A DNA stretch of 64,000 bases, taken from positions 32,001 through 96,000 of the forward strand of contig CAVSOU010000017.1 of NCBI GenBank assembly GCA_963729625.1, written 5' to 3'. Both the position numbers and the translations under genes were made by a program. Under the pieces are notes generated by a model. The model was not told the origin of the DNA, did not search any database, and saw nothing but the letters and a program-made list of their open reading frames with translations. Shown piece by piece: positions 1-64,000 of this stretch (its first letter is position 1; each line of letters opens with the position of its first letter). The DNA is from an uncultured bacterium (GTDB taxonomy: Bacteria; Chloroflexota; UBA5177; JANWHV01).

Positions 1-136
1 GGGCAGCGATCATCAATGGGCGACAGGTGGCGCAGGGTCTCATCCGTAGTGCAACAAGCGGCAGTGCGTGCGTTCGGGTCTGACGAGCGCGTGTGGGAGG
101 TACGGTGGGCCACTATGCGCGTGGAGTGGCCCGCTG

Positions 137-580
137 TCACGTCTGGTCAGCGCCGCGTGGATGCCATCGACTGATGGTTACCAGATCGTCGAAGTCACTG
201 TCGAAAGTGGCTAGTGGCAGGTGCTGCTGCTCTGCAATCGCTGCTACGATGGCGTCGGCAAACCCCAGCTTGGGTGTGGAGACGTAGAGATCGAGTGCTC
301 GCAGATACACGCGCTTCTGGCCGCGGGGCAGCTTGAAGCCGGGCATCTGGAGCAGAAGTCGGATGGCAGTGGCGATCTCAGCAGCCGGCAGATTGTAGTG
401 CGCTTTGGAGGCGAGCACGAAAGCTACCTCATGCAATACTACCTCGGCGGCGGTGATCTCCTCCTCGCCGCGCTGCACGGCCTCAACGAGCGCACGCGCC
501 TCCTCGGCCATCGCCTGCTGCGCTGGAGTCGTGGGCTGCACGAGATAGCGCAGGAAGACATTGGCGTCCACGAGGATCAC
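137..580 (-). CDS. vapC: PIN-domain toxin (VapC family)
   Basis: N-terminal ILVDANVFLRYL, EVVLHEV, FADAIVAA and LATFDSDF acidic PIN motifs; start overlaps the stop of the upstream antitoxin. Confidence 0.9.
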   Translation of the reverse strand: MILVDANVFLRYLVQPTTPAQQAMAEEARALVEAVQRGEEEITAAEVVLHEVAFVLASKAHYNLPAAEIATAIRLLLQMPGFKLPRGQKRVYLRALDLYVSTPKLGFADAIVAAIAEQQHLPLATFDSDFDDLVTISRWHPRGADQT

Positions 581-849
581 GGATGCTCCAGGCGCCCGGC
601 GATGCGCGCTGCCTCCTCCGCCCGGGCCTCTGCGATTTGCTCGTCAAAGTCGGCGGTCTCTCGGCCACGCAAGGGCGCTACCGAGCCATACAAGCTGCTC
701 ACGGTCCGCGTCACCGGCCTGAGCCGGACATCTGCGCCCTCGATGAAAAAGGCCACCTTGTCCCCGGCTGACAGCCCTAAGCGCTTGCGCACCGCACTGG
801 GGAGGGTGACCTGCCCCTTGCGACTGATCGTGGATACTATCTCTTGCAC
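577..849 (-). CDS. AbrB/MazE/SpoVT-family antitoxin (VapB-like)
   Basis: STISRKGQVTLPSAVRKRLGLSAGDKVAF swapped-hairpin motif; likely GTG start at 849. Confidence 0.88.
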   Translation of the reverse strand: MQEIVSTISRKGQVTLPSAVRKRLGLSAGDKVAFFIEGADVRLRPVTRTVSSLYGSVAPLRGRETADFDEQIAEARAEEAARIAGRLEHP

Positions 850-864
850 AGGCAGCTCCTGGTA

Positions 865-990
865 AAGACTATGTACACGTAGGGCACCCGCGTTGTAGGC
901 CTCCCACACGGGCTAGGCCTCGCTCAGCCACGGTTGGCGCCCCAAGAGCAAGTCGAGGACGATGTTGGTGTCCAGCAGGACCTTGATCAC
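865..990 (-). pseudogene. Truncated PIN-domain toxin remnant
   Basis: Manual translation: VIKVLLDTNIVLDLLL, then a frameshift to RQPWLSEA*PVWEAYNAG; has an in-frame TAG and stops after about 40 codons. Confidence 0.75.
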
Positions 991-1012
991 TCCCGTCGCA
1001 CCGGCAGTGCCC

Positions 1013-1249
1013 TCAACCATAGCGCTCCAGCCGGTGCTCCTCCAGCCACACCGCCACGTCTGCGTCGTCGGGCACCGGCCCGTCTGGCGCTGCGAGCCCT
1101 GCTAGTTCCTGCCAGCGCGCCCGCACGCCGGAGTGATCGCTCGTCAGCACCTGGTCGAGAATGCGCTGCGCAAGCAGCAGCCGATCGCGCGTCGACCACG
1201 AGGTGATCGTCCGCAGAATGGCCTCAGCGTCGCTTGACGTAGGCGTCAC
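1013..1249 (-). CDS. Putative antitoxin-like small protein
   Basis: 78 aa ending PVPDDADVAVWLEEHRLERYG, typical of PIN-toxin partners; GAGAGG RBS before GTG at 1249; lies directly upstream of the PIN remnant. Confidence 0.65.
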   Translation of the reverse strand: MTPTSSDAEAILRTITSWSTRDRLLLAQRILDQVLTSDHSGVRARWQELAGLAAPDGPVPDDADVAVWLEEHRLERYG

Positions 1250-1335
1250 ATCAGCGCCTCTCTCTTGTCCTGCTGCTCGTTGTTTCGGCAGTGTACCACG
1301 CCATGCGGCACAGCTACTCACCGGCCGGCCTCAGA

Positions 1336-1686
1336 TTTGGATCCGTGCTGAGCCGGCGCATGCGGCTGCCGTCCGGACTGATGGCCAGTGCCGCCGAGAT
1401 GCTCTGTGCGTTCATCCTTTTCGCCGTCGCCAGCCTCGTGGCCGGCGAGCGCCTGCATCAGCTGCCCCCCGCCCAAACCGTGCTCGCGGTGGCCTACCTG
1501 GTGGCGATGGGCTCGGTGGTGGGCTTCAGCGCGTACCTGTTCCTGCTCGGCCATACCCGCCCGGCCATCGCCACCAGCTACACGTATGTCAATCCTGTGA
1601 TCGCCCTCGGCGTGGGCGTCTGGCTCGGCGGGGAACACTTCTCGAGGGCGGCACTGATTGCGTCGCCGATCATCCTCAGCGGCGTG
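1336..1686 (+). pseudogene. EamA/YedA (DMT) transporter C-terminal fragment
   Basis: AYLVAMGSVVGFSAYLFLL...ATSYTYVNPVIALGVGVWLGGE; N-terminal half absent. Confidence 0.8.
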
Positions 1687-1983
1687 TGCAGCCGGATCGC
1701 GGGCGACCCGCCGCACCTGAGCGGAACGACGCTGGCAACCAACGTCGGTACGAACTGGAGCGGGCCGAACTATGACCGAAAGCCCACCGGTATACTGTGC
1801 CTCGACAACACGTTATATCTGGCTTTCCAGAATCTCAATCGCCTCAACTTCAGCGATGCGCCTGCGGCTTCGATCGCCAAATCCACGGACCACGGCGCGA
1901 CGTGGACCTGGGACACGGCGACGCCGATGTTCGGCGATCCGGGCAACCCGGCCGATCCGCTCGCCTACAAGTTCACCACTCTC
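1687..1983 (+). pseudogene. Internal fragment of an Asp-box/DUF4185-like secreted protein
   Basis: RKPTGILCLDNTLYLAFQNL...SIAKSTDHGATW Asp-box, fused in frame to the EamA fragment. Confidence 0.6.
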
Positions 1984-2142
1984 ATTGACGAACCAGCGTC
2001 GACATATGAGGCTGCCATGGCGGAGTTCGTGCGGCGATCGGCACCGCGCACGCCCGTGCGCACGGCCCTGCGGCAGCGCCCCGAGACTGCGGAGCAGGCG
2101 GCGCACCGCCGGCTGAGACAGCCTCACCGCAATCTGTCCAGA

Positions 2143-3660
2143 CTAGAGGGAGTAGATGGCGCCGAACTTGGCCCACAGGTAGCGAAGGTATGGCTCGGTA
2201 GTGAGGGGGGCGCCTGTAGCCCGCTGGATCAGGTCCGCCGGATCGAACTTGCGACCGTGCCGGTGCACGTTTTGGCGAAGCCAGCCGAGCAAGCCCGCAA
2301 ACTGGCCACTGCTCAGCTGCCGGTCGAGGTCCGGGATTGCCCGGTGCACAGCCTCCCATAATTGCGCGGCGATGATGTTCCCCAGGGCATAGTCCTGGAA
2401 GCCGCTAAATCCCCATGTCCAGTGAATATCCTGCAAGATCCCACTCGAATCGGTCGGAGAGGTGATCCCCAGGTACGACTGCATTGCCGCGTTCCAGGCC
2501 TCAGGGGCATCCTGCACGCTCAGCTTGCCATCGAAAAGCGCGATCTCGAGCTCAAAGCGCAGCATGATGTGGAGGCAGTAAGTGACTTCGTCCGCCTCGA
2601 CCCTGATCAGTGACGGTTGGACCTTGTTGACGGCACGGTAGAATGCGTGCACGTCGACATCGCCCAGTGCCTCCGGGAACGCAGCCTGGACGACAGGGTA
2701 GTAGAACTGCCAGAAGGGGAGGCCGCGACCAACGTAGTTCTCCCACAGGCGCGACTGGCTCTCGTGCACGCCCGGCGACACGCCGTGGTCGAGCAGCGAT
2801 CGATCGAGCGACTCGCCGACGCCTTGCTCGTAGAGGCCATGGCCGGCTTCGTGCATCGTGCCCATCAGGGCCATCGGCAGGAAGTGGTCGCTAAACCGCG
2901 TGGTAATGCGCACGTCCTGGCGACCGAAGGAGGTTTCGAACGGATGGGCGGTGCGATCCAGGCGACCGCGGCTGAAGTCGTACCCGAATTTCGTCACGAC
3001 ATCTCGGCATAGCCGCTCCTGCGTAGGCTCGTCGTACAAGCGGTGCAGGGGGCCGTCGTCGACCCTCGTGCCGTGCGGCGCGATGCGCTGCATGAGGTCG
3101 ATAAGTGCCGGGCGAAGCGCAGCGAAGATGGCCTGCACTGCGGCCGTGGTCATGCCGGGCTCCCTCTGATCGATAAGCGCGTCGAAGGGGCGTTCCGCGT
3201 AGCCGAGGTGCTCGGCCAGGCGGTGGGAAAGGTCGATGTTTCGCTGCAGCCAGGGCGCAAACGCGGCGAAGTCGTTGTCGCGCCTAGCCACTTTCCAGAC
3301 GGGGTTGGCCAGCGCAGCATTGCGAGCTATCTCGGCCACAAGCTCGGAAGGCACACGTGTGCCCCGATCGTAGTCCCGGCGAATCACGCGCACGAGGTTG
3401 TAGTCGTCGCCATCCCGATCGAGCCCGGCGACGGTATCCTCTGCTTCCTGCAGCAATGCACCAAGCTTGGCCGAGGTGAGCCGTTCATGTGCGATGGTTT
3501 GCAGCGCGACCAGGGACTCAGCGCGGCCGGCAGCCCCTTGCTCCGGCATCTGTGTCAGTTGGTCCCAGTTGAGCACGGCCGCCGCTCGTTGAATATCGGC
3601 GATTTCGTGCAGCTCTCCCTTCAGCTGATCCAAAGCGCCCGCCGCTGCCGTCTCCGCCAT
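2143..3660 (-). CDS. Carboxypeptidase, family M32 (Taq-like)
   Basis: HPF, DVRITT, HEAGH zinc motif, HESQSRLWEN, IRVEADEVTY, GILQDIHW. Confidence 0.95.
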   Translation of the reverse strand: MAETAAAGALDQLKGELHEIADIQRAAAVLNWDQLTQMPEQGAAGRAESLVALQTIAHERLTSAKLGALLQEAEDTVAGLDRDGDDYNLVRVIRRDYDRGTRVPSELVAEIARNAALANPVWKVARRDNDFAAFAPWLQRNIDLSHRLAEHLGYAERPFDALIDQREPGMTTAAVQAIFAALRPALIDLMQRIAPHGTRVDDGPLHRLYDEPTQERLCRDVVTKFGYDFSRGRLDRTAHPFETSFGRQDVRITTRFSDHFLPMALMGTMHEAGHGLYEQGVGESLDRSLLDHGVSPGVHESQSRLWENYVGRGLPFWQFYYPVVQAAFPEALGDVDVHAFYRAVNKVQPSLIRVEADEVTYCLHIMLRFELEIALFDGKLSVQDAPEAWNAAMQSYLGITSPTDSSGILQDIHWTWGFSGFQDYALGNIIAAQLWEAVHRAIPDLDRQLSSGQFAGLLGWLRQNVHRHGRKFDPADLIQRATGAPLTTEPYLRYLWAKFGAIYSL

Positions 3661-4029
3661 CACGTTCTCCCGCCACTCTGGTGAGGGTCGCGCCGGCGTC
3701 ACTGCCGCGATCGCGGCCTCGTCTCCGTGATGGTAGCGTGCTGGTCGGTTATTGACCTCGTTTGCCCACTCCCGCTTGCCCCGGTGCTGTCCGTTGGCCA
3801 CGGCAACGATCGGCGGAAGAGGAGAAGCTATCGTGACTCAGCAGCCCCATCATGCATCATATGCGCCCCTGGCGAGTGGTTGGCAAGACCGCATTGATGG
3901 TGTGCTTTGACCCCTGGACTCCCATTGCCACTGCCTGCACCGCGTGCATGAATATGCCGGCCGGTCGTGCAACGCCACCCTGAGCCAGCACCTCACGGAG
4001 GCGCCAGATCATACCAGCCCGCGCCAATC

Positions 4030-4182
4030 TCAATTGTCCGCATAGCCCTGCTCCCACGTGCGCAACGCATCGTGGTTGCGCAGATCGACGTGGAAGTCGA
4101 CAGCGGCCTTGAGGGCCAGCAGCACCGATACCCAGCCGGTCGTGACCTCGCCGCAGTCGGCGGAGGGTACGCCTTGGTCGAC
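4030..4182 (-). pseudogene. SRPBCC/AHSA1-like protein C-terminal fragment
   Basis: Manual translation VDQGVPSADCGEVTTGWVSVLLALKAAVDFHVDLRNHDALRTWEQGYADN*; no start codon or N-terminus. Confidence 0.6.
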
Positions 4183-4267
4183 GTGCTGTGCGACGGCATG
4201 TTGTCCATCCTGGACAGTGCATCATCCTCCTCTCGCACGTTGCACCAAGTTGTGCAGTTTGCACGTA

Positions 4268-4760
4268 TTACGCCGACTCACGCTTGACGACTGAACACTT
4301 GACGTCCACGCTGCCCTGAAAGGCGGAATCCTGGATCGCGGTGAGCAGTAAGCTTGCGGCGGCCAATCCGATCTGTGACGTCGGTTGCTCCATCGTGGTA
4401 AGCGATGGGACGCTATATGCGCCTTCGGCGATGTTGTCGAACCCAATGACCGCGATCCGCTCGGGGACGGCTATACGCTCCTTGCGAAGAACGGAGAGTA
4501 CGCTCAGCGCCATATCGTCATTAGCGACGAACACGCCGTCCGGCGGCTCCGGTCGGTCGAGCAGTGTGCCTATCGCTCGCGCTCCGCTCTCCGGCTGGAA
4601 AGTCCCTCTTCCTCGATTGGCGGTCCCAGGGCGCAGTCCAGAAGAGCACGTCGGTAGCCGGCGCGGCGTCGACCGGCATTGGACGCGCTAGGCGGCCCGG
4701 TAATATGCGCGATACGCCTGTAGCCGCGCACAGCCAAGACCGGCGGTCGTGGCCTGAAGC
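4268..4760 (-). pseudogene. LacI-family regulator remnant (sensor domain only)
   Basis: GYRRIAHITGP...RRAGYRRAL, then a frameshift near 4605 to GTFQPESG...VFVANDDMAL...IGFDN...PSLTT...VKRES; no HTH. Confidence 0.8.
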
Positions 4761-4936
4761 GCAGCCAGAGTTGGCTCGACGTAGGTAACGCCCCGTAAAC
4801 TATATTGAGTGTATTGACGTGTTCGTAGCCTAACGAGAGGCGACCATCACGCACGGGGAGCGCCTGACCAGCGCTCAGACTGGAAAACCCAACGCGGTTC
4901 GTACACAACTCTTGCGCAGGATGAGGGGGTAGCGCC

Positions 4937-6160
4937 ATGGCACCGTCCGCAACCACCAGCCGGTCTTCGGTAGAGCGCGCTTTTGACCAAGGAGCCGGCG
5001 TGTTGCGCCTGGCGCCCAACTGGGTACCCCGTGCATTTTGTGTGCCGGGACGGCGCATCAAGCTGCATCCCGACGACTATTATGCGCTCGGTGGCGCTCG
5101 CGGCGGCATCGACGAGCGCTGGTTTTCGTCGGCGATCCGCGCTGACAACGGACCCCTAACCGGGCCGTACGAGGGACTCAGCTTGATCGTCGGTCCCGAT
5201 GACGAGAGCATCCCCCTCGACGTGGCGGTCGCCACGCTTGGCAGTGCGCTCATCGGTGAGCGGCTCTGGCGGGAGTATGGCAGGTGGCCCATATACAGCA
5301 AGTTCTTTGACAATCTGGCCGCACTGCCGTTCCACATTCATCAGCGGGATGAGCACGCCGCGCTCGTAGGTCAAGCAGGCAAGCCCGAAGCCTACTTCTT
5401 TCCCGCACAACTGAACAACCACGGTGGCGACTTCCCGCACACGTTCTTCGGCCTACACCCACATACGACACGAGAACAGATGCGAGCCTGCCTGGCGGCA
5501 TTCGCACAGGGTGACAACCACATTACAGACTTGTCCCGCGCCTATCGGCTCGAAGTGGACACGGGATGGGACGTGCCTGCAGGAACACTGCATGCTCCAG
5601 GCAGTCTCTGCACGTATGAGCCGCAGCGGGATTCAGATGTCTTCGGAATGCTCGAGTCGCTGACCGGCAACCAGGTGGTTGCCGAGGACCTGCTCTGGAA
5701 GGATGCGCCCCCTGAGCGGCGCGGCGACCTGGACCTTGTGCTCAGCTGGATTGACTGGGAAGCAAACCTCGATCCCGACTTCGCGGCCCGCCATTTCATG
5801 CGTCCAAAGCCGGTGCGAGATACCGCGGAAATGCAGGAGGACGGCTACAGCGAGCAGTGGATCGCCTTCAAGTCGCCCGCGTTGAGCGCTAAGGAGCTCA
5901 CCGTGCTGCCCGGGCGGACGGCGACCATCCGAGATGCCGCTGCCTACGGCTTCATCGTGATCCAGGGTCATGGCACGCTCGGGCAGTGGCCGCTCGAGGC
6001 GCCCGCCTTGATTCGCTATGGCCAGCTGACCAATGACGAGTACTTCGTGGCTGAAAGTGCGGCGAGAGCCGGTGTCATCATCACGAATCCGAGCACGTGC
6101 GACCCGTTGGTGATGCTCAAGCATTTCGGTCCGGGCAATCCTGATCTCAGCCTGCAGTAG
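4937..6160 (+). CDS. Cupin-fold, class I mannose-6-phosphate-isomerase-like protein
   Basis: LPFHIHQ, GKPEAYFF, VPAGTLHAPG, YEPQRDSD metal-binding cupin motifs; GAGGGGG RBS. Confidence 0.75.
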   Translation: MAPSATTSRSSVERAFDQGAGVLRLAPNWVPRAFCVPGRRIKLHPDDYYALGGARGGIDERWFSSAIRADNGPLTGPYEGLSLIVGPDDESIPLDVAVATLGSALIGERLWREYGRWPIYSKFFDNLAALPFHIHQRDEHAALVGQAGKPEAYFFPAQLNNHGGDFPHTFFGLHPHTTREQMRACLAAFAQGDNHITDLSRAYRLEVDTGWDVPAGTLHAPGSLCTYEPQRDSDVFGMLESLTGNQVVAEDLLWKDAPPERRGDLDLVLSWIDWEANLDPDFAARHFMRPKPVRDTAEMQEDGYSEQWIAFKSPALSAKELTVLPGRTATIRDAAAYGFIVIQGHGTLGQWPLEAPALIRYGQLTNDEYFVAESAARAGVIITNPSTCDPLVMLKHFGPGNPDLSLQ

Positions 6161-6267
6161 GTAGACTTGGGAAGGCATGAACCGGCGCGGCTGAGGTAAG
6201 CTTCGGGCCGTGAACCGGAAGTCGGACGACGTCGGGAGGTCGGCTCTGTCGGCGCTGTCATGGAGCG

Positions 6268-6296
6268 TTGACGCTCAGGCGGAGCTATGGTAGAGT
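6268..6296 (+). promoter_or_regulatory. Sigma70-type promoter upstream of the sugar ABC operon
   Basis: TTGACG-17 bp-TAGAGT with TG extended -10. Confidence 0.6.
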
Positions 6297-6530
6297 GGCG
6301 CTCAGATGCCAGCAGGATGAGGGATCCGCGCGACCCGGCCCGCGACCGGACAGGGCAGGGCGTGGCGGCGCTGATGAAACACGCGACTGTGCCTCACCTC
6401 GATGAGGCCGTGGGCCGGAGTGTTTGGTATCTGGCCGCTGACGCACATATCTCAATGCAAGATCCCTGGGGATTGAGCGGGGCGTCGCGCCCCCATAAGC
6501 GTACGATCGACTGGCTGGCGCGCGCCCGGC

Positions 6531-8114
6531 GTGCGGGTGTCTGACCGGGCGAGAGAGGAGCTTCTCGCAGTGGCCCACGGAATCATCGAAGCCCGAACGC
6601 TCTGGAAGACCTTCGCTTCAGTGCCCGCTGTCAGTGATGTATCGCTGCGTGTCGACGCCGGCGAGGTAGTCGCTCTGCTCGGAGAGAACGGGGCCGGCAA
6701 GTCGACCGTGTTGAAGATGCTCGGCGGCGTCTACATGCCAGATCGAGGCACGGGCGAGATCCTTGTGGATGGGACGCCCGTCCACCTCGAGTCACCAGGA
6801 CATGCGCAGCATCTTGGCATTGCCATGATCCATCAGGAGCTGGCGTACGTTCCGGGTCGCTCTGTTGCTCAGAACGTATATCTCGGACGAGAGCCTCATC
6901 GATCGGGGCTGGCGGGACGGCTTGGAGTAGTCGACAGGGCCAGGCTCAACCAGGAAACACGAGAGGCGCTGGCCAGCATCGGCGCAACCATCCCCGTCTC
7001 GGCACTGCTTTCGGACCTCTCGGTTGCCCAACGGCAGCAGGTCGAAATCGCAAAAGCGATTTCGACACATGCCAGGGTCATCTTGATGGACGAGCCGACG
7101 TCGGCTCTCTCGGAAGAGCAGTCGGGACGCTTGTTGGAGCTTATCAAGCACCTGCGAAGCCAGGGATTGTCGATCGTCTTTACGACCCATCGCATAAACG
7201 AAGCCTTCCAGATCGCGGATCGATTCGTGGTCATGCGCGACAGTCGTGCCGTGGCGGATGTCCCGGCGCGAGATGCAACGATCGGCGGGATCATCACCCA
7301 GATGGTGGGTCGTCCCGTACAAGCATATTACGCCACCGAGGAGCATGCGCGCGTGTCTAGTCGTCCGGTTCTCGAGGTGAAGGGGCTGAGCGGTGGCATT
7401 GTGCGGGACGTGAGTTTCTCGCTGTACGCCGGAGAGATACTTGGATTTGGTGGCCTCGTGGGCGCCGGCAGAACGGAAATGGTGCGCCTGTTGTTCGGCG
7501 CCGATCGGGCGACATCGGGCACCATACTGATCGACGGAGTGCGAAAGCACATCAGGAATCCCAATGATGCGGTCGGAGCGGGAATCGGGCTCGTCCCGGA
7601 AGATCGGAAGATACAGGGACTCGTGCTGCAGCTAGCGGTGCGCGAGAACATGGTGTTACCCAGTCTTAGACGGCTGTCGACCCTCGGGGTGCTGAAGAAG
7701 CGTCAGCTCAATGCCGCCGCAGCCGAACATGTCCGCCAATTGCGCATACGCATACGAGCGCTGAACCAGGAAGCACGGACGTTGAGCGGCGGTAACCAGC
7801 AGAAGGTAGTCCTGGCAAAGTGGCTAATGGTATCTCCGCGGATACTGATTCTGGACGAGCCGACTCGAGGCATTGACGTCGGGGCAAAGGCTGAGGTCTA
7901 TCACCTGGTTGGCGAGCTGGCTCACTCGGGTATTGGGATCATTTTCATCTCCTCGGAGCTTCCAGAACTGTTGTCTATCAGTGACCGAGTTGCGGTGATG
8001 TATCGCGGACAGATCAGGACTATTCTCGATCGCGCCGACGCAAATCCAGAGCGGTTCATGCGCTACGCAGCAGGCTTCTCGGATACTGGTGCCGGGCTGC
8101 TGGCTGGGGCATGA
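6531..8114 (+). CDS. Sugar ABC transporter ATP-binding protein (RbsA/MglA-like)
   Basis: GENGAGKST Walker A, two NBDs, LSGGNQQKV, LDEPTRGIDVGAK; exact start uncertain. Confidence 0.95.
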   Translation: MRVSDRAREELLAVAHGIIEARTLWKTFASVPAVSDVSLRVDAGEVVALLGENGAGKSTVLKMLGGVYMPDRGTGEILVDGTPVHLESPGHAQHLGIAMIHQELAYVPGRSVAQNVYLGREPHRSGLAGRLGVVDRARLNQETREALASIGATIPVSALLSDLSVAQRQQVEIAKAISTHARVILMDEPTSALSEEQSGRLLELIKHLRSQGLSIVFTTHRINEAFQIADRFVVMRDSRAVADVPARDATIGGIITQMVGRPVQAYYATEEHARVSSRPVLEVKGLSGGIVRDVSFSLYAGEILGFGGLVGAGRTEMVRLLFGADRATSGTILIDGVRKHIRNPNDAVGAGIGLVPEDRKIQGLVLQLAVRENMVLPSLRRLSTLGVLKKRQLNAAAAEHVRQLRIRIRALNQEARTLSGGNQQKVVLAKWLMVSPRILILDEPTRGIDVGAKAEVYHLVGELAHSGIGIIFISSELPELLSISDRVAVMYRGQIRTILDRADANPERFMRYAAGFSDTGAGLLAGA

Positions 8115-8169
8115 CGCCGGCGCGAACGCATCCGGGCAGAGCAGAGACAGTTTCGAAGGGTGTAGGGAT

Positions 8170-9303
8170 ATGACCGACGAGCGGGCGGATACGACGGGCG
8201 AAAAGACTCGCGGCAGTGTTGCCCTTGTTGGCCGGCTCCGGGGCATGTCGTGGGGATCACTCCTGGCGCGCCCCGAGGCCGGAGTCTTCATCACGTTCGC
8301 GATTCTCGCGATATTCCTGTCGCTGGACAGCTCCAGCTTCCTCACGAGCCAGAACATTGCCTTCACGAGCCGCTCGTTCTCGTTCATAGCTATTGCAGCC
8401 ATCGGCGAAGGGCTGATAATCATCTCCGGGGGCCTCGACCTGTCGGTTGGATCGACCATGGGATTGTCAGGAACCATAGCCGCGTGGTATGGGACGCATG
8501 GCTATGACACCGCTGTCTGCCTCGCAGCAGGTCTTGGCATTGGCTGCCTCGTCGGGTTCATCAACGGCGTGCTGATCGCGAAGCTGAACCTGAACCCCTT
8601 CATCGTGACCCTGGCCATGCTGAACATGGTGCGCAGTCTGGTCTACGTGATTACGCAGGGCTATCCGCTGGTCGGCCTGCCCGATGCTCTGACAAGTCTG
8701 GGACAAACGTCGATCGTCGGCGTGCCGGTCCCGGTTGTGATTATGCTCGCCATTGGCGTGCTTTTCGCCTGGCTCATGCGGTCGACTGCGTTTGGCTGGC
8801 ACATCTTTGCGATGGGCGGCAGTATCGAAAGCGCGCGGCTGGCAGGCGTGCGAGTCGACCGGCTGAAGATAATGCTCTACACGCTTGGCGGTCTGCTCGC
8901 CGCGGTCGGCGGAATACTGCTGACAGCCCGCCTGGGCGTCGGCGATGCTTCAAACGGCACCGGGTACGAGCTGCAGGTCATCGCCAGCTGCATCATCGGC
9001 GGCGTGAGTCTCTATGGGGGAATCGGGGGCGTCTTCGGCATCCTTCTCGGCGCCGCCTTGATCGGTGTTCTGCAGAACGGTCTGGTGCTGCTCGGGATTT
9101 CCACATTCTGGCAGCAGTTCGCGCTGGGTGCTGTGATTCTTTTGGCAGTAGTCATCGACCGCATTCGCACGATCCGCTCCGGAGCGGCGCGACCGGCGTG
9201 GGCCGCGCGTTGGCCGAGCTTGCCCTGGCGTTCGAGTAGGTCACGGCAGCGTCACGGCAACGTGGACACCGGGACAACGGGAACGAAAGGAGGTGATCGC
9301 TGA
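8170..9303 (+). CDS. Sugar ABC transporter permease (RbsC-like)
   Basis: GGLDLSVGS, PFIVTL, GYELQVIASCIIGGVSLYGG. Confidence 0.93.
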   Translation: MTDERADTTGEKTRGSVALVGRLRGMSWGSLLARPEAGVFITFAILAIFLSLDSSSFLTSQNIAFTSRSFSFIAIAAIGEGLIIISGGLDLSVGSTMGLSGTIAAWYGTHGYDTAVCLAAGLGIGCLVGFINGVLIAKLNLNPFIVTLAMLNMVRSLVYVITQGYPLVGLPDALTSLGQTSIVGVPVPVVIMLAIGVLFAWLMRSTAFGWHIFAMGGSIESARLAGVRVDRLKIMLYTLGGLLAAVGGILLTARLGVGDASNGTGYELQVIASCIIGGVSLYGGIGGVFGILLGAALIGVLQNGLVLLGISTFWQQFALGAVILLAVVIDRIRTIRSGAARPAWAARWPSLPWRSSRSRQRHGNVDTGTTGTKGGDR

Positions 9304-9424
9304 CATAGACAGGCAGGATCGCACGCACGCACCTCTGGTTCCTGGCTTCCAACCACATGCATCGAGGCCTGAACGGAGGAGTTCGCTTTTAGATCAATGC
9401 TGGACTAAGGAGGCTTTCGAAGAA

Positions 9425-10540
9425 ATGCTACCTTCCTTCGGAAACACTCAGAGCCGACGGCGGCGTGTATCTAGCGGAGTGGGCTTGGCACTTGTGCTCG
9501 CCATCATGCTCAGCGCGTCGTCGCCTTTCGCTCCTAGATCTTCGGTCAAGGCTGCGTCGCCGAACAAGACGAGCTTCACGATTATTGCACTTGCGAAATC
9601 ACTGGACAATCCTGCCTTCGCCGTCGCCAAGACGGGAGCGCAGGTCCGCATCAGCCAGGTGAAGAAGGACGGCATCTCGGTCAACCTGCAGTGGGAGGCG
9701 CCGTCCGATGGCTCCGAGGCTACCATGGCGTCCATGATCGATTCGGCGATCGCTGCACATCCTGACGGCCTGTTGATTGATAGCCTCGGACCCGCGGTAT
9801 GCACGGCCGTCGACGAAGCGATCAAGGCAGGTGTCCCGGTCATCATGTGGGACTCCGACTGCCCGACAAGCAAGCGCATGTCGTACGTCGGGTCGGATAA
9901 CTATCAGGGTGGGCAGGTAGCCGCGAAACTATTCGTGGAAGATTGGAACAAGACGCACAAGGGCGTCGTTCCGCAACTGGCGATTCTGATCACCACGCCG
10001 GGCGCCTTCAACATCGGCCAACGGGCTGATGGGTTCACTGCTGAGCTCAAGGCACTCAAGTTCAACTACAAGCTCGTGGTGGAGCCGCAGGGCGATGATG
10101 ACATCGCGAAGTCCGTTGACGCGGTGGAGACCACGCTTCAAGGGAACGCGAATATCAATGCGTTCTACTTCGCTCAGCCGCTGGCACTGTTGTCGGCCGG
10201 CAACCAGCTCCCGAACCTCACCAAGCGGGTGCAGAGCGGGCAGATGGTTGTCGTGTCTTTCGACACGCTTCAACCCCAGTTGAAGTGGGTGGAAAACGGC
10301 ACCGTGTATGGGGAGGTCGGACAGAGGTACTACGACTGGGGCTACGAAGGCATGACCGTGATGCTGAACGTGGCGAAGTACGGAGCCACGTATCCGGCCT
10401 TTGTCAATACCGGCATCGATATCGTGACGAAGGCCGGGGGCCCTGGGCGCAATACGGCAGCTTCCTTCGATGTGAAGTGGAAGCACTTCTCCTTCTCGGA
10501 TCTGCCAATCAAGCCCAGCAAGGGTAAGTACCTTCCATAG
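9425..10540 (+). CDS. Sugar ABC substrate-binding protein (Peripla_BP_4)
   Basis: Signal-like N-terminus, KSLDNPAF, YVGSDNYQGG, VGQRYYDWGY, VNTGIDIV. Confidence 0.9.
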   Translation: MLPSFGNTQSRRRRVSSGVGLALVLAIMLSASSPFAPRSSVKAASPNKTSFTIIALAKSLDNPAFAVAKTGAQVRISQVKKDGISVNLQWEAPSDGSEATMASMIDSAIAAHPDGLLIDSLGPAVCTAVDEAIKAGVPVIMWDSDCPTSKRMSYVGSDNYQGGQVAAKLFVEDWNKTHKGVVPQLAILITTPGAFNIGQRADGFTAELKALKFNYKLVVEPQGDDDIAKSVDAVETTLQGNANINAFYFAQPLALLSAGNQLPNLTKRVQSGQMVVVSFDTLQPQLKWVENGTVYGEVGQRYYDWGYEGMTVMLNVAKYGATYPAFVNTGIDIVTKAGGPGRNTAASFDVKWKHFSFSDLPIKPSKGKYLP

Positions 10541-10589
10541 GCACTAGCAAACTGGTGTAGCCCGCGCAAGGCAATCGCGTCGACCACTG

Positions 10590-10631
10590 GCACGGTGCCG
10601 GAAGAGCGTTGATACTCTTCTGGCACTGTGC
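10590..10631. terminator. Stem-loop between convergent genes
   Basis: GCACGGTGCCGGAAGAG-loop-CTCTTCTGGCACTGTGC inverted repeat with G-U pairs. Confidence 0.6.
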
Positions 10632-10663
10632 TGGTGATTCGGCCGGGAACGGTAATCCTCCCG

Positions 10664-11179
10664 CTAGTCCGTCACGAGACCAATGAAGACTTGGGAGACA
10701 CGGCCATTGCCGGAGAAGTCGAATTGTGTAAGGACTCCGCCGGGACGTCTGCTGCCAACGTAGCAGGGGCGACCGGGATCACGATCGCAGCGGATGCGCG
10801 GGACGCGGGCAGCGACGGCGGCACGTGTCGAGCCGACCCCGATATCGTCGACGGTCCGCTCGAACGAGGACGTCGTCGAGACACTGGTAACGGCGTCTTC
10901 TCCATGGAAGATCACAAGCTCGTGAGGGTAGATATACTCAAGCTGGGGCGCATAGTAAGGGTCTGCGTGGACAGTTCGGTTGGGTGTGCCCAGAATCCTT
11001 CGCACCTGGTTTGGGCTCATGCCAAGGTCCACGCCGCCGATGCCTTTCCCGACAACGATAGTTCCCTTTGTCACAGATAGCGGCGATAGCCAGGTTAGCA
11101 TGACGATGCCGGCCATCAGGGGCCCTGCCTGGCGCACCCAGACGAGGATTTGACGGGGGTGACAGCCTGCCAGTCTCAT
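10664..11179 (-). CDS. Putative secreted hypothetical protein
   Basis: Hydrophobic N-terminal segment; IGGVDLGMSPNQVRRILGTP and IGVGSTRAAV internal repeat-like motifs. Confidence 0.65.
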   Translation of the reverse strand: MRLAGCHPRQILVWVRQAGPLMAGIVMLTWLSPLSVTKGTIVVGKGIGGVDLGMSPNQVRRILGTPNRTVHADPYYAPQLEYIYPHELVIFHGEDAVTSVSTTSSFERTVDDIGVGSTRAAVAARVPRIRCDRDPGRPCYVGSRRPGGVLTQFDFSGNGRVSQVFIGLVTD

Positions 11180-11324
11180 GCACGTGACTCCTTCCCATCC
11201 GATTATCTCCGGCGATGTCGATTCTGGCTACGACATCTACCACGTGCAGGCGGGCCCAATGGCCAAAGGGTCAGAGACGGATGGTGCCGCTCATACCGCG
11301 GCCCAAACCGAAAGGAGCAGTACG

Positions 11325-12092
11325 ATGGGCGTCTTGCAGGCCTTCGATCTCACTGGCAAGGTTGCACTGGTGACCGGTGGGAATACGGGGCTGGGCGAGG
11401 CATTCGCGCATGCCCTATCCGAAGCAGGTGCGAGCGTGGCGATTGCCGCGAGGACCCGTGCCAAGAGCGAAGCGGTGGTCCGGGATATCGAGGCCGCCGG
11501 AGGGCAGGCCGCGGCATTTGACGTGGATGTGACCAAGCCCGAGCAGGTCAGCCGGCTGGTGGCAGCAGCGACCGATCGGCTCGGACCCATCGACATCCTG
11601 GTCAACAATGCGGGGGCCTGCTACCACCGACCCGCACTCGACGTCCCGCAGGATGAGTGGCATAGCGTGATGGACGTCAACGTGAATGGCGTGTGGTATT
11701 GCGCACAGGCTGTTGGGCGCCAGATGGTGGAGCGGAGGACGGGCACGATTGTCAATATCGGGTCCATAGCAGCTTCCATCGTCGTTCGGCCGCAGATGCA
11801 GCCGGCCTACAACGCCTCAAAGGCCGCCGTCCACCAACTGACACGGTCGCTCGCCGCCGAATGGGCGCCTTTCAACGTGCGGGTGAACGCCATTGCCCCA
11901 GGGTACTTCAAGACAGCGATGGCCCCGGTCGACGACCCGAAGTATCGGCGGCATTGGATCGAAGACACGCCCATGCTGCGCTACGGCTACCCGGACGAGC
12001 TCGGGCCGACACTTATCTACCTGGCCTCGGATGCGTCGAGGTTTGTTACCGGGACGGTACTGGTCATCGACGGCGGCTATTCGCTCTGGTGA
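11325..12092 (+). CDS. Short-chain dehydrogenase/reductase (polyol dehydrogenase-like)
   Basis: TGGNTGLG, NNAG, YNASK catalytic motif, VVRPQMQ; AAAGGAG RBS. Confidence 0.93.
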   Translation: MGVLQAFDLTGKVALVTGGNTGLGEAFAHALSEAGASVAIAARTRAKSEAVVRDIEAAGGQAAAFDVDVTKPEQVSRLVAAATDRLGPIDILVNNAGACYHRPALDVPQDEWHSVMDVNVNGVWYCAQAVGRQMVERRTGTIVNIGSIAASIVVRPQMQPAYNASKAAVHQLTRSLAAEWAPFNVRVNAIAPGYFKTAMAPVDDPKYRRHWIEDTPMLRYGYPDELGPTLIYLASDASRFVTGTVLVIDGGYSLW

Positions 12093-12207
12093 CTAAATCT
12101 GTAGGTGATTGCGTCCCTCTTGCCCAAGCTTTTGGCCCAGCATCAGTCGTACAATGCGGTTCGGTTGCAGCAGAGTTTCGCCAGCAGAATGTCGGGGTAG
12201 TTGGTAT

Positions 12208-13380
12208 ATGGCTATAACGGACATTCGAAGACTCAACGTTGGGTTGGTCGGTGGTGGATTCATGGGCAAGGTGCACTCGCTCGCCTATGCCAGCATGCCG
12301 TTCTATTTCTGGCCGCCGCCGGCATTTCCGCAGCGCAAGGTGATCGCGGAAGTCACTGACGACCTCGCCAAGACGGCGGCGGCTCGTTTCGGTTACGAGT
12401 CGTGGACGAGCGACTGGCGCCAGTTGATCGCCGACCCGGACATTGACATTATTGACATCTCGTCGCCGAACAATACGCACTGCGAGATCGCCATAGCTGC
12501 CGCTGAGGCGGGAAAGCATATCATCTGTGAGAAACCGCTTGCGCGCACCGCGGAGGAGGCCGGCGAGATGGCGAAGGCGGTCGCCCGCGCCGGAGTCGTG
12601 AACATGGTGGCCTTCAACTATCGCCGCGTGCCGGCAATCGCGCTCGCCAAGCAGTACATTGACGAGGGCGCTATCGGACGCATACTGAGCTGTCGCGCCA
12701 CCTATTTCCAAGACTGGTCGGCCGATCCGCAGTCGCCATTCACATGGCGCTTCAAGAAGGCGATTGCCGGCTCGGGAGCGCTCGGCGACATCGCGGCGCA
12801 CTCGCTCGATCTAGCGCGTTACCTGGTCGGTGAGATCTCGTCCGTGACAGGCACCTTACAGACCCACGTCAAGGAACGACCCCTCGGGATAGCCGGCCTC
12901 GACGGTGACGCGCCTCGCACTGAGGTGGTAGATGTCGACGACGAGGTGCATATCCTGGCGCGGTTCGCAAACGGCGCCGTCGGGACGTTCGGGGCGACGC
13001 GCAACGCCCATGGACGCCGGAACTATGACACACTCGAAATCCATGGCGAGCTTGGATCCATCTATTTTGATTACGAAAGGCTCGGTGAGTTGCAGGTCTG
13101 CCTCGCCGCGGACGGCGAGGAGAAGAAGGCCTTTCGCAGAATCATGACCGGACCACCCCACCCGTATGGGGAGGCGCTGTGGCCTGTTGCGGGAGTCGGC
13201 TTCGGCTACGCCGAGACCAAGGTCATCGAGTGCTACGAATTCTGTCGAGCGATCGCGGAGGGCATTCCCGCGTCGCCCGATTTCAGCGACGGCTATCAGA
13301 TCGCGCGCATCTGCGAGGCGGTGCAACAGTCGGCGGCTAGCGGCGCGTGGGTGGAAATCCCGCCGCGCGCCGTCGTCTAG
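12208..13380 (+). CDS. Levoglucosan dehydrogenase-like Gfo/Idh/MocA oxidoreductase
   Basis: 390 aa; LNVGLVGGGFMGKVHSLAYASMPFYFWPPPA, CEKPLART, YFQDWSADP, TGPPHPYGEALWP match my recollection of actinobacterial LGDH. Confidence 0.8.
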   Translation: MAITDIRRLNVGLVGGGFMGKVHSLAYASMPFYFWPPPAFPQRKVIAEVTDDLAKTAAARFGYESWTSDWRQLIADPDIDIIDISSPNNTHCEIAIAAAEAGKHIICEKPLARTAEEAGEMAKAVARAGVVNMVAFNYRRVPAIALAKQYIDEGAIGRILSCRATYFQDWSADPQSPFTWRFKKAIAGSGALGDIAAHSLDLARYLVGEISSVTGTLQTHVKERPLGIAGLDGDAPRTEVVDVDDEVHILARFANGAVGTFGATRNAHGRRNYDTLEIHGELGSIYFDYERLGELQVCLAADGEEKKAFRRIMTGPPHPYGEALWPVAGVGFGYAETKVIECYEFCRAIAEGIPASPDFSDGYQIARICEAVQQSAASGAWVEIPPRAVV

Positions 13381-13535
13381 AGCCTGGGATCCGAAAGCGG
13401 ATTGAGCCGACCCGAAGCGGCGGAGCGGAATGGCCTTGTTGCCGCTCCTCTGCACTGTGCGCGGCCTAGCAGCGAGCCCGACCCGAGCGCGGTCAGGAAG
13501 GTATTGCGGCGACTGGTCGGAGGAGGGATGGCGGC

Positions 13536-14441
13536 ATGAACGAATCCGAACTGCTTCTAGACGCGGCTGGTACGCTCAGCGTCCGGTCAAAGGTCAAGAC
13601 CAACGGTATCGAGCTCGCCTACACAGAGCACGGTGTGGGGAAGCCGCTCGTCTTGATCATGGGCCTGGGCGCCGACGGCTCTGCATGGGCGCCGCACGTC
13701 GAGGCATATGCCACGCGCTATCGCTGCATCGCGGTTGACAACCGCGGAGTCGGGGCATCGAGCAAACCTCCGGGCCCCTCCACCACTGCGGAAATGGCGG
13801 ACGATTACGCTGGACTGATTGGCGCGCTCGACCTCGGGCGCGTGCGGGTCGTCGGGATCTCGATGGGTGGCGCGATCGCCCAGGAGATCGCCCTTCGCCA
13901 CCCGGATCTCGTTGAGCGACTCGTCCTCGTGGCAACGTGGGCACGGCTTGACGCCTACGCGAAAGACGTGATTGCCCATTTCGCGCGCGTCAGAGCCCTC
14001 GCGCCGGCGGAATTCTCGCGGCTGCTTCAGCTGTGGCTCTGGCCGCCGGAATACATGGACGCGCACTTCGCGGATCTTGTGGAGGCCCGCCAGCTGCAGC
14101 AGCTCTGGCTCTGGCCACCCGGTTATGTTAACCAGAACAGGGCGGCGGTGAGGGAAGCTCAGGCGCTCGCCACGGTGGATGTTTCCCAACCGCAGTATGC
14201 CTTCGAGGCCCAGTGCCACGCCTGTATCTCACACGACAGTCTCGACCGTCTCGGGGCAATCCGGGTGCCGACCTTGGTCACCTCTGGTGACAAAGACATC
14301 CTTATCCGACCTGGGCTCTCCAAAGAGCTTCATGCTCATATTCCCGACGCGGAGCTGAAGGTCTTCTCCGGTTCGGGACATGTGCATCATTGGCAGGCGC
14401 TCGATGAATTCAACTCACTAACGATGGAGTGGTTGGCTTGA
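13536..14441 (+). CDS. Alpha/beta hydrolase
   Basis: GISMGG nucleophile elbow, DNRGVG, GDKD acid, GH catalytic His. Confidence 0.92.
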   Translation: MNESELLLDAAGTLSVRSKVKTNGIELAYTEHGVGKPLVLIMGLGADGSAWAPHVEAYATRYRCIAVDNRGVGASSKPPGPSTTAEMADDYAGLIGALDLGRVRVVGISMGGAIAQEIALRHPDLVERLVLVATWARLDAYAKDVIAHFARVRALAPAEFSRLLQLWLWPPEYMDAHFADLVEARQLQQLWLWPPGYVNQNRAAVREAQALATVDVSQPQYAFEAQCHACISHDSLDRLGAIRVPTLVTSGDKDILIRPGLSKELHAHIPDAELKVFSGSGHVHHWQALDEFNSLTMEWLA

Positions 14442-14443
14442 CT

Positions 14444-15280
14444 ATGTCAACGAGTACAAGCATTGCGATTGGCTGCGGCTCCTACACGTGGCATATGAGT
14501 GGCCAGAAGTATATCGGCCGCTTGGACCACCTGGTCGCCGTAGCGGCAGAGGCCGGATTCGCAGGTCTCGAACCCGAGCTGGTCATGCTGGGCGCGGAAT
14601 ACCGCGATCCGCCGCGCCTGGCGGCGGTGCTCGCCGAGCGAGACATGCGACTCGGTGCGATTGCTTTCACAGGCGATTGGCTACACGCGGAGGAAACGCC
14701 CGATGAGCGGGCCGATGCGGATGCATGTCTTCGCCTGCTGAAGCATGTCGGTGAAGGCAAGCTCTTGATGGTGCCGCTACCACTGAGCGGCGACGACGGA
14801 CTGCCGCTCCAGGTTCGACAGGGCCGCGCGCTGAGCTGCATGAACGCGGTCGCTCGCCGCGCTCGCGAGGCGGGAGTGCATGCGACGGTTCATCCCAACT
14901 CCTCTCCGGACTCCGCGTTCCGCACGGCCAAGGACTATGAGGTGCTGTTCGCCGGCCTCGATCCCGACATAGGTTTTACGCCGGACGTCGGGCACATCGC
15001 CCGGGGCGGCATGGATCCGCTCGAGACGATCAAGCGGTATCGGGAGCGGCTCGACCACGTCCACTTCAAGGACATGCACGCGGACGGAACCTGGGCGCCG
15101 ATCGGCGACGGCCGCCTGGACTTCCCCGGGATGGTCTCGTATCTTCACGCGATCGGGTTTGGCGGCTGGATCATATTCGAGGACGAGTCCTCGCTTGCCG
15201 AGTCCGATCCCGACGGCACTACTCGCCGAAACGGAGAGTACGCGCGGACCAGCCTGTTGCCGATCCTTGGGCAAGCTTAA
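14444..15280 (+). CDS. Sugar phosphate isomerase/epimerase TIM-barrel (IolE/LgdB-like)
   Basis: VHPNSS, PDVGHIARGG, HVHFKD, WIIFEDE. Confidence 0.88.
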   Translation: MSTSTSIAIGCGSYTWHMSGQKYIGRLDHLVAVAAEAGFAGLEPELVMLGAEYRDPPRLAAVLAERDMRLGAIAFTGDWLHAEETPDERADADACLRLLKHVGEGKLLMVPLPLSGDDGLPLQVRQGRALSCMNAVARRAREAGVHATVHPNSSPDSAFRTAKDYEVLFAGLDPDIGFTPDVGHIARGGMDPLETIKRYRERLDHVHFKDMHADGTWAPIGDGRLDFPGMVSYLHAIGFGGWIIFEDESSLAESDPDGTTRRNGEYARTSLLPILGQA

Positions 15281-15299
15281 AACCTACAGGAGGTCCGCA

Positions 15300-16295
15300 A
15301 TGCCCATGACCAAGTGGGGCATCATCTCCACGGCGAAGATCAACGAGAAGTTGCTTGCTGGGGCCGCGCTGAGCGAGGAGGTAGAGATCGTCGCGGTTGC
15401 GAGCCGCTCGCGGGCCCGCGCGGAGGCCTTCGCGACGCAGTATGGAATAGCACGTGGGCACGGAAGCTACGAGTCGCTGCTGGCCGATTCCGAGGTCGAA
15501 GCGGTCTACATCTCGCTTCCGAACGGCCTGCATTGTGAATGGGCAATTCGGGCGCTCAAGGCCGGCAAGCACGTGCTGTGCGAGAAGCCCTTGGGCCGCC
15601 GCGTGCGGGATGTGCAGTCCGTATTCGACGCCGCCGCGGCGAACAATCGCCTCTGCATGGAGGCGTTCATGTGGCGGCACAACCCCCAGACCAAGAAGCT
15701 GAAGGAACTGGTCGACCAGGGTGCAATCGGCGTATTGCGGGTCGTCTACTCCTCGCTCAGCTTCACGCTCGACAACCCTGCCGACCCGCGATGGCTACCG
15801 GAGCTCGACGGTGGAGCGTTGATGGACCTTGGATGCTACTGTATCTCGGCTTCCCGGCTTCTCGCCGGTGAGCCGGTGCGCGTCACGGGCCAAGCGCTGA
15901 CCGTGCCCTCGGGCGTCGACATCCGGTTCACGGGAACCTTGTCGTTTCCCAGTGGCGTGCTCGCGCACTTCCACTGCGGATTCGACCTTCCGGACCTGAG
16001 CGACATACAGGTGTTCGGGTCGGAGGGCGTGCTGCAGGTGCAGGATCCGATTCGGGCCCTCAGGCCGGAGCTGCGCTTGGAGCGCCTCGACCAGGCTGAG
16101 CGAATCGCCATCGAGCCAGAGAACTCGTACCGGCTTCAGCTCGAGAATCTCGGCCGCGCTATACGCGGCGAAGCGCATGCCCTGCTCGGTCGGGAGGATG
16201 CGCTCAGCCAAGCTCGAGTGATCGAGGCGCTCTACCGGTCGGCTGAGACGGGGCTGGCAGTCGAGCTTCCTGCAATTGAGGCGCCGTCGAGCTAG
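15300..16295 (+). CDS. Gfo/Idh/MocA oxidoreductase
   Basis: WGIISTAKI, LPNGLH, CEKP, GGALMDLGCY. Confidence 0.92.
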   Translation: MPMTKWGIISTAKINEKLLAGAALSEEVEIVAVASRSRARAEAFATQYGIARGHGSYESLLADSEVEAVYISLPNGLHCEWAIRALKAGKHVLCEKPLGRRVRDVQSVFDAAAANNRLCMEAFMWRHNPQTKKLKELVDQGAIGVLRVVYSSLSFTLDNPADPRWLPELDGGALMDLGCYCISASRLLAGEPVRVTGQALTVPSGVDIRFTGTLSFPSGVLAHFHCGFDLPDLSDIQVFGSEGVLQVQDPIRALRPELRLERLDQAERIAIEPENSYRLQLENLGRAIRGEAHALLGREDALSQARVIEALYRSAETGLAVELPAIEAPSS

Positions 16296-16357
16296 CCTTC
16301 GCGTGCGGATTCGAGGGGCACGAATTGGTTGTTGCCTGAGAAGGAGGTGGCCTGTCA

Positions 16358-17368
16358 ATGAACGAGATGCGGGGCACCATGAAGAAGTTGATCAACGACC
16401 CAGCAAATGTTGTCGATGAAATGTTGGAAGCATTTGTCGCGGCGCACCCAAAGATCGTCTCGCTGGCGTCACCGCGAGTCGTCGCCAGGTCGCATCCGGC
16501 TGGCGACAAGGTCGGCATGACCATCGGCGGCGGGTCCGGCCACGAGCCCGCGATGGTCGGGTATGTTGGACTTGGCTTCGCCGACACGGCAGCCGCGGGC
16601 AACATCTTTGCCGCACCCTCTTCAGACATCGTCCTTGAATCGATCCGGCTGGCGAACCATGGACGAGGTGTTGTCCTGGTGTACGGCAACTACTCCGGGG
16701 ATATCTTGAATTGCAGGCTCGCGATTCAACGAGCAAAGGCAGAGGGAATCGACGTGCGTTCCGTCTTCATCTCCGACGACATCGCGTCGGCGAAGAAGGA
16801 GGAGAGTGACAAGCGCCGGGGCGTCGCCGGCGACATTCCGATCTTCAAGGTGACGGGTGCGGCAGCCGAGGCAGGAATGCCCTTGGAAGACGTGGAACGA
16901 GTGGCTAGGAAGGCGAACGCGGCCACGCGCAGCATGGGAGTCGCGCTGAGTGGGGCAGAACTACCTGGCGCCTCGCGGCCAACCTTCGTATGCGGGCACG
17001 ACGAAATGGAGGTCGGCCTCGGCGTCCACGGCGAGCCTGGGGTTGGCCGACAAGCTCTTCTGTCGGCCGATGAAGTTGGTCGTCTTCTCGCGGGGCGCAT
17101 ACTCGAAGATCTTGAACCACCGAGCGACTCTCAGCTTGCCGTGCTGATCAATGGCCTTGGCGCAACTCCCTTGCTTGAGCAGTACCTGGTCTACAGGTCG
17201 GTTCGCAACTTCCTGATCGCGCGGAAGATGAACGTCGCGCGGTCGTACGTGGGGGAATACATTACATCGCTTCAGATGGCGGGTCTTCATGTCACAATTA
17301 TGTTGCTCGACGACGAATTACTCTCGCTGCTCGATGCACCCGCCAGAACCGTCGCATTCGTTCAGTGA
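16358..17368 (+). CDS. dhaK: Dihydroxyacetone/ketose kinase subunit K
   Basis: MKKLINDP, GGGSGHEP, NYSGD, RRGVAG, GVHGEPG. Confidence 0.92.
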   Translation: MNEMRGTMKKLINDPANVVDEMLEAFVAAHPKIVSLASPRVVARSHPAGDKVGMTIGGGSGHEPAMVGYVGLGFADTAAAGNIFAAPSSDIVLESIRLANHGRGVVLVYGNYSGDILNCRLAIQRAKAEGIDVRSVFISDDIASAKKEESDKRRGVAGDIPIFKVTGAAAEAGMPLEDVERVARKANAATRSMGVALSGAELPGASRPTFVCGHDEMEVGLGVHGEPGVGRQALLSADEVGRLLAGRILEDLEPPSDSQLAVLINGLGATPLLEQYLVYRSVRNFLIARKMNVARSYVGEYITSLQMAGLHVTIMLLDDELLSLLDAPARTVAFVQ

Positions 17369-17654
17369 TGCCAGGCAGGCTTCGAGGAGGTGCTTTGTCG
17401 CCGTCGCGAGATAAAGGGCGTGGCAGGCTGCGCAGGCCATATAGGGCTGTGCTGCGAGCGTGCGCTACTGCTTCGGGCCTATTCCAAGGTCGATGCCGCC
17501 GGTGACACGTACAAGGAGGGACAGGACTGGTGCAGTTTGAAACCAGGCACGCGGCTGTAGCCTCGTTCGGGGCGGCAGCACGACTACCAGCGACCAGCCC
17601 CGCAACGTTGCTACTGCGAGTCGTGGCGCTCGCGCGATCTCATGGGCTCGCACA

Positions 17655-18335
17655 ATGACCGTATCCGGCACCGATGGGCTTTCCGTGGCGGAGCGCGCAG
17701 TTGTAGCCGCGGCGCTCGCCCTTGAGGCAGCGTGCGACGAGCTCTGCTGGCTCGACTCGGTGGCCGGCGACGGCAATCATGGGCTGACGATGGCGACGGC
17801 GGCCAAGAGCATCCGGGCCGCTATCTCGGATCGTCCGCCTGCCGACCTCGCCGCCTTGCTTGCCACGAGCGCTGAGAAGCTCGCCGCGGTCGGGGGAGCA
17901 ATGGGGGCGCTCTCCTACGTCCTGGTCCAGGCGGTCGGCGAGGCGGTCGCAGGACGGGTTGGGCAGTTCTCGGCGCTGGAGATCGCCCGCCTGCTCGCGG
18001 TCGCCGAGGATTCTGTCAGTGCGTTCGGCGGGGCGCAGCGTGGCGACAAGACGATCGTCGACGCGATCGCAGGCGCGCGCGATGCGGCAGAGGAGACGTC
18101 ACGGCTCGGGAGATCGGTGACGGAGACGTTGCTCGCCGCGGCCGAAGGGGCACGGAAGGGCGCAGAGTCGACCGCCGAGCTGGTCGCACGGATCGGCAGG
18201 GCGAGCCGGCTCGGCGAGCGAAGCAAAGGAACGGTCGATGCCGGAGCGCGCTCGTTCGCGATCGCGCTTGGCGCGCTGGCCGACACCTACGCCGGCGAAG
18301 CGGAATCCGCGCGATCTCAGAGACAGGGCCAGTGA
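17655..18335 (+). CDS. dhaL: Dihydroxyacetone/ketose kinase subunit L (DAK2)
   Basis: LDSVAGDGNHG, GDKTIVDA, GRASRLGERSKG, DAGA. Confidence 0.88.
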   Translation: MTVSGTDGLSVAERAVVAAALALEAACDELCWLDSVAGDGNHGLTMATAAKSIRAAISDRPPADLAALLATSAEKLAAVGGAMGALSYVLVQAVGEAVAGRVGQFSALEIARLLAVAEDSVSAFGGAQRGDKTIVDAIAGARDAAEETSRLGRSVTETLLAAAEGARKGAESTAELVARIGRASRLGERSKGTVDAGARSFAIALGALADTYAGEAESARSQRQGQ

Positions 18336-18622
18336 TGAAGGGGTTTACTCGCTGCACGTTCTACGGAGTGATCCGCACGTACGTCGTCGCGAAGCAGCTC
18401 CACTTCGACCTTGTCAGGTCCTTGGCCAGGATGTGGACATCGCCGTAGTAGGGAGCTACACCCACAAACGTGTCGATCGTCCCGCCCGGGCTGCGCAGGC
18501 AGGTGCGGCTGCGCACGGCGCAGAGTAACTTGACCGCCGACGCATCGACATACATGGAGCTCAGCCGCGTGTAGCCGGCATCGCGATCGTGTCGATGGTC
18601 GCGCCCCGATTTCTTCGCACCG

Positions 18623-18870
18623 CTACTGTCGAGGAACTCGCACGCTCAGACTGGTATGGAAGCGAAACCGATCCCAGCGGTAGCTGATGCGACAAAGCTC
18701 GATCGGCCGGCCATCCTGATCGAAAGTTGTCTCGCTGGCGTAGAGCAAAGGCTGTCCGGGCGCCAGTTCCAGCAGGGCGGCGACCTCGTCGTCGGCCGGC
18801 ACTGCCTCGAGCACGTAGTCGGCGCGGCTGGGAATATGCCCATGCTTCTGAACATAGACATATTCGGCAC
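18623..18870 (-). pseudogene. GntR-family UTRA domain fragment
   Basis: LEAVPADDEVAALLELAPGQPLL...FDQDGRPIE...YRWDRFRF; no HTH. Confidence 0.75.
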
Positions 18871-18896
18871 GGACAGGGGTCGTCCATTCTGAGCAA

Positions 18897-18953
18897 GCAG
18901 AGCTTGCCGACTTTGACACCCGACCGTCCAAGATGCGCGCACTCCACCATCAT
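18897..18953 (-). pseudogene. Aldo/keto reductase N-terminal remnant
   Basis: MVECAHLGRSGVKVGKLCL resembles the AKR start MEYxxLGRSGLKVSxLCL. Confidence 0.5.
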
Positions 18954-19106
18954 CCCTCGTGGTAATGGGCATCATCACGGCCAGAACTCACCGCAGCATG
19001 CTACTTCAAAGGCAGCGCCCACGTCGGGCCATTGCGGGCGCCGTCGCCTGCTGTACAGTAAGGACGATAGAGTCCTTCCGGGAAGGTCGGTGAGCGACGT
19101 GGCGCA

Positions 19107-21833
19107 GTGGTGCGGGACCCGATCGGCGCCCACGTGGACCTGATCTTCGGAATGGCTACTGACGGCCATGCGTATCCCGACTTCCCCGGCCAGGCGCAGG
19201 GCGCGCTGCACTCGACTGTCGTCGGCCCTGGAAGCTTGCTCGAAATCCTGGAATCGCAGCTCGGCCTGACCGGTCCACACAAAGCAGAGGCGGTGCGAAG
19301 AGCCGCCTATACGGCAAAGCTGCGCGCGGCGTGTCTCGCGAGACCAGGTTGCTTCTTCGCGGCATCGCTTGCCAAGGACCCCTGGGCCACGACCGGCCTG
19401 CTCCTCGGCCGGCGCGACCAGCTCGTGGAAGCTGGGTGGCCGGGCACGACGATCGGGGCCAATCGCGTCGACGACCTTGCTGCTGCCGAGACCGCCGGCC
19501 CAGATCTTCCAGTCGGTCCGGCCGACCGCTATCGCACCGTGCTGGCGAGCCTGAACGATACGGCGACGCTCGACCTGGCATCCTTAGCGGTCATCGGCGG
19601 TTGTTCACTCTTGCCGCCGCCCTGGCGGCGCCTGGTCGCGGCACTGGCCGCTTGCGGCGTCACGGTGCACGATCAGCGCGGTATCGAGACGTCGACACCG
19701 GCATCGGACCTGCAGCGCGCGCAGGACTTCCTGGCAACCGGCAGTATAGGCCCGCTGCTTGGGGATGGCTCGCTCGTGCTGATGGAGGCCGACACCAGCC
19801 TGATCGCGGCAGAGGCGATCGCCGAATGGCTTGCCGCCGGCACACAGGAGCAGCTGGAAGGCACGGTTGTCCTCAGCCCAGATGGCGATACCGCTCTGCT
19901 GGATGCGATGCTGCGCGCCCGGGGCCTCCCGGCGCTGGGCCAGTCGTCGCACTCTCCCTGGCGCGGCGCACTGCAGGTGTTGCCGCTGGCGTTCGCCATT
20001 GCCTGGAAACCGTTTAATCCACAGGCCTTGCTGGATCTCCTGCTGCTACCTATCTCGCCGATCGGCCCATCGGCGGCACGCGAGCTGGCGTATGCCCTCA
20101 CCCAGGAACCAGGTACGGGGGCGGATGCCTGGGCGCAGGCCTGGACACGGATCGATCACGAACTCAGGGAACAGCAGACCGACGGAAACCGGGGCGCCCC
20201 TCACAGAGCGGCGCGGCTGAACCGCTGGCGCAACTGGACTACGGGCGGGCTCTTCGATCGCGCGCCGGGGATGCCTGCCGCGGAGGCGCGTGCAATCGCC
20301 ACGCGGGTGGCGGCGTGGGCGAACACGATGAACGCCGGCGCCAAGGGTGCATTGTTCGGCGCCGTGGCCGGGGCCGCGAGCGCCCTGATGGAGGCTATTG
20401 ACGTCCTCGGGCAGGACCCGCTTCCGGGGTTGCTGCTGGACCGCATGATCGAGCAGGTCCTCACCCCGGGCGACCCGAACCCTGACCATCTGGCAGAAGC
20501 AGGCGGCCTGCGCTGCGTCACGCACGCCGGCGCCATTTGGACGCCGGCGGCGCGGGTGGTCTGGTGGGATTGTAAGGGTCCTGGTGAGCGGGCGCCATCC
20601 ACGCCGTGGAGCACGGCTGAGTTGCGCGCGCTGGAGGCGAGCGGCTGCCTGCTCGAAGAACCGCCAGCCGCCGCGGCGCGCATTGCATGGGGCTACGCCA
20701 ACGCGGTGCGGATGGCCGGCGAGCGCCTGATGCTGGTCTGCCCGTCGTTCTCAGGTGGTGAGGAGACGGTGAGCCATCCGCTCGCCCACCAGCTCGATCC
20801 GCTGTTGCGGCCTGCCGGCGCGTTGATTCGCTGGCGTGCCGAACAGTTGCTCCAATGCAACGTGAACCTGCTGGCAGGACGGACAATGTTGCGACGCCTG
20901 AGCACCGCCTGGACTCTGCCCCGGCTCTGTGCACGGTGGACCTTGCCCGTGAGCGCGACGGACTGTCTGGCCGGCCGGTCTGAGAGCGCGACGAGCTTCG
21001 AGCGGCTGATCGAGTGCCATCTCCGCTGGCTTCTCGTCGACGTGCTGCACCTCAGACGGGGCTGCTTTGCCGAGATCCCATCGACGAATCAGCTTCTGGG
21101 CACCCTGGCCCACGCCATCGTGCGTCGGGTGCTCCTGCCGGGCCTGCCTGGAGAACCCAGCGCGATCCAAGCTGCCGTTGCTCTTGCCTTCGATGAGTTT
21201 GTGCCCGCGATCGCCGCGCCATTGCTGCAGCCCGAGCACGCAGGCGATCTGGCCGAAGCCCGGAGCAGGATCCCGGCCGCCGTCGCTCACCTCGTCGATC
21301 TGCTGCGCCAGAGGAACCTGGTGGTTGTGGCGACTGAGGCGGCGCGCGAGACCGCGTTTGCGGGCGGCCTGCCGGTCAAGGGACGCCTCGACCTGCTCGT
21401 CAGGCATCCGTTCGAGGGCTTGGGTGTCATCGATCTCAAGTGGACCAGGAGCAGTAAGCGCCGTCGCGAGGAAATCGTCGCGGGGCGGGCGCTGCAGCTC
21501 GCCACGTACGGCGCCATCGCCGATGCGGATAGCGCGCTGCCCGTTCCCGGTGCCTACTACTTGCTCAGGCAACGACAACTGATGGGCGAGCGGGGCTCGT
21601 TCGTGGCGGAGGAGGAGCTCGCCACGGCACGAACCTTGCCGGACACCTGGCACGACCTGGTTGCCACCTGGCATGTCTGGCACGACCTCGCGCTCAGTGG
21701 CACGGTGTTGGCCCTCGGCGCCGAGGAGGCTGCCGCATACACGCCGGTTGGCGTGCCGATCTGCGCCGGCGAGGAGCCCTGCCGCTATTGTGAGTTCACC
21801 GGCTTGTGCCGAATTGGCGCCGAGGAGGTTTAG
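19107..21833 (+). CDS. AddB-like protein with C-terminal PD-(D/E)XK nuclease
   Basis: SATSFE..IEC, KGRLDLL, VIDLKW, LQLATY, and C-terminal CRYCEFTGLC Fe-S cysteines. Confidence 0.85.
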   Translation: MVRDPIGAHVDLIFGMATDGHAYPDFPGQAQGALHSTVVGPGSLLEILESQLGLTGPHKAEAVRRAAYTAKLRAACLARPGCFFAASLAKDPWATTGLLLGRRDQLVEAGWPGTTIGANRVDDLAAAETAGPDLPVGPADRYRTVLASLNDTATLDLASLAVIGGCSLLPPPWRRLVAALAACGVTVHDQRGIETSTPASDLQRAQDFLATGSIGPLLGDGSLVLMEADTSLIAAEAIAEWLAAGTQEQLEGTVVLSPDGDTALLDAMLRARGLPALGQSSHSPWRGALQVLPLAFAIAWKPFNPQALLDLLLLPISPIGPSAARELAYALTQEPGTGADAWAQAWTRIDHELREQQTDGNRGAPHRAARLNRWRNWTTGGLFDRAPGMPAAEARAIATRVAAWANTMNAGAKGALFGAVAGAASALMEAIDVLGQDPLPGLLLDRMIEQVLTPGDPNPDHLAEAGGLRCVTHAGAIWTPAARVVWWDCKGPGERAPSTPWSTAELRALEASGCLLEEPPAAAARIAWGYANAVRMAGERLMLVCPSFSGGEETVSHPLAHQLDPLLRPAGALIRWRAEQLLQCNVNLLAGRTMLRRLSTAWTLPRLCARWTLPVSATDCLAGRSESATSFERLIECHLRWLLVDVLHLRRGCFAEIPSTNQLLGTLAHAIVRRVLLPGLPGEPSAIQAAVALAFDEFVPAIAAPLLQPEHAGDLAEARSRIPAAVAHLVDLLRQRNLVVVATEAARETAFAGGLPVKGRLDLLVRHPFEGLGVIDLKWTRSSKRRREEIVAGRALQLATYGAIADADSALPVPGAYYLLRQRQLMGERGSFVAEEELATARTLPDTWHDLVATWHVWHDLALSGTVLALGAEEAAAYTPVGVPICAGEEPCRYCEFTGLCRIGAEEV

Positions 21834-21836
21834 GCG

Positions 21837-24800
21837 ATGCCCGCGCCGCGCATAAGCACCGTCGTTGCCGCGGCCGGCGCCGGCAAGACCACGCGCATCG
21901 TGCAGAGCATCGCCGAGGCCGTGATGACGCGCGCGCCGGAGGATATCGTCGCTACGACCTTCACCGTGAAGGCGGCAAACGAGCTGATCGAGCGAGCCCG
22001 CGCCCACCTTGTCGAAGCAGGTCGGTCGGAGATAGCGACCCGCCTGCTTGGCGCGCGATTCGGCACCGTGAATGCCATTTGCGGCCAGATGGCCGCAGAA
22101 TACGCGCTTGATCTGGGCCGCTCTCCATCCACGGAAGTGATTCCCGAAGAACAGGTGGCGCGCATGTTTGCTATCGCCGCGGCCGACGCTATCGCTCGTC
22201 ACGCGCCGCTGCTGCACCGCCTTGGCACCGCGTTCGGGTTTGATGAGCCGGTAGCCATGGGGGAATCCCCGGACTGGCGCAACACGGTGCGACGCCTGAT
22301 CGAGCTTGCACGAGCCAACGGCATCGGCTCGGACGGGCTGGCACGATCGGCGCAGCGGTCGGTCGAGACCTTTCTCGCCTTGCTGCCTCCAGCGCAGGCA
22401 GCCGGCTCCGTCGCCGTACTGGATGGGGAACTGAACCAAGCGGTGGCCGCCGCAGTGGCGGCGATCCCCGAACCCTGCAGTGCCACGGCAACCAAGTCAG
22501 TCGACCTGCTCCGCCAGGCTCTGGCAGCCTTCGGGCGCGGCGATCACCTTTCATGGCCCGACTGGGCGCGACTCTCCAAAGTCGACTGCGCGAAGAAGGA
22601 CGGACGGCCGTTTGCCCAGGCGCTCGACGACGTGAAGCGGGCAGCGGAGCAGCACACGTACCATCCTCGCCTGCGGCGCGACTGTGAGATGTTCATTCGC
22701 ACGCTGTTCAGGTGTGCCGCAGAGGCGCTCGAGGCCTATCAGGCCTACAAGGCCGAGCGCGGCCTGCTTGACTTCGTCGATCAGGAAACACTGGCACTGC
22801 AGGTCCTGCAAACACCCGGGCTGGCAGCTCGACTGGGCGAGCACATCGGCCGCGTCTTTGTAGACGAGTTTCAGGATTCCAGTCCGTTGCAGATCGCGAT
22901 CTTCGCGGCACTGGCCGAGATCGCGGAAGCCAGCACCTGGGTCGGCGATCCCAAACAAGCAATCTATGGCTTTCGTAATGCCGATACCATGCTCACTCAG
23001 GCTGCCTTCCACGGCGTGATGGCGGAAAGCACGGAGTCCCCGGCAGTGCTCTCGAAGTCCTATCGCAGCCGGCAAGGCATCGTGGAGTTTGTCAATGCGG
23101 CCTTTGGTCCGGCCCTGGCGGCGATGGGTCTTCCCTCCGCGCAGCACGCCTTCACAGGTACGAGTCGGCTGGATGACGCGTTCACGCAGCCTCCCTGTGC
23201 GGTGTGGTGGCTGGACGGCAACAAGCAGATGCGGGCAGCAGCCCTGGCGGGCGGCGTTCACGACCTCCTGGCCACCGGCGAGGCCTGGGTGGTCGAAGAC
23301 CGCGCCGGCGCGGCGCGACCCGCACGCCCGGGTGACATCGCCGTCCTGTGCCGCAGCAACAGCGAGGTGGCCGGCATCGCCGCCGCGCTCAGCCGGCTGG
23401 GCACTATGGTCGCAGTGGCGCGCGAGGGCCTGATCGCCACGCCACACGTCCAGATGATCATGGCCGCCGTCAGATGGACGGTCGATCCGTCCGACCGTCT
23501 GGCACTGGCAGAGCTGGCGCGGTTCTTCGCTGAGGATGCGGCGTCGGACCTCTGGCTGCAGGCGGTGAGCGCAGTGGAGCCGGACGAGGCACTCCGTGCC
23601 GCAGTGCCGATCTCCTGCGATCTTATGGAACTGCGTGGTCAGCTTCTCAAGCTCACGCCCGCCGAGCTGGTCGACGCGGTGATCGCCCTGCCGAGGGTCA
23701 TGGCGCTCATCGCGCGCTGGGGCGATCCGGCGATGCGTCTGGACGATCTCGAGGCCTTGCGAGGCTGTGTCCGCATCTACGAGACGGAATGCGCCGGCTC
23801 GGGTACGCCGGCAACGCCGTCCGGATTCGTCGTGGCGCTGGCAGCCACGGAGCCGAAGCGACCCAAGAGTCTGCGGCCGGATGCGGTCACGGTGCTGACC
23901 TACCACGGGGCCAAGGGTTTGGAGTGGCCGATCGTGATCCTCACCGGCCTGGACAGCGCGCCGAGACCGCGCCTCTTCGATCAACCGGTGGCGGAAGTCG
24001 AGGGCTCGCTCGATTGGCACGACCCGCTCGCCGGGCGCTGGATCCGCTACTGGCCGTGGCCCTATGCAAGCCAGCAGAAGGAGGTCTGCCTCGACCGGAC
24101 CGCCCTGGACGCCGCGCTCGGGCAGGCAGCGGCATGCCGTGCCTGCGAGGAGGAGGCCCGGCTGCTCTACGTCGGCGTCACGCGGGCACGGGATTACGTG
24201 GTGTTCGCGCCGGCGTGCACCAAGCCTGATCCGCAATGGCTGCAGGTGCTGGATGGGCCGGAGCAACCGCGTCAGCTCGTATTGCCGCAAGGCGCCGAGA
24301 TGCGAAATCCGGGCTGGCAACCTGACCTTTCCCGCACGCGTCAGCCGGCTGGTCGCCGGCGACACGGCGTCGCCCCGCCCGGTCAGGCACGCGTACGTGC
24401 CGATCGAGCGCACGGCGACAACGCGCCTCCCCCTGCGTCGCCGGCCCAGCGACGAACACGACCAGGTTCCGTTCTCGGTGGTCGCACGTTTCAGGCTGGG
24501 ACCACGACTGCCAATCGTCGGTGATCCAGACATGAAGGTGCTGGGTACGGCCGTGCACGCGGTGCTTGCCGCCGATGTCAGTGGCTGGGACAGAGACAAG
24601 CGCATAGCCAGAGCCAGTGCCATCCTGGCTCGCTGGGGCGTGCACGAGATCGCGCCATGCAGCGCGATCGAGGCGGCAGACCGGCTCGACGCGCAGATTC
24701 GCGCCCTGTGGCCCACGGCGCGCCTGCGCCGAGAAGTACCGATCCAGGCACGCCTCGGGACACAACTGGTGAGCGGCCGCATTGACCTTCTCGTCGAGGA

Positions 24801-25002
24801 CGCCGGCGGGTTTGCCGTGATTGACCACAAGACCTTCCCGGGGTCGTGGGACCTGTGGGAATCACACGCGGCAGCGGATGGCGCGCAATTGGGCGTCTAC
24901 GCACAAGCAATCGCCGCGGCGACCGGCAGGCCTTGCCGGCGGCTCTATGTGCACATGCCGATCGTGGGCATGTTGCTGCAGGTTGCGCCCACTGACGGAT
25001 GA
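21837..25002 (+). pseudogene. AddA-like UvrD helicase-nuclease, frameshifted near 24300
   Basis: AAAGAGKT, VDEFQD, VGDPKQAIYGFR, TYHGAKGLEW, LLYVGVTRAR in one frame; GRIDLL..VIDHK..QLGVY nuclease in the -1 frame. Confidence 0.85.
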
Positions 25003-25145
25003 ATGTGATTACCTTTCCCGGCCGAGGTGTGGAAGAGATTCGCCAGGCCTTCCGGGACTGCGTGGATTTCTACCTGGCGTACTGTGCCAAGTGCGGCCAC
25101 GAGCCCGAGCAACCGCGTCCGGTCACCCAGTTGGCCGCGAGCTGA
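24999..25145 (+). CDS. HicB-like small ORF or fragment (48 aa)
   Basis: Manual translation MNVITFPGRGVEEIRQAFRDCVDFYLAYCAKCGHEPEQP; ATGA overlap with the helicase stop. Confidence 0.6.
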   Translation: MNVITFPGRGVEEIRQAFRDCVDFYLAYCAKCGHEPEQPRPVTQLAAS

Positions 25146-25149
25146 CGTG

Positions 25150-25500
25150 CGGAGCGCGGCAGTCTCAGCACGGGATGTGTGGGTCGTGGGCTGCCAGATG
25201 GGCGGCAACGGTACGACCAAGAAGGCCGTCACGCTGGCCGAACATTGGGATGGCAGCCATTGGCGCGTCGTACCCAGCCCGAGTCTCCAGGCCGATGGGA
25301 ATAGCCTGGCCTCGGTCGCGGCCGTCTCCGCGCACGACGTGTGGGCGGCGGGGTCCGGCCGGACCAAGAGCAGCACCTCTCCCTTGCTGCTGCATTGGGA
25401 CGGCGTACGCTGGAGCCTGGCCGGTGCGGCCAACTTCACGGGCGCTGTGACCGGCATCGCGGCTATCTCGGCGCACGACGTGTGGGCTGTGTCAGGAGCG
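25150..25500 (+). pseudogene. Fragment of a secreted WDG-repeat beta-propeller protein
   Basis: Repeats AVSARDVWVVG / AVSAHDVWAAG / AISAHDVWAV and HWDG..W. Confidence 0.7.
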
Positions 25501-25620
25501 GTCATGCAGTGGCCGACGTCGTCCACGAGCACGCTCTGCGGCCAATGCGGCTCCTGCGGACAGCAGTAGCGTGCTCAGCGCCGCAATTACTTGCCTACTG
25601 GAATTACCCCCGACAGGCTG

Positions 25621-25941
25621 CTAGTCGATGGGCATCTCTGAGTCGGCTGGCTCGAAGCGTTTCCCGACCAGGCTCCTGCTCTCTATAAAGCGGTACCAGT
25701 TCAGCTCTTGCAGGAGTTTGGTGTGCGCCTGCACTGCCTCAATATCCGGGAACTGCTCGAGACCGAACCATGGCCATTCTTCAGAAGCCCAACTCGAATC
25801 GCAAAGGACAACGGGCTTGCCACCAGCCTTCTCCAACACCGCGACAACCTTCCGCAAGAGGTTGGACTGCTCTTCTGAGGACAACTGAAACCATGCCTCC
25901 GTGGGCCTGCCTTGAAACACCTTGTAGATAGGTTCCGACAT
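25621..25941 (-). CDS. Conserved hypothetical small alpha/beta-barrel-like protein
   Basis: GGAGG RBS; coherent 106-aa ORF with a QFPDIEA motif. Confidence 0.75.
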   Translation of the reverse strand: MSEPIYKVFQGRPTEAWFQLSSEEQSNLLRKVVAVLEKAGGKPVVLCDSSWASEEWPWFGLEQFPDIEAVQAHTKLLQELNWYRFIESRSLVGKRFEPADSEMPID

Positions 25942-26081
25942 GTCAAACCTCCGTTGAGATTACGCTCTGCGCGCTCAAGTGGTGATGTCGTGCCACCCCG
26001 CTCTCATCGCCGGCATACACCCAGTGTCCGTTCTAGTCCGGAAACAGACCCCGTCACTCGTGTGGTGCTCCTTCTGCGACC

Positions 26082-26465
26082 CTACGACCCGGGAGCCCCA
26101 ACCAGTTCCCACTCCTCAGCGATCTTGCCACCGGAATAGTGGCAGGTGTCGAGGACTGTTGCCCGCACGGGCTTGCCTGTGGGAACCTCGGTGTCATGCA
26201 CAGTAAGGCGAACGGCCACACTGTCGCCCTCGACAATCATGTCTTCAAGCGTGACGTGCATATCGGGGCCGGCGTCCGCGAGAATCTTGCGCGTGAACTG
26301 TCGTACGCCTGTTGGACCAGGCGGCAGATTGGGGAAACCGGGATCGTGCAGGACACAATCGGCGGCATAGAACTCATCTGCCAGCGTGTCCAACAGCCCC
26401 TGGTCCTTCCTGTTCAGCGCTTCGAGCCAGCGGTGCATATCCTCCTTGTAGTGGTCCGCGGACAT
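26082..26465 (-). CDS. SnoaL-like ester cyclase (NTF2 fold)
   Basis: PDMHVTLEDMIVEGDSVAVR, GGKIAEEW; AAAGGAG RBS. Confidence 0.85.
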   Translation of the reverse strand: MSADHYKEDMHRWLEALNRKDQGLLDTLADEFYAADCVLHDPGFPNLPPGPTGVRQFTRKILADAGPDMHVTLEDMIVEGDSVAVRLTVHDTEVPTGKPVRATVLDTCHYSGGKIAEEWELVGAPGS

Positions 26466-27109
26466 CGCTCTTCTCCTTTGTGAATCAGGCATCTCGTCGC
26501 CCAAGCTGATGGCTTCCGTTGCGTCAACCTATGGCAGCCTCTCCCCTTTGTTCCCGATCACCACTCTTTCGCTTCCCTGCATAAGTGCCTCCTTCACGCC
26601 GGGCCAAAGCGGCTAGAGCCGCCTCCACTTCTTCTACGCTGTGCTCTCCAAACCCTTCATACCGCCGGATGGCGCATTCCGAGGATCAGCCCGGCCGTGT
26701 TCGCCCACGTGCTGGACGAGACGAGAGCAGCCTACAATGCATAGGTCGCGAGGACAGCCTCACGCCAGCTCGCCGGATCCTGTCGATCGACGGCCCATCG
26801 CACCTGGGCGCGGGAAGCGATGGAGCGCCCGCACCTCCCAGTGTTGCCGCAGCCGCATCATCGCTGCCGCCAGCAGAAGGCGTGACAGGGCACCGGCACA
26901 GCATGCGCCGCTTCGCGGCACGCATTTGAGCCCGGTCCTGGGCACGATCCCTCCAGGATCAGATACCGCCTGAACGCGACACGCTCGCGGCCATCCGGAT
27001 GCGCGTGCACACCATCGAAGGAACTGTACTCAGTGTAGGCGCCGTTTATGAGAGGAGGATGAGAGCCTCATCGCTGCTGGTGGCCAGAAGCTGATGCACC
27101 AATCTCGAC

Positions 27110-27390
27110 CGGCGTGGCTGCCGCTACGTGCTGTATCCACACGGTAGAACGGCCCGCAGACATGCGGCAGATGCTCCGGCGCGATGCCGGGGCCACTGTC
27201 GCGCACCGTCAGGGTCTCGCGGCTGCGCTGGACATTGCCCCTAACCTGCACGCTTCCGCCGCGAGGCGTGTACGCGACGGCATTATCCAGCAACATGCTC
27301 ACGACCTCCCGCAGCTTGAGCGCATCACCTTGGACCAGCAGGGGGCCCTCCATGTGTGCTTCGAGCAGCTGAGCTTTCGCCTCGGCAAGG
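27110..27390 (-). pseudogene. Histidine kinase HATPase_c fragment
   Basis: LLDNAVAYTP, VRDSGPGI, FYRVD; no HisKA domain, G2 box lost. Confidence 0.8.
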
Positions 27391-27458
27391 TGGTGCGTGC
27401 GGTGTATGCCAGGTTGTCGGCACGCTGAGCGCAAGCACGCGTCGTTGCACGACCATAG

Positions 27459-28361
27459 TCAGCCGCAGCAGCCAGTGCCGCTACCGCAGCAGCCGGAACC
27501 AGATGCAGCGGTAGCAGTGCTCGTGGGCAGCGTCGCCGTGATCGGCTTGGTCGCACGGACGAAGGCGCTGGCCATCTTCCCATCGGCTGCTTCCCAGCCC
27601 TCCGGCAGGGTGTTCGCGTCCAGGCCGGCATCAGCCACCGTGTACCGGCGCGTGACTTCGATCTCCACATCCTCAAAGCCCGCCGCCGTGAGCAACTCGA
27701 CATACACGTCGGACTCCAGGGCGCCGGCCAGACAGCCCACCCAGGCTTCCAGGTTTCTTCGCAATGCCGCAGGCACCGGGCCCTCCGCGATCACGTCGGA
27801 GACGGCGAAGCGACCGCCCGGCTTGAGCACGCGATAGGCTTCCCGCAGGACCTGTCCCTTATCGGCCGAGAGATTGATCACGCAGTTGCTGATCACCACG
27901 TCGACCGAATGCGCCGGCAAGGGGATGCTCTCGATCCGCCCTTTGAGGAAGGCGACGTTCTTGGCGCCGGCCTTCTCCTTGTTGGCCTGCGCCAGGGCCA
28001 GCATCTCGTCCGTCATGTCCAGGCCGAAGGCAAAGCCCGACGGACCCACGCGCCGCGCGCTGAGCAAGACGTCGATGCCGCCACCGGAGCCAAGGTCGAG
28101 GACAGTCTCGCCCTCTTTGAGGTCGATCAGGGCCGTGGGGTTGCCGCACCCCAGGGAGGCAAGCACGGCTTCCTCCGGCAGCCCAGCCGTCTCGCTTTGG
28201 TCGTAGAGGTCAGCCGTGATGGCGGCACCGTCCGCGGCAGTGCCACAGCAGCTACCACCGCCGGACAAGACGCGCACCGCGGTGCCGGCATAGCGCTCGC
28301 GCACGCGATCCACGATGTTTTCGGCCGCAGCCGCCGCGTCACGGTTGGACTGAGTGCTCAT
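27459..28361 (-). CDS. arsM: Arsenite S-adenosylmethionine methyltransferase
   Basis: SLGCGNP, LDLGSGGGID, ISNCVINL, WVGCLAGA; Cys pairs at both termini. Confidence 0.93.
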   Translation of the reverse strand: MSTQSNRDAAAAAENIVDRVRERYAGTAVRVLSGGGSCCGTAADGAAITADLYDQSETAGLPEEAVLASLGCGNPTALIDLKEGETVLDLGSGGGIDVLLSARRVGPSGFAFGLDMTDEMLALAQANKEKAGAKNVAFLKGRIESIPLPAHSVDVVISNCVINLSADKGQVLREAYRVLKPGGRFAVSDVIAEGPVPAALRRNLEAWVGCLAGALESDVYVELLTAAGFEDVEIEVTRRYTVADAGLDANTLPEGWEAADGKMASAFVRATKPITATLPTSTATAASGSGCCGSGTGCCG

Positions 28362-28411
28362 GTGCATCTCCTCATTGAGGATTGTCGATGTATTGGCGCA
28401 AAAAAGGGGAA

Positions 28412-28771
28412 TCAGGGGAACGAATGCACGGCAGATAGGCAACTCCTTCCGTACTCTGTCGCCCAGTAGAACGACCAGATGCCGCGCTTTTCCATATTGA
28501 TCAGCCCCGCCTCGCGCAGCAGTCGCAGGTGATGGCTGATGGTCGGCTGGTTTTGCTCGAACCGCTCAGTTATGTCGCACACGCAAATCGGCTCGGACTG
28601 CTGCGCCAGCAGGTCGAGCATGCGCAGGCGCGTCGCATCCCCCAGCACCTTGAGACACTCGGCCAGCGACGCGGTACGTGCCAGGGACAGGCTGGGCTCC
28701 TCCACAACCGAGCAGCAGGGCTCGTTCTTGTGGCGAATTGGTAAGGGACGCGTGTATGTCTGCGTGTTCAC
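28412..28771 (-). CDS. arsR: ArsR/SmtB metalloregulator
   Basis: PCC N-terminal pair, LGDATRLRML, ICVCD, QPTISHHLRLLREAGL. Confidence 0.92.
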   Translation of the reverse strand: MNTQTYTRPLPIRHKNEPCCSVVEEPSLSLARTASLAECLKVLGDATRLRMLDLLAQQSEPICVCDITERFEQNQPTISHHLRLLREAGLINMEKRGIWSFYWATEYGRSCLSAVHSFP

Positions 28772-28777
28772 GCCCTG

Positions 28778-28808
28778 AGCATAGCACAACGCATCGACAT
28801 ACGTCAAT
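28778..28808 (-). promoter_or_regulatory. arsR promoter with overlapping operator-like inverted repeat
   Basis: TTGACG-18 bp-TATGCT (TG extended) ending 6 nt before the GTG; ATTGAC-N4-GTCGAT imperfect palindrome over the -35. Confidence 0.65.
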
Positions 28809-28833
28809 ATATTCCTGCCGGCTCGCGCCCTTT

Positions 28834-29313
28834 TCAGACCGTAGTACCGCCGACCTTTGGTCTATCGCGCAGCATGACAACCGCGGAAGCGGGGCACGCG
28901 CTCGTAAACTCGACCGAGGCCCGCACCGGCTCTGGCGTGGCATCACGCGCAATGCCGTGAAAGCCAAAGCGCGGGAAATAGGCGGCCGCGGTGGTCGTGA
29001 GCAACACCACTTTAAGACAGCCGGCAGCATCGGCATGGCTGAGGGCTGCGTGCACGAGCTGAGCGCCAAGCCCGTTGCCGCGTGCCTCCGACGCCACTGC
29101 CACGGACCGCAGCAGCGCTATGCTGCCGTAGCGCTCGACGGCCGCACAGCCCACTATCTGGCCGGCAAGTTCCGCGACGAGGAAGTCGCTCACATGCTCC
29201 TCGGCCCCGGCCAACGGCAGAGCCGAAGCAGTTAGCAGTGCCGCGATCCGCGGCCAGTCATCGAGTCCTGCCGATCGAATCGCCGACCAGTTCACGATGT
29301 GCGCTCCACCCAT
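28834..29313 (-). CDS. arsN2: Arsenic-resistance N-acetyltransferase (ArsN2-like GNAT)
   Basis: LLRSVAV, LLTTTAAAYF, SVEFTSACPASA. Confidence 0.85.
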   Translation of the reverse strand: MGGAHIVNWSAIRSAGLDDWPRIAALLTASALPLAGAEEHVSDFLVAELAGQIVGCAAVERYGSIALLRSVAVASEARGNGLGAQLVHAALSHADAAGCLKVVLLTTTAAAYFPRFGFHGIARDATPEPVRASVEFTSACPASAVVMLRDRPKVGGTTV

Positions 29314-29353
29314 GTGTCTATCGTAGCGTGATAGGAGGCTCACGCAGCCGGTT

Positions 29354-30580
29354 TCAACCCGAGGCGGCCCTGCCCATGAGGTCCAGACTGGGACGCCCCG
29401 GCGTGATACTGCCGAGTGGCGCCGAATGGGCGGCCCCTGTTACGGATGGCAGGTTGCCGGGCCTGCCGCGCAACGTGTAGTAGGCGAGCAGGGCGAAGAG
29501 CATGGCCTCCTTGGCGTCCACCTGGCCGCCGACGGCGTCGACCGTACGCAGCGGGATCGGCGCGAGCGCACGTGCCAGACGAGACATCAGCGCCCTGTTG
29601 TGGACGCCGCCCCCGCTGGCCAGGACGTCAACGGGCGTCTCGCCGCGGGGAAACCATTTGCGGACAGCTGCCGCTACCGCTTGAGCGGCAAACTCGGCCA
29701 GCGTAGCCAGGAGATCGGCCCGGGAGATCTCAGGATGGGCGGCGAGCAGGCTCGCGGCGAAAGCCTCGCCGAATGCCTCACTCCCCGTCGCCTTCGGCGG
29801 CGGCGCCGCGAGGAACGGGTGCGCCTGAAGCTGCCGCAAGAGCTCATGAGACACCGCGCCACGCAGCGCGTTTGAGCCGTCGGGGTCAAAGGGCTCGCGC
29901 CCGCCACTCGTCAGTCGCATCACTGCATCCATCGGCATATTTGCCGGCCCGGTGTCGAATCCGATTACCTGCGCCGGGTCGAGCGAGGCGGGGAGCAGCG
30001 TCAGGTTGGCGATGCCGCCCAGATTCAGCAGGGCGCGCGCACGGCCTCGCTCGCCGAACAACAGCACGTCGAGCAGGGGCACGAGAGGCGCGCCGCGGCC
30101 TCCGGCCGCAATGTCGCGCGCTCGAAAGTCGGCGACCACGGTGATCCCGGTGCGCTCGGCGATCACCGCGGGATCGCCCAGCTGCTGCGTCGAGTAGCAC
30201 CGGAATCCGGCCAGCGTGCTATCGGTCATATCGCTCACAGTGGTCTGGCCGTGGGATCCGATGACCGTCACGTCAGATTGCCGCCAACCTGCCTGGGCGA
30301 TCACTGCCAGCGCGGCCTGGGCGAACAACTCGCCCAGCACCATGTTCAGGCGACAGGCGGCGCGCGCACCGCCTTCCTCCTTCACGCAGAGCTCCCAGAG
30401 GGCCTCGCGAACCGCCCCGGGATAGGGATGGCTGACATGCGCGCGCAGGACCAGGCGCACTGGCGATCCTTCTTCGACCTCCACGGCGGCCGCGTCGATG
30501 CCATCCATCGAGGTGCCGGAGATCAGGCCGACCGCCCGTATGAGCGGTGTAATCTGCTCGTTTCGTTCGGTTAGCGCCAT
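29354..30580 (-). CDS. anmK: Anhydro-N-acetylmuramic acid kinase
   Basis: GLISGTSMDGIDAA, GSHGQT, DFRARDIAAGGRGAPLVP, FDTGPAN, KEAMLFA; in an operon with murQ. Confidence 0.93.
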   Translation of the reverse strand: MALTERNEQITPLIRAVGLISGTSMDGIDAAAVEVEEGSPVRLVLRAHVSHPYPGAVREALWELCVKEEGGARAACRLNMVLGELFAQAALAVIAQAGWRQSDVTVIGSHGQTTVSDMTDSTLAGFRCYSTQQLGDPAVIAERTGITVVADFRARDIAAGGRGAPLVPLLDVLLFGERGRARALLNLGGIANLTLLPASLDPAQVIGFDTGPANMPMDAVMRLTSGGREPFDPDGSNALRGAVSHELLRQLQAHPFLAAPPPKATGSEAFGEAFAASLLAAHPEISRADLLATLAEFAAQAVAAAVRKWFPRGETPVDVLASGGGVHNRALMSRLARALAPIPLRTVDAVGGQVDAKEAMLFALLAYYTLRGRPGNLPSVTGAAHSAPLGSITPGRPSLDLMGRAASG

Positions 30581-30587
30581 GAGATTC

Positions 30588-31076
30588 TCATCCTCTCGGA
30601 CCAAGCTGCTTCCTGTAGATCAGCTCTGTGATGCCAGGCACGACGTAGTTCTTCAGGGCGCCGACGTGACAGTAACCGTGGCGCCGATAGAAGCTCTGTG
30701 CGGCGACGTTGAAGTCCGATACCAGCAGCAGCAGATCGTGCTGACCATCCCCCAGGGTGCGGCGCTCGACATGGTCGAGCAGTGCGGCGCCTACTCCATG
30801 CCCGCGCACTTCGACGTCGACGCCGAGCAGTTTGAGATAGCCGCTCAAGCCAAAGCCGCCTCGGGCGATATACCAGGCGAAGCCCACGGTCCGTTCAGCC
30901 AGACGGGCCACGCTTACGTCGGCTCCGTCACGCAACGCGTGACGCCAGAGATCGTGGGCGGAATCGGCGTTCACGCCGTAGCGCGTCCAGGGCTCGCTCG
31001 CGGCCATGAGCAGTGCGCAGGGTACAATGTCCTCGTCGGAGAGAGCAGCAATCTGAAGACGACTTTCCATGTTCAT
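30588..31076 (-). CDS. GNAT N-acetyltransferase
   Basis: RGHGVGAALL acetyl-CoA motif, SDFNVAAQSFYRRHGY. Confidence 0.9.
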   Translation of the reverse strand: MNMESRLQIAALSDEDIVPCALLMAASEPWTRYGVNADSAHDLWRHALRDGADVSVARLAERTVGFAWYIARGGFGLSGYLKLLGVDVEVRGHGVGAALLDHVERRTLGDGQHDLLLLVSDFNVAAQSFYRRHGYCHVGALKNYVVPGITELIYRKQLGPRG

Positions 31077-31175
31077 TATCCGTCGCTTGACGGATCGGCG
31101 CTGCCGCGCAGGGTCCTCGCCGACCGCAGGTCCGGCACACGTGAAGGGTTCCGTCGGCCTTTCGTTTCCACCGCT

Positions 31176-32105
31176 CTAGCCGGTAGGGCGCGGCGGTTTC
31201 AATGCATCGAGCGCCCTGCGCACAACGCCATTCGATCGTGCGAGATGCTCTCGGGCCTCCGCCGGCGCCAGGCCGGCCAGGAGGATCAGTATAGCTACCT
31301 TGACATCGCCGCCGGCTCGAACGAGCGCGACGTCAGCGGCGTCCGGATCGCAGCGCGCCGCCTGGGCCACCATCCGGCGCGAGCGGTCGCGCAGCTTGCT
31401 GTTGCGCGGCACCATGTCGACCATCAGGTTGCCGAATGTCCGGCCGGTGCGGATCATTGCCGCCGTGGAGATCATATTGAGCGTCAGTTTCTGCGCGGTG
31501 CCGGCCTTCATGCGCGTTGAGCCGGCGATCACTTCAGGGCCTGTGTCCGGTGCAATGACCAGGTCCGCGGCCTCGGCTACCGGCCCGCGCACATTTGCCA
31601 CCAGCGCGGCGGTGACGGCGCCGCACGCGCGTGCCTGCTGCAAAGCGCCCACAACATACGGCGTGGCGCCGCTCGCGGCGACGCCCAGCACCACGTCGTG
31701 CCGATCGACCTGAAGGTTGCGAATTTCCCGTGCACCCTGTGCCGCGTTGTCCTCCACGTCCTCGAGGGCGGACGTCAAGGTTGCCGGCGCTCCGGCAAGC
31801 AACGCCTGGACCTGCGCCGGCGGTGTGCCATACGTGGGCGGGCATTCGGCGGCATCGAGCACGGCCAGGCGTCCGCTGGTGCCACTGCCAACGTAGATGA
31901 GCCGCCCGCCTGCATTGAAAGCGGCGACGACGCGGTCCACGACGGCAGCGATTGCTGGGAGCTCCTTCGCTACCGCTGCCGCCACGAGCGCGTCTGCCTC
32001 ATTGATCCGCTGCAAGATCTCCAGCGTCGACAAGCGGTCGATATCGGCGGTGCTGGGGTTCACATCCTCGGTCGATTGGCCCCGCGCGGTTTCGTTCACC
32101 AGCAC
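31176..32105 (-). CDS. murQ: N-acetylmuramic acid 6-phosphate etherase
   Basis: GTSGRLAVLDAAECPPTYG, GPEVIAGSTRMKAGTAQK, GNLMVD. Confidence 0.95.
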   Translation of the reverse strand: MLVNETARGQSTEDVNPSTADIDRLSTLEILQRINEADALVAAAVAKELPAIAAVVDRVVAAFNAGGRLIYVGSGTSGRLAVLDAAECPPTYGTPPAQVQALLAGAPATLTSALEDVEDNAAQGAREIRNLQVDRHDVVLGVAASGATPYVVGALQQARACGAVTAALVANVRGPVAEAADLVIAPDTGPEVIAGSTRMKAGTAQKLTLNMISTAAMIRTGRTFGNLMVDMVPRNSKLRDRSRRMVAQAARCDPDAADVALVRAGGDVKVAILILLAGLAPAEAREHLARSNGVVRRALDALKPPRPTG

Positions 32106-32183
32106 AATTGCTCCTCGCACTCTTGAGAATCCGCTGCCGGAGCGAGCGCCGTGCGACCCGCGGCACCGGCGCCACGCCCATGG

Positions 32184-33470
32184 CTAGCCCGCGAAAACAA
32201 ACACTCCACAGCCCGTGGCCTTGGCAACGTACATGGCCTGGTCGGCGTAGCGAAGCAACGTCTCTGCATCAGTGCTGTGCTCGGGGTAGGACGAAATGCC
32301 GAAGCTCGCGTCGATGGTGACGGTCTGGGTGTCCAGTTGGATGGGCTCGCGGACAGCATCGCGCAATTTCTGCGCTACCTCCGCGGCGTTTGCAGCGGTC
32401 GTCGAAGGGAGAACCAAGACAAACTCGTCACCACCGGTCCGTGCCACCGTGTCCGACGCTCGCACCGTGGTGCTCATGCGCTCGCCGACGATCTTGAGGA
32501 GCAGGTCACCCGCGTCATGTCCGTAGGTGTCGTTTATCGCTTTGAAGCCCGTAAGGTCGATCTGCGTTACCGCGAACGCCGCGCCTGTCCGCTTGGCTGC
32601 CTCGCACGCCACCTTGAGGCGATCCGCCAGGAGCGTGCGGTTTGGCAAGCGGGTCAGAGGATCGTGCAGGGCAGCCTCCGCCAGGGCCTGCATGGCGCGC
32701 TGGAGTTGTTGATCCAGCATCCTCTGAGCAGTGACGTCTTCCTTCACGGCGACAAAGTGCGAGATTGCACCATCTTGCCCGCTGATCGGCGAGATCGCCG
32801 CTCGCTCCCAGTAGAGTGAGCCGTCTTTCCTGCGGTTGCAGAAGTCGCCTCGCCATTCGCGCCCATCGAGGAGCGTGCTCCACATCTCGCGATAGAATGC
32901 ATCGTCCTGCACGCCCGACTTCAGAACTGATGGATTTCGCCCCATTACTTCCTCGCGCGCATAGCCCGTAAGGGCCGAGAACTTCTTGTTCACATACTGA
33001 ATGCAGCCTTCGCGATCGGTAATCACCACGGTGGCCGGGCTGCTTTCGACGGCGCGCCAGAGCATTCGCAATTGGACATCAATGCTGTCACCTTCCGAGA
33101 CCTCCCGGAAGTGCCAGACCCGCGCGACCGCGATTCCTCCGCGTTCCAGCAGCGGGCCTGAGCGGCTTTCCACCATGCGACCGTCCTTGAGACGGATGCT
33201 CTCCGCGCACTCCTCCATTGCATCAATCCCATCCTGACGAAGAAACGCGACGGAAGGGCTGCTCGTGTCACACTGGTCGAGCAGCAAGGAGAGAATCTCA
33301 ACCTCGTCGCTCACTGCATCGTCTGCCAGGCGCCAGATTTCCAGGAAGCGCCGATTGAACACCGACACGTGGCCGCGGGCATCGAGAACCAGGATGCCCT
33401 GCGAGGCAGCGTCAATCTGAGCCGTTATCCGCGCAGCGAGGCCGGAATCGGGAGCGCCAAGTGGTGACAT
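32184..33470 (-). CDS. PAS-PAS-GGDEF diguanylate cyclase
   Basis: Two PAS-like segments, HDPLTRLPNR, FKAINDTYGH, intact GGDEF. Confidence 0.9.
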   Translation of the reverse strand: MSPLGAPDSGLAARITAQIDAASQGILVLDARGHVSVFNRRFLEIWRLADDAVSDEVEILSLLLDQCDTSSPSVAFLRQDGIDAMEECAESIRLKDGRMVESRSGPLLERGGIAVARVWHFREVSEGDSIDVQLRMLWRAVESSPATVVITDREGCIQYVNKKFSALTGYAREEVMGRNPSVLKSGVQDDAFYREMWSTLLDGREWRGDFCNRRKDGSLYWERAAISPISGQDGAISHFVAVKEDVTAQRMLDQQLQRAMQALAEAALHDPLTRLPNRTLLADRLKVACEAAKRTGAAFAVTQIDLTGFKAINDTYGHDAGDLLLKIVGERMSTTVRASDTVARTGGDEFVLVLPSTTAANAAEVAQKLRDAVREPIQLDTQTVTIDASFGISSYPEHSTDAETLLRYADQAMYVAKATGCGVFVFAG

Positions 33471-33738
33471 GCTCTGCTAACCAGCCTTTGCTCGACCGTA
33501 CAGGCACTCGGGCACCGCTCATCATGGCACGGCAGCGAATCCCTCGTGACGAACGTGGCGATTTTAGCAGCAAGGCCGCCACATGGCAATTGGGGCCCAA
33601 AGCGTTCGGTATGCCGGGAGCGGCTCGTCTTGTCGTTATTGTCTACAATACCTATAGATCGGTGGCGGCGCCATCTGTGACGCAAACGTATGTCTGCGAA
33701 TCAATCGCAGTTTGGACCGCAGCAAGGCACGGTGAACC

Positions 33739-34983
33739 TTGTCCGCTCTCCGACCAAGCATTGGCCTGTGGATGGCCGCGATCGTTCGCCCCCTGAGCCA
33801 TCGCATCGCACTTCCCCGCCCCGCACTCTCGCTAGCGGCGGTCCTCCTGTGCCTCGGCGTGTTTGCAGTCGCCGTGAGACCACACATCGTTACCGGAGAG
33901 GTGCCGGGAGACGCGCCCGACGCGCTCGACTACGCCTATGGCGCGGCCGCCTTGCTCCACGGGAGTTACACCGTACAGTGGATCGGGCCTCCATCCATCG
34001 GCTCGGCCGATTCCAACGGAGTGGCACACATTCCACGCTATCCGCCCGGCTACTCCTTGCTGCTGCTTCCTGCCGTAGCGCTCGGCGGCGTAGCCGCGGC
34101 AGTGTGGGTGAATTATGCCTGCGCCCTGCTGCTGGGCGCGATCATCGCATGGCTGGCGGCGCGGCTTTGGGATATCAGGGCGGCGCCCGCGGCAGTGGCG
34201 CTCTGTCTGTGCTCGGTCGGCATGGTCACGTATGCGCACACGGTGATGAGCGATCTGCCAACAACGACTCTCGTCCTGCTGGAGCTTGCCATTTTGGTTG
34301 GTGGCCGCTCGCACAAGACTGCCCTTCTCGCCGGCCTTCTGGCTGGTGGCCTTGTGTGGATTCGCATCCCAAACCTCTTTCTGCTCGGCGCCGGGCTCGC
34401 AGCGCTGTCCGCCCTTCCCGAAGCGCGCCGCCGCGCGGTCCTGTACGTCGCAGGTGCATTGCCGCTCCTTGTGTTGCTCGGGCTGTGGCAAAACGTAACG
34501 TATGGCTCGCCATGGACCACGGGATATGCTGTTCTGCATACCGGGCCAACGGCGCATTCGGGAATCAGCTCGCTGTTTCGAATGCAGTATATGGTCGGCC
34601 AGCCGTTCGGACGATCGGGCCTCTCCTGGCGATTCCACTGGCCCAATGCGTTGCTCTACCTCCTTACATTCCTTGGCTTCAAGTTCTGGAGCGCACTGCC
34701 CGGAGCGTGCGCAGCAGGTTTGGGTTGCGCGATCTTGTCCATGCGCCGAACCGGCGCGCGCGGTGCGGTGAGCCGGTTCACCATTGTGGCACTTATCGCC
34801 ACGCTCGCTGTGTACCTGCCGTACTACTGGCAGGCCGTACGCTTTCTTCTCGTCCCCGCGACGCTGCTCAATCTCATGGCCGGCGTGGCGATGACGCAGT
34901 GGTTGGCACCTCGTGTATCACGGTGGGCGCACGGCCTCTTCGGCACGCCGAGATCCACCGACGCGGCATCTGATAGCGGATGA
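33739..34983 (+). CDS. GT-C-type multipass membrane glycosyltransferase
   Basis: PDALDY, RYPPGYSLLL, VMSD, many TM helices. Confidence 0.7.
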   Translation: MSALRPSIGLWMAAIVRPLSHRIALPRPALSLAAVLLCLGVFAVAVRPHIVTGEVPGDAPDALDYAYGAAALLHGSYTVQWIGPPSIGSADSNGVAHIPRYPPGYSLLLLPAVALGGVAAAVWVNYACALLLGAIIAWLAARLWDIRAAPAAVALCLCSVGMVTYAHTVMSDLPTTTLVLLELAILVGGRSHKTALLAGLLAGGLVWIRIPNLFLLGAGLAALSALPEARRRAVLYVAGALPLLVLLGLWQNVTYGSPWTTGYAVLHTGPTAHSGISSLFRMQYMVGQPFGRSGLSWRFHWPNALLYLLTFLGFKFWSALPGACAAGLGCAILSMRRTGARGAVSRFTIVALIATLAVYLPYYWQAVRFLLVPATLLNLMAGVAMTQWLAPRVSRWAHGLFGTPRSTDAASDSG

Positions 34984-35149
34984 CCTCCGGCGAGCCCCGC
35001 AGCACAAGCGGGCCGGTGCGTGCTGCGCAACGTCCGGTCCATCCATCGCACCAAGTGACATGCCATAGCATAGCAGCAGGAAGCAGCTGTGAGGACGTGT
35101 GTCACGATCTGCGCTGAGCTTGGAGCCCATTAGCCGACTGGAGGCCGTC

Positions 35150-35839
35150 ATGCCAACCAAGGACGCGACGACGATCCTGCGCCTGTCGTACATCATGCGC
35201 GAAGACGATCCCCTGCCGCCCGCGATTCCGCCGCTTCAGCGTGCTTCTATGATGAGTCTGGACCGTGGGGACGATGCAAACGTGTTCATACTCACGCTGG
35301 CCAACCATTCCGGCACCCATGTCGATGCGCCGCGCCACGTCGAGGCCGACGGGCTGCCGATCACGGCGTTCGAGCCGGCAGAATTTCACTTCACTCGGCC
35401 CCTGGTACTCGACTTGCCGCTGGCCGACGGAACTGTGGTCAGCCCAGAGAGCCTCGCCCCTTTTGCCTTGGCTATCGGCGGCGCGGATCTCGTGCTACTC
35501 CGCTTCGGCTATGGCAGGGTCCGCTCACACGAGCCCGCGCGATACCGCGACAGCTGCCCCGGCTTCGGCATTGAAGGAGCGGCGTATCTTCGTCAGCACT
35601 TTCCAGCTCTGCGTGCCCTTGGCATGGACGTACCGTCGCTCTCGTGCATCCGCTATCTGGACCAGACGATGCGCGCGCATAACGTCCTGCTGGGTGGCGC
35701 GGGGTGCCGGTTTCTGGTGATCGAGGACCTGAATCTGGACCAGGACCTCACCGGACTGGCAGAAGTGTGGGTCGCACCGCTGCTGGTCGAGGGCACCGAC
35801 AGTGCGCCGTGCACCGTATTCGGCGTGGTGCGGAGATGA
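35150..35839 (+). CDS. Cyclase-family (kynurenine formamidase-like) metallohydrolase
   Basis: HSGTHVDAP motif, GMDVPS, VIEDL. Confidence 0.9.
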   Translation: MPTKDATTILRLSYIMREDDPLPPAIPPLQRASMMSLDRGDDANVFILTLANHSGTHVDAPRHVEADGLPITAFEPAEFHFTRPLVLDLPLADGTVVSPESLAPFALAIGGADLVLLRFGYGRVRSHEPARYRDSCPGFGIEGAAYLRQHFPALRALGMDVPSLSCIRYLDQTMRAHNVLLGGAGCRFLVIEDLNLDQDLTGLAEVWVAPLLVEGTDSAPCTVFGVVRR

Positions 35840-36375
35840 GCGGCGAGACCTACGGCCACACCCCAATTGAGCGCATGTTCGCACTCCGAGATGTCTATGG
35901 TATTGGCTACGACGCGGAGCGAGGAACGCGGACTCCGGTACGGCTTGGCATGGCCGGCGCAGGTGGTGTATCTCAATCCAAGCACCTTCCGGCGATCGCG
36001 TCACTGAGAACGCTCTGGGAGCCGATTGTAGTAGCCGCCATCGCCGAGCCGGACGTTCGGCAAGGGCAGAAAGTCGCGACCCTGTATGGCTGCCGCCACT
36101 ACGCAAGCCTCGAGCAGATGCTCGCGGAGGAGAAGCTGGACGGCGTCGAGGTGCTCTCGCCGGACGCGTTGCACGTCGATCACGCGCTCGCCTGTATCGA
36201 ACGGAATCTCCCCGTACTCGTGGAAAAGCCATTGGCACCGACGTCGGACGCGGCGCGGCTGGTCTGCGAAGCAGCGGATCGCCGCAGCGTCCTGCTGATG
36301 ACCATGGCGAATAAGCGATATATCTGCCGTCAGCGAGGCGCGCCCTCGATGGTCCGTGACATGGCTTCCAGGTGA
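35836..36375 (+). pseudogene. Gfo/Idh/MocA oxidoreductase, 3'-truncated
   Basis: GAGGVS Rossmann fold, LVEKPLA, ANKRY, then runs into the antisense end of htpX. Confidence 0.8.
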
Positions 36376-37238
36376 GCCAGGCGGTGTGCCAGCGTGGGAT
36401 GGGTCTGGAACAGTTCGCCCAGCTTGTTCGTTCTGCCCGGAGGGACAATGAAGAAGGCGTTCATGGCCTGCGCGGTGCGCAGGTCTCTGGTGGGAATACG
36501 CTGCATGGAGCCGCTCACCTTGATCAGCGCCGAGCGCAGGGTGGCGGGCGCGCCGGTCAACAGCACCGCGCCGCGGTCCGCGGCATACTCGCGATAGCGC
36601 GAGAGTGCCCGCAGCAGGAAGAAGCTGACCACCCAGACCAGGGCGGAGACCAAGAAGACCATGGCGGCAGTGCTGTTCCGGCCACGACCACCGCGACCAC
36701 CGAAGCCAAGGCCGGTCCACATGCCGATCTGCACGATGAAAGAGGCGACACTGGCCAGCAGACTGGCGTAGGTGAGCACCTGCATGTCGCGGTTCGTGAT
36801 ATGGCTCAGCTCGTGCGCCAGGACGGCCTCCAACTCGGCCGGATCGAGCAGCTGCAGCAAGCCGCGGCTGACGGCGACGACCGCGTGCTTTGGACTGCGG
36901 CCAGTAGCGAAGGCGTTGGGCGCGCTGGTCTCCATGATCGCCAAGCGCGGCATGGGCAGGCCGGCCATCTGTGCCAGGCGCAGCACGACCCGGTGCAGGT
37001 CCGGCTCCTCCTGCTCGCCGATCATCCGTGCCCTTGTGGTGAGCAGCACCAGCTTGTCGGCGGCGTAGTAGTGAACGAGCAGCACGGCTGCGCCGGTCAG
37101 GACCAGCAGCACACCGCTCCCCGTGGCATACCAGAGCACGCCGAGGAACAGCGCATAGAGCAGCGCCAACAAGAAGAGCGTGAACCCCATGCGGAGTGCG
37201 AGCTGTGTGTCGCGGCCGTACCATCGTCTTGTCGCCAT
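36330..37238 (-). CDS. htpX: Zinc metalloprotease HtpX (M48)
   Basis: PNAFATG, HELSH, SRYREYAAD, THP; GGAGG RBS. Confidence 0.93.
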   Translation of the reverse strand: MATRRWYGRDTQLALRMGFTLFLLALLYALFLGVLWYATGSGVLLVLTGAAVLLVHYYAADKLVLLTTRARMIGEQEEPDLHRVVLRLAQMAGLPMPRLAIMETSAPNAFATGRSPKHAVVAVSRGLLQLLDPAELEAVLAHELSHITNRDMQVLTYASLLASVASFIVQIGMWTGLGFGGRGGRGRNSTAAMVFLVSALVWVVSFFLLRALSRYREYAADRGAVLLTGAPATLRSALIKVSGSMQRIPTRDLRTAQAMNAFFIVPPGRTNKLGELFQTHPTLAHRLAHLEAMSRTIEGAPR

Positions 37239-37613
37239 CGTCGTTCCTCCTCGAATCCCTCCTGTACGTATCCGGCAGGGAAGCCAGCGACGGGCAGGGG
37301 ACCTGGACCGGGATGGCGCCAACTGCCGGGGACATGCCATCTCGATCCATAGTATGGTCCTGTTGACCGTAACGCCGCTAGGGTCGAAAGTCACTTGCGC
37401 GCAGGAGGCGTGATTGACCGGGCAATGCACAGGCTCTGTGTACAACTGGCGTCACCGCGCCGGCACTGCGCGCTACACTATGGGTGCGCAAGGCGCGCAG
37501 ACCCTGGGCGGTTGGATCGCTCGCACCAGACTGACTGGATCGAGCACCGCCCGGTTCATTCTGCGTGACCTCCACCGCCGGCGCACACCACCTGCCGGGG
37601 AAAGGTCGTAACC

Positions 37614-38030
37614 ATGGCCAACCATCAGGGCCCAAACGACGGCGACAGCGAAGGCGCATGCCGCGTATTCGGATACTACACGGGCTATTCCGAGGGACCA
37701 GTCCGCACGCTTGAGTGCGGCTTTCTCGGCGCCACCACGACGCTGCAGGACGCCGAGCTCCTCCTCCGCAAGGAGCACTATGCCTACGAGTTTTACGTGA
37801 TCGAGTACGTCGACGGTCGCCACCGAGCGACACGCTACTACGACGAGCACAAGGCGCCGAAATTCCATACCCAACGCGTTCGCGAGCGCCGTAGCCGCGA
37901 TCGCGCCACCGGCCAGCGCCGCCGTCATACGGATCACAGCCGGCCCATCGCAAACCCCGCTTCGCCCCAGCCTGCAAACCCAAGCCTAGCCTCAACCGAC
38001 ACGCTCATCCGCGCGGACTCACACGAGTAG
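37614..38030 (+). CDS. Hypothetical protein
   Basis: GGAAAGG RBS; GC3-biased codons; no family recognised. Confidence 0.45.
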   Translation: MANHQGPNDGDSEGACRVFGYYTGYSEGPVRTLECGFLGATTTLQDAELLLRKEHYAYEFYVIEYVDGRHRATRYYDEHKAPKFHTQRVRERRSRDRATGQRRRHTDHSRPIANPASPQPANPSLASTDTLIRADSHE

Positions 38031-38358
38031 GCTGCCGCAAAGCGTCCGACTGATCCTGGGCCCGCCAGGCTTCGCATCCATGGTTCGGCGTGCTGCTTTC
38101 GGCTCGCCTGCCGGGGGCGCCACATCGGTCTGGCAGCTCACGCGCTTGCCAGGATTCAGGTAGCCCCGCTCGGGACCAGGCGGTCAGTATCGACCTCACC
38201 GGGCGGCAGCCCAGCGTCGAAGCAGTAGTACTCAGCAACGCCCTCAAGTACTCCGATCCGGCGACAATGGTGGTGCTCGCACACGTGACCTCTTCAACTG
38301 GCCAATGGCGTGGCGCCCGCCACGTGTGACCAGCACGCGGTTCATCGATGACGGCGTA

Positions 38359-39129
38359 TCAAAGGGCGAGGATGACCTCGATGCCGGCAGCACGAAACTG
38401 GTCGAGGCAGTCCGCCGGCGCCGCCGTGTCGGTGATGAGCGTCGAGATCACCTGGCATGGTGCAATGAGCGCCGTGGTAACCTTGCCGATCTTCGTGTGA
38501 TCTGCCACGACGACCACACGCTCCGCATGCTCGATGATCGCCCGGTTGGTGCGTGCCTCGATCATGTTGTATGTCGTCAGGCCGCGATGCAGCGAAAGCC
38601 CGTCCACGCCGACAAAAGCGGTATGCACGTGGAGATCGCGCATCGCCTGCTCGGTGAGGGGACCAGAGAGCTCGAGTGAGCGGCGCAGGGAGCCTCCTGT
38701 AACAGTCACCTCGATCCCGTGATCGGCCAGCTCCGCGGCGACGCCAACGGAGTTGGTCACGACGTGGAGGCCGGGGACACCGCGGATGGCACGCGCAACC
38801 TCCACCGACGTCGTGCCGCCGTTCAATGCCACAACATCTCCGGGAGCTACCAGCTGGGCCGCCGTACGGCCGATCGCGCGCTTCTCGGCTTCATGCAGCA
38901 CGGCTTTGTCCTGCGGTCTTGGCTCGTATTCAGCATAGCCGGATTCGACTACGGCTCCTCCATGCGTGCGGCGCAGGAGGCCCGTCGCCGCCAGACGATG
39001 CAGGTCACGGCGCAGCGTCGATTCTGAGTAGCCGAGGGTGCGGCTCAGGGCGGTGACGGTCACCGCGCCCTGCCGTGAGAGGGCGTGCAAGATCCGCTGC
39101 CGTCGTTCCTCGGCGAGCACAAGCACCAT
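38359..39129 (-). CDS. DeoR/GlpR transcriptional regulator
   Basis: SESTLRRDL..L, RTHGGA, GGTTS, VVADHTK. Confidence 0.93.
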   Translation of the reverse strand: MVLVLAEERRQRILHALSRQGAVTVTALSRTLGYSESTLRRDLHRLAATGLLRRTHGGAVVESGYAEYEPRPQDKAVLHEAEKRAIGRTAAQLVAPGDVVALNGGTTSVEVARAIRGVPGLHVVTNSVGVAAELADHGIEVTVTGGSLRRSLELSGPLTEQAMRDLHVHTAFVGVDGLSLHRGLTTYNMIEARTNRAIIEHAERVVVVADHTKIGKVTTALIAPCQVISTLITDTAAPADCLDQFRAAGIEVILAL

Positions 39130-39501
39130 TCCTTCTTGGTCGACCTGCGCCGTGCACGCGGTACGAGGCACGGCGAGGCTTGGCCCCGTCCCCGTGCAGT
39201 TCAACAATACGGCATCGCGCGGCGCGATGCAAGATCAGTCAGAAACTGCTCATTCCTGCATGAAATACGGACGGGTACACGGTGCCGGCGCTCGCCGCCG
39301 AATGAATTCAGAGAAGGGTAAAGTCATAGTGGGATCCGCAGGTGTGCCGGCCAACAAACGAGGGCGGGCAAGACGCCCGCGCCTCCACGATCGTGTGCGT
39401 CAATGGAGATCTCGTGGACTCTTCACTTTGGGCTGCCTACACCAGCCAAGCTGAGGGGAACAGGGCGCATTCGCGATCGCGCAGGTTCGGTCAGCCGACG
39501 A

Positions 39502-39530
39502 TTGACAGCGCGTGTGCCTTGTGCTAGGCT
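39502..39530 (+). promoter_or_regulatory. Sigma70-type promoter of the second sugar operon
   Basis: TTGACA-17 bp-TAGGCT with TG extended -10. Confidence 0.7.
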
Positions 39531-39674
39531 TCCCGATCGGAGAGCTCGACTGCGTGGTTCTCCAGCACGAGAGGAGGTGATTGCCGCCTACCGGATCCGT
39601 GACCACAGGCCAGCTTCATCAGGACTGCACGGTGCGTGCCAATCCACCGACTCACTGCCGACAGGGAGTAGGCT

Positions 39675-41171
39675 ATGTTGATGCTCAAGACTCGTGGACT
39701 GGAACATGGAGGCCCAGGGCAACCCGCCTGGCCTCTAGGCAGAAAACTCTTTGCATGGGTTGCCGCCCTTTTCCTCGTCACAACTCTCTTCTCTGGCACC
39801 GCCACCGCTCTACCGCGTGCCGCCGCGGCGGGAACGTCGATTACCGTGCTGACGGTGGGGGATCCGTTCGAATACCAGCTGGTCAAGCTTCTCCCGCAGT
39901 TCCAGAAAGCAACCGGGATCAGCGTGAAGCTGGAGTCCGTCTCCTACGACCAGATGCACGGGCAGCTGGTCAACGCGGCGATCACCCACTCCAGCACGTT
40001 TGACGTGGTGACGCCCGATGCGATGTGGATCTCGGAGTTCGTCGACAACGGCTGGATTCAGCAGCTCGACAGCTATATCAAAGCGAACAAGGCCGAAGTG
40101 CAGCCCGCCGACCTCATCCCCGCCGTCGTATGGAGCCTGGGCGAGTGGAAGGGGCACATGTACGCGCTGCCGATTGCGGCTTACGGACAGGATGTCCTGT
40201 ACCGCACGGACGTGTTCTCGGCCCTGCACCTGCAGGCCCCGCCCGCGGACGCGGCCAGCTGGTGGACCTGGGAGCAGTACCTGAAGGACGTGCAGGCGAT
40301 CAATGGAAAGACGGTCGCCGGGACCAAGCTCAACGGCACCGTGATTGCCGGTGCGCAGCCGGCGCCGATCGTCCACATGTACACGCAGCTCGCCGCGAGC
40401 TATGGCGCGCGGTGGTTCAAATCCTTCCCGAGCAGCCCGAAGTGGGATTTCACGGTAACCCTGAACTCCCCCGCCAATATCAAGGCGCTGTCCGTGTTTA
40501 CCGCGCTCTACCACAACTCGACGCCAGCGGCGGATGCCATGAACTGGTTCCAGGCCGGCACCGAGTTTGCGCAGGGCAAGGTCGGCATGATGTACTGGTG
40601 GACGCCATACAACTACCTGGTCGACAAGGCCGGGTACGAGGTTCCGCAAGCCGCGCCGATCGTCGGCAAGTACAGTGTGGGCGTGCTGCCTTCTGAGCCG
40701 GGTGTGCCGCAGACGGTCAGCGACGGTGGTTGGAGCCTCGCCGTCAGCTCGTTCTCGTCCAAGAAGGACGCTGCCTTCAAGTTCATCGCCTGGGCTACCA
40801 GTGCCAAGACGCAGCTGGCCATGGCCCTGCAGCCCGGCTACCAGTTCAGCGATTTCGCGCATCTGTCGAACTATACGGACGCTTCGGCGCAGGCGGCCTA
40901 CCCCTATCTGGGCGCCCAGCTGAAAGCGCTGCAAGCGGGAAATGGCAAGGCCGTGCGCCCGCCAATTCCGATCTACTCCGTGCTCGAGGGACTCTACGGT
41001 ACGGCGCTAAATGAAGCCATTCGTGGAGCGTCCTCGCCCGCGGACACGCTGGCCAGCGTGTCCAAGCAATTCAACAGCGTCCTCGGTGACGATGCATACG
41101 TTCCGTATCTCCAGCCGTCGTACAACGACACGCTGGCGAACACGGTAGCCCTGTTGAAGAGCCTCAGCTAG
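39675..41171 (+). CDS. Carbohydrate ABC (CUT1) substrate-binding protein
   Basis: Signal peptide, FQKATGISV, YALP, LYRTD, GGWSLAV. Confidence 0.9.
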   Translation: MLMLKTRGLEHGGPGQPAWPLGRKLFAWVAALFLVTTLFSGTATALPRAAAAGTSITVLTVGDPFEYQLVKLLPQFQKATGISVKLESVSYDQMHGQLVNAAITHSSTFDVVTPDAMWISEFVDNGWIQQLDSYIKANKAEVQPADLIPAVVWSLGEWKGHMYALPIAAYGQDVLYRTDVFSALHLQAPPADAASWWTWEQYLKDVQAINGKTVAGTKLNGTVIAGAQPAPIVHMYTQLAASYGARWFKSFPSSPKWDFTVTLNSPANIKALSVFTALYHNSTPAADAMNWFQAGTEFAQGKVGMMYWWTPYNYLVDKAGYEVPQAAPIVGKYSVGVLPSEPGVPQTVSDGGWSLAVSSFSSKKDAAFKFIAWATSAKTQLAMALQPGYQFSDFAHLSNYTDASAQAAYPYLGAQLKALQAGNGKAVRPPIPIYSVLEGLYGTALNEAIRGASSPADTLASVSKQFNSVLGDDAYVPYLQPSYNDTLANTVALLKSLS

Positions 41172-41183
41172 CAAACACGGTCG

Positions 41184-41230
41184 ACCGGCGCAGGATGCCG
41201 CCCAGGCAACTGGCGGCATCCTGCGCCGGT
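41184..41230. promoter_or_regulatory. Perfect 19-bp-stem hairpin after the SBP gene (mRNA stabiliser/attenuator)
   Basis: ACCGGCGCAGGATGCCGCC-9 nt-GGCGGCATCCTGCGCCGGT; no U-tract. Confidence 0.7.
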
Positions 41231-41246
41231 TCGCGAGGGGAATGTC

Positions 41247-42152
41247 ATGGTCAACAGCAGTCTTTGGTCCCGGCGATGGCTTCGAAAGCTGGAGCCGCTC
41301 TGGTTTATCGGCCCCGCCGTGTTGCTGCTCATGGCGCTCGTCATCTACCCGCTGGTCTATTCGCTGCGCCACAGTCTGGAGCACTGGGACCTGGAACTTG
41401 CGCCCAATCCGCTCGGCTCGGTGGGCCTGCGAAACTATGATCGTATCCTCTCCGATTCTACCTTCTGGTCGGCCGCCCTGTTCACCGTCGAGTTTGTCGC
41501 CATCGCCGTCGGCGTCGAGCTGGTTCTGGGCACCGCGCTCGCTCTCCTGCTCGATCAGCGCCTGCCGGGGACCCAGCTCGCGCGCACGCTGATTATCATG
41601 CCCACCGCCGTGGCGCCGATCGTGGCGGGCTTCATGTTCCGCTACATGTACTTTCCCGGCAATGGCGTCATTGCCTACCTTGCCTCCCTTGTCGGTATTC
41701 CGGTTCCGGACACCGGCGTGCTGGGCTCGCCAAGCTGGGCGCCGCCGGGGCTGGAGATCACCGACATCTGGCAGTGGACGCCATTCGTCGCCCTGGTGGT
41801 GCTGGCAGGCATTCAGTCGGTGCCGCAAGAGATCATCGAGGCCGCGCGGGTTGACGGGGCCGGCGCGGTGAGCCTCTTCTGGCGCATCATCGTGCCGCAG
41901 CTGCGCTTCATCGTGGCCATCGTGCTGATCATCCGCATCATGCAGACCTTCAACGTGTTCGACGTCGTGTTCGCGGAGACCACCGGTGGTCCCGGCACGG
42001 CGACGACGTCGCTGAGCTACCTGCTGTACTTGCAAGGCATGCGCTACTACAACATCGGTTACGCCTTTGCCATGGCCTGGATCATCACGGGTCTGGCAGT
42101 CATCTTTGTGAACGTGTACATTTTGGTAGCCTTCCGGGGGATAGACGTATGA
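41247..42152 (+). CDS. Carbohydrate ABC permease (MalF-like)
   Basis: DIWQWTPF, EAARVDGA EAA loop. Confidence 0.93.
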   Translation: MVNSSLWSRRWLRKLEPLWFIGPAVLLLMALVIYPLVYSLRHSLEHWDLELAPNPLGSVGLRNYDRILSDSTFWSAALFTVEFVAIAVGVELVLGTALALLLDQRLPGTQLARTLIIMPTAVAPIVAGFMFRYMYFPGNGVIAYLASLVGIPVPDTGVLGSPSWAPPGLEITDIWQWTPFVALVVLAGIQSVPQEIIEAARVDGAGAVSLFWRIIVPQLRFIVAIVLIIRIMQTFNVFDVVFAETTGGPGTATTSLSYLLYLQGMRYYNIGYAFAMAWIITGLAVIFVNVYILVAFRGIDV

Positions 42153-43015
42153 GCGAGCAGATGCCCCCAGCCCGCTTGTTGTCCCCGCGCCTTCGGCGCC
42201 TGCTCGGCCGGGCGGCGTTGATGATCGCCCTCATCGTGCTGCTGTTCCTGTTTCTTGGCCCGCTGCTCTGGTTCCTGGCTCTGTCACTTCGCCCGGTGAC
42301 CAGTGATTTCGATGTGCCCCCGAATCTGTCTTTCACACCGTCCCTCTGGGCCTTCCACGACACGTTTGTCTCGCCAGGCGGGAACCTGGCGAACCTCAAG
42401 GCGAGCCTAGTCGAGGCGGCCGGCACCCTGCTGATCACGGCGCCTTTGTCTATCCTGGCGGCCTACGGCTTCTCCCGCTATCAATTCCGAGGACGCCGTT
42501 TCATGCTGCTCTGGATGCTCACGTTGCTGCTCACGCCGCCGATCGGCATGCTCCTGCCGAACTACATCATTATGAACAACCTCGGTCTTATCGGCACGTA
42601 CCCGGTGCTTATGCTGATGTACCAGACGTTCACCTTGCCGTTGACGATCTGGCTACTGCGCGGCTTCATGAACGACATCCCGGTGGCTATTGAAGAGGCC
42701 GCGATCATCGACGGCGCCACCCGCCTGGAGGCGCTGCGCTATATCGTGATTCCGCTCTGCGCGCCCGGCATCCTGGTGGCGTTGATGTTCGCCTTTGTCT
42801 TCTCCTGGAACAACACCGTCTTTCCGCTGGCCATGTCCAACACGGATACGCAGCCGTTGCCTATCGGCACGCTCAACTATTTTGCCACCACGGGCGTGAC
42901 CTGGAATTATATCGGGGCAGATTCGATCGTCACCATTCTGCCGCCTGCCATACTGTTCTTCTTGTTCCGCCGCTACATCGTCAAGGGGCTCACGTTTGGC
43001 GCCGTCGCGGGTTGA
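42149..43015 (+). CDS. Carbohydrate ABC permease (MalG-like)
   Basis: IEEAAIIDGA, FSWN, GLTFGAV. Confidence 0.93.
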   Translation: MSEQMPPARLLSPRLRRLLGRAALMIALIVLLFLFLGPLLWFLALSLRPVTSDFDVPPNLSFTPSLWAFHDTFVSPGGNLANLKASLVEAAGTLLITAPLSILAAYGFSRYQFRGRRFMLLWMLTLLLTPPIGMLLPNYIIMNNLGLIGTYPVLMLMYQTFTLPLTIWLLRGFMNDIPVAIEEAAIIDGATRLEALRYIVIPLCAPGILVALMFAFVFSWNNTVFPLAMSNTDTQPLPIGTLNYFATTGVTWNYIGADSIVTILPPAILFFLFRRYIVKGLTFGAVAG

Positions 43016-43023
43016 GGACGTCC

Positions 43024-43152
43024 ATGATCATGGAAGGGGAATTGGTACTGCACGATGTCGATGTGCCGGCGGTCGAAGCGGCCGCGCCAACGCTGTTGGG
43101 AGCTGGCGACGGTGAGCTGTATTGTTGTTACAGGAAAGAGGTTTTGAAGTGA
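43024..43152 (+). pseudogene. 42-aa ORF, possible sialidase/BNR-protein N-terminal remnant
   Basis: GAGGA RBS; ..AAPTLLGAGDGELYCCYRK; stop overlaps the next GTG. Confidence 0.4.
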
Positions 43153-44210
43153 CGGATAAGGTACGGATGGCTGTCGTGGGCCTGGGCATGTGGGGCCAGA
43201 ATCATTGCCTGGCCTTTGGCGACTATCACAGAAGCGAGCTGGCCGCGGTGTGCGACGTCGACGCGAAGCGGGCCGCACAGTATGCCGCTACCTACACGTG
43301 CAAGGCCGTGCAGGACTACCACGAGATCGCCGCCGATCCCGCTATCGACGCTGTGAGCGTCGCGACACCCGACCCGAAGCACTTTGCGGTCGTGCTCGAG
43401 ATGCTACGGGCGGGCAAACACGTATTCGTGGAGAAGCCGCTCGTCACCAAGGTCGACGAAGCCGTTGCCCTGGTTGAAGCCGCCAGGGGGCGTCCCGTGA
43501 CGACGATGGTCGATTTCCACTCGCGTTGGATTCCTTCGTACATCGCGATCAAGGATGCCCTGGACAACGGCGAGCTTGGACGGCCCGTCATGGGCTACAT
43601 CCGGCTGAGCGACGCCATCGAAGTGGCCCTGCAGTGGCTGCCGTGGGCGGCCGATTCCGGGCCGCAGTGGTTCCTGTTCCCCCACATCGCCGATCTCATG
43701 TATTGGTACTTCGGTGCTGTTCCCGAGTCGGTGTATGCCGTCGGCAGCAAGGGCGTGCTGTCGTCGAAGGGCGTCGACACGTACGATACGATTCAGGCGC
43801 TTTTGCGCTTCCAGGGCGGTGGCTTCACCACGCTCGAATCGAGCTGGATCGTGCCGAACGGATCGGCAAACGTGATCGACTGCCAGATGGCCTTGTACGG
43901 CACCGAGGGCCGGGTCGAGCTCAATTATGACAACTACGGCCTCGAAATTACCAGGGAGAGAGTGCGATATCCGTTCATCTCGGGCGGGAAACCGAACCGG
44001 TACGGCCACCTGGATGGTTACGTGTTTGAACCGATGCGCACGTTCGTGGACTGCATTCTCGATGGGAAGGCGAGCCCGACTCCCCTCGAGACTGGCCTGG
44101 TGAATACGTCTATTATTGACGCCTGTTTGCGCTCCATCGCAAGCGGCGTGCCGGAGTCCTTGCACGGGTTGCACGCACTGGACGGAAAGCCCGAGACTGC
44201 TGCGCACTGA
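43149..44210 (+). CDS. Gfo/Idh/MocA oxidoreductase
   Basis: VVGLGMWG, TPDPKH, VEKPL, ESSWIVP. Confidence 0.92.
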   Translation: MTDKVRMAVVGLGMWGQNHCLAFGDYHRSELAAVCDVDAKRAAQYAATYTCKAVQDYHEIAADPAIDAVSVATPDPKHFAVVLEMLRAGKHVFVEKPLVTKVDEAVALVEAARGRPVTTMVDFHSRWIPSYIAIKDALDNGELGRPVMGYIRLSDAIEVALQWLPWAADSGPQWFLFPHIADLMYWYFGAVPESVYAVGSKGVLSSKGVDTYDTIQALLRFQGGGFTTLESSWIVPNGSANVIDCQMALYGTEGRVELNYDNYGLEITRERVRYPFISGGKPNRYGHLDGYVFEPMRTFVDCILDGKASPTPLETGLVNTSIIDACLRSIASGVPESLHGLHALDGKPETAAH

Positions 44211-44484
44211 TCGTGTTCGAGGCGCCCGCGTTTCTCCCGGAGTGAAGATAGCAATGACCGGAATAATCGCGGATAGGGTACTTCGAGGAGCACAGTCCAG
44301 CATCGCAGTCAGGTGTCAGGGCTGTTCAGTTGTTGTTGACCAAGCTGGGAGACGCTGCCATCCGAGGTCGTGGGCACGTGATTTGCCAGACGGAGCGGGC
44401 AGGACACCCGCACGCGGGTCCCGGCGGTCCCAGGCCCGTCGACATGCCCCTGCTACGAGCATTGAACAGCCCTGGTCAGGTCCG

Positions 44485-45432
44485 ATGACTAGTGAGCACG
44501 AGTACGCGAAGGTGGAACATACGATGGCGATGGAAGAGCACATCCGTAGTATTCCCGCCATGCTGCGCGAGAGCCACGAGCGAGTAGCAGCATCTCGGGA
44601 CATCCTGGCGCCGCTGATTGACGGTCCCCTGGTCATTCTCGGCTGCGGCACATCCCATAGCGTCGCCCAGGCCGCGGCGTCGCTCTACGAGCAGGAGCGC
44701 CATGCGCCGGCCCAGGCGATCCTGCCGTCCGACTATGTGCCGCGCCGAGACTGGATGCACATCGCCATCAGCCGAACGGGCCAGACAACCGAAGTCGTCG
44801 AGGCCATGCAACGTGTGCGAGCAGCGGGCGCGCGATGCCTCCTGCTGGCTGGAGCCGTCGAGTCGCACGCTGCTCGCTATGCCGATCAGGTTCTCCTCCT
44901 GGAGTTTGCCGCCGAGGAGGGCGTCATCCAGACGCGCTTTATCGCCGTCGCTTTCGAGGCCTTGCGCAGCCTGATCTTGGGGGCAGCGGCTGCGGCGGAG
45001 CTCGACGATCTGCCGGCCCGTGTGGAGCGCGGTCTCACCGCGTTTGATGCAGGTCCGCTGATCGCCTACGACCATGTAGTGTTCTTGGGCCGCGGCTGGC
45101 GTCATGGACTGGCGCAGGCAGCCGCGCTCAACCTGCAGGAAACGACGCTGTTGGTTCCCGAGTCACATCAAACACTGGATTATCGGCACGGCCCTATTTC
45201 CGCCGCGGACGAACGCACGCTGGTGTGGTCCTTCGATGCCGAGGACGATGCCGAGAGCGCCTCGGTGCTGGCCGACGTGCGAAAGACCGGAGCAAAAATA
45301 TATGCCGTCTCAGATGATCCGCTGATCACCCTGGCCTGTGCGCAGATGACGGCTCTTGCCAAAGCGCGGGCGCGCGGCATCGATCCGAGCTCGCCCAGGC
45401 ACCTCGTGCGCGCTGTCGTCCTTGAACGATAG
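44485..45432 (+). CDS. Double-SIS-domain sugar-phosphate isomerase/deaminase (GlmS-C/FrlB/AgaS-like)
   Basis: LGCGTS, ISRTGQTTE, LGRG, LNLQE, YRHGP, PRHLVRAV. Confidence 0.88.
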   Translation: MTSEHEYAKVEHTMAMEEHIRSIPAMLRESHERVAASRDILAPLIDGPLVILGCGTSHSVAQAAASLYEQERHAPAQAILPSDYVPRRDWMHIAISRTGQTTEVVEAMQRVRAAGARCLLLAGAVESHAARYADQVLLLEFAAEEGVIQTRFIAVAFEALRSLILGAAAAAELDDLPARVERGLTAFDAGPLIAYDHVVFLGRGWRHGLAQAAALNLQETTLLVPESHQTLDYRHGPISAADERTLVWSFDAEDDAESASVLADVRKTGAKIYAVSDDPLITLACAQMTALAKARARGIDPSSPRHLVRAVVLER

Positions 45433-45574
45433 CGGCATCTGCATCCAGGAGTACAGCGGTTGGTCGGGTGCGCAGGCTGGTCATTCTCGTCACGCGATCC
45501 GAGTCGCGCGCGGCTTGGCGGCAGGCCATCACGTGAGCTGAACGACGCGCACTGTGGAGAAATGGAGATGAGGG

Positions 45575-46663
45575 TTGCCGCCTGAATTACTGCTCGCCGA
45601 CTACGATCCCACGCCGGCCCTGGTGACGGAAAGCCATCACGTAGACAGAGCGAAGTTTCCTGCGATCGACGCACACAACCACCTCGGACGCTGGCTCACC
45701 GCGGATGGCTCGTGGGCGGCCAAGGACGTACCGGCCCTTCTGGACCTTATGGACGCCTGCAATCTCAGCGCCATCGTGAATCTGGACGGTATGTGGGAAG
45801 CGGAGCTTGAGGACAATCTGGCACGCTACGACCATGCTTACCCCGGGCGCTTCTACACGTTCGCTCAGTCCGACTGGAGCTTGGTCCAGCACTCTGACTT
45901 CGGCGCTCGCCTGGCCAACCAGCTCGTCGATAGCGTGCGGCGCGGCGCACGCGGCCTCAAGGCATGGAAAAAGCTGGGCCTGGAGTACCGCGACGCCGGC
46001 GGGGTGCTGCTACCGATCGATGATCGCCGGCTCGACGATCTCTGGGCCGCGGCCGGCGAGCTGCATGTGCCGGTGCTGATCCACATCGCGGACCCCGTGG
46101 CCTTCTTCCGACCGCTCGACGCGACGAATGAGCGCTGGGAAGAGCTGCACGCCCACCCAGACTGGCAGTTCCCGTCGCCGCCGTTCCCGTCCTTCGCCTC
46201 ACTGATGGACCAGTTCGAGGCGCTCATCGCGCGCCATCCGCTCACGACATTTATCGGAGCCCACGTCGGCTGCTACGCCGAGAACCTGCATTGGGTGGCC
46301 AGGATGCTGGACACGTACCCGAACTTCGCAGTGGACATGGCGGCGCGTCTCGGCGAGCTGGGCCGGCAGCCCTATGCCGCGAAGCGATTCTTTGAGCAGT
46401 ATGCCGGACGCATCACCTTTGGTCTCGATGTCTTTCCGCCGGCTCGTGAGGAGTATGCACCCTACTTTCGCTGGCTCGAGACTGCCGACGAGTACTTCAG
46501 CTACGGCACCACGCCGGTCGGAAGTCAGGGCCGCTGGCAGATATATGGCATAAACCTCAACGATGAGGCCTTGCGTGAAGTCTACGCGGGCACCGCTCAA
46601 CGTGTCATCGTCGAGCGGCAGCCACCGGCTGTCAGGACAGGGCCGGAGACTGTGAATCCGTAG
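45575..46663 (+). CDS. Amidohydrolase family 2 protein
   Basis: IDAHNH, GARGLK, VLIHIADP, IGAH. Confidence 0.9.
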   Translation: MPPELLLADYDPTPALVTESHHVDRAKFPAIDAHNHLGRWLTADGSWAAKDVPALLDLMDACNLSAIVNLDGMWEAELEDNLARYDHAYPGRFYTFAQSDWSLVQHSDFGARLANQLVDSVRRGARGLKAWKKLGLEYRDAGGVLLPIDDRRLDDLWAAAGELHVPVLIHIADPVAFFRPLDATNERWEELHAHPDWQFPSPPFPSFASLMDQFEALIARHPLTTFIGAHVGCYAENLHWVARMLDTYPNFAVDMAARLGELGRQPYAAKRFFEQYAGRITFGLDVFPPAREEYAPYFRWLETADEYFSYGTTPVGSQGRWQIYGINLNDEALREVYAGTAQRVIVERQPPAVRTGPETVNP

Positions 46664-46984
46664 TGCAGTGGTGATCGCGGTGAAACGGCGCCGCATGGTA
46701 GCCAATCGTCGGCAACGGTCCGGGCGCCTCGAGTCAGGCAAAGGTTGCGACCTTTGAGGCGGCAAGGACGCAAGGGAGAGAGCTAGTCACCTGGTGGAAG
46801 GAGCACACGGTGTGGTACTGACTATGGAGCTGGCGGATCGCATTGCAGCGATTCTCGACCAGGCGTTGCACGAGGTCGTGACGAGAATCTAGCCGCACGA
46901 GACTGGTACTGCCGGCGCCCGGTACCGTCGGGCGCCGGCAGGCGTGGCCTGTCGAATGCCTTGCAGGAACGAAAGGGAAGCGCT

Positions 46985-48745
46985 GTGCGCCAAACGGTCA
47001 GCATGCATATCGATCGGGACGTCCCGGTTCCCATGCGGGACGGCACGATTCTCTACGCCGATATTTACCGCCGAGATTCCAGCGAGCCGGCCCCCGTGCT
47101 CCTGGTTCGCACGCCATACAACAAGGAAGACGGTGCACACGCTCTGGTCTATATTGATGCGCTGCGCACGGTGGCGCACGGTTACACGATCGTCATTCAG
47201 GACGTGCGGGGACGGTTCAAGTCCGAGGGTGTCTTCAACCCGTACTTTCAGGAGATCGATGACGGGTACGACAGCGTTGAATGGTGCGCAACACAACTGT
47301 GGTCGACCGGTTCCGTGGGTATGTACGGCGGGTCCTACGTGGGCTCCGTGCAGTGGCTTGCCGCCATCGCCCAGCCGCCACACTTAACGTGCATCGTGCC
47401 CATGGTCACCTCGTCGGATCTCTATGAAGGCTGGACATATCAGGGGGGCGCCCTACAGTGGGGGTTCATGGTAACCTGGGTTCTCACCATGCTTGCGTCC
47501 GAGGGCCTGATCCGCAAGCGCCATGAAGACCCGAACTTCGAGGATCGGTATCGCGAGATGGTCGCGCTGGTCGACAACATGTCCCCGGGATTCAATGTGC
47601 TGCCTCCTGCCGATCTCCCCCTGGTGAAGGAGTTTGCTCCCTACTTCATAGACTGGCTGAGCCATGAGAGTCGAGACGACTTCTGGACGGCGATCAGCGT
47701 TCAAGACCGGCATTCCCTTGTGCGGGTACCGGCACTGAATTTTGGCGGCTGGTACGACATCTTTCAGGGCGGTACGCTCCGCAACTTCGCAGGGGTGCGC
47801 AAAGAAGGGGGCACGCCGGAAGCGCGGAATGGGACACGCCTTCTGATGGGTCCATGGCACCACCAGATCCCGACGACCAACGTGATCGGCAGCCACGATT
47901 TTGGCATTACGTCGAGTCGCAGCCTTTCGCCACTTGGCTACGACTCCGACGGAGAGGTTCTGCGATTCTTCGACTACTGGCTCAAGGGCATCGACGACGG
48001 ATTCGAGAAGGAGCCGCCCATCAAACTCTTTGTCATGGGCGAGAATCGATGGCAGCTTGAATCGGAATGGCCGCCGGCGCGTGCCCAGTACACCAGCTAC
48101 TTCCTGCATAGCGACGGCAACGCAAACTCGTCGGGCGGCACGGGGTCCCTTACGCCGGAGCTGCCGAAAGAGGAACCGTCGGATGTGTATCTCTACGATC
48201 CCCACCACCCGGTTCCCACACATGGCGGACAGTTGTGCTGTTACCCGCCGGCTCTACCGTACGGGGCCTTCGATCAGAGCCGCGTTGAAGAACGACAGGA
48301 CGTACTGGTCTTCAGCACTCCCCCGCTTGACCACGATCTTGCCGTGATTGGACCTGTGTCGCTCACACTCTGGGCTGCGACATCCGCTCCCGACACGGAC
48401 TTCACGGCGAAGCTGGTCGACGTATCTGCCGCCGGATACGCCCGCAATGTGACAGACGGGATCGTTCGGGCTCGTTACCGGGATGGAACGGACCGGCCTA
48501 GGCCGATCACGCCGGGCATGAGCCTACGGTACACCATTGACCTTGGGTCGACCTGCAACGTATTCAAGCAGGGGCACCGCATTCTCCTGGAAGTATCCAG
48601 CAGCAACTTCCCGCGTTTCGACCGCAACCCAAACACCGGGCGTGCCGTCCACGCGGACAGTGAATTGCGTCCCGCCAAACAGAGTATCTACCACGACGCG
48701 CAGCGCCCATCCTGCCTGATCCTGCCGATCGTCCACGACGTATAG
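46985..48745 (+). CDS. CocE/NonD-family serine hydrolase
   Basis: RTPYNK, QDVRGRF, GGSYVG, GGWYD, GPWHH, SSSNFPRFDRN. Confidence 0.93.
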   Translation: MRQTVSMHIDRDVPVPMRDGTILYADIYRRDSSEPAPVLLVRTPYNKEDGAHALVYIDALRTVAHGYTIVIQDVRGRFKSEGVFNPYFQEIDDGYDSVEWCATQLWSTGSVGMYGGSYVGSVQWLAAIAQPPHLTCIVPMVTSSDLYEGWTYQGGALQWGFMVTWVLTMLASEGLIRKRHEDPNFEDRYREMVALVDNMSPGFNVLPPADLPLVKEFAPYFIDWLSHESRDDFWTAISVQDRHSLVRVPALNFGGWYDIFQGGTLRNFAGVRKEGGTPEARNGTRLLMGPWHHQIPTTNVIGSHDFGITSSRSLSPLGYDSDGEVLRFFDYWLKGIDDGFEKEPPIKLFVMGENRWQLESEWPPARAQYTSYFLHSDGNANSSGGTGSLTPELPKEEPSDVYLYDPHHPVPTHGGQLCCYPPALPYGAFDQSRVEERQDVLVFSTPPLDHDLAVIGPVSLTLWAATSAPDTDFTAKLVDVSAAGYARNVTDGIVRARYRDGTDRPRPITPGMSLRYTIDLGSTCNVFKQGHRILLEVSSSNFPRFDRNPNTGRAVHADSELRPAKQSIYHDAQRPSCLILPIVHDV

Positions 48746-48814
48746 GGAACGGCTCGGGTCGACAAATAGTCGCCTGACTCGCCGGGGGCAAGCCGAGACG
48801 ACCGGGAACTGTAT

Positions 48815-48856
48815 GCCCGACCCACGATGGACTGACGATCTCATCGTGGGTCGGGC
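48815..48856. terminator. Hairpin between convergent genes
   Basis: Perfect 15-bp inverted repeat GCCCGACCCACGATG-12 nt-CATCGTGGGTCGGGC. Confidence 0.7.
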
Positions 48857-48896
48857 CAGACTATGGATCAGCGCTCACGCGCGCATCCTCAGGTCA

Positions 48897-51218
48897 TCAG
48901 GCGCCGGCGCAATCGTAGAGTGACGATCCGCCGCCGCCCATAACGGTTGACGCGGCACTGCCGGCAGCAGTGGTGCTGCTCGTAGTGGTGCTCTGGACGC
49001 TGCTGGTGGAAACAGCCTTGCAGGTCGTCTGTACCCATTGCATGATGGATGAGCTGCTTCCCTGACCGCCGCCTCCGCCGCCAAGCACGAAGCGCACTTT
49101 ATCGCTCTTCACCAGTGCCTGGAACTGTGCCAGCGTGAGGATTGGGTCGTTGCCGCCGAAGCCGCCCAGCGACATCACGGGCTTGCCCGTGGTGATGATG
49201 TACGAGGCGGCGCTGTTAGAGCTCGCGGTCACGACCAGGTAATAGGTCGAGCCCTGGTTCTTCAGCAGGTACGTGAGCAGCTGGCTGTCGACGGTCGAGC
49301 CGCTGCCCATGCCGCCGGTACGCGCCTGCCCCATTGTGCTGTCCGTGGGCATCTGGCCGCCGGCAGGAGCCTGCCCCATCGTGCCACCCGTGGGCATCTG
49401 GCCGGCTGTGCCGCCGGTTAGTCCCTGGGCGGGCGTGCCACCCGTGGGACCCTGGCCAGCCGGTGGATTGCCCATCGTGCTGCTGGGTCCCGCACCGCGG
49501 CCGAAACCACCTGGGCCTGCTCCGCCTCCGAAACCACCTGGGCCTGCACCGCCTCCGAAGCCGCCGCTGCTCTGGGCACTGGGTCCGGCGGAAGGAATAC
49601 TGCTGCCGACCGTGCTGACCGTATTCGCCGCCCACACCGCCGGCGCCATCAGCAAGGCCAGAGAGCCAATTGCCAGGGCGAGCGGCGTCCAAATCGGCAG
49701 GCGACGGCGCGGACGGAATCGGGCCGCCACCAGCGCCACAGCGGGGATGATCGTGCTCGCCAGCACCAGCGGCGTCATCCAGCGGCTCCAGGCCGGATAC
49801 GCGCTCAGGATGTGGACCTGAGCGATAGCGGTCGCCGACAGCGCGATGGGAAGCATCCAACCGCGCCAGCTCAGCAGTGGCCGATGCTGGCGATAATCCT
49901 GCCAGAGTGTCACCAACCCGATGGCGGCCAGCGCTGCGATGGCGGGCGCCAGCGTCACCAGATAGTAGCTGTGGAAGAAGCCGGCCACGCTGAAGAATCC
50001 AGCCATGGTGAGCAGCCAGACACCCCACAGCAGCAATCCCTTTTGCTTGCGGTCGAGCGGGAAGCGCAGACGCCGGCTACCGGCCACCAACAATCCAAGC
50101 AAAGCCAGCGGGATGAGCCAGCCGGCCTGGCCACCCAGCTCCGAGTCGATCAGCCGGAGGGGGCCGGCCGTGCCATTATTGAACAGGCCGCCGCCTCCGC
50201 CACCATTGCCCTGGCGCGGCGCCGTTTGAGATTCGGCAGTCGAGGAAGCCGCGACGCTCGTCGTCGTGGTTGCCGCGGTCACGGCGGCCTTGTTCGCCGT
50301 GCTTGTCGTCGCGGTCGTATGCTGAGCCGGCGTGCCGCTCTGGCCGAGAAGCCGCTGCAGGCCGTTGTAGCCAATCGCCAGGTCGATTTCAGAATTGGTG
50401 GTAGTGGAATCCACCCAGGGTCGTTGGCTGGCCGGGGTCAGGTCCACGGCCACGGCCCAAGACAGCGAGATGGTCAGCATGAGGATCGATGCCAAGAACA
50501 GGTGTGCCAGGCGGGTACGCCAGCGAGCCTGCGCTCCCAGCAGATACACAAGCGCGAAGGCCGGAACCACGAGAAACGCTTCGAGCATTTTGATATTGAA
50601 GCCCAGCCCCACGAACACCGCGCACAGCAACAGCCACCGGAGGCCGGATGAGCGCGACGTGCCGTGTGAGCGCTGCTCCACGGCCCGAGAAACCGCCCAG
50701 GCGCCGAGCAGCATGAAGAGCACCAGGATGCTATCGATAGTATTGTTCCGATTGTCCGCCACGGCCACCGGCGTGATCGCCAGGCACAGCGCCGCCAGCA
50801 GGCCGGCTGCCTCGCCGAACACGCGCTTGACCAGGTGATAGAGCAGGGCGACCGAGAGAATGCCGGCAACGGCTTCGGGCAGCAGCAGACTTACCCCGTT
50901 GAAGCGAAACAGCTTGACGCTCGCCACCTGGAACCAGAACCCGAGTGGTGGCTTGTCGATCGTGACGAAGCCGCTCGGGTCAAACGCCGCGAAGAAGAAA
51001 TTGTGCCAGTTCATGGCCATGCTCTTGACTGCCGCCGCGTAGTACGCGTTGGCGTAGCCTTCGCGACTGAGCTGGAAGAGATTCAGGAACGCTGCCAACA
51101 ACAGGATTGCCCCCAGCGCGATGCGGCGCCACGGGAGCGTGAACGTTCGAGTCTGGTCACCGACACGCTCGCATGTTGCGGTCTTCAGTCCAACCCCAGG
51201 TATATCAATTGCACTCAT
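48897..51218 (-). CDS. GT39/PMT-like membrane glycosyltransferase (YkcB-like)
   Basis: NAYYAAAVKSM..WHNFFF, TIDKPPL, GFNIKML, GYNGLQRL, MSLGGFGGNDP. Confidence 0.9.
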   Translation of the reverse strand: MSAIDIPGVGLKTATCERVGDQTRTFTLPWRRIALGAILLLAAFLNLFQLSREGYANAYYAAAVKSMAMNWHNFFFAAFDPSGFVTIDKPPLGFWFQVASVKLFRFNGVSLLLPEAVAGILSVALLYHLVKRVFGEAAGLLAALCLAITPVAVADNRNNTIDSILVLFMLLGAWAVSRAVEQRSHGTSRSSGLRWLLLCAVFVGLGFNIKMLEAFLVVPAFALVYLLGAQARWRTRLAHLFLASILMLTISLSWAVAVDLTPASQRPWVDSTTTNSEIDLAIGYNGLQRLLGQSGTPAQHTTATTSTANKAAVTAATTTTSVAASSTAESQTAPRQGNGGGGGGLFNNGTAGPLRLIDSELGGQAGWLIPLALLGLLVAGSRRLRFPLDRKQKGLLLWGVWLLTMAGFFSVAGFFHSYYLVTLAPAIAALAAIGLVTLWQDYRQHRPLLSWRGWMLPIALSATAIAQVHILSAYPAWSRWMTPLVLASTIIPAVALVAARFRPRRRLPIWTPLALAIGSLALLMAPAVWAANTVSTVGSSIPSAGPSAQSSGGFGGGAGPGGFGGGAGPGGFGRGAGPSSTMGNPPAGQGPTGGTPAQGLTGGTAGQMPTGGTMGQAPAGGQMPTDSTMGQARTGGMGSGSTVDSQLLTYLLKNQGSTYYLVVTASSNSAASYIITTGKPVMSLGGFGGNDPILTLAQFQALVKSDKVRFVLGGGGGGQGSSSSIMQWVQTTCKAVSTSSVQSTTTSSTTAAGSAASTVMGGGGSSLYDCAGA
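49486..49566 (-). repeat. 27-bp coding tandem repeat x3 (GGFGGGAGP)
   Basis: Three near-identical units in a Gly-rich loop, followed by degenerate QxPTGGT repeats. Confidence 0.8.
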
Positions 51219-51440
51219 CGTTGATCCTTCCCGGCGTATCCGCCGATTCCTGCTGACGATTCTTGTAACGTCTTGATGTGCGTCGTGCACCATTGCGTTG
51301 ACCGGGCCGCGTATCTCAGCGCACAAGCGACGATGCGTGTGGCGGGCGCCGTGTAGCAGACTTTCATCGCGTACAGCCTTATCCTGGGGTCCGCGGCTAA
51401 GTCTGGCGTGAGAGGCGGCTAAGCGAAAAGGAAGCGTATT

Positions 51441-51457
51441 CTGAGAGTTCGGCAAGA
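51441..51457 (-). promoter_or_regulatory. Possible MprA/OmpR-type direct-repeat box
   Basis: TCTTGC-N5-TCTCAG (11-bp period) between the divergent GT and response-regulator genes. Confidence 0.35.
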
Positions 51458-51559
51458 GCGGCGCAGCTCAGGAGTGCCGAACGCCGAGGGTGACCGCCTG
51501 CCTTTTGGGTGCAGCGGCGGACCGGTACACTACAGGAAGGAGCGCACGGGAGGACCGCC

Positions 51560-52231
51560 ATGCCAACCATCCTGGTTGCCGACGACGACCACAAGATCAC
51601 CGACATGCTGCGGCGGACCCTCATCTACGAGGGGTATAAGGTGCTCATAGCCAATGACGGGCAGGAGGCGCTGGATCAGGCCCAGGCGCACCGGCCGGAC
51701 CTGGTGATCCTGGACTGGATGATGCCCAAGCTGGACGGCCTGGAGGTCGCCCGCCGTCTGCGTGCCGCGGACGAGGTTCCGATCCTGATGCTCACCGCGC
51801 GCGATGCGGTTGAAGACCGTGTGGAGGGCCTGGATACCGGCGCTGACGACTACTTAGTCAAACCCTTCGCCCCCGCCGAGCTGCTGGCGCGGATCCGCTC
51901 GCTGCTACGGCGCACCACCACGGAGGGTGAGAAGCCGCTCCGCTATCTTGATCTGCAGATCGATCCCTCCACGCGCGAGGTTCAGCGTGGTGAGCGGGCC
52001 GTCGCCCTCAGCCCCAAGGAGTACGATCTCTTATTCTATCTGCTCCGCCATCCCCGGCAAGTGATGCCTCGCGGGCGCATCCTCGAGGAAGTGTGGGGTT
52101 ACGATTTCGGAGGCGAAGACAGCGTCCTCGACGTGTACATCGGCTACCTGCGGGCGAAAACGGAGGCCGCGGGCGAGGCGCGTCTGATCCAGACGGTGCG
52201 CGGCGTCGGCTACGTCCTGCGCGAGGGATAG
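51560..52231 (+). CDS. OmpR-family response regulator (MprA-like)
   Basis: [29 protein letters not shown]. Confidence 0.95.
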
Positions 52232-52294
52232 CCAAGGCGCCGGCTGAGGCTGCGACACTGTCATGTTGGCCCGCCATGCACTCGGGGGAGGCTC

Positions 52295-53791
52295 ATGTCG
52301 ATTCGTCTCCGCCTCACGCTGCTGTACAGCGCGATCCTCGCTCTGACGCTTGTCGCGCTGGGCATCGGCGTCTATGCCGGAGTCTCCAATGTCGCGTTTG
52401 GCGCTGCAAGCGACGCGGTGAACACCGAGCTGCACACCGTGGCCATCTCGCTCCAGCCCCACATGGGACCGCGTCCGGGCGGCTCCCCCGACGGGCGAGG
52501 TCCTCAGCCGCAGCCGAGCCCGGGAACAACCCGGGCGCCGGTCGAGGGCCAGGCATGGAATCTCGGCAGCTTCATCCCGCCGCCCGACGTTGCCGCCCAG
52601 AGCTCCATCCAGGTGCGCCAGTCGGATGGCACGGTTCTGTATCGCTCACAGGACTTGCAGGCAGCCAAGCTCACCTTGCCCTTGAGCACGGCGGCGCGGC
52701 AACACCTGCGGCCGGGTGTGGTGGCACAGACCACATTCTCGGTGTCAGGGCAGCGCCTGCTCCTTGACAGCACCCTGCTCGCCTCGGGCCGTAGCTCCGT
52801 GGGCATTCTCCAGATAGCCCGCTCGCTGCGCGACGTCGACCAGACGCTGACCAGCCTGTGGCGGATCTTGCTCGCCGGCGGCGCCCTGGCTACCCTGCTG
52901 GCCTGTGTGGCCGGATGGTGGCTGGCCGGCACGGCGCTGCGCCCGATCGACCGCATCACTCAGACCGCGCGGTCCATTGGGCAGGCGCGTGACTTCGGCC
53001 GGCGTGTGGCATACCATGGCCCGCGCGATGAGGTGGGACGCTTGGCGACGACGTTCAACACCATGCTGGCGGGGCTGCAGGAGTCCTATCAGACGCAGCG
53101 CCGCTTCGTGGCCGACGCCTCGCACGAGTTGCGCACGCCGCTTACCAGCATCCGTGGCAACGCCAGTCTGCTCAAGCGCGTCCCGCCGATCGCGGAGGCC
53201 GATCGCGTGGCGGTGGTTGACGATATCGTCTCCGAGACCGACCGCCTGGGCCGCCTGGTTGGCGACCTCCTGACGCTGGCACGTACCGACGCGGGCCGTC
53301 CGATGCGGCTGGAGCCAGTGCCCCTGCGACCGCTCCTGGCTGGGCTGCTACGGCAGCTTGCGGGGTCGCATCCCGAGCGGACGGTCCTCCAGGAGGGTCG
53401 TGCCGAGGTGAGCGTGCTGGGCGATCCCGACGCGCTCAAGCAAGTGCTGCTGATCCTGCTGGACAATGCACTCAAGTTCACCCCGGCCGAGGGCAAGGTA
53501 GCCGTGGTGGTCGCCACACAGGGGGACAAGGTATCGGTGACAGTGCGAGACACCGGGGCGGGCATCCCGGCCGAGGTGTTGCCGCGGATTTTCGACCGCT
53601 TCTACCAGGCCGACGCGAGCCGGGCAGAAGGGGGCAGCGGCCTGGGGCTGGCCATCGCCAAATCACTGGTGGACCGCCAGAACGGCACGATCGAGGTCGA
53701 GAGCATGGTCGGCAGCGGCAGCACCTTCACCATCACCCTGCCGCGCGCTGCCGCCAGCCGGACGGCCTCCCTGGTAAACGCGGCTACCTAG
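52295..53791 (+). CDS. HAMP-HisKA sensor histidine kinase
   Basis: Two TM helices, DASHELRTPL, LLDNALKF, DTGAGI, GLGLAI. Confidence 0.95.
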   Translation: MSIRLRLTLLYSAILALTLVALGIGVYAGVSNVAFGAASDAVNTELHTVAISLQPHMGPRPGGSPDGRGPQPQPSPGTTRAPVEGQAWNLGSFIPPPDVAAQSSIQVRQSDGTVLYRSQDLQAAKLTLPLSTAARQHLRPGVVAQTTFSVSGQRLLLDSTLLASGRSSVGILQIARSLRDVDQTLTSLWRILLAGGALATLLACVAGWWLAGTALRPIDRITQTARSIGQARDFGRRVAYHGPRDEVGRLATTFNTMLAGLQESYQTQRRFVADASHELRTPLTSIRGNASLLKRVPPIAEADRVAVVDDIVSETDRLGRLVGDLLTLARTDAGRPMRLEPVPLRPLLAGLLRQLAGSHPERTVLQEGRAEVSVLGDPDALKQVLLILLDNALKFTPAEGKVAVVVATQGDKVSVTVRDTGAGIPAEVLPRIFDRFYQADASRAEGGSGLGLAIAKSLVDRQNGTIEVESMVGSGSTFTITLPRAAASRTASLVNAAT

Positions 53792-54072
53792 CACTGCCGA
53801 CCCATTCAACGGTACGTGCTTGGCCTCCGGCTGCGGCCTATGTCTTCCTGCAAGTCTTCAGGCGCGTCCCGGGCTCGACCGGCCTCGCGCTGTTGTTCGC
53901 CTAACGCGACACATCCGGCGCGACAGCCGCGAGCAGTCGGCGCGTAACAGCACCGTATGACCCGCGCCTGGCGGATTCGCAGGCAGCCGGTGACACACGC
54001 ATGAGCCCGGTGGTACGATAGGGCCGGTCCTCTGACTCGCTCGGCACCACCTGCGCTTCTAGCAGTACCTGT

Positions 54073-54180
54073 CTAGCCGTGGACGGCAGCGGCGGTATCT
54101 ACGTGGCGGATTATGGGAACAACCGGGTGCCGCACTTCCCTGCCTCCGGTGCGGCACAGGCCGAGCACAGCTATGGAGGG
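54073..54180 (+). pseudogene. Isolated NHL-repeat remnant
   Basis: Manual translation LAVDGSGGIYVADYGNNRVPHF; no start codon. Confidence 0.65.
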
Positions 54181-54308
54181 CGATATCGGGAGGCAGGTAG
54201 GGGAACCAGGTCCGCTGGATGAGCGCGCCATCAGCCGCGCGGGTCGACGATATAGGGTATCGGGCCCGAGGAGCACGCCGAGCAGGCAGCAAGACGAGGA
54301 GGCAAGCG

Positions 54309-57300
54309 ATGAAGGTGCGTCACTGGCTTCGCACGGCGCTGTGCGCGCTGGCAATCTGTATGACATGGCCGAGTTACGCAGCGCACGGTGCCCCCCGCGC
54401 CACCGCTGCTGCCGCGCCCTCGCCAGCTGGCGTACCGGCCGGCTGGCTCTCCACGTCGGCCCTCGGGACCACGCCGGCAGATGTGTTGCCCCAAGCATTC
54501 GTGGCGTCCGCTGCCCAATGGCGCGCGCTGCCGCTGCAGATCGCCGAACAGGCCGCACCGGCATTTCAGGACGCGGCGGGCGGCGGCGGCGCCGCGGCCG
54601 CCCTGCTGGCGCAGACGTTGCTCGGCCAGAATATCGTCACCCCTGACCCACGCGCGCTGGCGCAGAATCGCCTCAGCGCGGTCCTGGGCCCACTCGCGCA
54701 AACGCTCGGCGTGGCGACGTCTGCGGCGTCGACCACCTCGGGCTCGTCTGGGCTGGCCGCCGATCTGGTCGATCCGGCCAGCGGCGTCCTGCACGTCACC
54801 TATCAGGACTTCTCAGTTCCCGCGCGCGGCCAGCCGATGGCCCTGCAGCGCACCTTTGTCTCGGGTAACACTGCCGCGAGCGCCATGGGCAACGGCTGGG
54901 CCTTCACCTATGGCATCCACCTCGCCTACGATGCCAGCGGCAATCCGCTCATCGAGGAAGCGGCCGGCGGCGTCACCCACTTTGCGTTCTGGCAGGCCCC
55001 CTCCACCTACATTGCCCTGGACGCGCCGGGATGGGAGGTCCTTTGGCTACACCCCGGCGGTGCCACCCAGTTGATGGCTGACGGCAGCAGCCATCAATTC
55101 GATGCTCTCGGCCGGCTCGTGCGGCTCCAGGATCGCGACGGCATTGGGCTGACCATCAACTACAGGGGCGCCAATCTGGCGTCCGTAGTGGATGCGGCCG
55201 GCCGCAGCCTCCGCTTCACCGAGAATAGCGCCGGCCTGATCAGCACGATCACCGATCCTATGGGTGCCGTCATCCGTTATGGGCATGATGGCGCCGGTAA
55301 TCTGATCAGCGTGACCACTGCCGCCGGCGCCACTACCCGCTACGCCTACAGCACTCCCACGAGCGATAGTTACGACACCGCGCGCCTCACCGGCATCACC
55401 CTCCCTCGCGGCGGCACAATCCACTTCAGCTACGACAGCGGGGCCCGTGTCTCGCGCGTTGCCGGGCCCGGCACCATGAACACTGCGATCACCTACGCGG
55501 ACAACGCCGCTCCAGGCACGGTACGCACCGATCTCGTCGATGCGACCGGCGCGCACACGGAGATCGACACGTTCAACACTTCGCCCCTGACGACCGGCGT
55601 GCAACTGCCTGTCGTCACGCGTCTCGTGGATGCCACCGGGAGAACCACGACCGTTACAAGCGGACCTTCAGGTGTCACCATCGAGGACGGCGAGGGCAGG
55701 ATGAAGCCGGTGGCTAGCAACGCGGGTGGACCGGCGAGCACGATCCAGGCGCCACAGACCGGCGCCAACCGCTTGGGTTATGATCAGGCCACCTCCACGC
55801 TGTCCATGCTGACCGGCATTTCCGGACGGCCCACCACACTGGTGTACGATGCGGCAGGCCATCTGGCCGGCATCCGTGACGCTACCGGCGCGCTGACCAA
55901 AGTCGAGCAGATCGCCCCGCTCACGTTCCACGTGGTCAGCCCCAATAGTGGAGTCGCCATCCTGCAGTTCGACGCTGCAGGAAACGTCATCGCGCTGACC
56001 GACGCCATGGGTCGCAAGACCACGTTCCTCTGGGATCCTGACGGCCGGCTGACCGGCATCTCCGACCCGGCCCATGGCCGGCTTACCTTTCGGTATGGCC
56101 CGTCAGGCGCCCTGCTGGCCCGCACAGATGCGCTCGGAGCGGTGACCAGCTACAGCTACGACGCCGACGGCGATCTCACCTCGATGCGGGATGCCCTGGG
56201 CGACACCTGGCGCTTCACCTATGACGCCTTCGACCTGCCGGTGAGCGTGGTCGATCCGCTGGGCGACACGGATCGTCTCAGTTACGACGACGCTGGCAGG
56301 CTGACGATGGTCACCGACCCACTTGGGGCAGTCACCCGGGCGGGCTATGACGGCGCCGGCCGCGTGGCCTCCGTCACCGATCCGCTCGGCCATACCACGC
56401 GCTACCGCTACGGAGCCGCCGGCGAGCTCGTCGCGGCGACGAGCCCTGCCGGGCGCACCACGCGGTATAGCTACGATGCCGCCGGCCAGCCGGTCGTCGT
56501 GACGGACGCCGATGGCAGCAGCACAACGCTGATGTACGACGACGCCGGGCGGTTAACCGCCAGTCGCGCCGGCGCCGGTCCCACGACCGAGTACCGGTAC
56601 GACGCAGTGGGACGGCTGACGCAGCGTACCGTACCCGATGAGTCGGGGGCCTCGTACACCTACGATGCTGCGGGCTACCTGGTGAGCGCCGGCAACGGGA
56701 GCGGCACCATCCGCGACGCGTACGACGCAGCCGGCGATCTCACCTCGACGGTGGACACGAGCGGCCACACGATCCGCTACAGCTACGATGCGGCGGGCCG
56801 GCGGGCGACCATGACCTCTGCCACCGGCACGGTTACCCGCTACGCGTATGACGCGGCCGGCCACATCAGCGCGATCGATGATCCCCTGGGCAGCTCGACC
56901 TTCCGCTACGACGTGCGGGGAGAACGCGTTGCCGCGACGCTGCCGGGCGGCATCGCCGTCTCGTATCTCTACGATAAAGCGGACCGGCTCACGGCACTCA
57001 CCTACAAGCACGGCGCCACCGTGGTGGCCCGTTTCGTCTACGGCTACGACCGAGACGGCAACGTGGTGCAGGAGCAGGCCCTGGGCGACACCCTGCGCTA
57101 CCGCTACGACGCAGCAAACCGGCTCACTGCCATGCAGGGCAGCACCCGGAGCGACGACGCCAGCTACGCCTACGACGCCGATGGCAATCTCCTCTCCTCG
57201 GCCAGTCGTGGCGCCTTGCGCTACGACGCGGCCGGACGGCTGCTCACAGCTGGGAGCGCGAGCATGGCCTACGATCCTGCCGGCAGGGCGATGACCGGCC

Positions 57301-60300
57301 TGGCAGGTGCCATCTATGGCTATGACCAGAGCGGCAATCTGCTGGCGGCGCACACCAGCGGTGCCGACGTCATGTACGGCGAGGATGCGCTGGGCAGGAT
57401 CGTCACGCGCTTGGAGGCCGGCAACACGACGCTGACGGTCTATGACGGCAGTGATCCGGTCGCCGCATTCGGCCCGATCCCGTCGGTGGTCGCCCGCAAC
57501 GTCTATGGCCCCTGGATCGACGAGCCGCTCGCCTTTTCGGCGAACGGACAGACGTACACCTACGTCGTGGATCGGCTTGGCTCCGTGCGCATGGTGCTGG
57601 ACGGCGCGGGCACGCCCGTCGCCACGCTGCGCTACGACGCATACGGCAGGCTGCTCGGAAAGACGGGGTCCGGGCCAACGACGCTCGGCTTCGCCGGTCG
57701 TCCCTACGACCCGGCCACGGGCCTGATCGATCTGCGCGACCGCCTCTACGATCCAGCGCTGGCCCGCTTCCTTTCCCCCGACCCCCTGGCCCGTCCCGGC
57801 GCGGCGGACTATCCCTACGCGGCAGACAGCCCCGCGACGCGGAGCGATCCCCTCGGCCTGTGTGCGGAGTCCTCGGGGGAGGGGCCCAGCAACTCGACGC
57901 TCGGGGTGTTTGCAGCCGAGTCAAGCGGCCTGCCGGAACTCCTGGGGGAGACTTTCGGGCAGGCGTTCAGTGGCTACGGGGCCTGGCACCAAATCGAGCA
58001 GTTCAACGCGGCGAACGCGGCGTTTGGTGACGGCTGTAAGGGCGTGAACAACACGGATCCCACCTTCATCGACGCCGCCGGCGTTGCCGCTACCGACCGC
58101 GGCAGCGAGGCAGGTAACTCAACGCTGGCGCTCACCAGGGGCGCGTCTGGCGGATCCGTCGAAGCGCTGTTCCCCGTTGCAGCGGCCGGCACGGTGACCA
58201 TAGGCGTGTACGACGCGCATGGCCACCTCACGCGCGCGCTGGCGGCGCAACCCGCCTCACCGCCTGTCCTGGATATCACATGGGACGGGCGCGATACGGC
58301 CGGGCACGAGGTTGCCGACGGCACCTACTATATGCTGGAGACTGAACAACCCGCTGCTGCGGGCGCGCAGGCGACGTGTGCGCTGCGCACTATCGCGGTG
58401 ACGGCAGGGGCTTCCGGGCCCTTCGTCGTGCCCGTGCTGTCGGTCCCACCGGCGACCTCCAGCGTATCAGCGAAGATCGTCACGCCGGTCAGTGGCGCCC
58501 TGGTTCGCGGCCTCGTGCCCATCGACGGTGTGGCGTCGGGGTCGGACTTCGATCATTATCAGCTCGACTACGGCCCGGGCACTAGTCCCACCCGCTGGAC
58601 CGGCATCCGGGCCACAGTCTCGGGCACGGCAGGCGTGCCCGACAAAGGGCCCGTGACGCTCGCCCTGCTGCACACCCTTTCGGGCAACCTTGGTTCCCTG
58701 GATACCGGGCTCTCGGACTACTTCTACTATCGATCGAGCGGCGCCCAGGGCCTGAGCGGACTCTACACCATACGCCTGCGCGTGTTCGGTCGCCACGGTG
58801 AAGTAGCCCAGGCACTCGCCTGGATCGTCGTTGGACGCGTGGCCACCTACGTGCAGGACGCGACCATCGCCAGCCCGTCCGGGCTGGCAAGCCTGGCCGT
58901 GCCCAGTATGGCCATCCACGACATCGCCCAGGTGTTTGCTGTGCTGCCTCTGACCTCAACGGAGCCGATCCCCGCGCAGCTGCGGCCTCTATCTCGGGTC
59001 TACGCGCTGCATCCTTCCGGCTACGTGTTCAGCATCCCGGCGACCTTGAGCATGCACATCTCCACGACCGCGCCTGGCGCGGCGATCTATGCCTGGGACG
59101 CCGGTACCAATAGGTGGCAGCCACTACGGACGTCGGTTGCAGGCGCGAAGCACGGCACGACGCTCAGCACGCCCGTCGCGCGCCTCAACCAGGCGCCGGC
59201 CCTCTACGCCGTGTTTGCGCCCATTGCCGCCCCCGCGCCGCCGCTGCTCTTCCCGCTCGGGGCTGCACCCAGCGGTGCCACCACAGTCACTCTCGCCGCA
59301 GCTACCCGACCTGGGCTGCTCGTACAGGTTCTCTCGGCTGGGCGGCCCACTGGCGTGCCCGTTGTCGCTGGTGCCGACGGCCTGGCCGTGATTCCAGGCA
59401 TCCACCTCCAATCGGGGCAAAATCGTTTCACCGCCGTGGCACGCGATAGCGCTGGGCACATCAGTGCCCCCTCACAAGCGATCAGTGTCACCGCCGCGCC
59501 GAAGACACTGGAACTCCTGGATCCCGCTACAACTCTGCCGGCGAAGGTCACTGACCTCGCGGCCGTGCCACGTCCTGCGCAGGCCGGCCCGCCGCCGCCG
59601 GTCGTCAATTCGCCCACGCTGCATGCCGTGCTGGCAGCGGAGTTCCACCGGCCGCAGGACCTCTGGCCGGGGCGAACGGCGCCGCTCGGCGCCAGCACCA
59701 CGGTGGTGACCGACGGGGGTCACACCGCGCTCGAGATCACGGCAGGTGGCACGGGCGATCTGACCACCGGTGTGCCCGTTTCGTCCTTCAATCTCGCCAC
59801 GCACCCCTTGATCACGTTCTCCTATAAGGTGCCCCCGACTGTATCGGTTGACCTTGCCATACACGCAAACGGCACCTGGTGGGTGGCGCCATTGAGCGAC
59901 CCTCCTCCAACGGCCAACGATTTCGCGCGCGTCTACTTCTTTCCACTGGGCGACTACCCATCGCTTAAGTTGGTTCGCGATAATCGTTGGCACGACATCA
60001 CGCTCAATCTCTACCAACTGATTCGGGATCAGCAGCCAACAGGACCGGTCGTCGTGGACCGCATGGCCTTCGGCGATTGGGAGCCCAGCGGCTGGCTCGG
60101 CGTTCGACCGTCAAGCGCAAACGCACCTGCCACTAGCTTCCTGCTCGACCACGTGGCCCTGCCGGCGGTGAGCCGGATATCGACCGCGTCCTTTTCCTGG
60201 TCTGAACCTGCCGGCCAGGGCATTTCCGCGTACAGCTACCTGCTCGATCAGAAGCCCAGTACCGTGCCGCCCGCCCGCTCGATGGGGCTCGCCCCCGCGA

Positions 60301-63014
60301 CCACGGTTGGCCCGTTGCCAACCGGCGGCTATTGGCTGCATGTGCGCGCACGCGGCCGGACCGGCGTCTGGGGGGCGGCAGCCAACTACCCCTTCGTGAT
60401 CGACACGCTGCCCCTACGGGTTGGCACGCCGCAGCCGGGACCGGGCGGAACGGGAACCGCCTTCGTCACGGTGCCGATCAGTGACCCGGGCGCGAGCGGG
60501 GTCGACGCCTCCACCATTCGCCTCCAGGTGTTCGGCAAGACCTACGGTCCCGGAAGCGACATCGTCAGCTACGATCTCTCCGCAGGGGCGGCTACCCTCA
60601 ACATTGGCTACATTCAGCCTGCCCCCCAAAACTTGTTCCCTGGTGGGAAGGTGCCTGTCGTCCTGCTCGCGGCATCTGATGCCGCAGGCAACAGCATTGT
60701 CCGACCGATAGCCTGGACGTATACGCTTGATATTCCCACTGCGCTGCCAGGTGGCGCCCAGCTGCTGACCACCCGTGGCGGAGACTCGCCAACCTTCTCT
60801 CCCGACGGCACGCGAGTTGCCTTCATTTCCCACCGCATCGGAGCAGCGCATGTGTGGACTATCGACGCCGGCGACCTGGGAGAGAAGCACGGCACCGCCC
60901 GCCAGATTGTCAGCGGACCGGGGGTCGATGCCGATCCGGCATGGTCGCCCACCGGCGATGTGATCGCCTTCGACTCGACCCGTAATGGTAGTCGCCAGCT
61001 CTACCTCGTGCAGCCCAACGGCGCTGGTTTGCGGCAGATTTCGAGCAGCGCCGGCGGAGCTATGCAGCCGACCTGGTCGCCGGACGGCAAACAGATCGCC
61101 TTCGTGAGCGACGGCAACCTCATGGTGGTCAATCGGGACGGCAGCGGCCTGCGTACCGTGATCGCCGACGGGGAGCACGCTGTGCGCGATCCGTCCTGGT
61201 CGCCGGACGGCAGGGTGATTGCCTTTCGCCATAGCCTGTACGTCGACCAGATCTGGACCGTGCGCCCGGACGGCACACACGACGGCATCTTGACGTCGCT
61301 GGCGAGCGGTGAATCACAGTCCTCGCCGGCCTGGCTGGCGGACGGTCGCGTGGCCTACGTCTCACTGCGCGAGAAGGTGTCCGCCCTGTACGCGGTCGAG
61401 CCCGACGGCACTGAGCAGAACACCTTGGCCGGCCAACCGCCCGCGCAGTTGTTCACGCCAGCGGCCTCGCGCGACGGCTCGACCATCGCCTTCGTTTCCA
61501 CCCTGGCTGGCGGACACAACATCTTCGTCAGCCGACAATTCCGCATCGAGCCACTGGACGTAAGTGCCGAGAGCTTCGACCCAACCGCCGGCCACGCGGT
61601 GGCCATCCGCTACGGCCTCACCTCGTCGGCCACGGTCTCCATCGGGATCACCGACAGCAACGAGCACACGGTACGCACGCTTGTCGTGCACAAGTTGCTG
61701 CCCGCCGGCGTGCGGCAGCTGACCTGGGATGGCAGGGACGATCGGGGCCGTCTGCTGGGCGAGGGTGTGTACTCCGTCCAGGTGGCCGGGCAAGCACCGG
61801 GCCTGCCTGTGCTCAAGCGCGGGTTGGGCGTGACGATCGACGACGTGAGCCAGCACGGTACATTGGTCATCGCAGTGACCGACAAAGGGCGACCTGCGGG
61901 TGGCGCCGCGCTCACGGTGCTACGGGCCGGCACGCAGTCCTACGTCGAACAGGACATGACCGGCAGGACAGGCTCGAGCACGATCAGCCTCAGTCCGGGC
62001 ATCTACGACGTGCTTGCGCAGGCGGATAACGGCGACCAGGGCGTGGCAAGCAATCTCGTCGTGCGTCGACACGGCGCGCTGAGCCACGCGATCAAGCTCG
62101 CCGTGCCCGCAGTGCCGTCGCCCGGCGCGTCAGCCACGGCCCCTGTTTCCAGCCCAGCCGTCCAGAAGTCGGCGACGCCGATCGGCAGTGCGACTGCGGC
62201 CAGTACGCCAACAGCCACTACCGCTGCGGCCGCCGGAACACCTGCGGCCAGTGCCACGTCCCCGGCGAGCAAGGGAAATACGGGCACGCTGGTCGTGTCC
62301 GTGCAGACGTCGCCCGGCCATTCGGCGATTGACGCCGGAGTTGATGTCTACCTGGGGAGCCGGCTGATTAGTTACGGTGGCACCGACAGCACTGGTGTGA
62401 TCACGTTCACCGTTAGCCCGGGCACCTACTCCATCCAGATCCGGCTGGCTGCCGCGACCGCTACGATCAGCACCGTGAAAGTCTCTCTCGGTAGGGTCAC
62501 CCGGCAAACAGTGACCCTCGGTTCCGGCACGCTGAAGGTGCAGGTGGACCTGGTAGCAGGCAGGCCGGCGGTTGACGCCGATGTCGAGGTCTATCGCGGG
62601 AGCACACTGGTTAGCTACGGCGGCACGGACAGCACCGGCAGGATCACATTCACCCTCAACGCCGGCAGCTATGCCATACAGGCGAGCCTCGGGAAAGCAA
62701 CGGGGCCTGTGGTCACCGCGACGGTCGAGGGCGGCGCGGTGGCGCTGAGCACGGTGGTGCTGAACGCCGGCCAGCTTGTCGTGAAAGTGCTCACGAAGTC
62801 GGGAGCACCGGCGGTTGGTGCCGAGGTGGATATTTCTCAGGGGGGCACACTTCTCGCTTACGACGACACCGACAGCACCGGTGCGGTCACGTTCACGCTC
62901 AACGCGGGCACCTACACCGTGCAGGCGAGCCTCGGCGGCGCCACGAACAAGTCGCTCTCGGTGCACGTGAGCGCGGGTGGCACCAGCAGCTACACTACCA
63001 CGTTGGGAAGATAG
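54309..63014 (+). CDS. Giant secreted RHS/YD-repeat protein with C-terminal FlgD/Ig, TolB-like propeller and beta-sandwich repeats
   Basis: GAGGAGG RBS, Sec-type signal, DUF6531-like segment, YD repeats, RHS core RLYDPALARFLSPDP..SPATRSDPLG, two WDGRD motifs, PxWSPDG repeats. Confidence 0.9.
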   Translation: MKVRHWLRTALCALAICMTWPSYAAHGAPRATAAAAPSPAGVPAGWLSTSALGTTPADVLPQAFVASAAQWRALPLQIAEQAAPAFQDAAGGGGAAAALLAQTLLGQNIVTPDPRALAQNRLSAVLGPLAQTLGVATSAASTTSGSSGLAADLVDPASGVLHVTYQDFSVPARGQPMALQRTFVSGNTAASAMGNGWAFTYGIHLAYDASGNPLIEEAAGGVTHFAFWQAPSTYIALDAPGWEVLWLHPGGATQLMADGSSHQFDALGRLVRLQDRDGIGLTINYRGANLASVVDAAGRSLRFTENSAGLISTITDPMGAVIRYGHDGAGNLISVTTAAGATTRYAYSTPTSDSYDTARLTGITLPRGGTIHFSYDSGARVSRVAGPGTMNTAITYADNAAPGTVRTDLVDATGAHTEIDTFNTSPLTTGVQLPVVTRLVDATGRTTTVTSGPSGVTIEDGEGRMKPVASNAGGPASTIQAPQTGANRLGYDQATSTLSMLTGISGRPTTLVYDAAGHLAGIRDATGALTKVEQIAPLTFHVVSPNSGVAILQFDAAGNVIALTDAMGRKTTFLWDPDGRLTGISDPAHGRLTFRYGPSGALLARTDALGAVTSYSYDADGDLTSMRDALGDTWRFTYDAFDLPVSVVDPLGDTDRLSYDDAGRLTMVTDPLGAVTRAGYDGAGRVASVTDPLGHTTRYRYGAAGELVAATSPAGRTTRYSYDAAGQPVVVTDADGSSTTLMYDDAGRLTASRAGAGPTTEYRYDAVGRLTQRTVPDESGASYTYDAAGYLVSAGNGSGTIRDAYDAAGDLTSTVDTSGHTIRYSYDAAGRRATMTSATGTVTRYAYDAAGHISAIDDPLGSSTFRYDVRGERVAATLPGGIAVSYLYDKADRLTALTYKHGATVVARFVYGYDRDGNVVQEQALGDTLRYRYDAANRLTAMQGSTRSDDASYAYDADGNLLSSASRGALRYDAAGRLLTAGSASMAYDPAGRAMTGLAGAIYGYDQSGNLLAAHTSGADVMYGEDALGRIVTRLEAGNTTLTVYDGSDPVAAFGPIPSVVARNVYGPWIDEPLAFSANGQTYTYVVDRLGSVRMVLDGAGTPVATLRYDAYGRLLGKTGSGPTTLGFAGRPYDPATGLIDLRDRLYDPALARFLSPDPLARPGAADYPYAADSPATRSDPLGLCAESSGEGPSNSTLGVFAAESSGLPELLGETFGQAFSGYGAWHQIEQFNAANAAFGDGCKGVNNTDPTFIDAAGVAATDRGSEAGNSTLALTRGASGGSVEALFPVAAAGTVTIGVYDAHGHLTRALAAQPASPPVLDITWDGRDTAGHEVADGTYYMLETEQPAAAGAQATCALRTIAVTAGASGPFVVPVLSVPPATSSVSAKIVTPVSGALVRGLVPIDGVASGSDFDHYQLDYGPGTSPTRWTGIRATVSGTAGVPDKGPVTLALLHTLSGNLGSLDTGLSDYFYYRSSGAQGLSGLYTIRLRVFGRHGEVAQALAWIVVGRVATYVQDATIASPSGLASLAVPSMAIHDIAQVFAVLPLTSTEPIPAQLRPLSRVYALHPSGYVFSIPATLSMHISTTAPGAAIYAWDAGTNRWQPLRTSVAGAKHGTTLSTPVARLNQAPALYAVFAPIAAPAPPLLFPLGAAPSGATTVTLAAATRPGLLVQVLSAGRPTGVPVVAGADGLAVIPGIHLQSGQNRFTAVARDSAGHISAPSQAISVTAAPKTLELLDPATTLPAKVTDLAAVPRPAQAGPPPPVVNSPTLHAVLAAEFHRPQDLWPGRTAPLGASTTVVTDGGHTALEITAGGTGDLTTGVPVSSFNLATHPLITFSYKVPPTVSVDLAIHANGTWWVAPLSDPPPTANDFARVYFFPLGDYPSLKLVRDNRWHDITLNLYQLIRDQQPTGPVVVDRMAFGDWEPSGWLGVRPSSANAPATSFLLDHVALPAVSRISTASFSWSEPAGQGISAYSYLLDQKPSTVPPARSMGLAPATTVGPLPTGGYWLHVRARGRTGVWGAAANYPFVIDTLPLRVGTPQPGPGGTGTAFVTVPISDPGASGVDASTIRLQVFGKTYGPGSDIVSYDLSAGAATLNIGYIQPAPQNLFPGGKVPVVLLAASDAAGNSIVRPIAWTYTLDIPTALPGGAQLLTTRGGDSPTFSPDGTRVAFISHRIGAAHVWTIDAGDLGEKHGTARQIVSGPGVDADPAWSPTGDVIAFDSTRNGSRQLYLVQPNGAGLRQISSSAGGAMQPTWSPDGKQIAFVSDGNLMVVNRDGSGLRTVIADGEHAVRDPSWSPDGRVIAFRHSLYVDQIWTVRPDGTHDGILTSLASGESQSSPAWLADGRVAYVSLREKVSALYAVEPDGTEQNTLAGQPPAQLFTPAASRDGSTIAFVSTLAGGHNIFVSRQFRIEPLDVSAESFDPTAGHAVAIRYGLTSSATVSIGITDSNEHTVRTLVVHKLLPAGVRQLTWDGRDDRGRLLGEGVYSVQVAGQAPGLPVLKRGLGVTIDDVSQHGTLVIAVTDKGRPAGGAALTVLRAGTQSYVEQDMTGRTGSSTISLSPGIYDVLAQADNGDQGVASNLVVRRHGALSHAIKLAVPAVPSPGASATAPVSSPAVQKSATPIGSATAASTPTATTAAAAGTPAASATSPASKGNTGTLVVSVQTSPGHSAIDAGVDVYLGSRLISYGGTDSTGVITFTVSPGTYSIQIRLAAATATISTVKVSLGRVTRQTVTLGSGTLKVQVDLVAGRPAVDADVEVYRGSTLVSYGGTDSTGRITFTLNAGSYAIQASLGKATGPVVTATVEGGAVALSTVVLNAGQLVVKVLTKSGAPAVGAEVDISQGGTLLAYDDTDSTGAVTFTLNAGTYTVQASLGGATNKSLSVHVSAGGTSSYTTTLGR
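62280..63011 (+). repeat. Three 81-aa (243-bp) C-terminal beta-sandwich repeats
   Basis: TDSTG motifs start at 62382, 62625 and 62868. Confidence 0.85.
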
Positions 63015-63158
63015 GCGTGAACGGTACGCATGGCATCGCTCTAGCAAAGGGACTGGAACTCAATCCCAGCCTCGGTATTGCGGTGCACGAGGCGTCGTGC
63101 ACCGGTGAAGACCAATAGACCGAGCCTGGATTATTCAGGAACCCTGACGGAAACGAGC

Positions 63159-63980
63159 TTAGCAAGGATGCTGGGAGGCTCGTGATGGCGCGCGTCGCCA
63201 GCTCAGAGCGAGTGCTCGGTCCACCAGCGCATACTGATTCTCGCGACTGGCGGGATGCTCCCGCACTTGCTGCGGGGTCGATTGTCGGACGTAGCCCCTG
63301 GACGCGTTGCGTGGGTCAAGCAGACTGCCCCGATCAAGATAGGGCTGCAGGCCGACGGCGCTGAACGGCAACGACGCTGCGTCGAGATGGCGGAGCATGG
63401 CGCCGAGGTAGCTGGTACCGCTGCTCCCTGCATCCAGATTGCCGCCGATGTTGTGGCAGAACACCCCACCCAGCAGGATCCGAATGTCTCCGCGTGCGGC
63501 GGCGAACGCTTGACTGACCGCGCGCAAGAGCGCCGCATACGTGGATGGGTAGATGAAGGCCGAGCCAGCATACACGGTTGGGGAGGGATACTGATTCCAT
63601 GCATTCGGCTCGTTCCAGAGTTCCTACAGTCGTAAGGAGGGAAAGGCCGTGGCAAGACGGACTGCCGCGGCGACGAACTGCTCCCTAAACTCATCGTGGC
63701 CATCCGTGGTGCCGCCATTCTCCTCGTTCGTCGCGTTCCAGGCGCCCTGATTTGCGCGCGGCACGATCTGGTGGGACAACAGCCCGATCACGTCGACACC
63801 GGCGCGGTCGAGGTCGTCGACGATGCCCGCGTACCGCGCGACGAGCGCCAGATCCCAGCCGGCCTGTGGACCGACGCGGAACTCGAAGCGCGCGACCTGC
63901 GCACCACACGTCCGCAATGCTTCGAGGTCGTGCGCGCCGAACAGCCGGATTTGCACGTCGTTACTCAACATCTGGCCCAA
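63159..63980 (-). pseudogene. Clan GH-A-like glycoside hydrolase pseudogene
   Basis: Two listed ORFs are one frame split by TAG at 63624-63626: RL*ELWNEPNAW; 3' end degenerate. Confidence 0.7.
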
Positions 63981-64000
63981 GGCGAGTCCTTTTTTTATGC

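Follow-up and report, generated by a model that had tools for sequence, protein, structure and literature searches.

The window, i.e., the whole stretch of 64,000 nucleotides analysed, originates from a soil or sediment Chloroflexota bacterium, represented by a metagenome-assembled genome with a completeness of 87% and a contamination of 5%. It contains a gene of 2,901 codons plus a stop codon (54309..63014), found in the list of open reading frames and their translation, of which the predicted product is a 2,901-residue protein of the secreted type; this gene and all features given below are located on the + strand. The gene is part of an uninterrupted open frame (54219-63014), and residue numbers of domains, active site and cysteines are counted from 54219, not from the ATG at 54309. 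The latter is the likely start codon, a Shine-Dalgarno-like GAGGAGG (54296..54302) being located 6 nt upstream of it, and an identical protein of 2,901 aa was retrieved from the protein database (P0004). The N-terminus, judged by eye without a predictor, was of the signal-peptide type (MKVRHWLRTALCALAICMTWPSYA/A), a putative Sec-type signal peptide (54309..54380) consisting of MKVRHWLR, a hydrophobic core and SYA/A. A similar N-terminus was present in the orthologue of genome G001.

Domain calls on the full protein, performed with Pfam and NCBIfam at curated cut-offs, revealed the components of an RHS cage in this single open reading frame, in line with an initial annotation made from the letters alone, which had listed a signal peptide, a DUF6531-like segment, a YD array and an RHS core; the leader still stands on the reading by eye. 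DUF6531, the N-terminal element of RHS cages, covers residues 182-242 (54762..54944; Pfam, 40 bits, cut-off 24.1). It is followed by the RHS/YD repeat shell (54945..57632), recognized by RHS_repeat (321.1 bits, 15 stretches) and by TIGR01643 YD_repeat_2x (270.6 bits); a PDB sequence search returned matches to the shells of Rhs, Tse15, teneurin-like and teneurin proteins. The Rhs-associated core (57633..57860, residues 1139-1214) scored above the curated cut-off of TIGR03696 (60.1 versus 32.5 bits). RHS autoproteases are recognized by a bipartite DPxG-x18-DPxG motif and an upstream arginine, as described in PMC13018210 and PMC9935623. The present core contains R1175, D1188 (DPLA), 18 intervening residues, D1210 (DPLG) and L1214, and catalytic roles were given to these residues by their spacing relative to R2103/D2116/D2140/L2144 of BiTLP (PMC13018210), not by structure. 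The earlier reading of an intact protease motif was thus justified, the Arg/Asp/Asp triad being retained in 14 out of 14 fused relatives as well. Its placement of DPLGL at 57846-57860 was exact; the longer RSDPLGL, assigned to the same positions, begins 6 nt earlier, at 57840. Given the conservation of the motif, autocleavage would most likely occur after L1214 of DPLGL. The dN/dS ratio was 0.10-0.18 for the core and 0.18-0.28 for the cage of about 1,000 residues, indicating purifying selection.

Past the cleavage site, the same frame continues for 1,717 codons, which agrees with the length reported before. Its first part is a segment (CTD) of 65 aa and about 7 kDa (57861..58055), predicted to be helical and not hydrophobic. 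Two cysteines, Cys1215 and Cys1273, flank the segment and are the only ones in that part of the mature protein, which suggests a stapled loop holding the pieces together. In all 14 fused proteins, the stretch between cleavage site and junction motif comprised 65-200 aa (7-22 kDa), which is considered to be cage-sized since it falls within documented cargo sizes (PMC6868009, PMC13018210). With 19-residue windows and a Kyte-Doolittle value of at least 1.6 as the threshold for strong hydrophobicity, such windows occurred in the segment of seven of these 14 proteins and not in the present one (maximum 0.68). A hydrophobic window 5' of the motif was found in 7/13 fused versus 3/27 non-fused proteins, two of the latter three being N-terminal signal sequences. 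The 65-aa segment shows homology to a portion of the longer hydrophobic segment (126 aa in the G003 type) found in G003, G004 and P0007, and had a dN/dS ratio of 0.45 versus G001; the hydrophobic segment of G003/G004 had a ratio of 0.09, the tightest constraint among all segments. Within the Chloroflexota clade, the segment was conserved and not hypervariable. That the hydrophobic stretch represents the relic signal peptide of a downstream gene was rejected, as it spans 50-90 residues with two or more helices, is kept at the mentioned dN/dS ratio of 0.09 and recurs in distant clades. Pfam/NCBIfam-type scans found no toxin family matching the 65-aa segment, and its AF2 model, from a run on tail residues 1-986 with a six-sequence alignment (A1), was of low confidence (mean pLDDT 41.8) and is not used for fold claims.

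The segment ends at a junction motif, DPTFID (58056..58073), which opens the body of the protein and was found as [DC]P[TS][FY][IV]x in 14/14 fused proteins, relatives carrying the DPTFIQ type. Its residues D66, P67, T68 and F69 were invariant in alignment A1. Since 27 non-RHS representatives contain the motif as well, it does not in itself signal exit from a cage; a second round of processing may take place there.

The body starts with a first FlgD Ig-like domain (58149..58376, approximately residues 1311-1386), recognized by Pfam FlgD_ig and NCBIfam FlgD models. For the modules between this domain and the PD40 propeller, a PDB profile search with alignment A1 returned nothing, and an ESM Atlas search gave no usable match. 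Residues 1399-2179 (781 residues) were considered through an AF2 model (mean pLDDT 86.9, pTM 0.81), with VIA-align for fold matching; the fold calls rest on the latter because Foldseek on the whole model yielded generic Ig-array matches alone (titin, S-layer, macroglobulins). Module A consists of an Ig-like beta-sandwich (58443..58835, model 11-141; VIA Z 10.5 with 6tn6_A and 9.6 with RbmA 4be5_A), a ZU5-like domain (58833..59222, model 141-270) and an FN3/Big_13-like domain (59226..59507, model 272-365; Big_13 in 3/6 members), the FN3/Ig modules giving VIA Z values of about 10.5. The ZU5-like domain matched ankyrin ZU5 (3f59_A) with a VIA Z of 12.9 and an rmsd of 2.2 Å over 118 of 149 residues, and three ZU5 entries topped the ranking. 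Autoproteolysis in ZU5 domains is associated with a C-terminal motif of the HFS or CxH type (cf. PMC3482391); no conserved motif of either type was seen by eye in the sequences inspected. Module B consists of a CBM-like beta-jelly-roll (59610..60182, model 400-590), with VIA matches to CBM30 (2c24, Z 10.5), CBM8 (7t7z, Z 10.3) and CBM11 (1v0a, Z 10.2), a Y_Y_Y/FN3-like domain (60183..60407, model 590-665; FN3 matches, and Pfam Y_Y_Y in 4/6 family members) and an Ig-like domain (60450..60737, model 684-772; AF2 strands, pLDDT > 90). Thus, the Ig, ZU5-like, CBM-like and FN3-like modules proposed at first by motif reappeared in a confident model.

Downstream of module B, a PD40 (TolB-type) beta-propeller was found (60771..61538; PD40, 111.9 bits, five stretches within residues 2190-2372), with matches of TolB models below their cut-offs and a dN/dS ratio of 0.10-0.12, followed by a second FlgD Ig-like domain (61590..61793; Pfam FlgD_ig, best stretch 2458-2525). 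Hence, Pfam recovered the propeller and both FlgD-Ig domains that had been noticed before. The C-terminal part comprises a divergent prealbumin/CarboxypepD_reg-like unit (61854..62096), a linker of 62 aa with 77% S/T/A/P (62097..62282) and three in-register 81-aa repeats, again prealbumin/CarboxypepD_reg-like (62283..63011), of which the third forms the C-terminal end. Linker and repeats had been described correctly, the units sharing 37-42 of 81 identities; the unit upstream of the linker is a fourth, more divergent repeat, with local alignment scores of 56-76 to the other three. The repeats exist at protein level only, as Tandem Repeats Finder found no DNA-level tandem repeat in 61800-63100. 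Matches of bMG3 and CarbopepD_reg_2 remained below cut-off in this protein; CarboxypepD_reg passed it in the relative P0018 (69.9 bits). As a whole, the body has the appearance of a scaffold for binding glycans or cells.

The combination of RHS cage and tail recurs in other genomes. Indeed, G001, G003 and G004, labelled as the same genus, keep the tail at 71%, 52% and 53% identity, in open frames of 2,906, 3,144 and 2,911 aa, respectively. The same arrangement was present in P0005, P0006, P0007 and P0018, and an RHS part ahead of the body was also found in a second clade (P0098, P0100, P0112 and P0216) and a third group (P0188, P0192, P0198, P0202, P0208 and P0210), the fused proteins falling into three groups in a quick version of an RHS tree. 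In this fused family, the continuation, probably external to the cage, amounts to 1,600-1,900 residues. Across all 12 segments, dN/dS ratios in two close pairs were 0.09-0.87.

A profile of residues 1399-2179 retrieved 2,339 proteins at E <= 1e-3. Among the best 150 of these, the RHS part was located in front of the body in 12 and behind it in one. Homologues with the same domain order thus exist, with 14 fused members, so that RHS and tail are not always separate genes, and most body relatives among those best 150 lack RHS. This is the case for P0136, P0078, P0082 and P0160, which display the order FlgD_ig, module A/B, PD40 and FlgD_ig. In non-RHS relatives, the junction motif is preceded by other heads, namely Cys-rich repeat arrays, Ig domains, an HExxH-containing region (P0153) or an unknown 330-aa head, or directly by a signal peptide, as in the headless P0075 and P0204, in which the motif follows closely. 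As only 12 of the best 150 body relatives carry RHS in front, the RHS unit is, judged from these domain orders, one of several interchangeable N-terminal heads. These proteins form a large and apparently undescribed family, in which the body is constant, the N-terminal heads can be exchanged and both meet at an Asp-Pro motif of sharp conservation; no description of the family was found in the literature searched.

With respect to export, neither PAAR, VgrG, SpvB nor TcB parts were found in the protein or in the 14 neighbouring ORFs scanned. The leader is of the Sec type, and T6SS Rhs effectors are recognized by a PAAR/VgrG N-terminus or T6SS neighbours. The proposed Sec export is consistent with these results, which provide no link with a T6SS. 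Polymorphic RHS toxins end in a terminal toxin of at most about 35 kDa, and in the present protein the core has 1,717 residues behind it. Downstream of the gene, no ORF with a Pfam domain or with conservation was found, although small unannotated immunity genes may be present there. Comparison by tblastx of the flanks in the genome studied here (G000) with those in G001 and G003 revealed no shared adjacent gene; downstream genes for DUF1326 and a copper chaperone were common to G003 and G004 only. A lone NHL repeat remnant was observed upstream, outside the ORF.

Taken together, the protein is probably a Sec-exported, two-part surface protein, with an RHS cage enclosing a short segment and an autonomous body outside. 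A complete cage (DUF6531, YD shell and core) would cut the chain after DPLGL (L1214) and hold only the 65 residues next to the cut, and the chain would exit in the way known from mosquito SGS1 and teneurins, to continue from DPTFID as a body of about 1,650 residues. After self-cleavage, the enclosed short segment would be the sole link between cage and body. The body is placed outside because, of the chain behind the cut, the 65-aa segment alone is small enough for the cage. Its autonomy is deduced from relatives that show the same domain order without RHS and from the occurrence of the junction motif after other heads. As precedents, chains that exit from an RHS shell have been described for SGS1 (PMC9935623) and teneurin (PMC5851990). 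What counts against this arrangement is that the solved bacterial teneurin-like shell has no opening (PMC13018210) and that a protein of G045 (L031:4843-11460) possesses a hydrophobic segment and the junction motif without any RHS. The initial annotation was right about a real, conserved architecture with an intact motif; its view of the tail as one cargo has to be replaced by that of a 65-aa segment plus an autonomous body.

A passive tether accounts less well for the hydrophobic segment in 7/14 relatives than would a membrane-active toxin inside the cage or a hairpin that serves as a membrane anchor. The family may represent a toxin system after all, of which the present copy may be a reduced version. 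Worded as a mechanism, a possible, though doubtful, reading is a weapon of the polymorphic toxin type with inverted geometry. As in BiTLP, Tse5 or SGS1, a peptide acting on membranes would be enclosed in the cage, the C-terminal body would provide attachment to the producer or the target, and a trigger would cause the peptide to exit the cage and insert into a membrane; in the present protein and G001, the peptide would have been cut to 65-70 non-hydrophobic residues, leaving a weakened or repurposed copy. Such a weapon would explain the hydrophobic windows in half of the fused segments, their frequency 5' of the motif in fused versus non-fused proteins, the strong constraint on the G003/G004 segment and the alignment of the present segment to part of it. 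It also has parallels in the hydrophobic CTD of BiTLP, which permeabilises E. coli upon export (PMC13018210), and in the SGS1 shell, which encloses predicted transmembrane helices (PMC9935623). However, the segment is conserved instead of hypervariable in the Chloroflexota clade and lacks a hydrophobic window in the present protein, and the flanks compared contain no conserved downstream immunity-like gene, those of G000, G001 and G003 sharing nothing adjacent and those of G003/G004 having DUF1326 and the copper chaperone.

Alternatively, the cage may be a disposable pro-part, cleaved at DPLGL after export and possibly also at the Asp-Pro of DPTFID, whereupon cage and peptide would dissociate and the body alone would be functional. 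The triad, intact in 14/14, implies that cleavage matters, the body occurs without RHS in most relatives (best 150 of 2,339) and even headless behind a signal peptide (P0075 and P0204), the junction motif holds an Asp-Pro bond, which is chemically labile, and in SGS1 a second cut removes the most distal C-terminal domain (PMC9935623). Nevertheless, this reading is improbable, as a 1,000-residue cage under purifying selection would be a costly leader and the two cysteines flanking the 65-aa segment suggest that the pieces stay joined. It can hardly be maintained that the gene results from a misassembly, or that an RHS gene and the surface-protein gene next to it were fused recently and by accident through read-through. 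Although the source is a metagenome-assembled genome, with the completeness and contamination mentioned above, and contigs from public runs over 57300-58700 are short, the contig spans 330 kb and the junction recurs, at 38-71% identity, in genomes that were assembled independently and in metagenome proteins, as well as in two more distant groups. Four of eight public runs, none recorded as RNA, yielded at 90% likeness low-depth contigs of 61-199 bases, none of them bridging 57846-57860. As three same-genus genomes and further metagenome proteins keep the fusion and all segments have a dN/dS ratio below 1, the fusion is real and not an artefact.

Returning to the preferred arrangement of a cage with an external body, a more far-reaching and unlikely version of it is a bacterial prototype of a threaded cage, in which the autoprotease would free the N-terminus of a peptide inside the shell while its C-terminus stays on a giant external adhesin. 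DPTFIQ would then be a general head-release or head-swap site for more than 2,000 surface proteins with interchangeable N-terminal warheads, of which the RHS-headed members would deliver a peptide of 65-200 aa, excised at both ends and active on membranes. RHS cages are viewed as closed containers, of which the cavity sets a size limit for what follows the cleavage site. To our knowledge, a chain leaving the shell has been described only for animal proteins, namely teneurins and SGS1, which are considered to derive from bacterial genes. A bacterial family with an intact autoprotease and a continuation of 1,600-1,900 residues would be a counterpart to this arrangement and imply that combining a cage with a C-terminal body outside it did not originate in animals. 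Such a family would offer a tractable bacterial system to study how a chain exits an RHS shell and what role self-cleavage plays when the product is uncageable. In addition, the analysis brings to light the large group of surface proteins described above, which is apparently new to the literature.

Among known systems, T6SS Rhs effectors and TcB-TcC cocoons (7q97, 8h8a, 8cp6 and 6h6g) have the cage fold family, the core and the autoproteolysis motif in common with the present protein. However, their cargo limit is about 35 kDa, the largest natural TcC cargo reported in PMC6868009 being 35.1 kDa, whereas the tail is far above that limit and the leader is of the Sec type. Bacterial teneurin-like/WapA-type toxins, as described in PMC13018210, combine a Sec signal, an RHS cage, a DPxG-x18-DPxG autoprotease and a small, often hydrophobic CTD, averaging about 15 kDa for a cavity of about 44,000 Å3; the authors suggest that the cavity limits CTD length. 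The earlier statement that a tail of about 175 kDa is too large for caging thus holds, as it is far above any cargo documented in these sources (PMC6868009, PMC13018210). In those toxins, adhesion modules are N-terminal, the CTD is fully enclosed and ends the protein, and an immunity gene follows almost every gene (PMC13018210), whereas here the large modules are C-terminal, about 1,650 aa more follow and no conserved downstream gene was found.

Metazoan teneurins (6fb3) resemble the proposed arrangement in having a YD shell on a surface adhesion protein, of which a 126-aa internal linker leaves the shell through a gap and folds into external domains (PMC5851990), and teneurin sequences in the PDB matched with E values of 1e-16 to 1e-19. 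Yet, they lack the cleavage motif and are uncleaved (PMC13018210; PMC9935623), whereas the triad is intact here. They are type II membrane proteins with FN-plug and NHL domains N-terminal to the shell, neither of which was detected in the present protein with Pfam, and the TEN_YD-shell score (44.2 bits) was under the cut-off of 50. With its intact protease, helices inside the cage and a chain running out through a mid-opening (PMC9935623), SGS1 (8fjp) is a closer precedent than the teneurins. It shares with the present protein an Rhs/YD shell in which the three catalytic residues are all present, and the Rhs core of the latter matched SGS1 by sequence (E 2.4e-15, PDB sequence search). Its post-cleavage segment is located inside the shell and the chain exits to outer C-terminal parts, a course that the present protein may share, and a second processing step removes the far C-terminal domain (PMC9935623). 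SGS1 differs in being eukaryotic, in lacking a classical signal peptide and in having receptor domains that decorate the shell. Behind the core, it has about 630 aa, with about 230 of them inside the cage (PMC9935623), whereas in the present protein the candidate for caging comprises no more than 65 aa and lacks hydrophobicity, and the body consists of about 1,650 aa of unrelated domains. Finally, the RHS-less relatives (P0136, P0078, P0082, P0160 and the G045 protein) share the junction motif and the succession of FlgD_ig, Ig-ZU5-FN3, jelly-roll-Y_Y_Y-Ig, PD40 and FlgD_ig, and differ from this protein in their N-terminal head.

The gene lies in a single open frame of the window (54219 – 63014, forward strand), from the first codon of which residues are numbered. 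The probable start codon is the ATG at 54309, 6 bases downstream of GAGGAGG, giving a product of 2,901 residues whose N-terminus, on visual inspection of the translation, is of signal-peptide type. Pfam and NCBIfam profiles retrieved, on the same strand, DUF6531 (residues 182 – 242), 15 stretches of RHS repeats (321 bits), the Rhs-associated core (residues 1139 – 1214; 60.1 bits versus a cut-off of 32.5), two copies of FlgD_ig, and PD40 repeats (residues 2190 – 2372). The shell spans ~1,030 residues, and the C-terminal end of the core reads ...RDRLYDPALARFLSPDPLARPGAADYPYAADSPATRSDPLGL, corresponding to DPLA-x18-DPLG with an arginine 13 residues ahead of the first aspartate. In the sections consulted of PMC13018210, the catalytic pattern of the solved bacterial teneurin-like protein BiTLP is R2103, D2116, and D2140, with the chain ending at L2144, and those of PMC9935623 report the same pattern for the mosquito salivary gland surface protein SGS1 and for TcC. 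The Arg, Asp, and Asp of the present core match this pattern, their roles being assigned by spacing. Beyond the core motif, 1,717 further codons follow in frame.

Directly ahead of the gene, but out of its reading frame, an intergenic, stop-bounded stretch of 66 codons (54022 – 54219, forward strand) contained one NHL repeat at ~54070 – 54129 (Pfam NHL, 24.9 bits; cut-off 20), and looks like what is left of a gene with NHL domains. The source genome encodes another RHS protein (G000:C8:559711-568500, reverse strand; ~2,900 aa), which has the classical order. By eye, its N-terminal part apparently consists of long modules that are Thr/Pro-rich, Ig-like, and NHL-like and that precede the shell, followed by DPSGL and a tail of ~290 aa that looks hydrophobic in translation.

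All domains that the initial annotation had assigned to the tail from motifs were recovered by Pfam, structure prediction, and repeat analysis. AlphaFold2 modelled residues 1399 – 2179 confidently from 46 sequences (mean pLDDT 86.9, pTM 0.81). VIA-align of this model against 48,161 chains ranked ankyrin ZU5 domains highest (Z 12.9, rmsd 2.2 Å, 118 residues), aligned model positions 400 – 590 with CBM-type jelly-rolls (Z ~10), and assigned the remainder to FN3/Ig folds. Beyond the modelled part lie the propeller, the second FlgD_ig, an S/T/A/P linker, and three 81-aa repeats. An exhaustive profile search with the same residues (alignment A2 of four orthologs) retrieved 2,339 proteins with E ≤ 1e-3, of which 351 reached E ≤ 1e-30, and two multi-domain blocks recurred among them (A, profile positions 10 – 365; B, 390 – 775); Y_Y_Y and Big_13 were matched by Pfam in family members. 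Among the best 150 of these 2,339 relatives, RHS preceded this body in 12 and followed it in one, with a 206-aa tail; the majority lacked RHS. Database proteins such as P0136, P0078, P0082, and P0160 display this domain order without RHS and often bear extra carbohydrate-binding modules. The body was detected at E ≤ 1e-20 in five of 301 sampled Chloroflexota genomes, four from this genus, including the source genome, and one from elsewhere in the phylum (G045).

Each of the 14 RHS-headed proteins has retained the core triad, and in each a variable segment of 65 – 200 aa (7 – 22 kDa) after DPxG is followed by the sharply conserved motif [DC]P[TS][FY][IV]x (DPTFID, residues 1280 – 1285, in the present protein). 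The same motif opened the body in 27 RHS-less representatives, behind Cys-rich repeat arrays, Ig domains, a HExxH-containing region, or a signal peptide directly. The tail thus consists of a cage-sized segment and an autonomous body, on which the RHS unit is one exchangeable head. The segment was strongly hydrophobic in 7 of the 14 fused proteins. In two genomes of the genus, G003 and G004, it is under stronger constraint than any other part of the protein (dN/dS 0.09); in the source genome and the congeneric G001 it is a shortened, non-hydrophobic homologue (dN/dS 0.45). Only three cysteines occur in the mature source protein, two of which (1215 and 1273) flank the segment exactly. Among the RHS-less relatives, P0153 carries a 170-aa head with HEMVH (HExxH-type; residues ~90 – 110) just ahead of DPSFIQ; this head may be a metallopeptidase. 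The G045 protein (L031:4843-11460, contig C49), from another Chloroflexota family, has a 330-aa head without Pfam match, then a ~90-aa very hydrophobic stretch, followed by NADPSFIV and the same body.

Of the 54 long RHS proteins with a similar core whose post-core length was measured, 43 had at most 532 residues there and 11 had at least 818. Five of these 11 belong to the RHS-plus-body family; long post-core tails are therefore rare, not unique. In three others (P0045 by direct domain check; P0021 and P0023 from listed Pfam families), the Rhs core at 560 – 670 is followed in the same chain by a second DUF6531 and RHS array, which would be two tandem cages. The last three (P0067, P0026, and P0058) are unrelated RHS proteins whose 818 – 1,183 post-core residues lack a Pfam match and may represent further over-sized regions. 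Full-text searches of openly accessible papers yielded no description of the RHS-plus-body architecture.

The host contig (330 kb) stems from a metagenome-assembled genome that is 87% complete, and no public-run contig was long enough to span the RHS-to-tail junction, so that support for the fusion comes from orthologues, not reads. Three of four other genomes of the genus contained the full tail (71%, 52%, and 53% identity) in open frames of 2,906, 3,144, and 2,911 aa (G001, G003, and G004), with a junction identical in arrangement; in the fourth, an 83% complete assembly of 720 contigs, the match was at PD40 level only. The unpublished genome G018 underlies none of the conclusions and counts solely towards a 35-of-41 tally in the genome search. 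Protein databases contributed further fused proteins (P0006, P0007, and P0018). Nei-Gojobori dN/dS was below 1 in 12 of 12 segments for both G000/G001 and G003/G004, with 0.28 and 0.18 for the shell, 0.18 and 0.10 for the core, and 0.10 and 0.11 for the propeller, respectively. The RHS protein with a 1,717-codon tail noted initially is thus confirmed, this conservation indicating a genuine fusion and making an assembly artefact highly improbable. Downstream, ~3 kb (63015 – 66000 and onward past the window in C17) of lower G+C (~63%) contained no ORFs other than short ones, none of which matched Pfam. The flanks were not common to the source genome and the 71 – 82% identical G001 orthologue, so the gene occupies different contexts within one genus.

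A possible, though rather unlikely, alternative is that the cage holds a membrane-active peptide and the family is still a weapon. The hydrophobic segments of relatives favour such a toxin system, but no conserved gene occurred downstream when flanks of G000, G001, and G003 were compared, Pfam retrieved no T6SS parts from the protein and the neighbouring ORFs scanned, and, across the clade, this segment is conserved. The pairing of hydrophobic stretch and junction motif is not strictly cage-dependent, since the G045 protein combines both without RHS. Less probable still, the cage might be a pro-part that is shed, possibly after additional cleavage at the Asp-Pro motif.

In RHS cores, the cleavage site is located inside the shell. 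Given this location and the size of the body, the simplest reading has the short segment caged and the chain then leaving the shell. The largest natural TcC cargo given in the consulted part of PMC6868009 is 35.1 kDa, and the corresponding part of PMC13018210 describes a BiTLP cavity of ~44,000 Å3 with CTDs near 15 kDa. As these values are far exceeded, a body of ~175 kDa, by this comparison, cannot sit inside a cage of ordinary size and would lie outside. The initial interpretation is partly supported: a tail of ~175 kDa is uncageable by this comparison, and the view of a single cargo is refined, the tail comprising a segment of cage size and a body that is autonomous. The intact triad predicts self-cleavage at the core, after which cage and body would be joined solely via the enclosed segment. 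A like exit is known from teneurins, in which a 126-aa linker is internal and the chain leaves through a gap (PMC5851990, in part), and from SGS1, with ~230 caged residues, a mid-opening exit, and an intact protease (PMC9935623, in part). RHS cages whose chain continues outside are already known as a kind, and the present protein is a new variation on it, relevant to specialists of RHS, teneurin, and Tc proteins.
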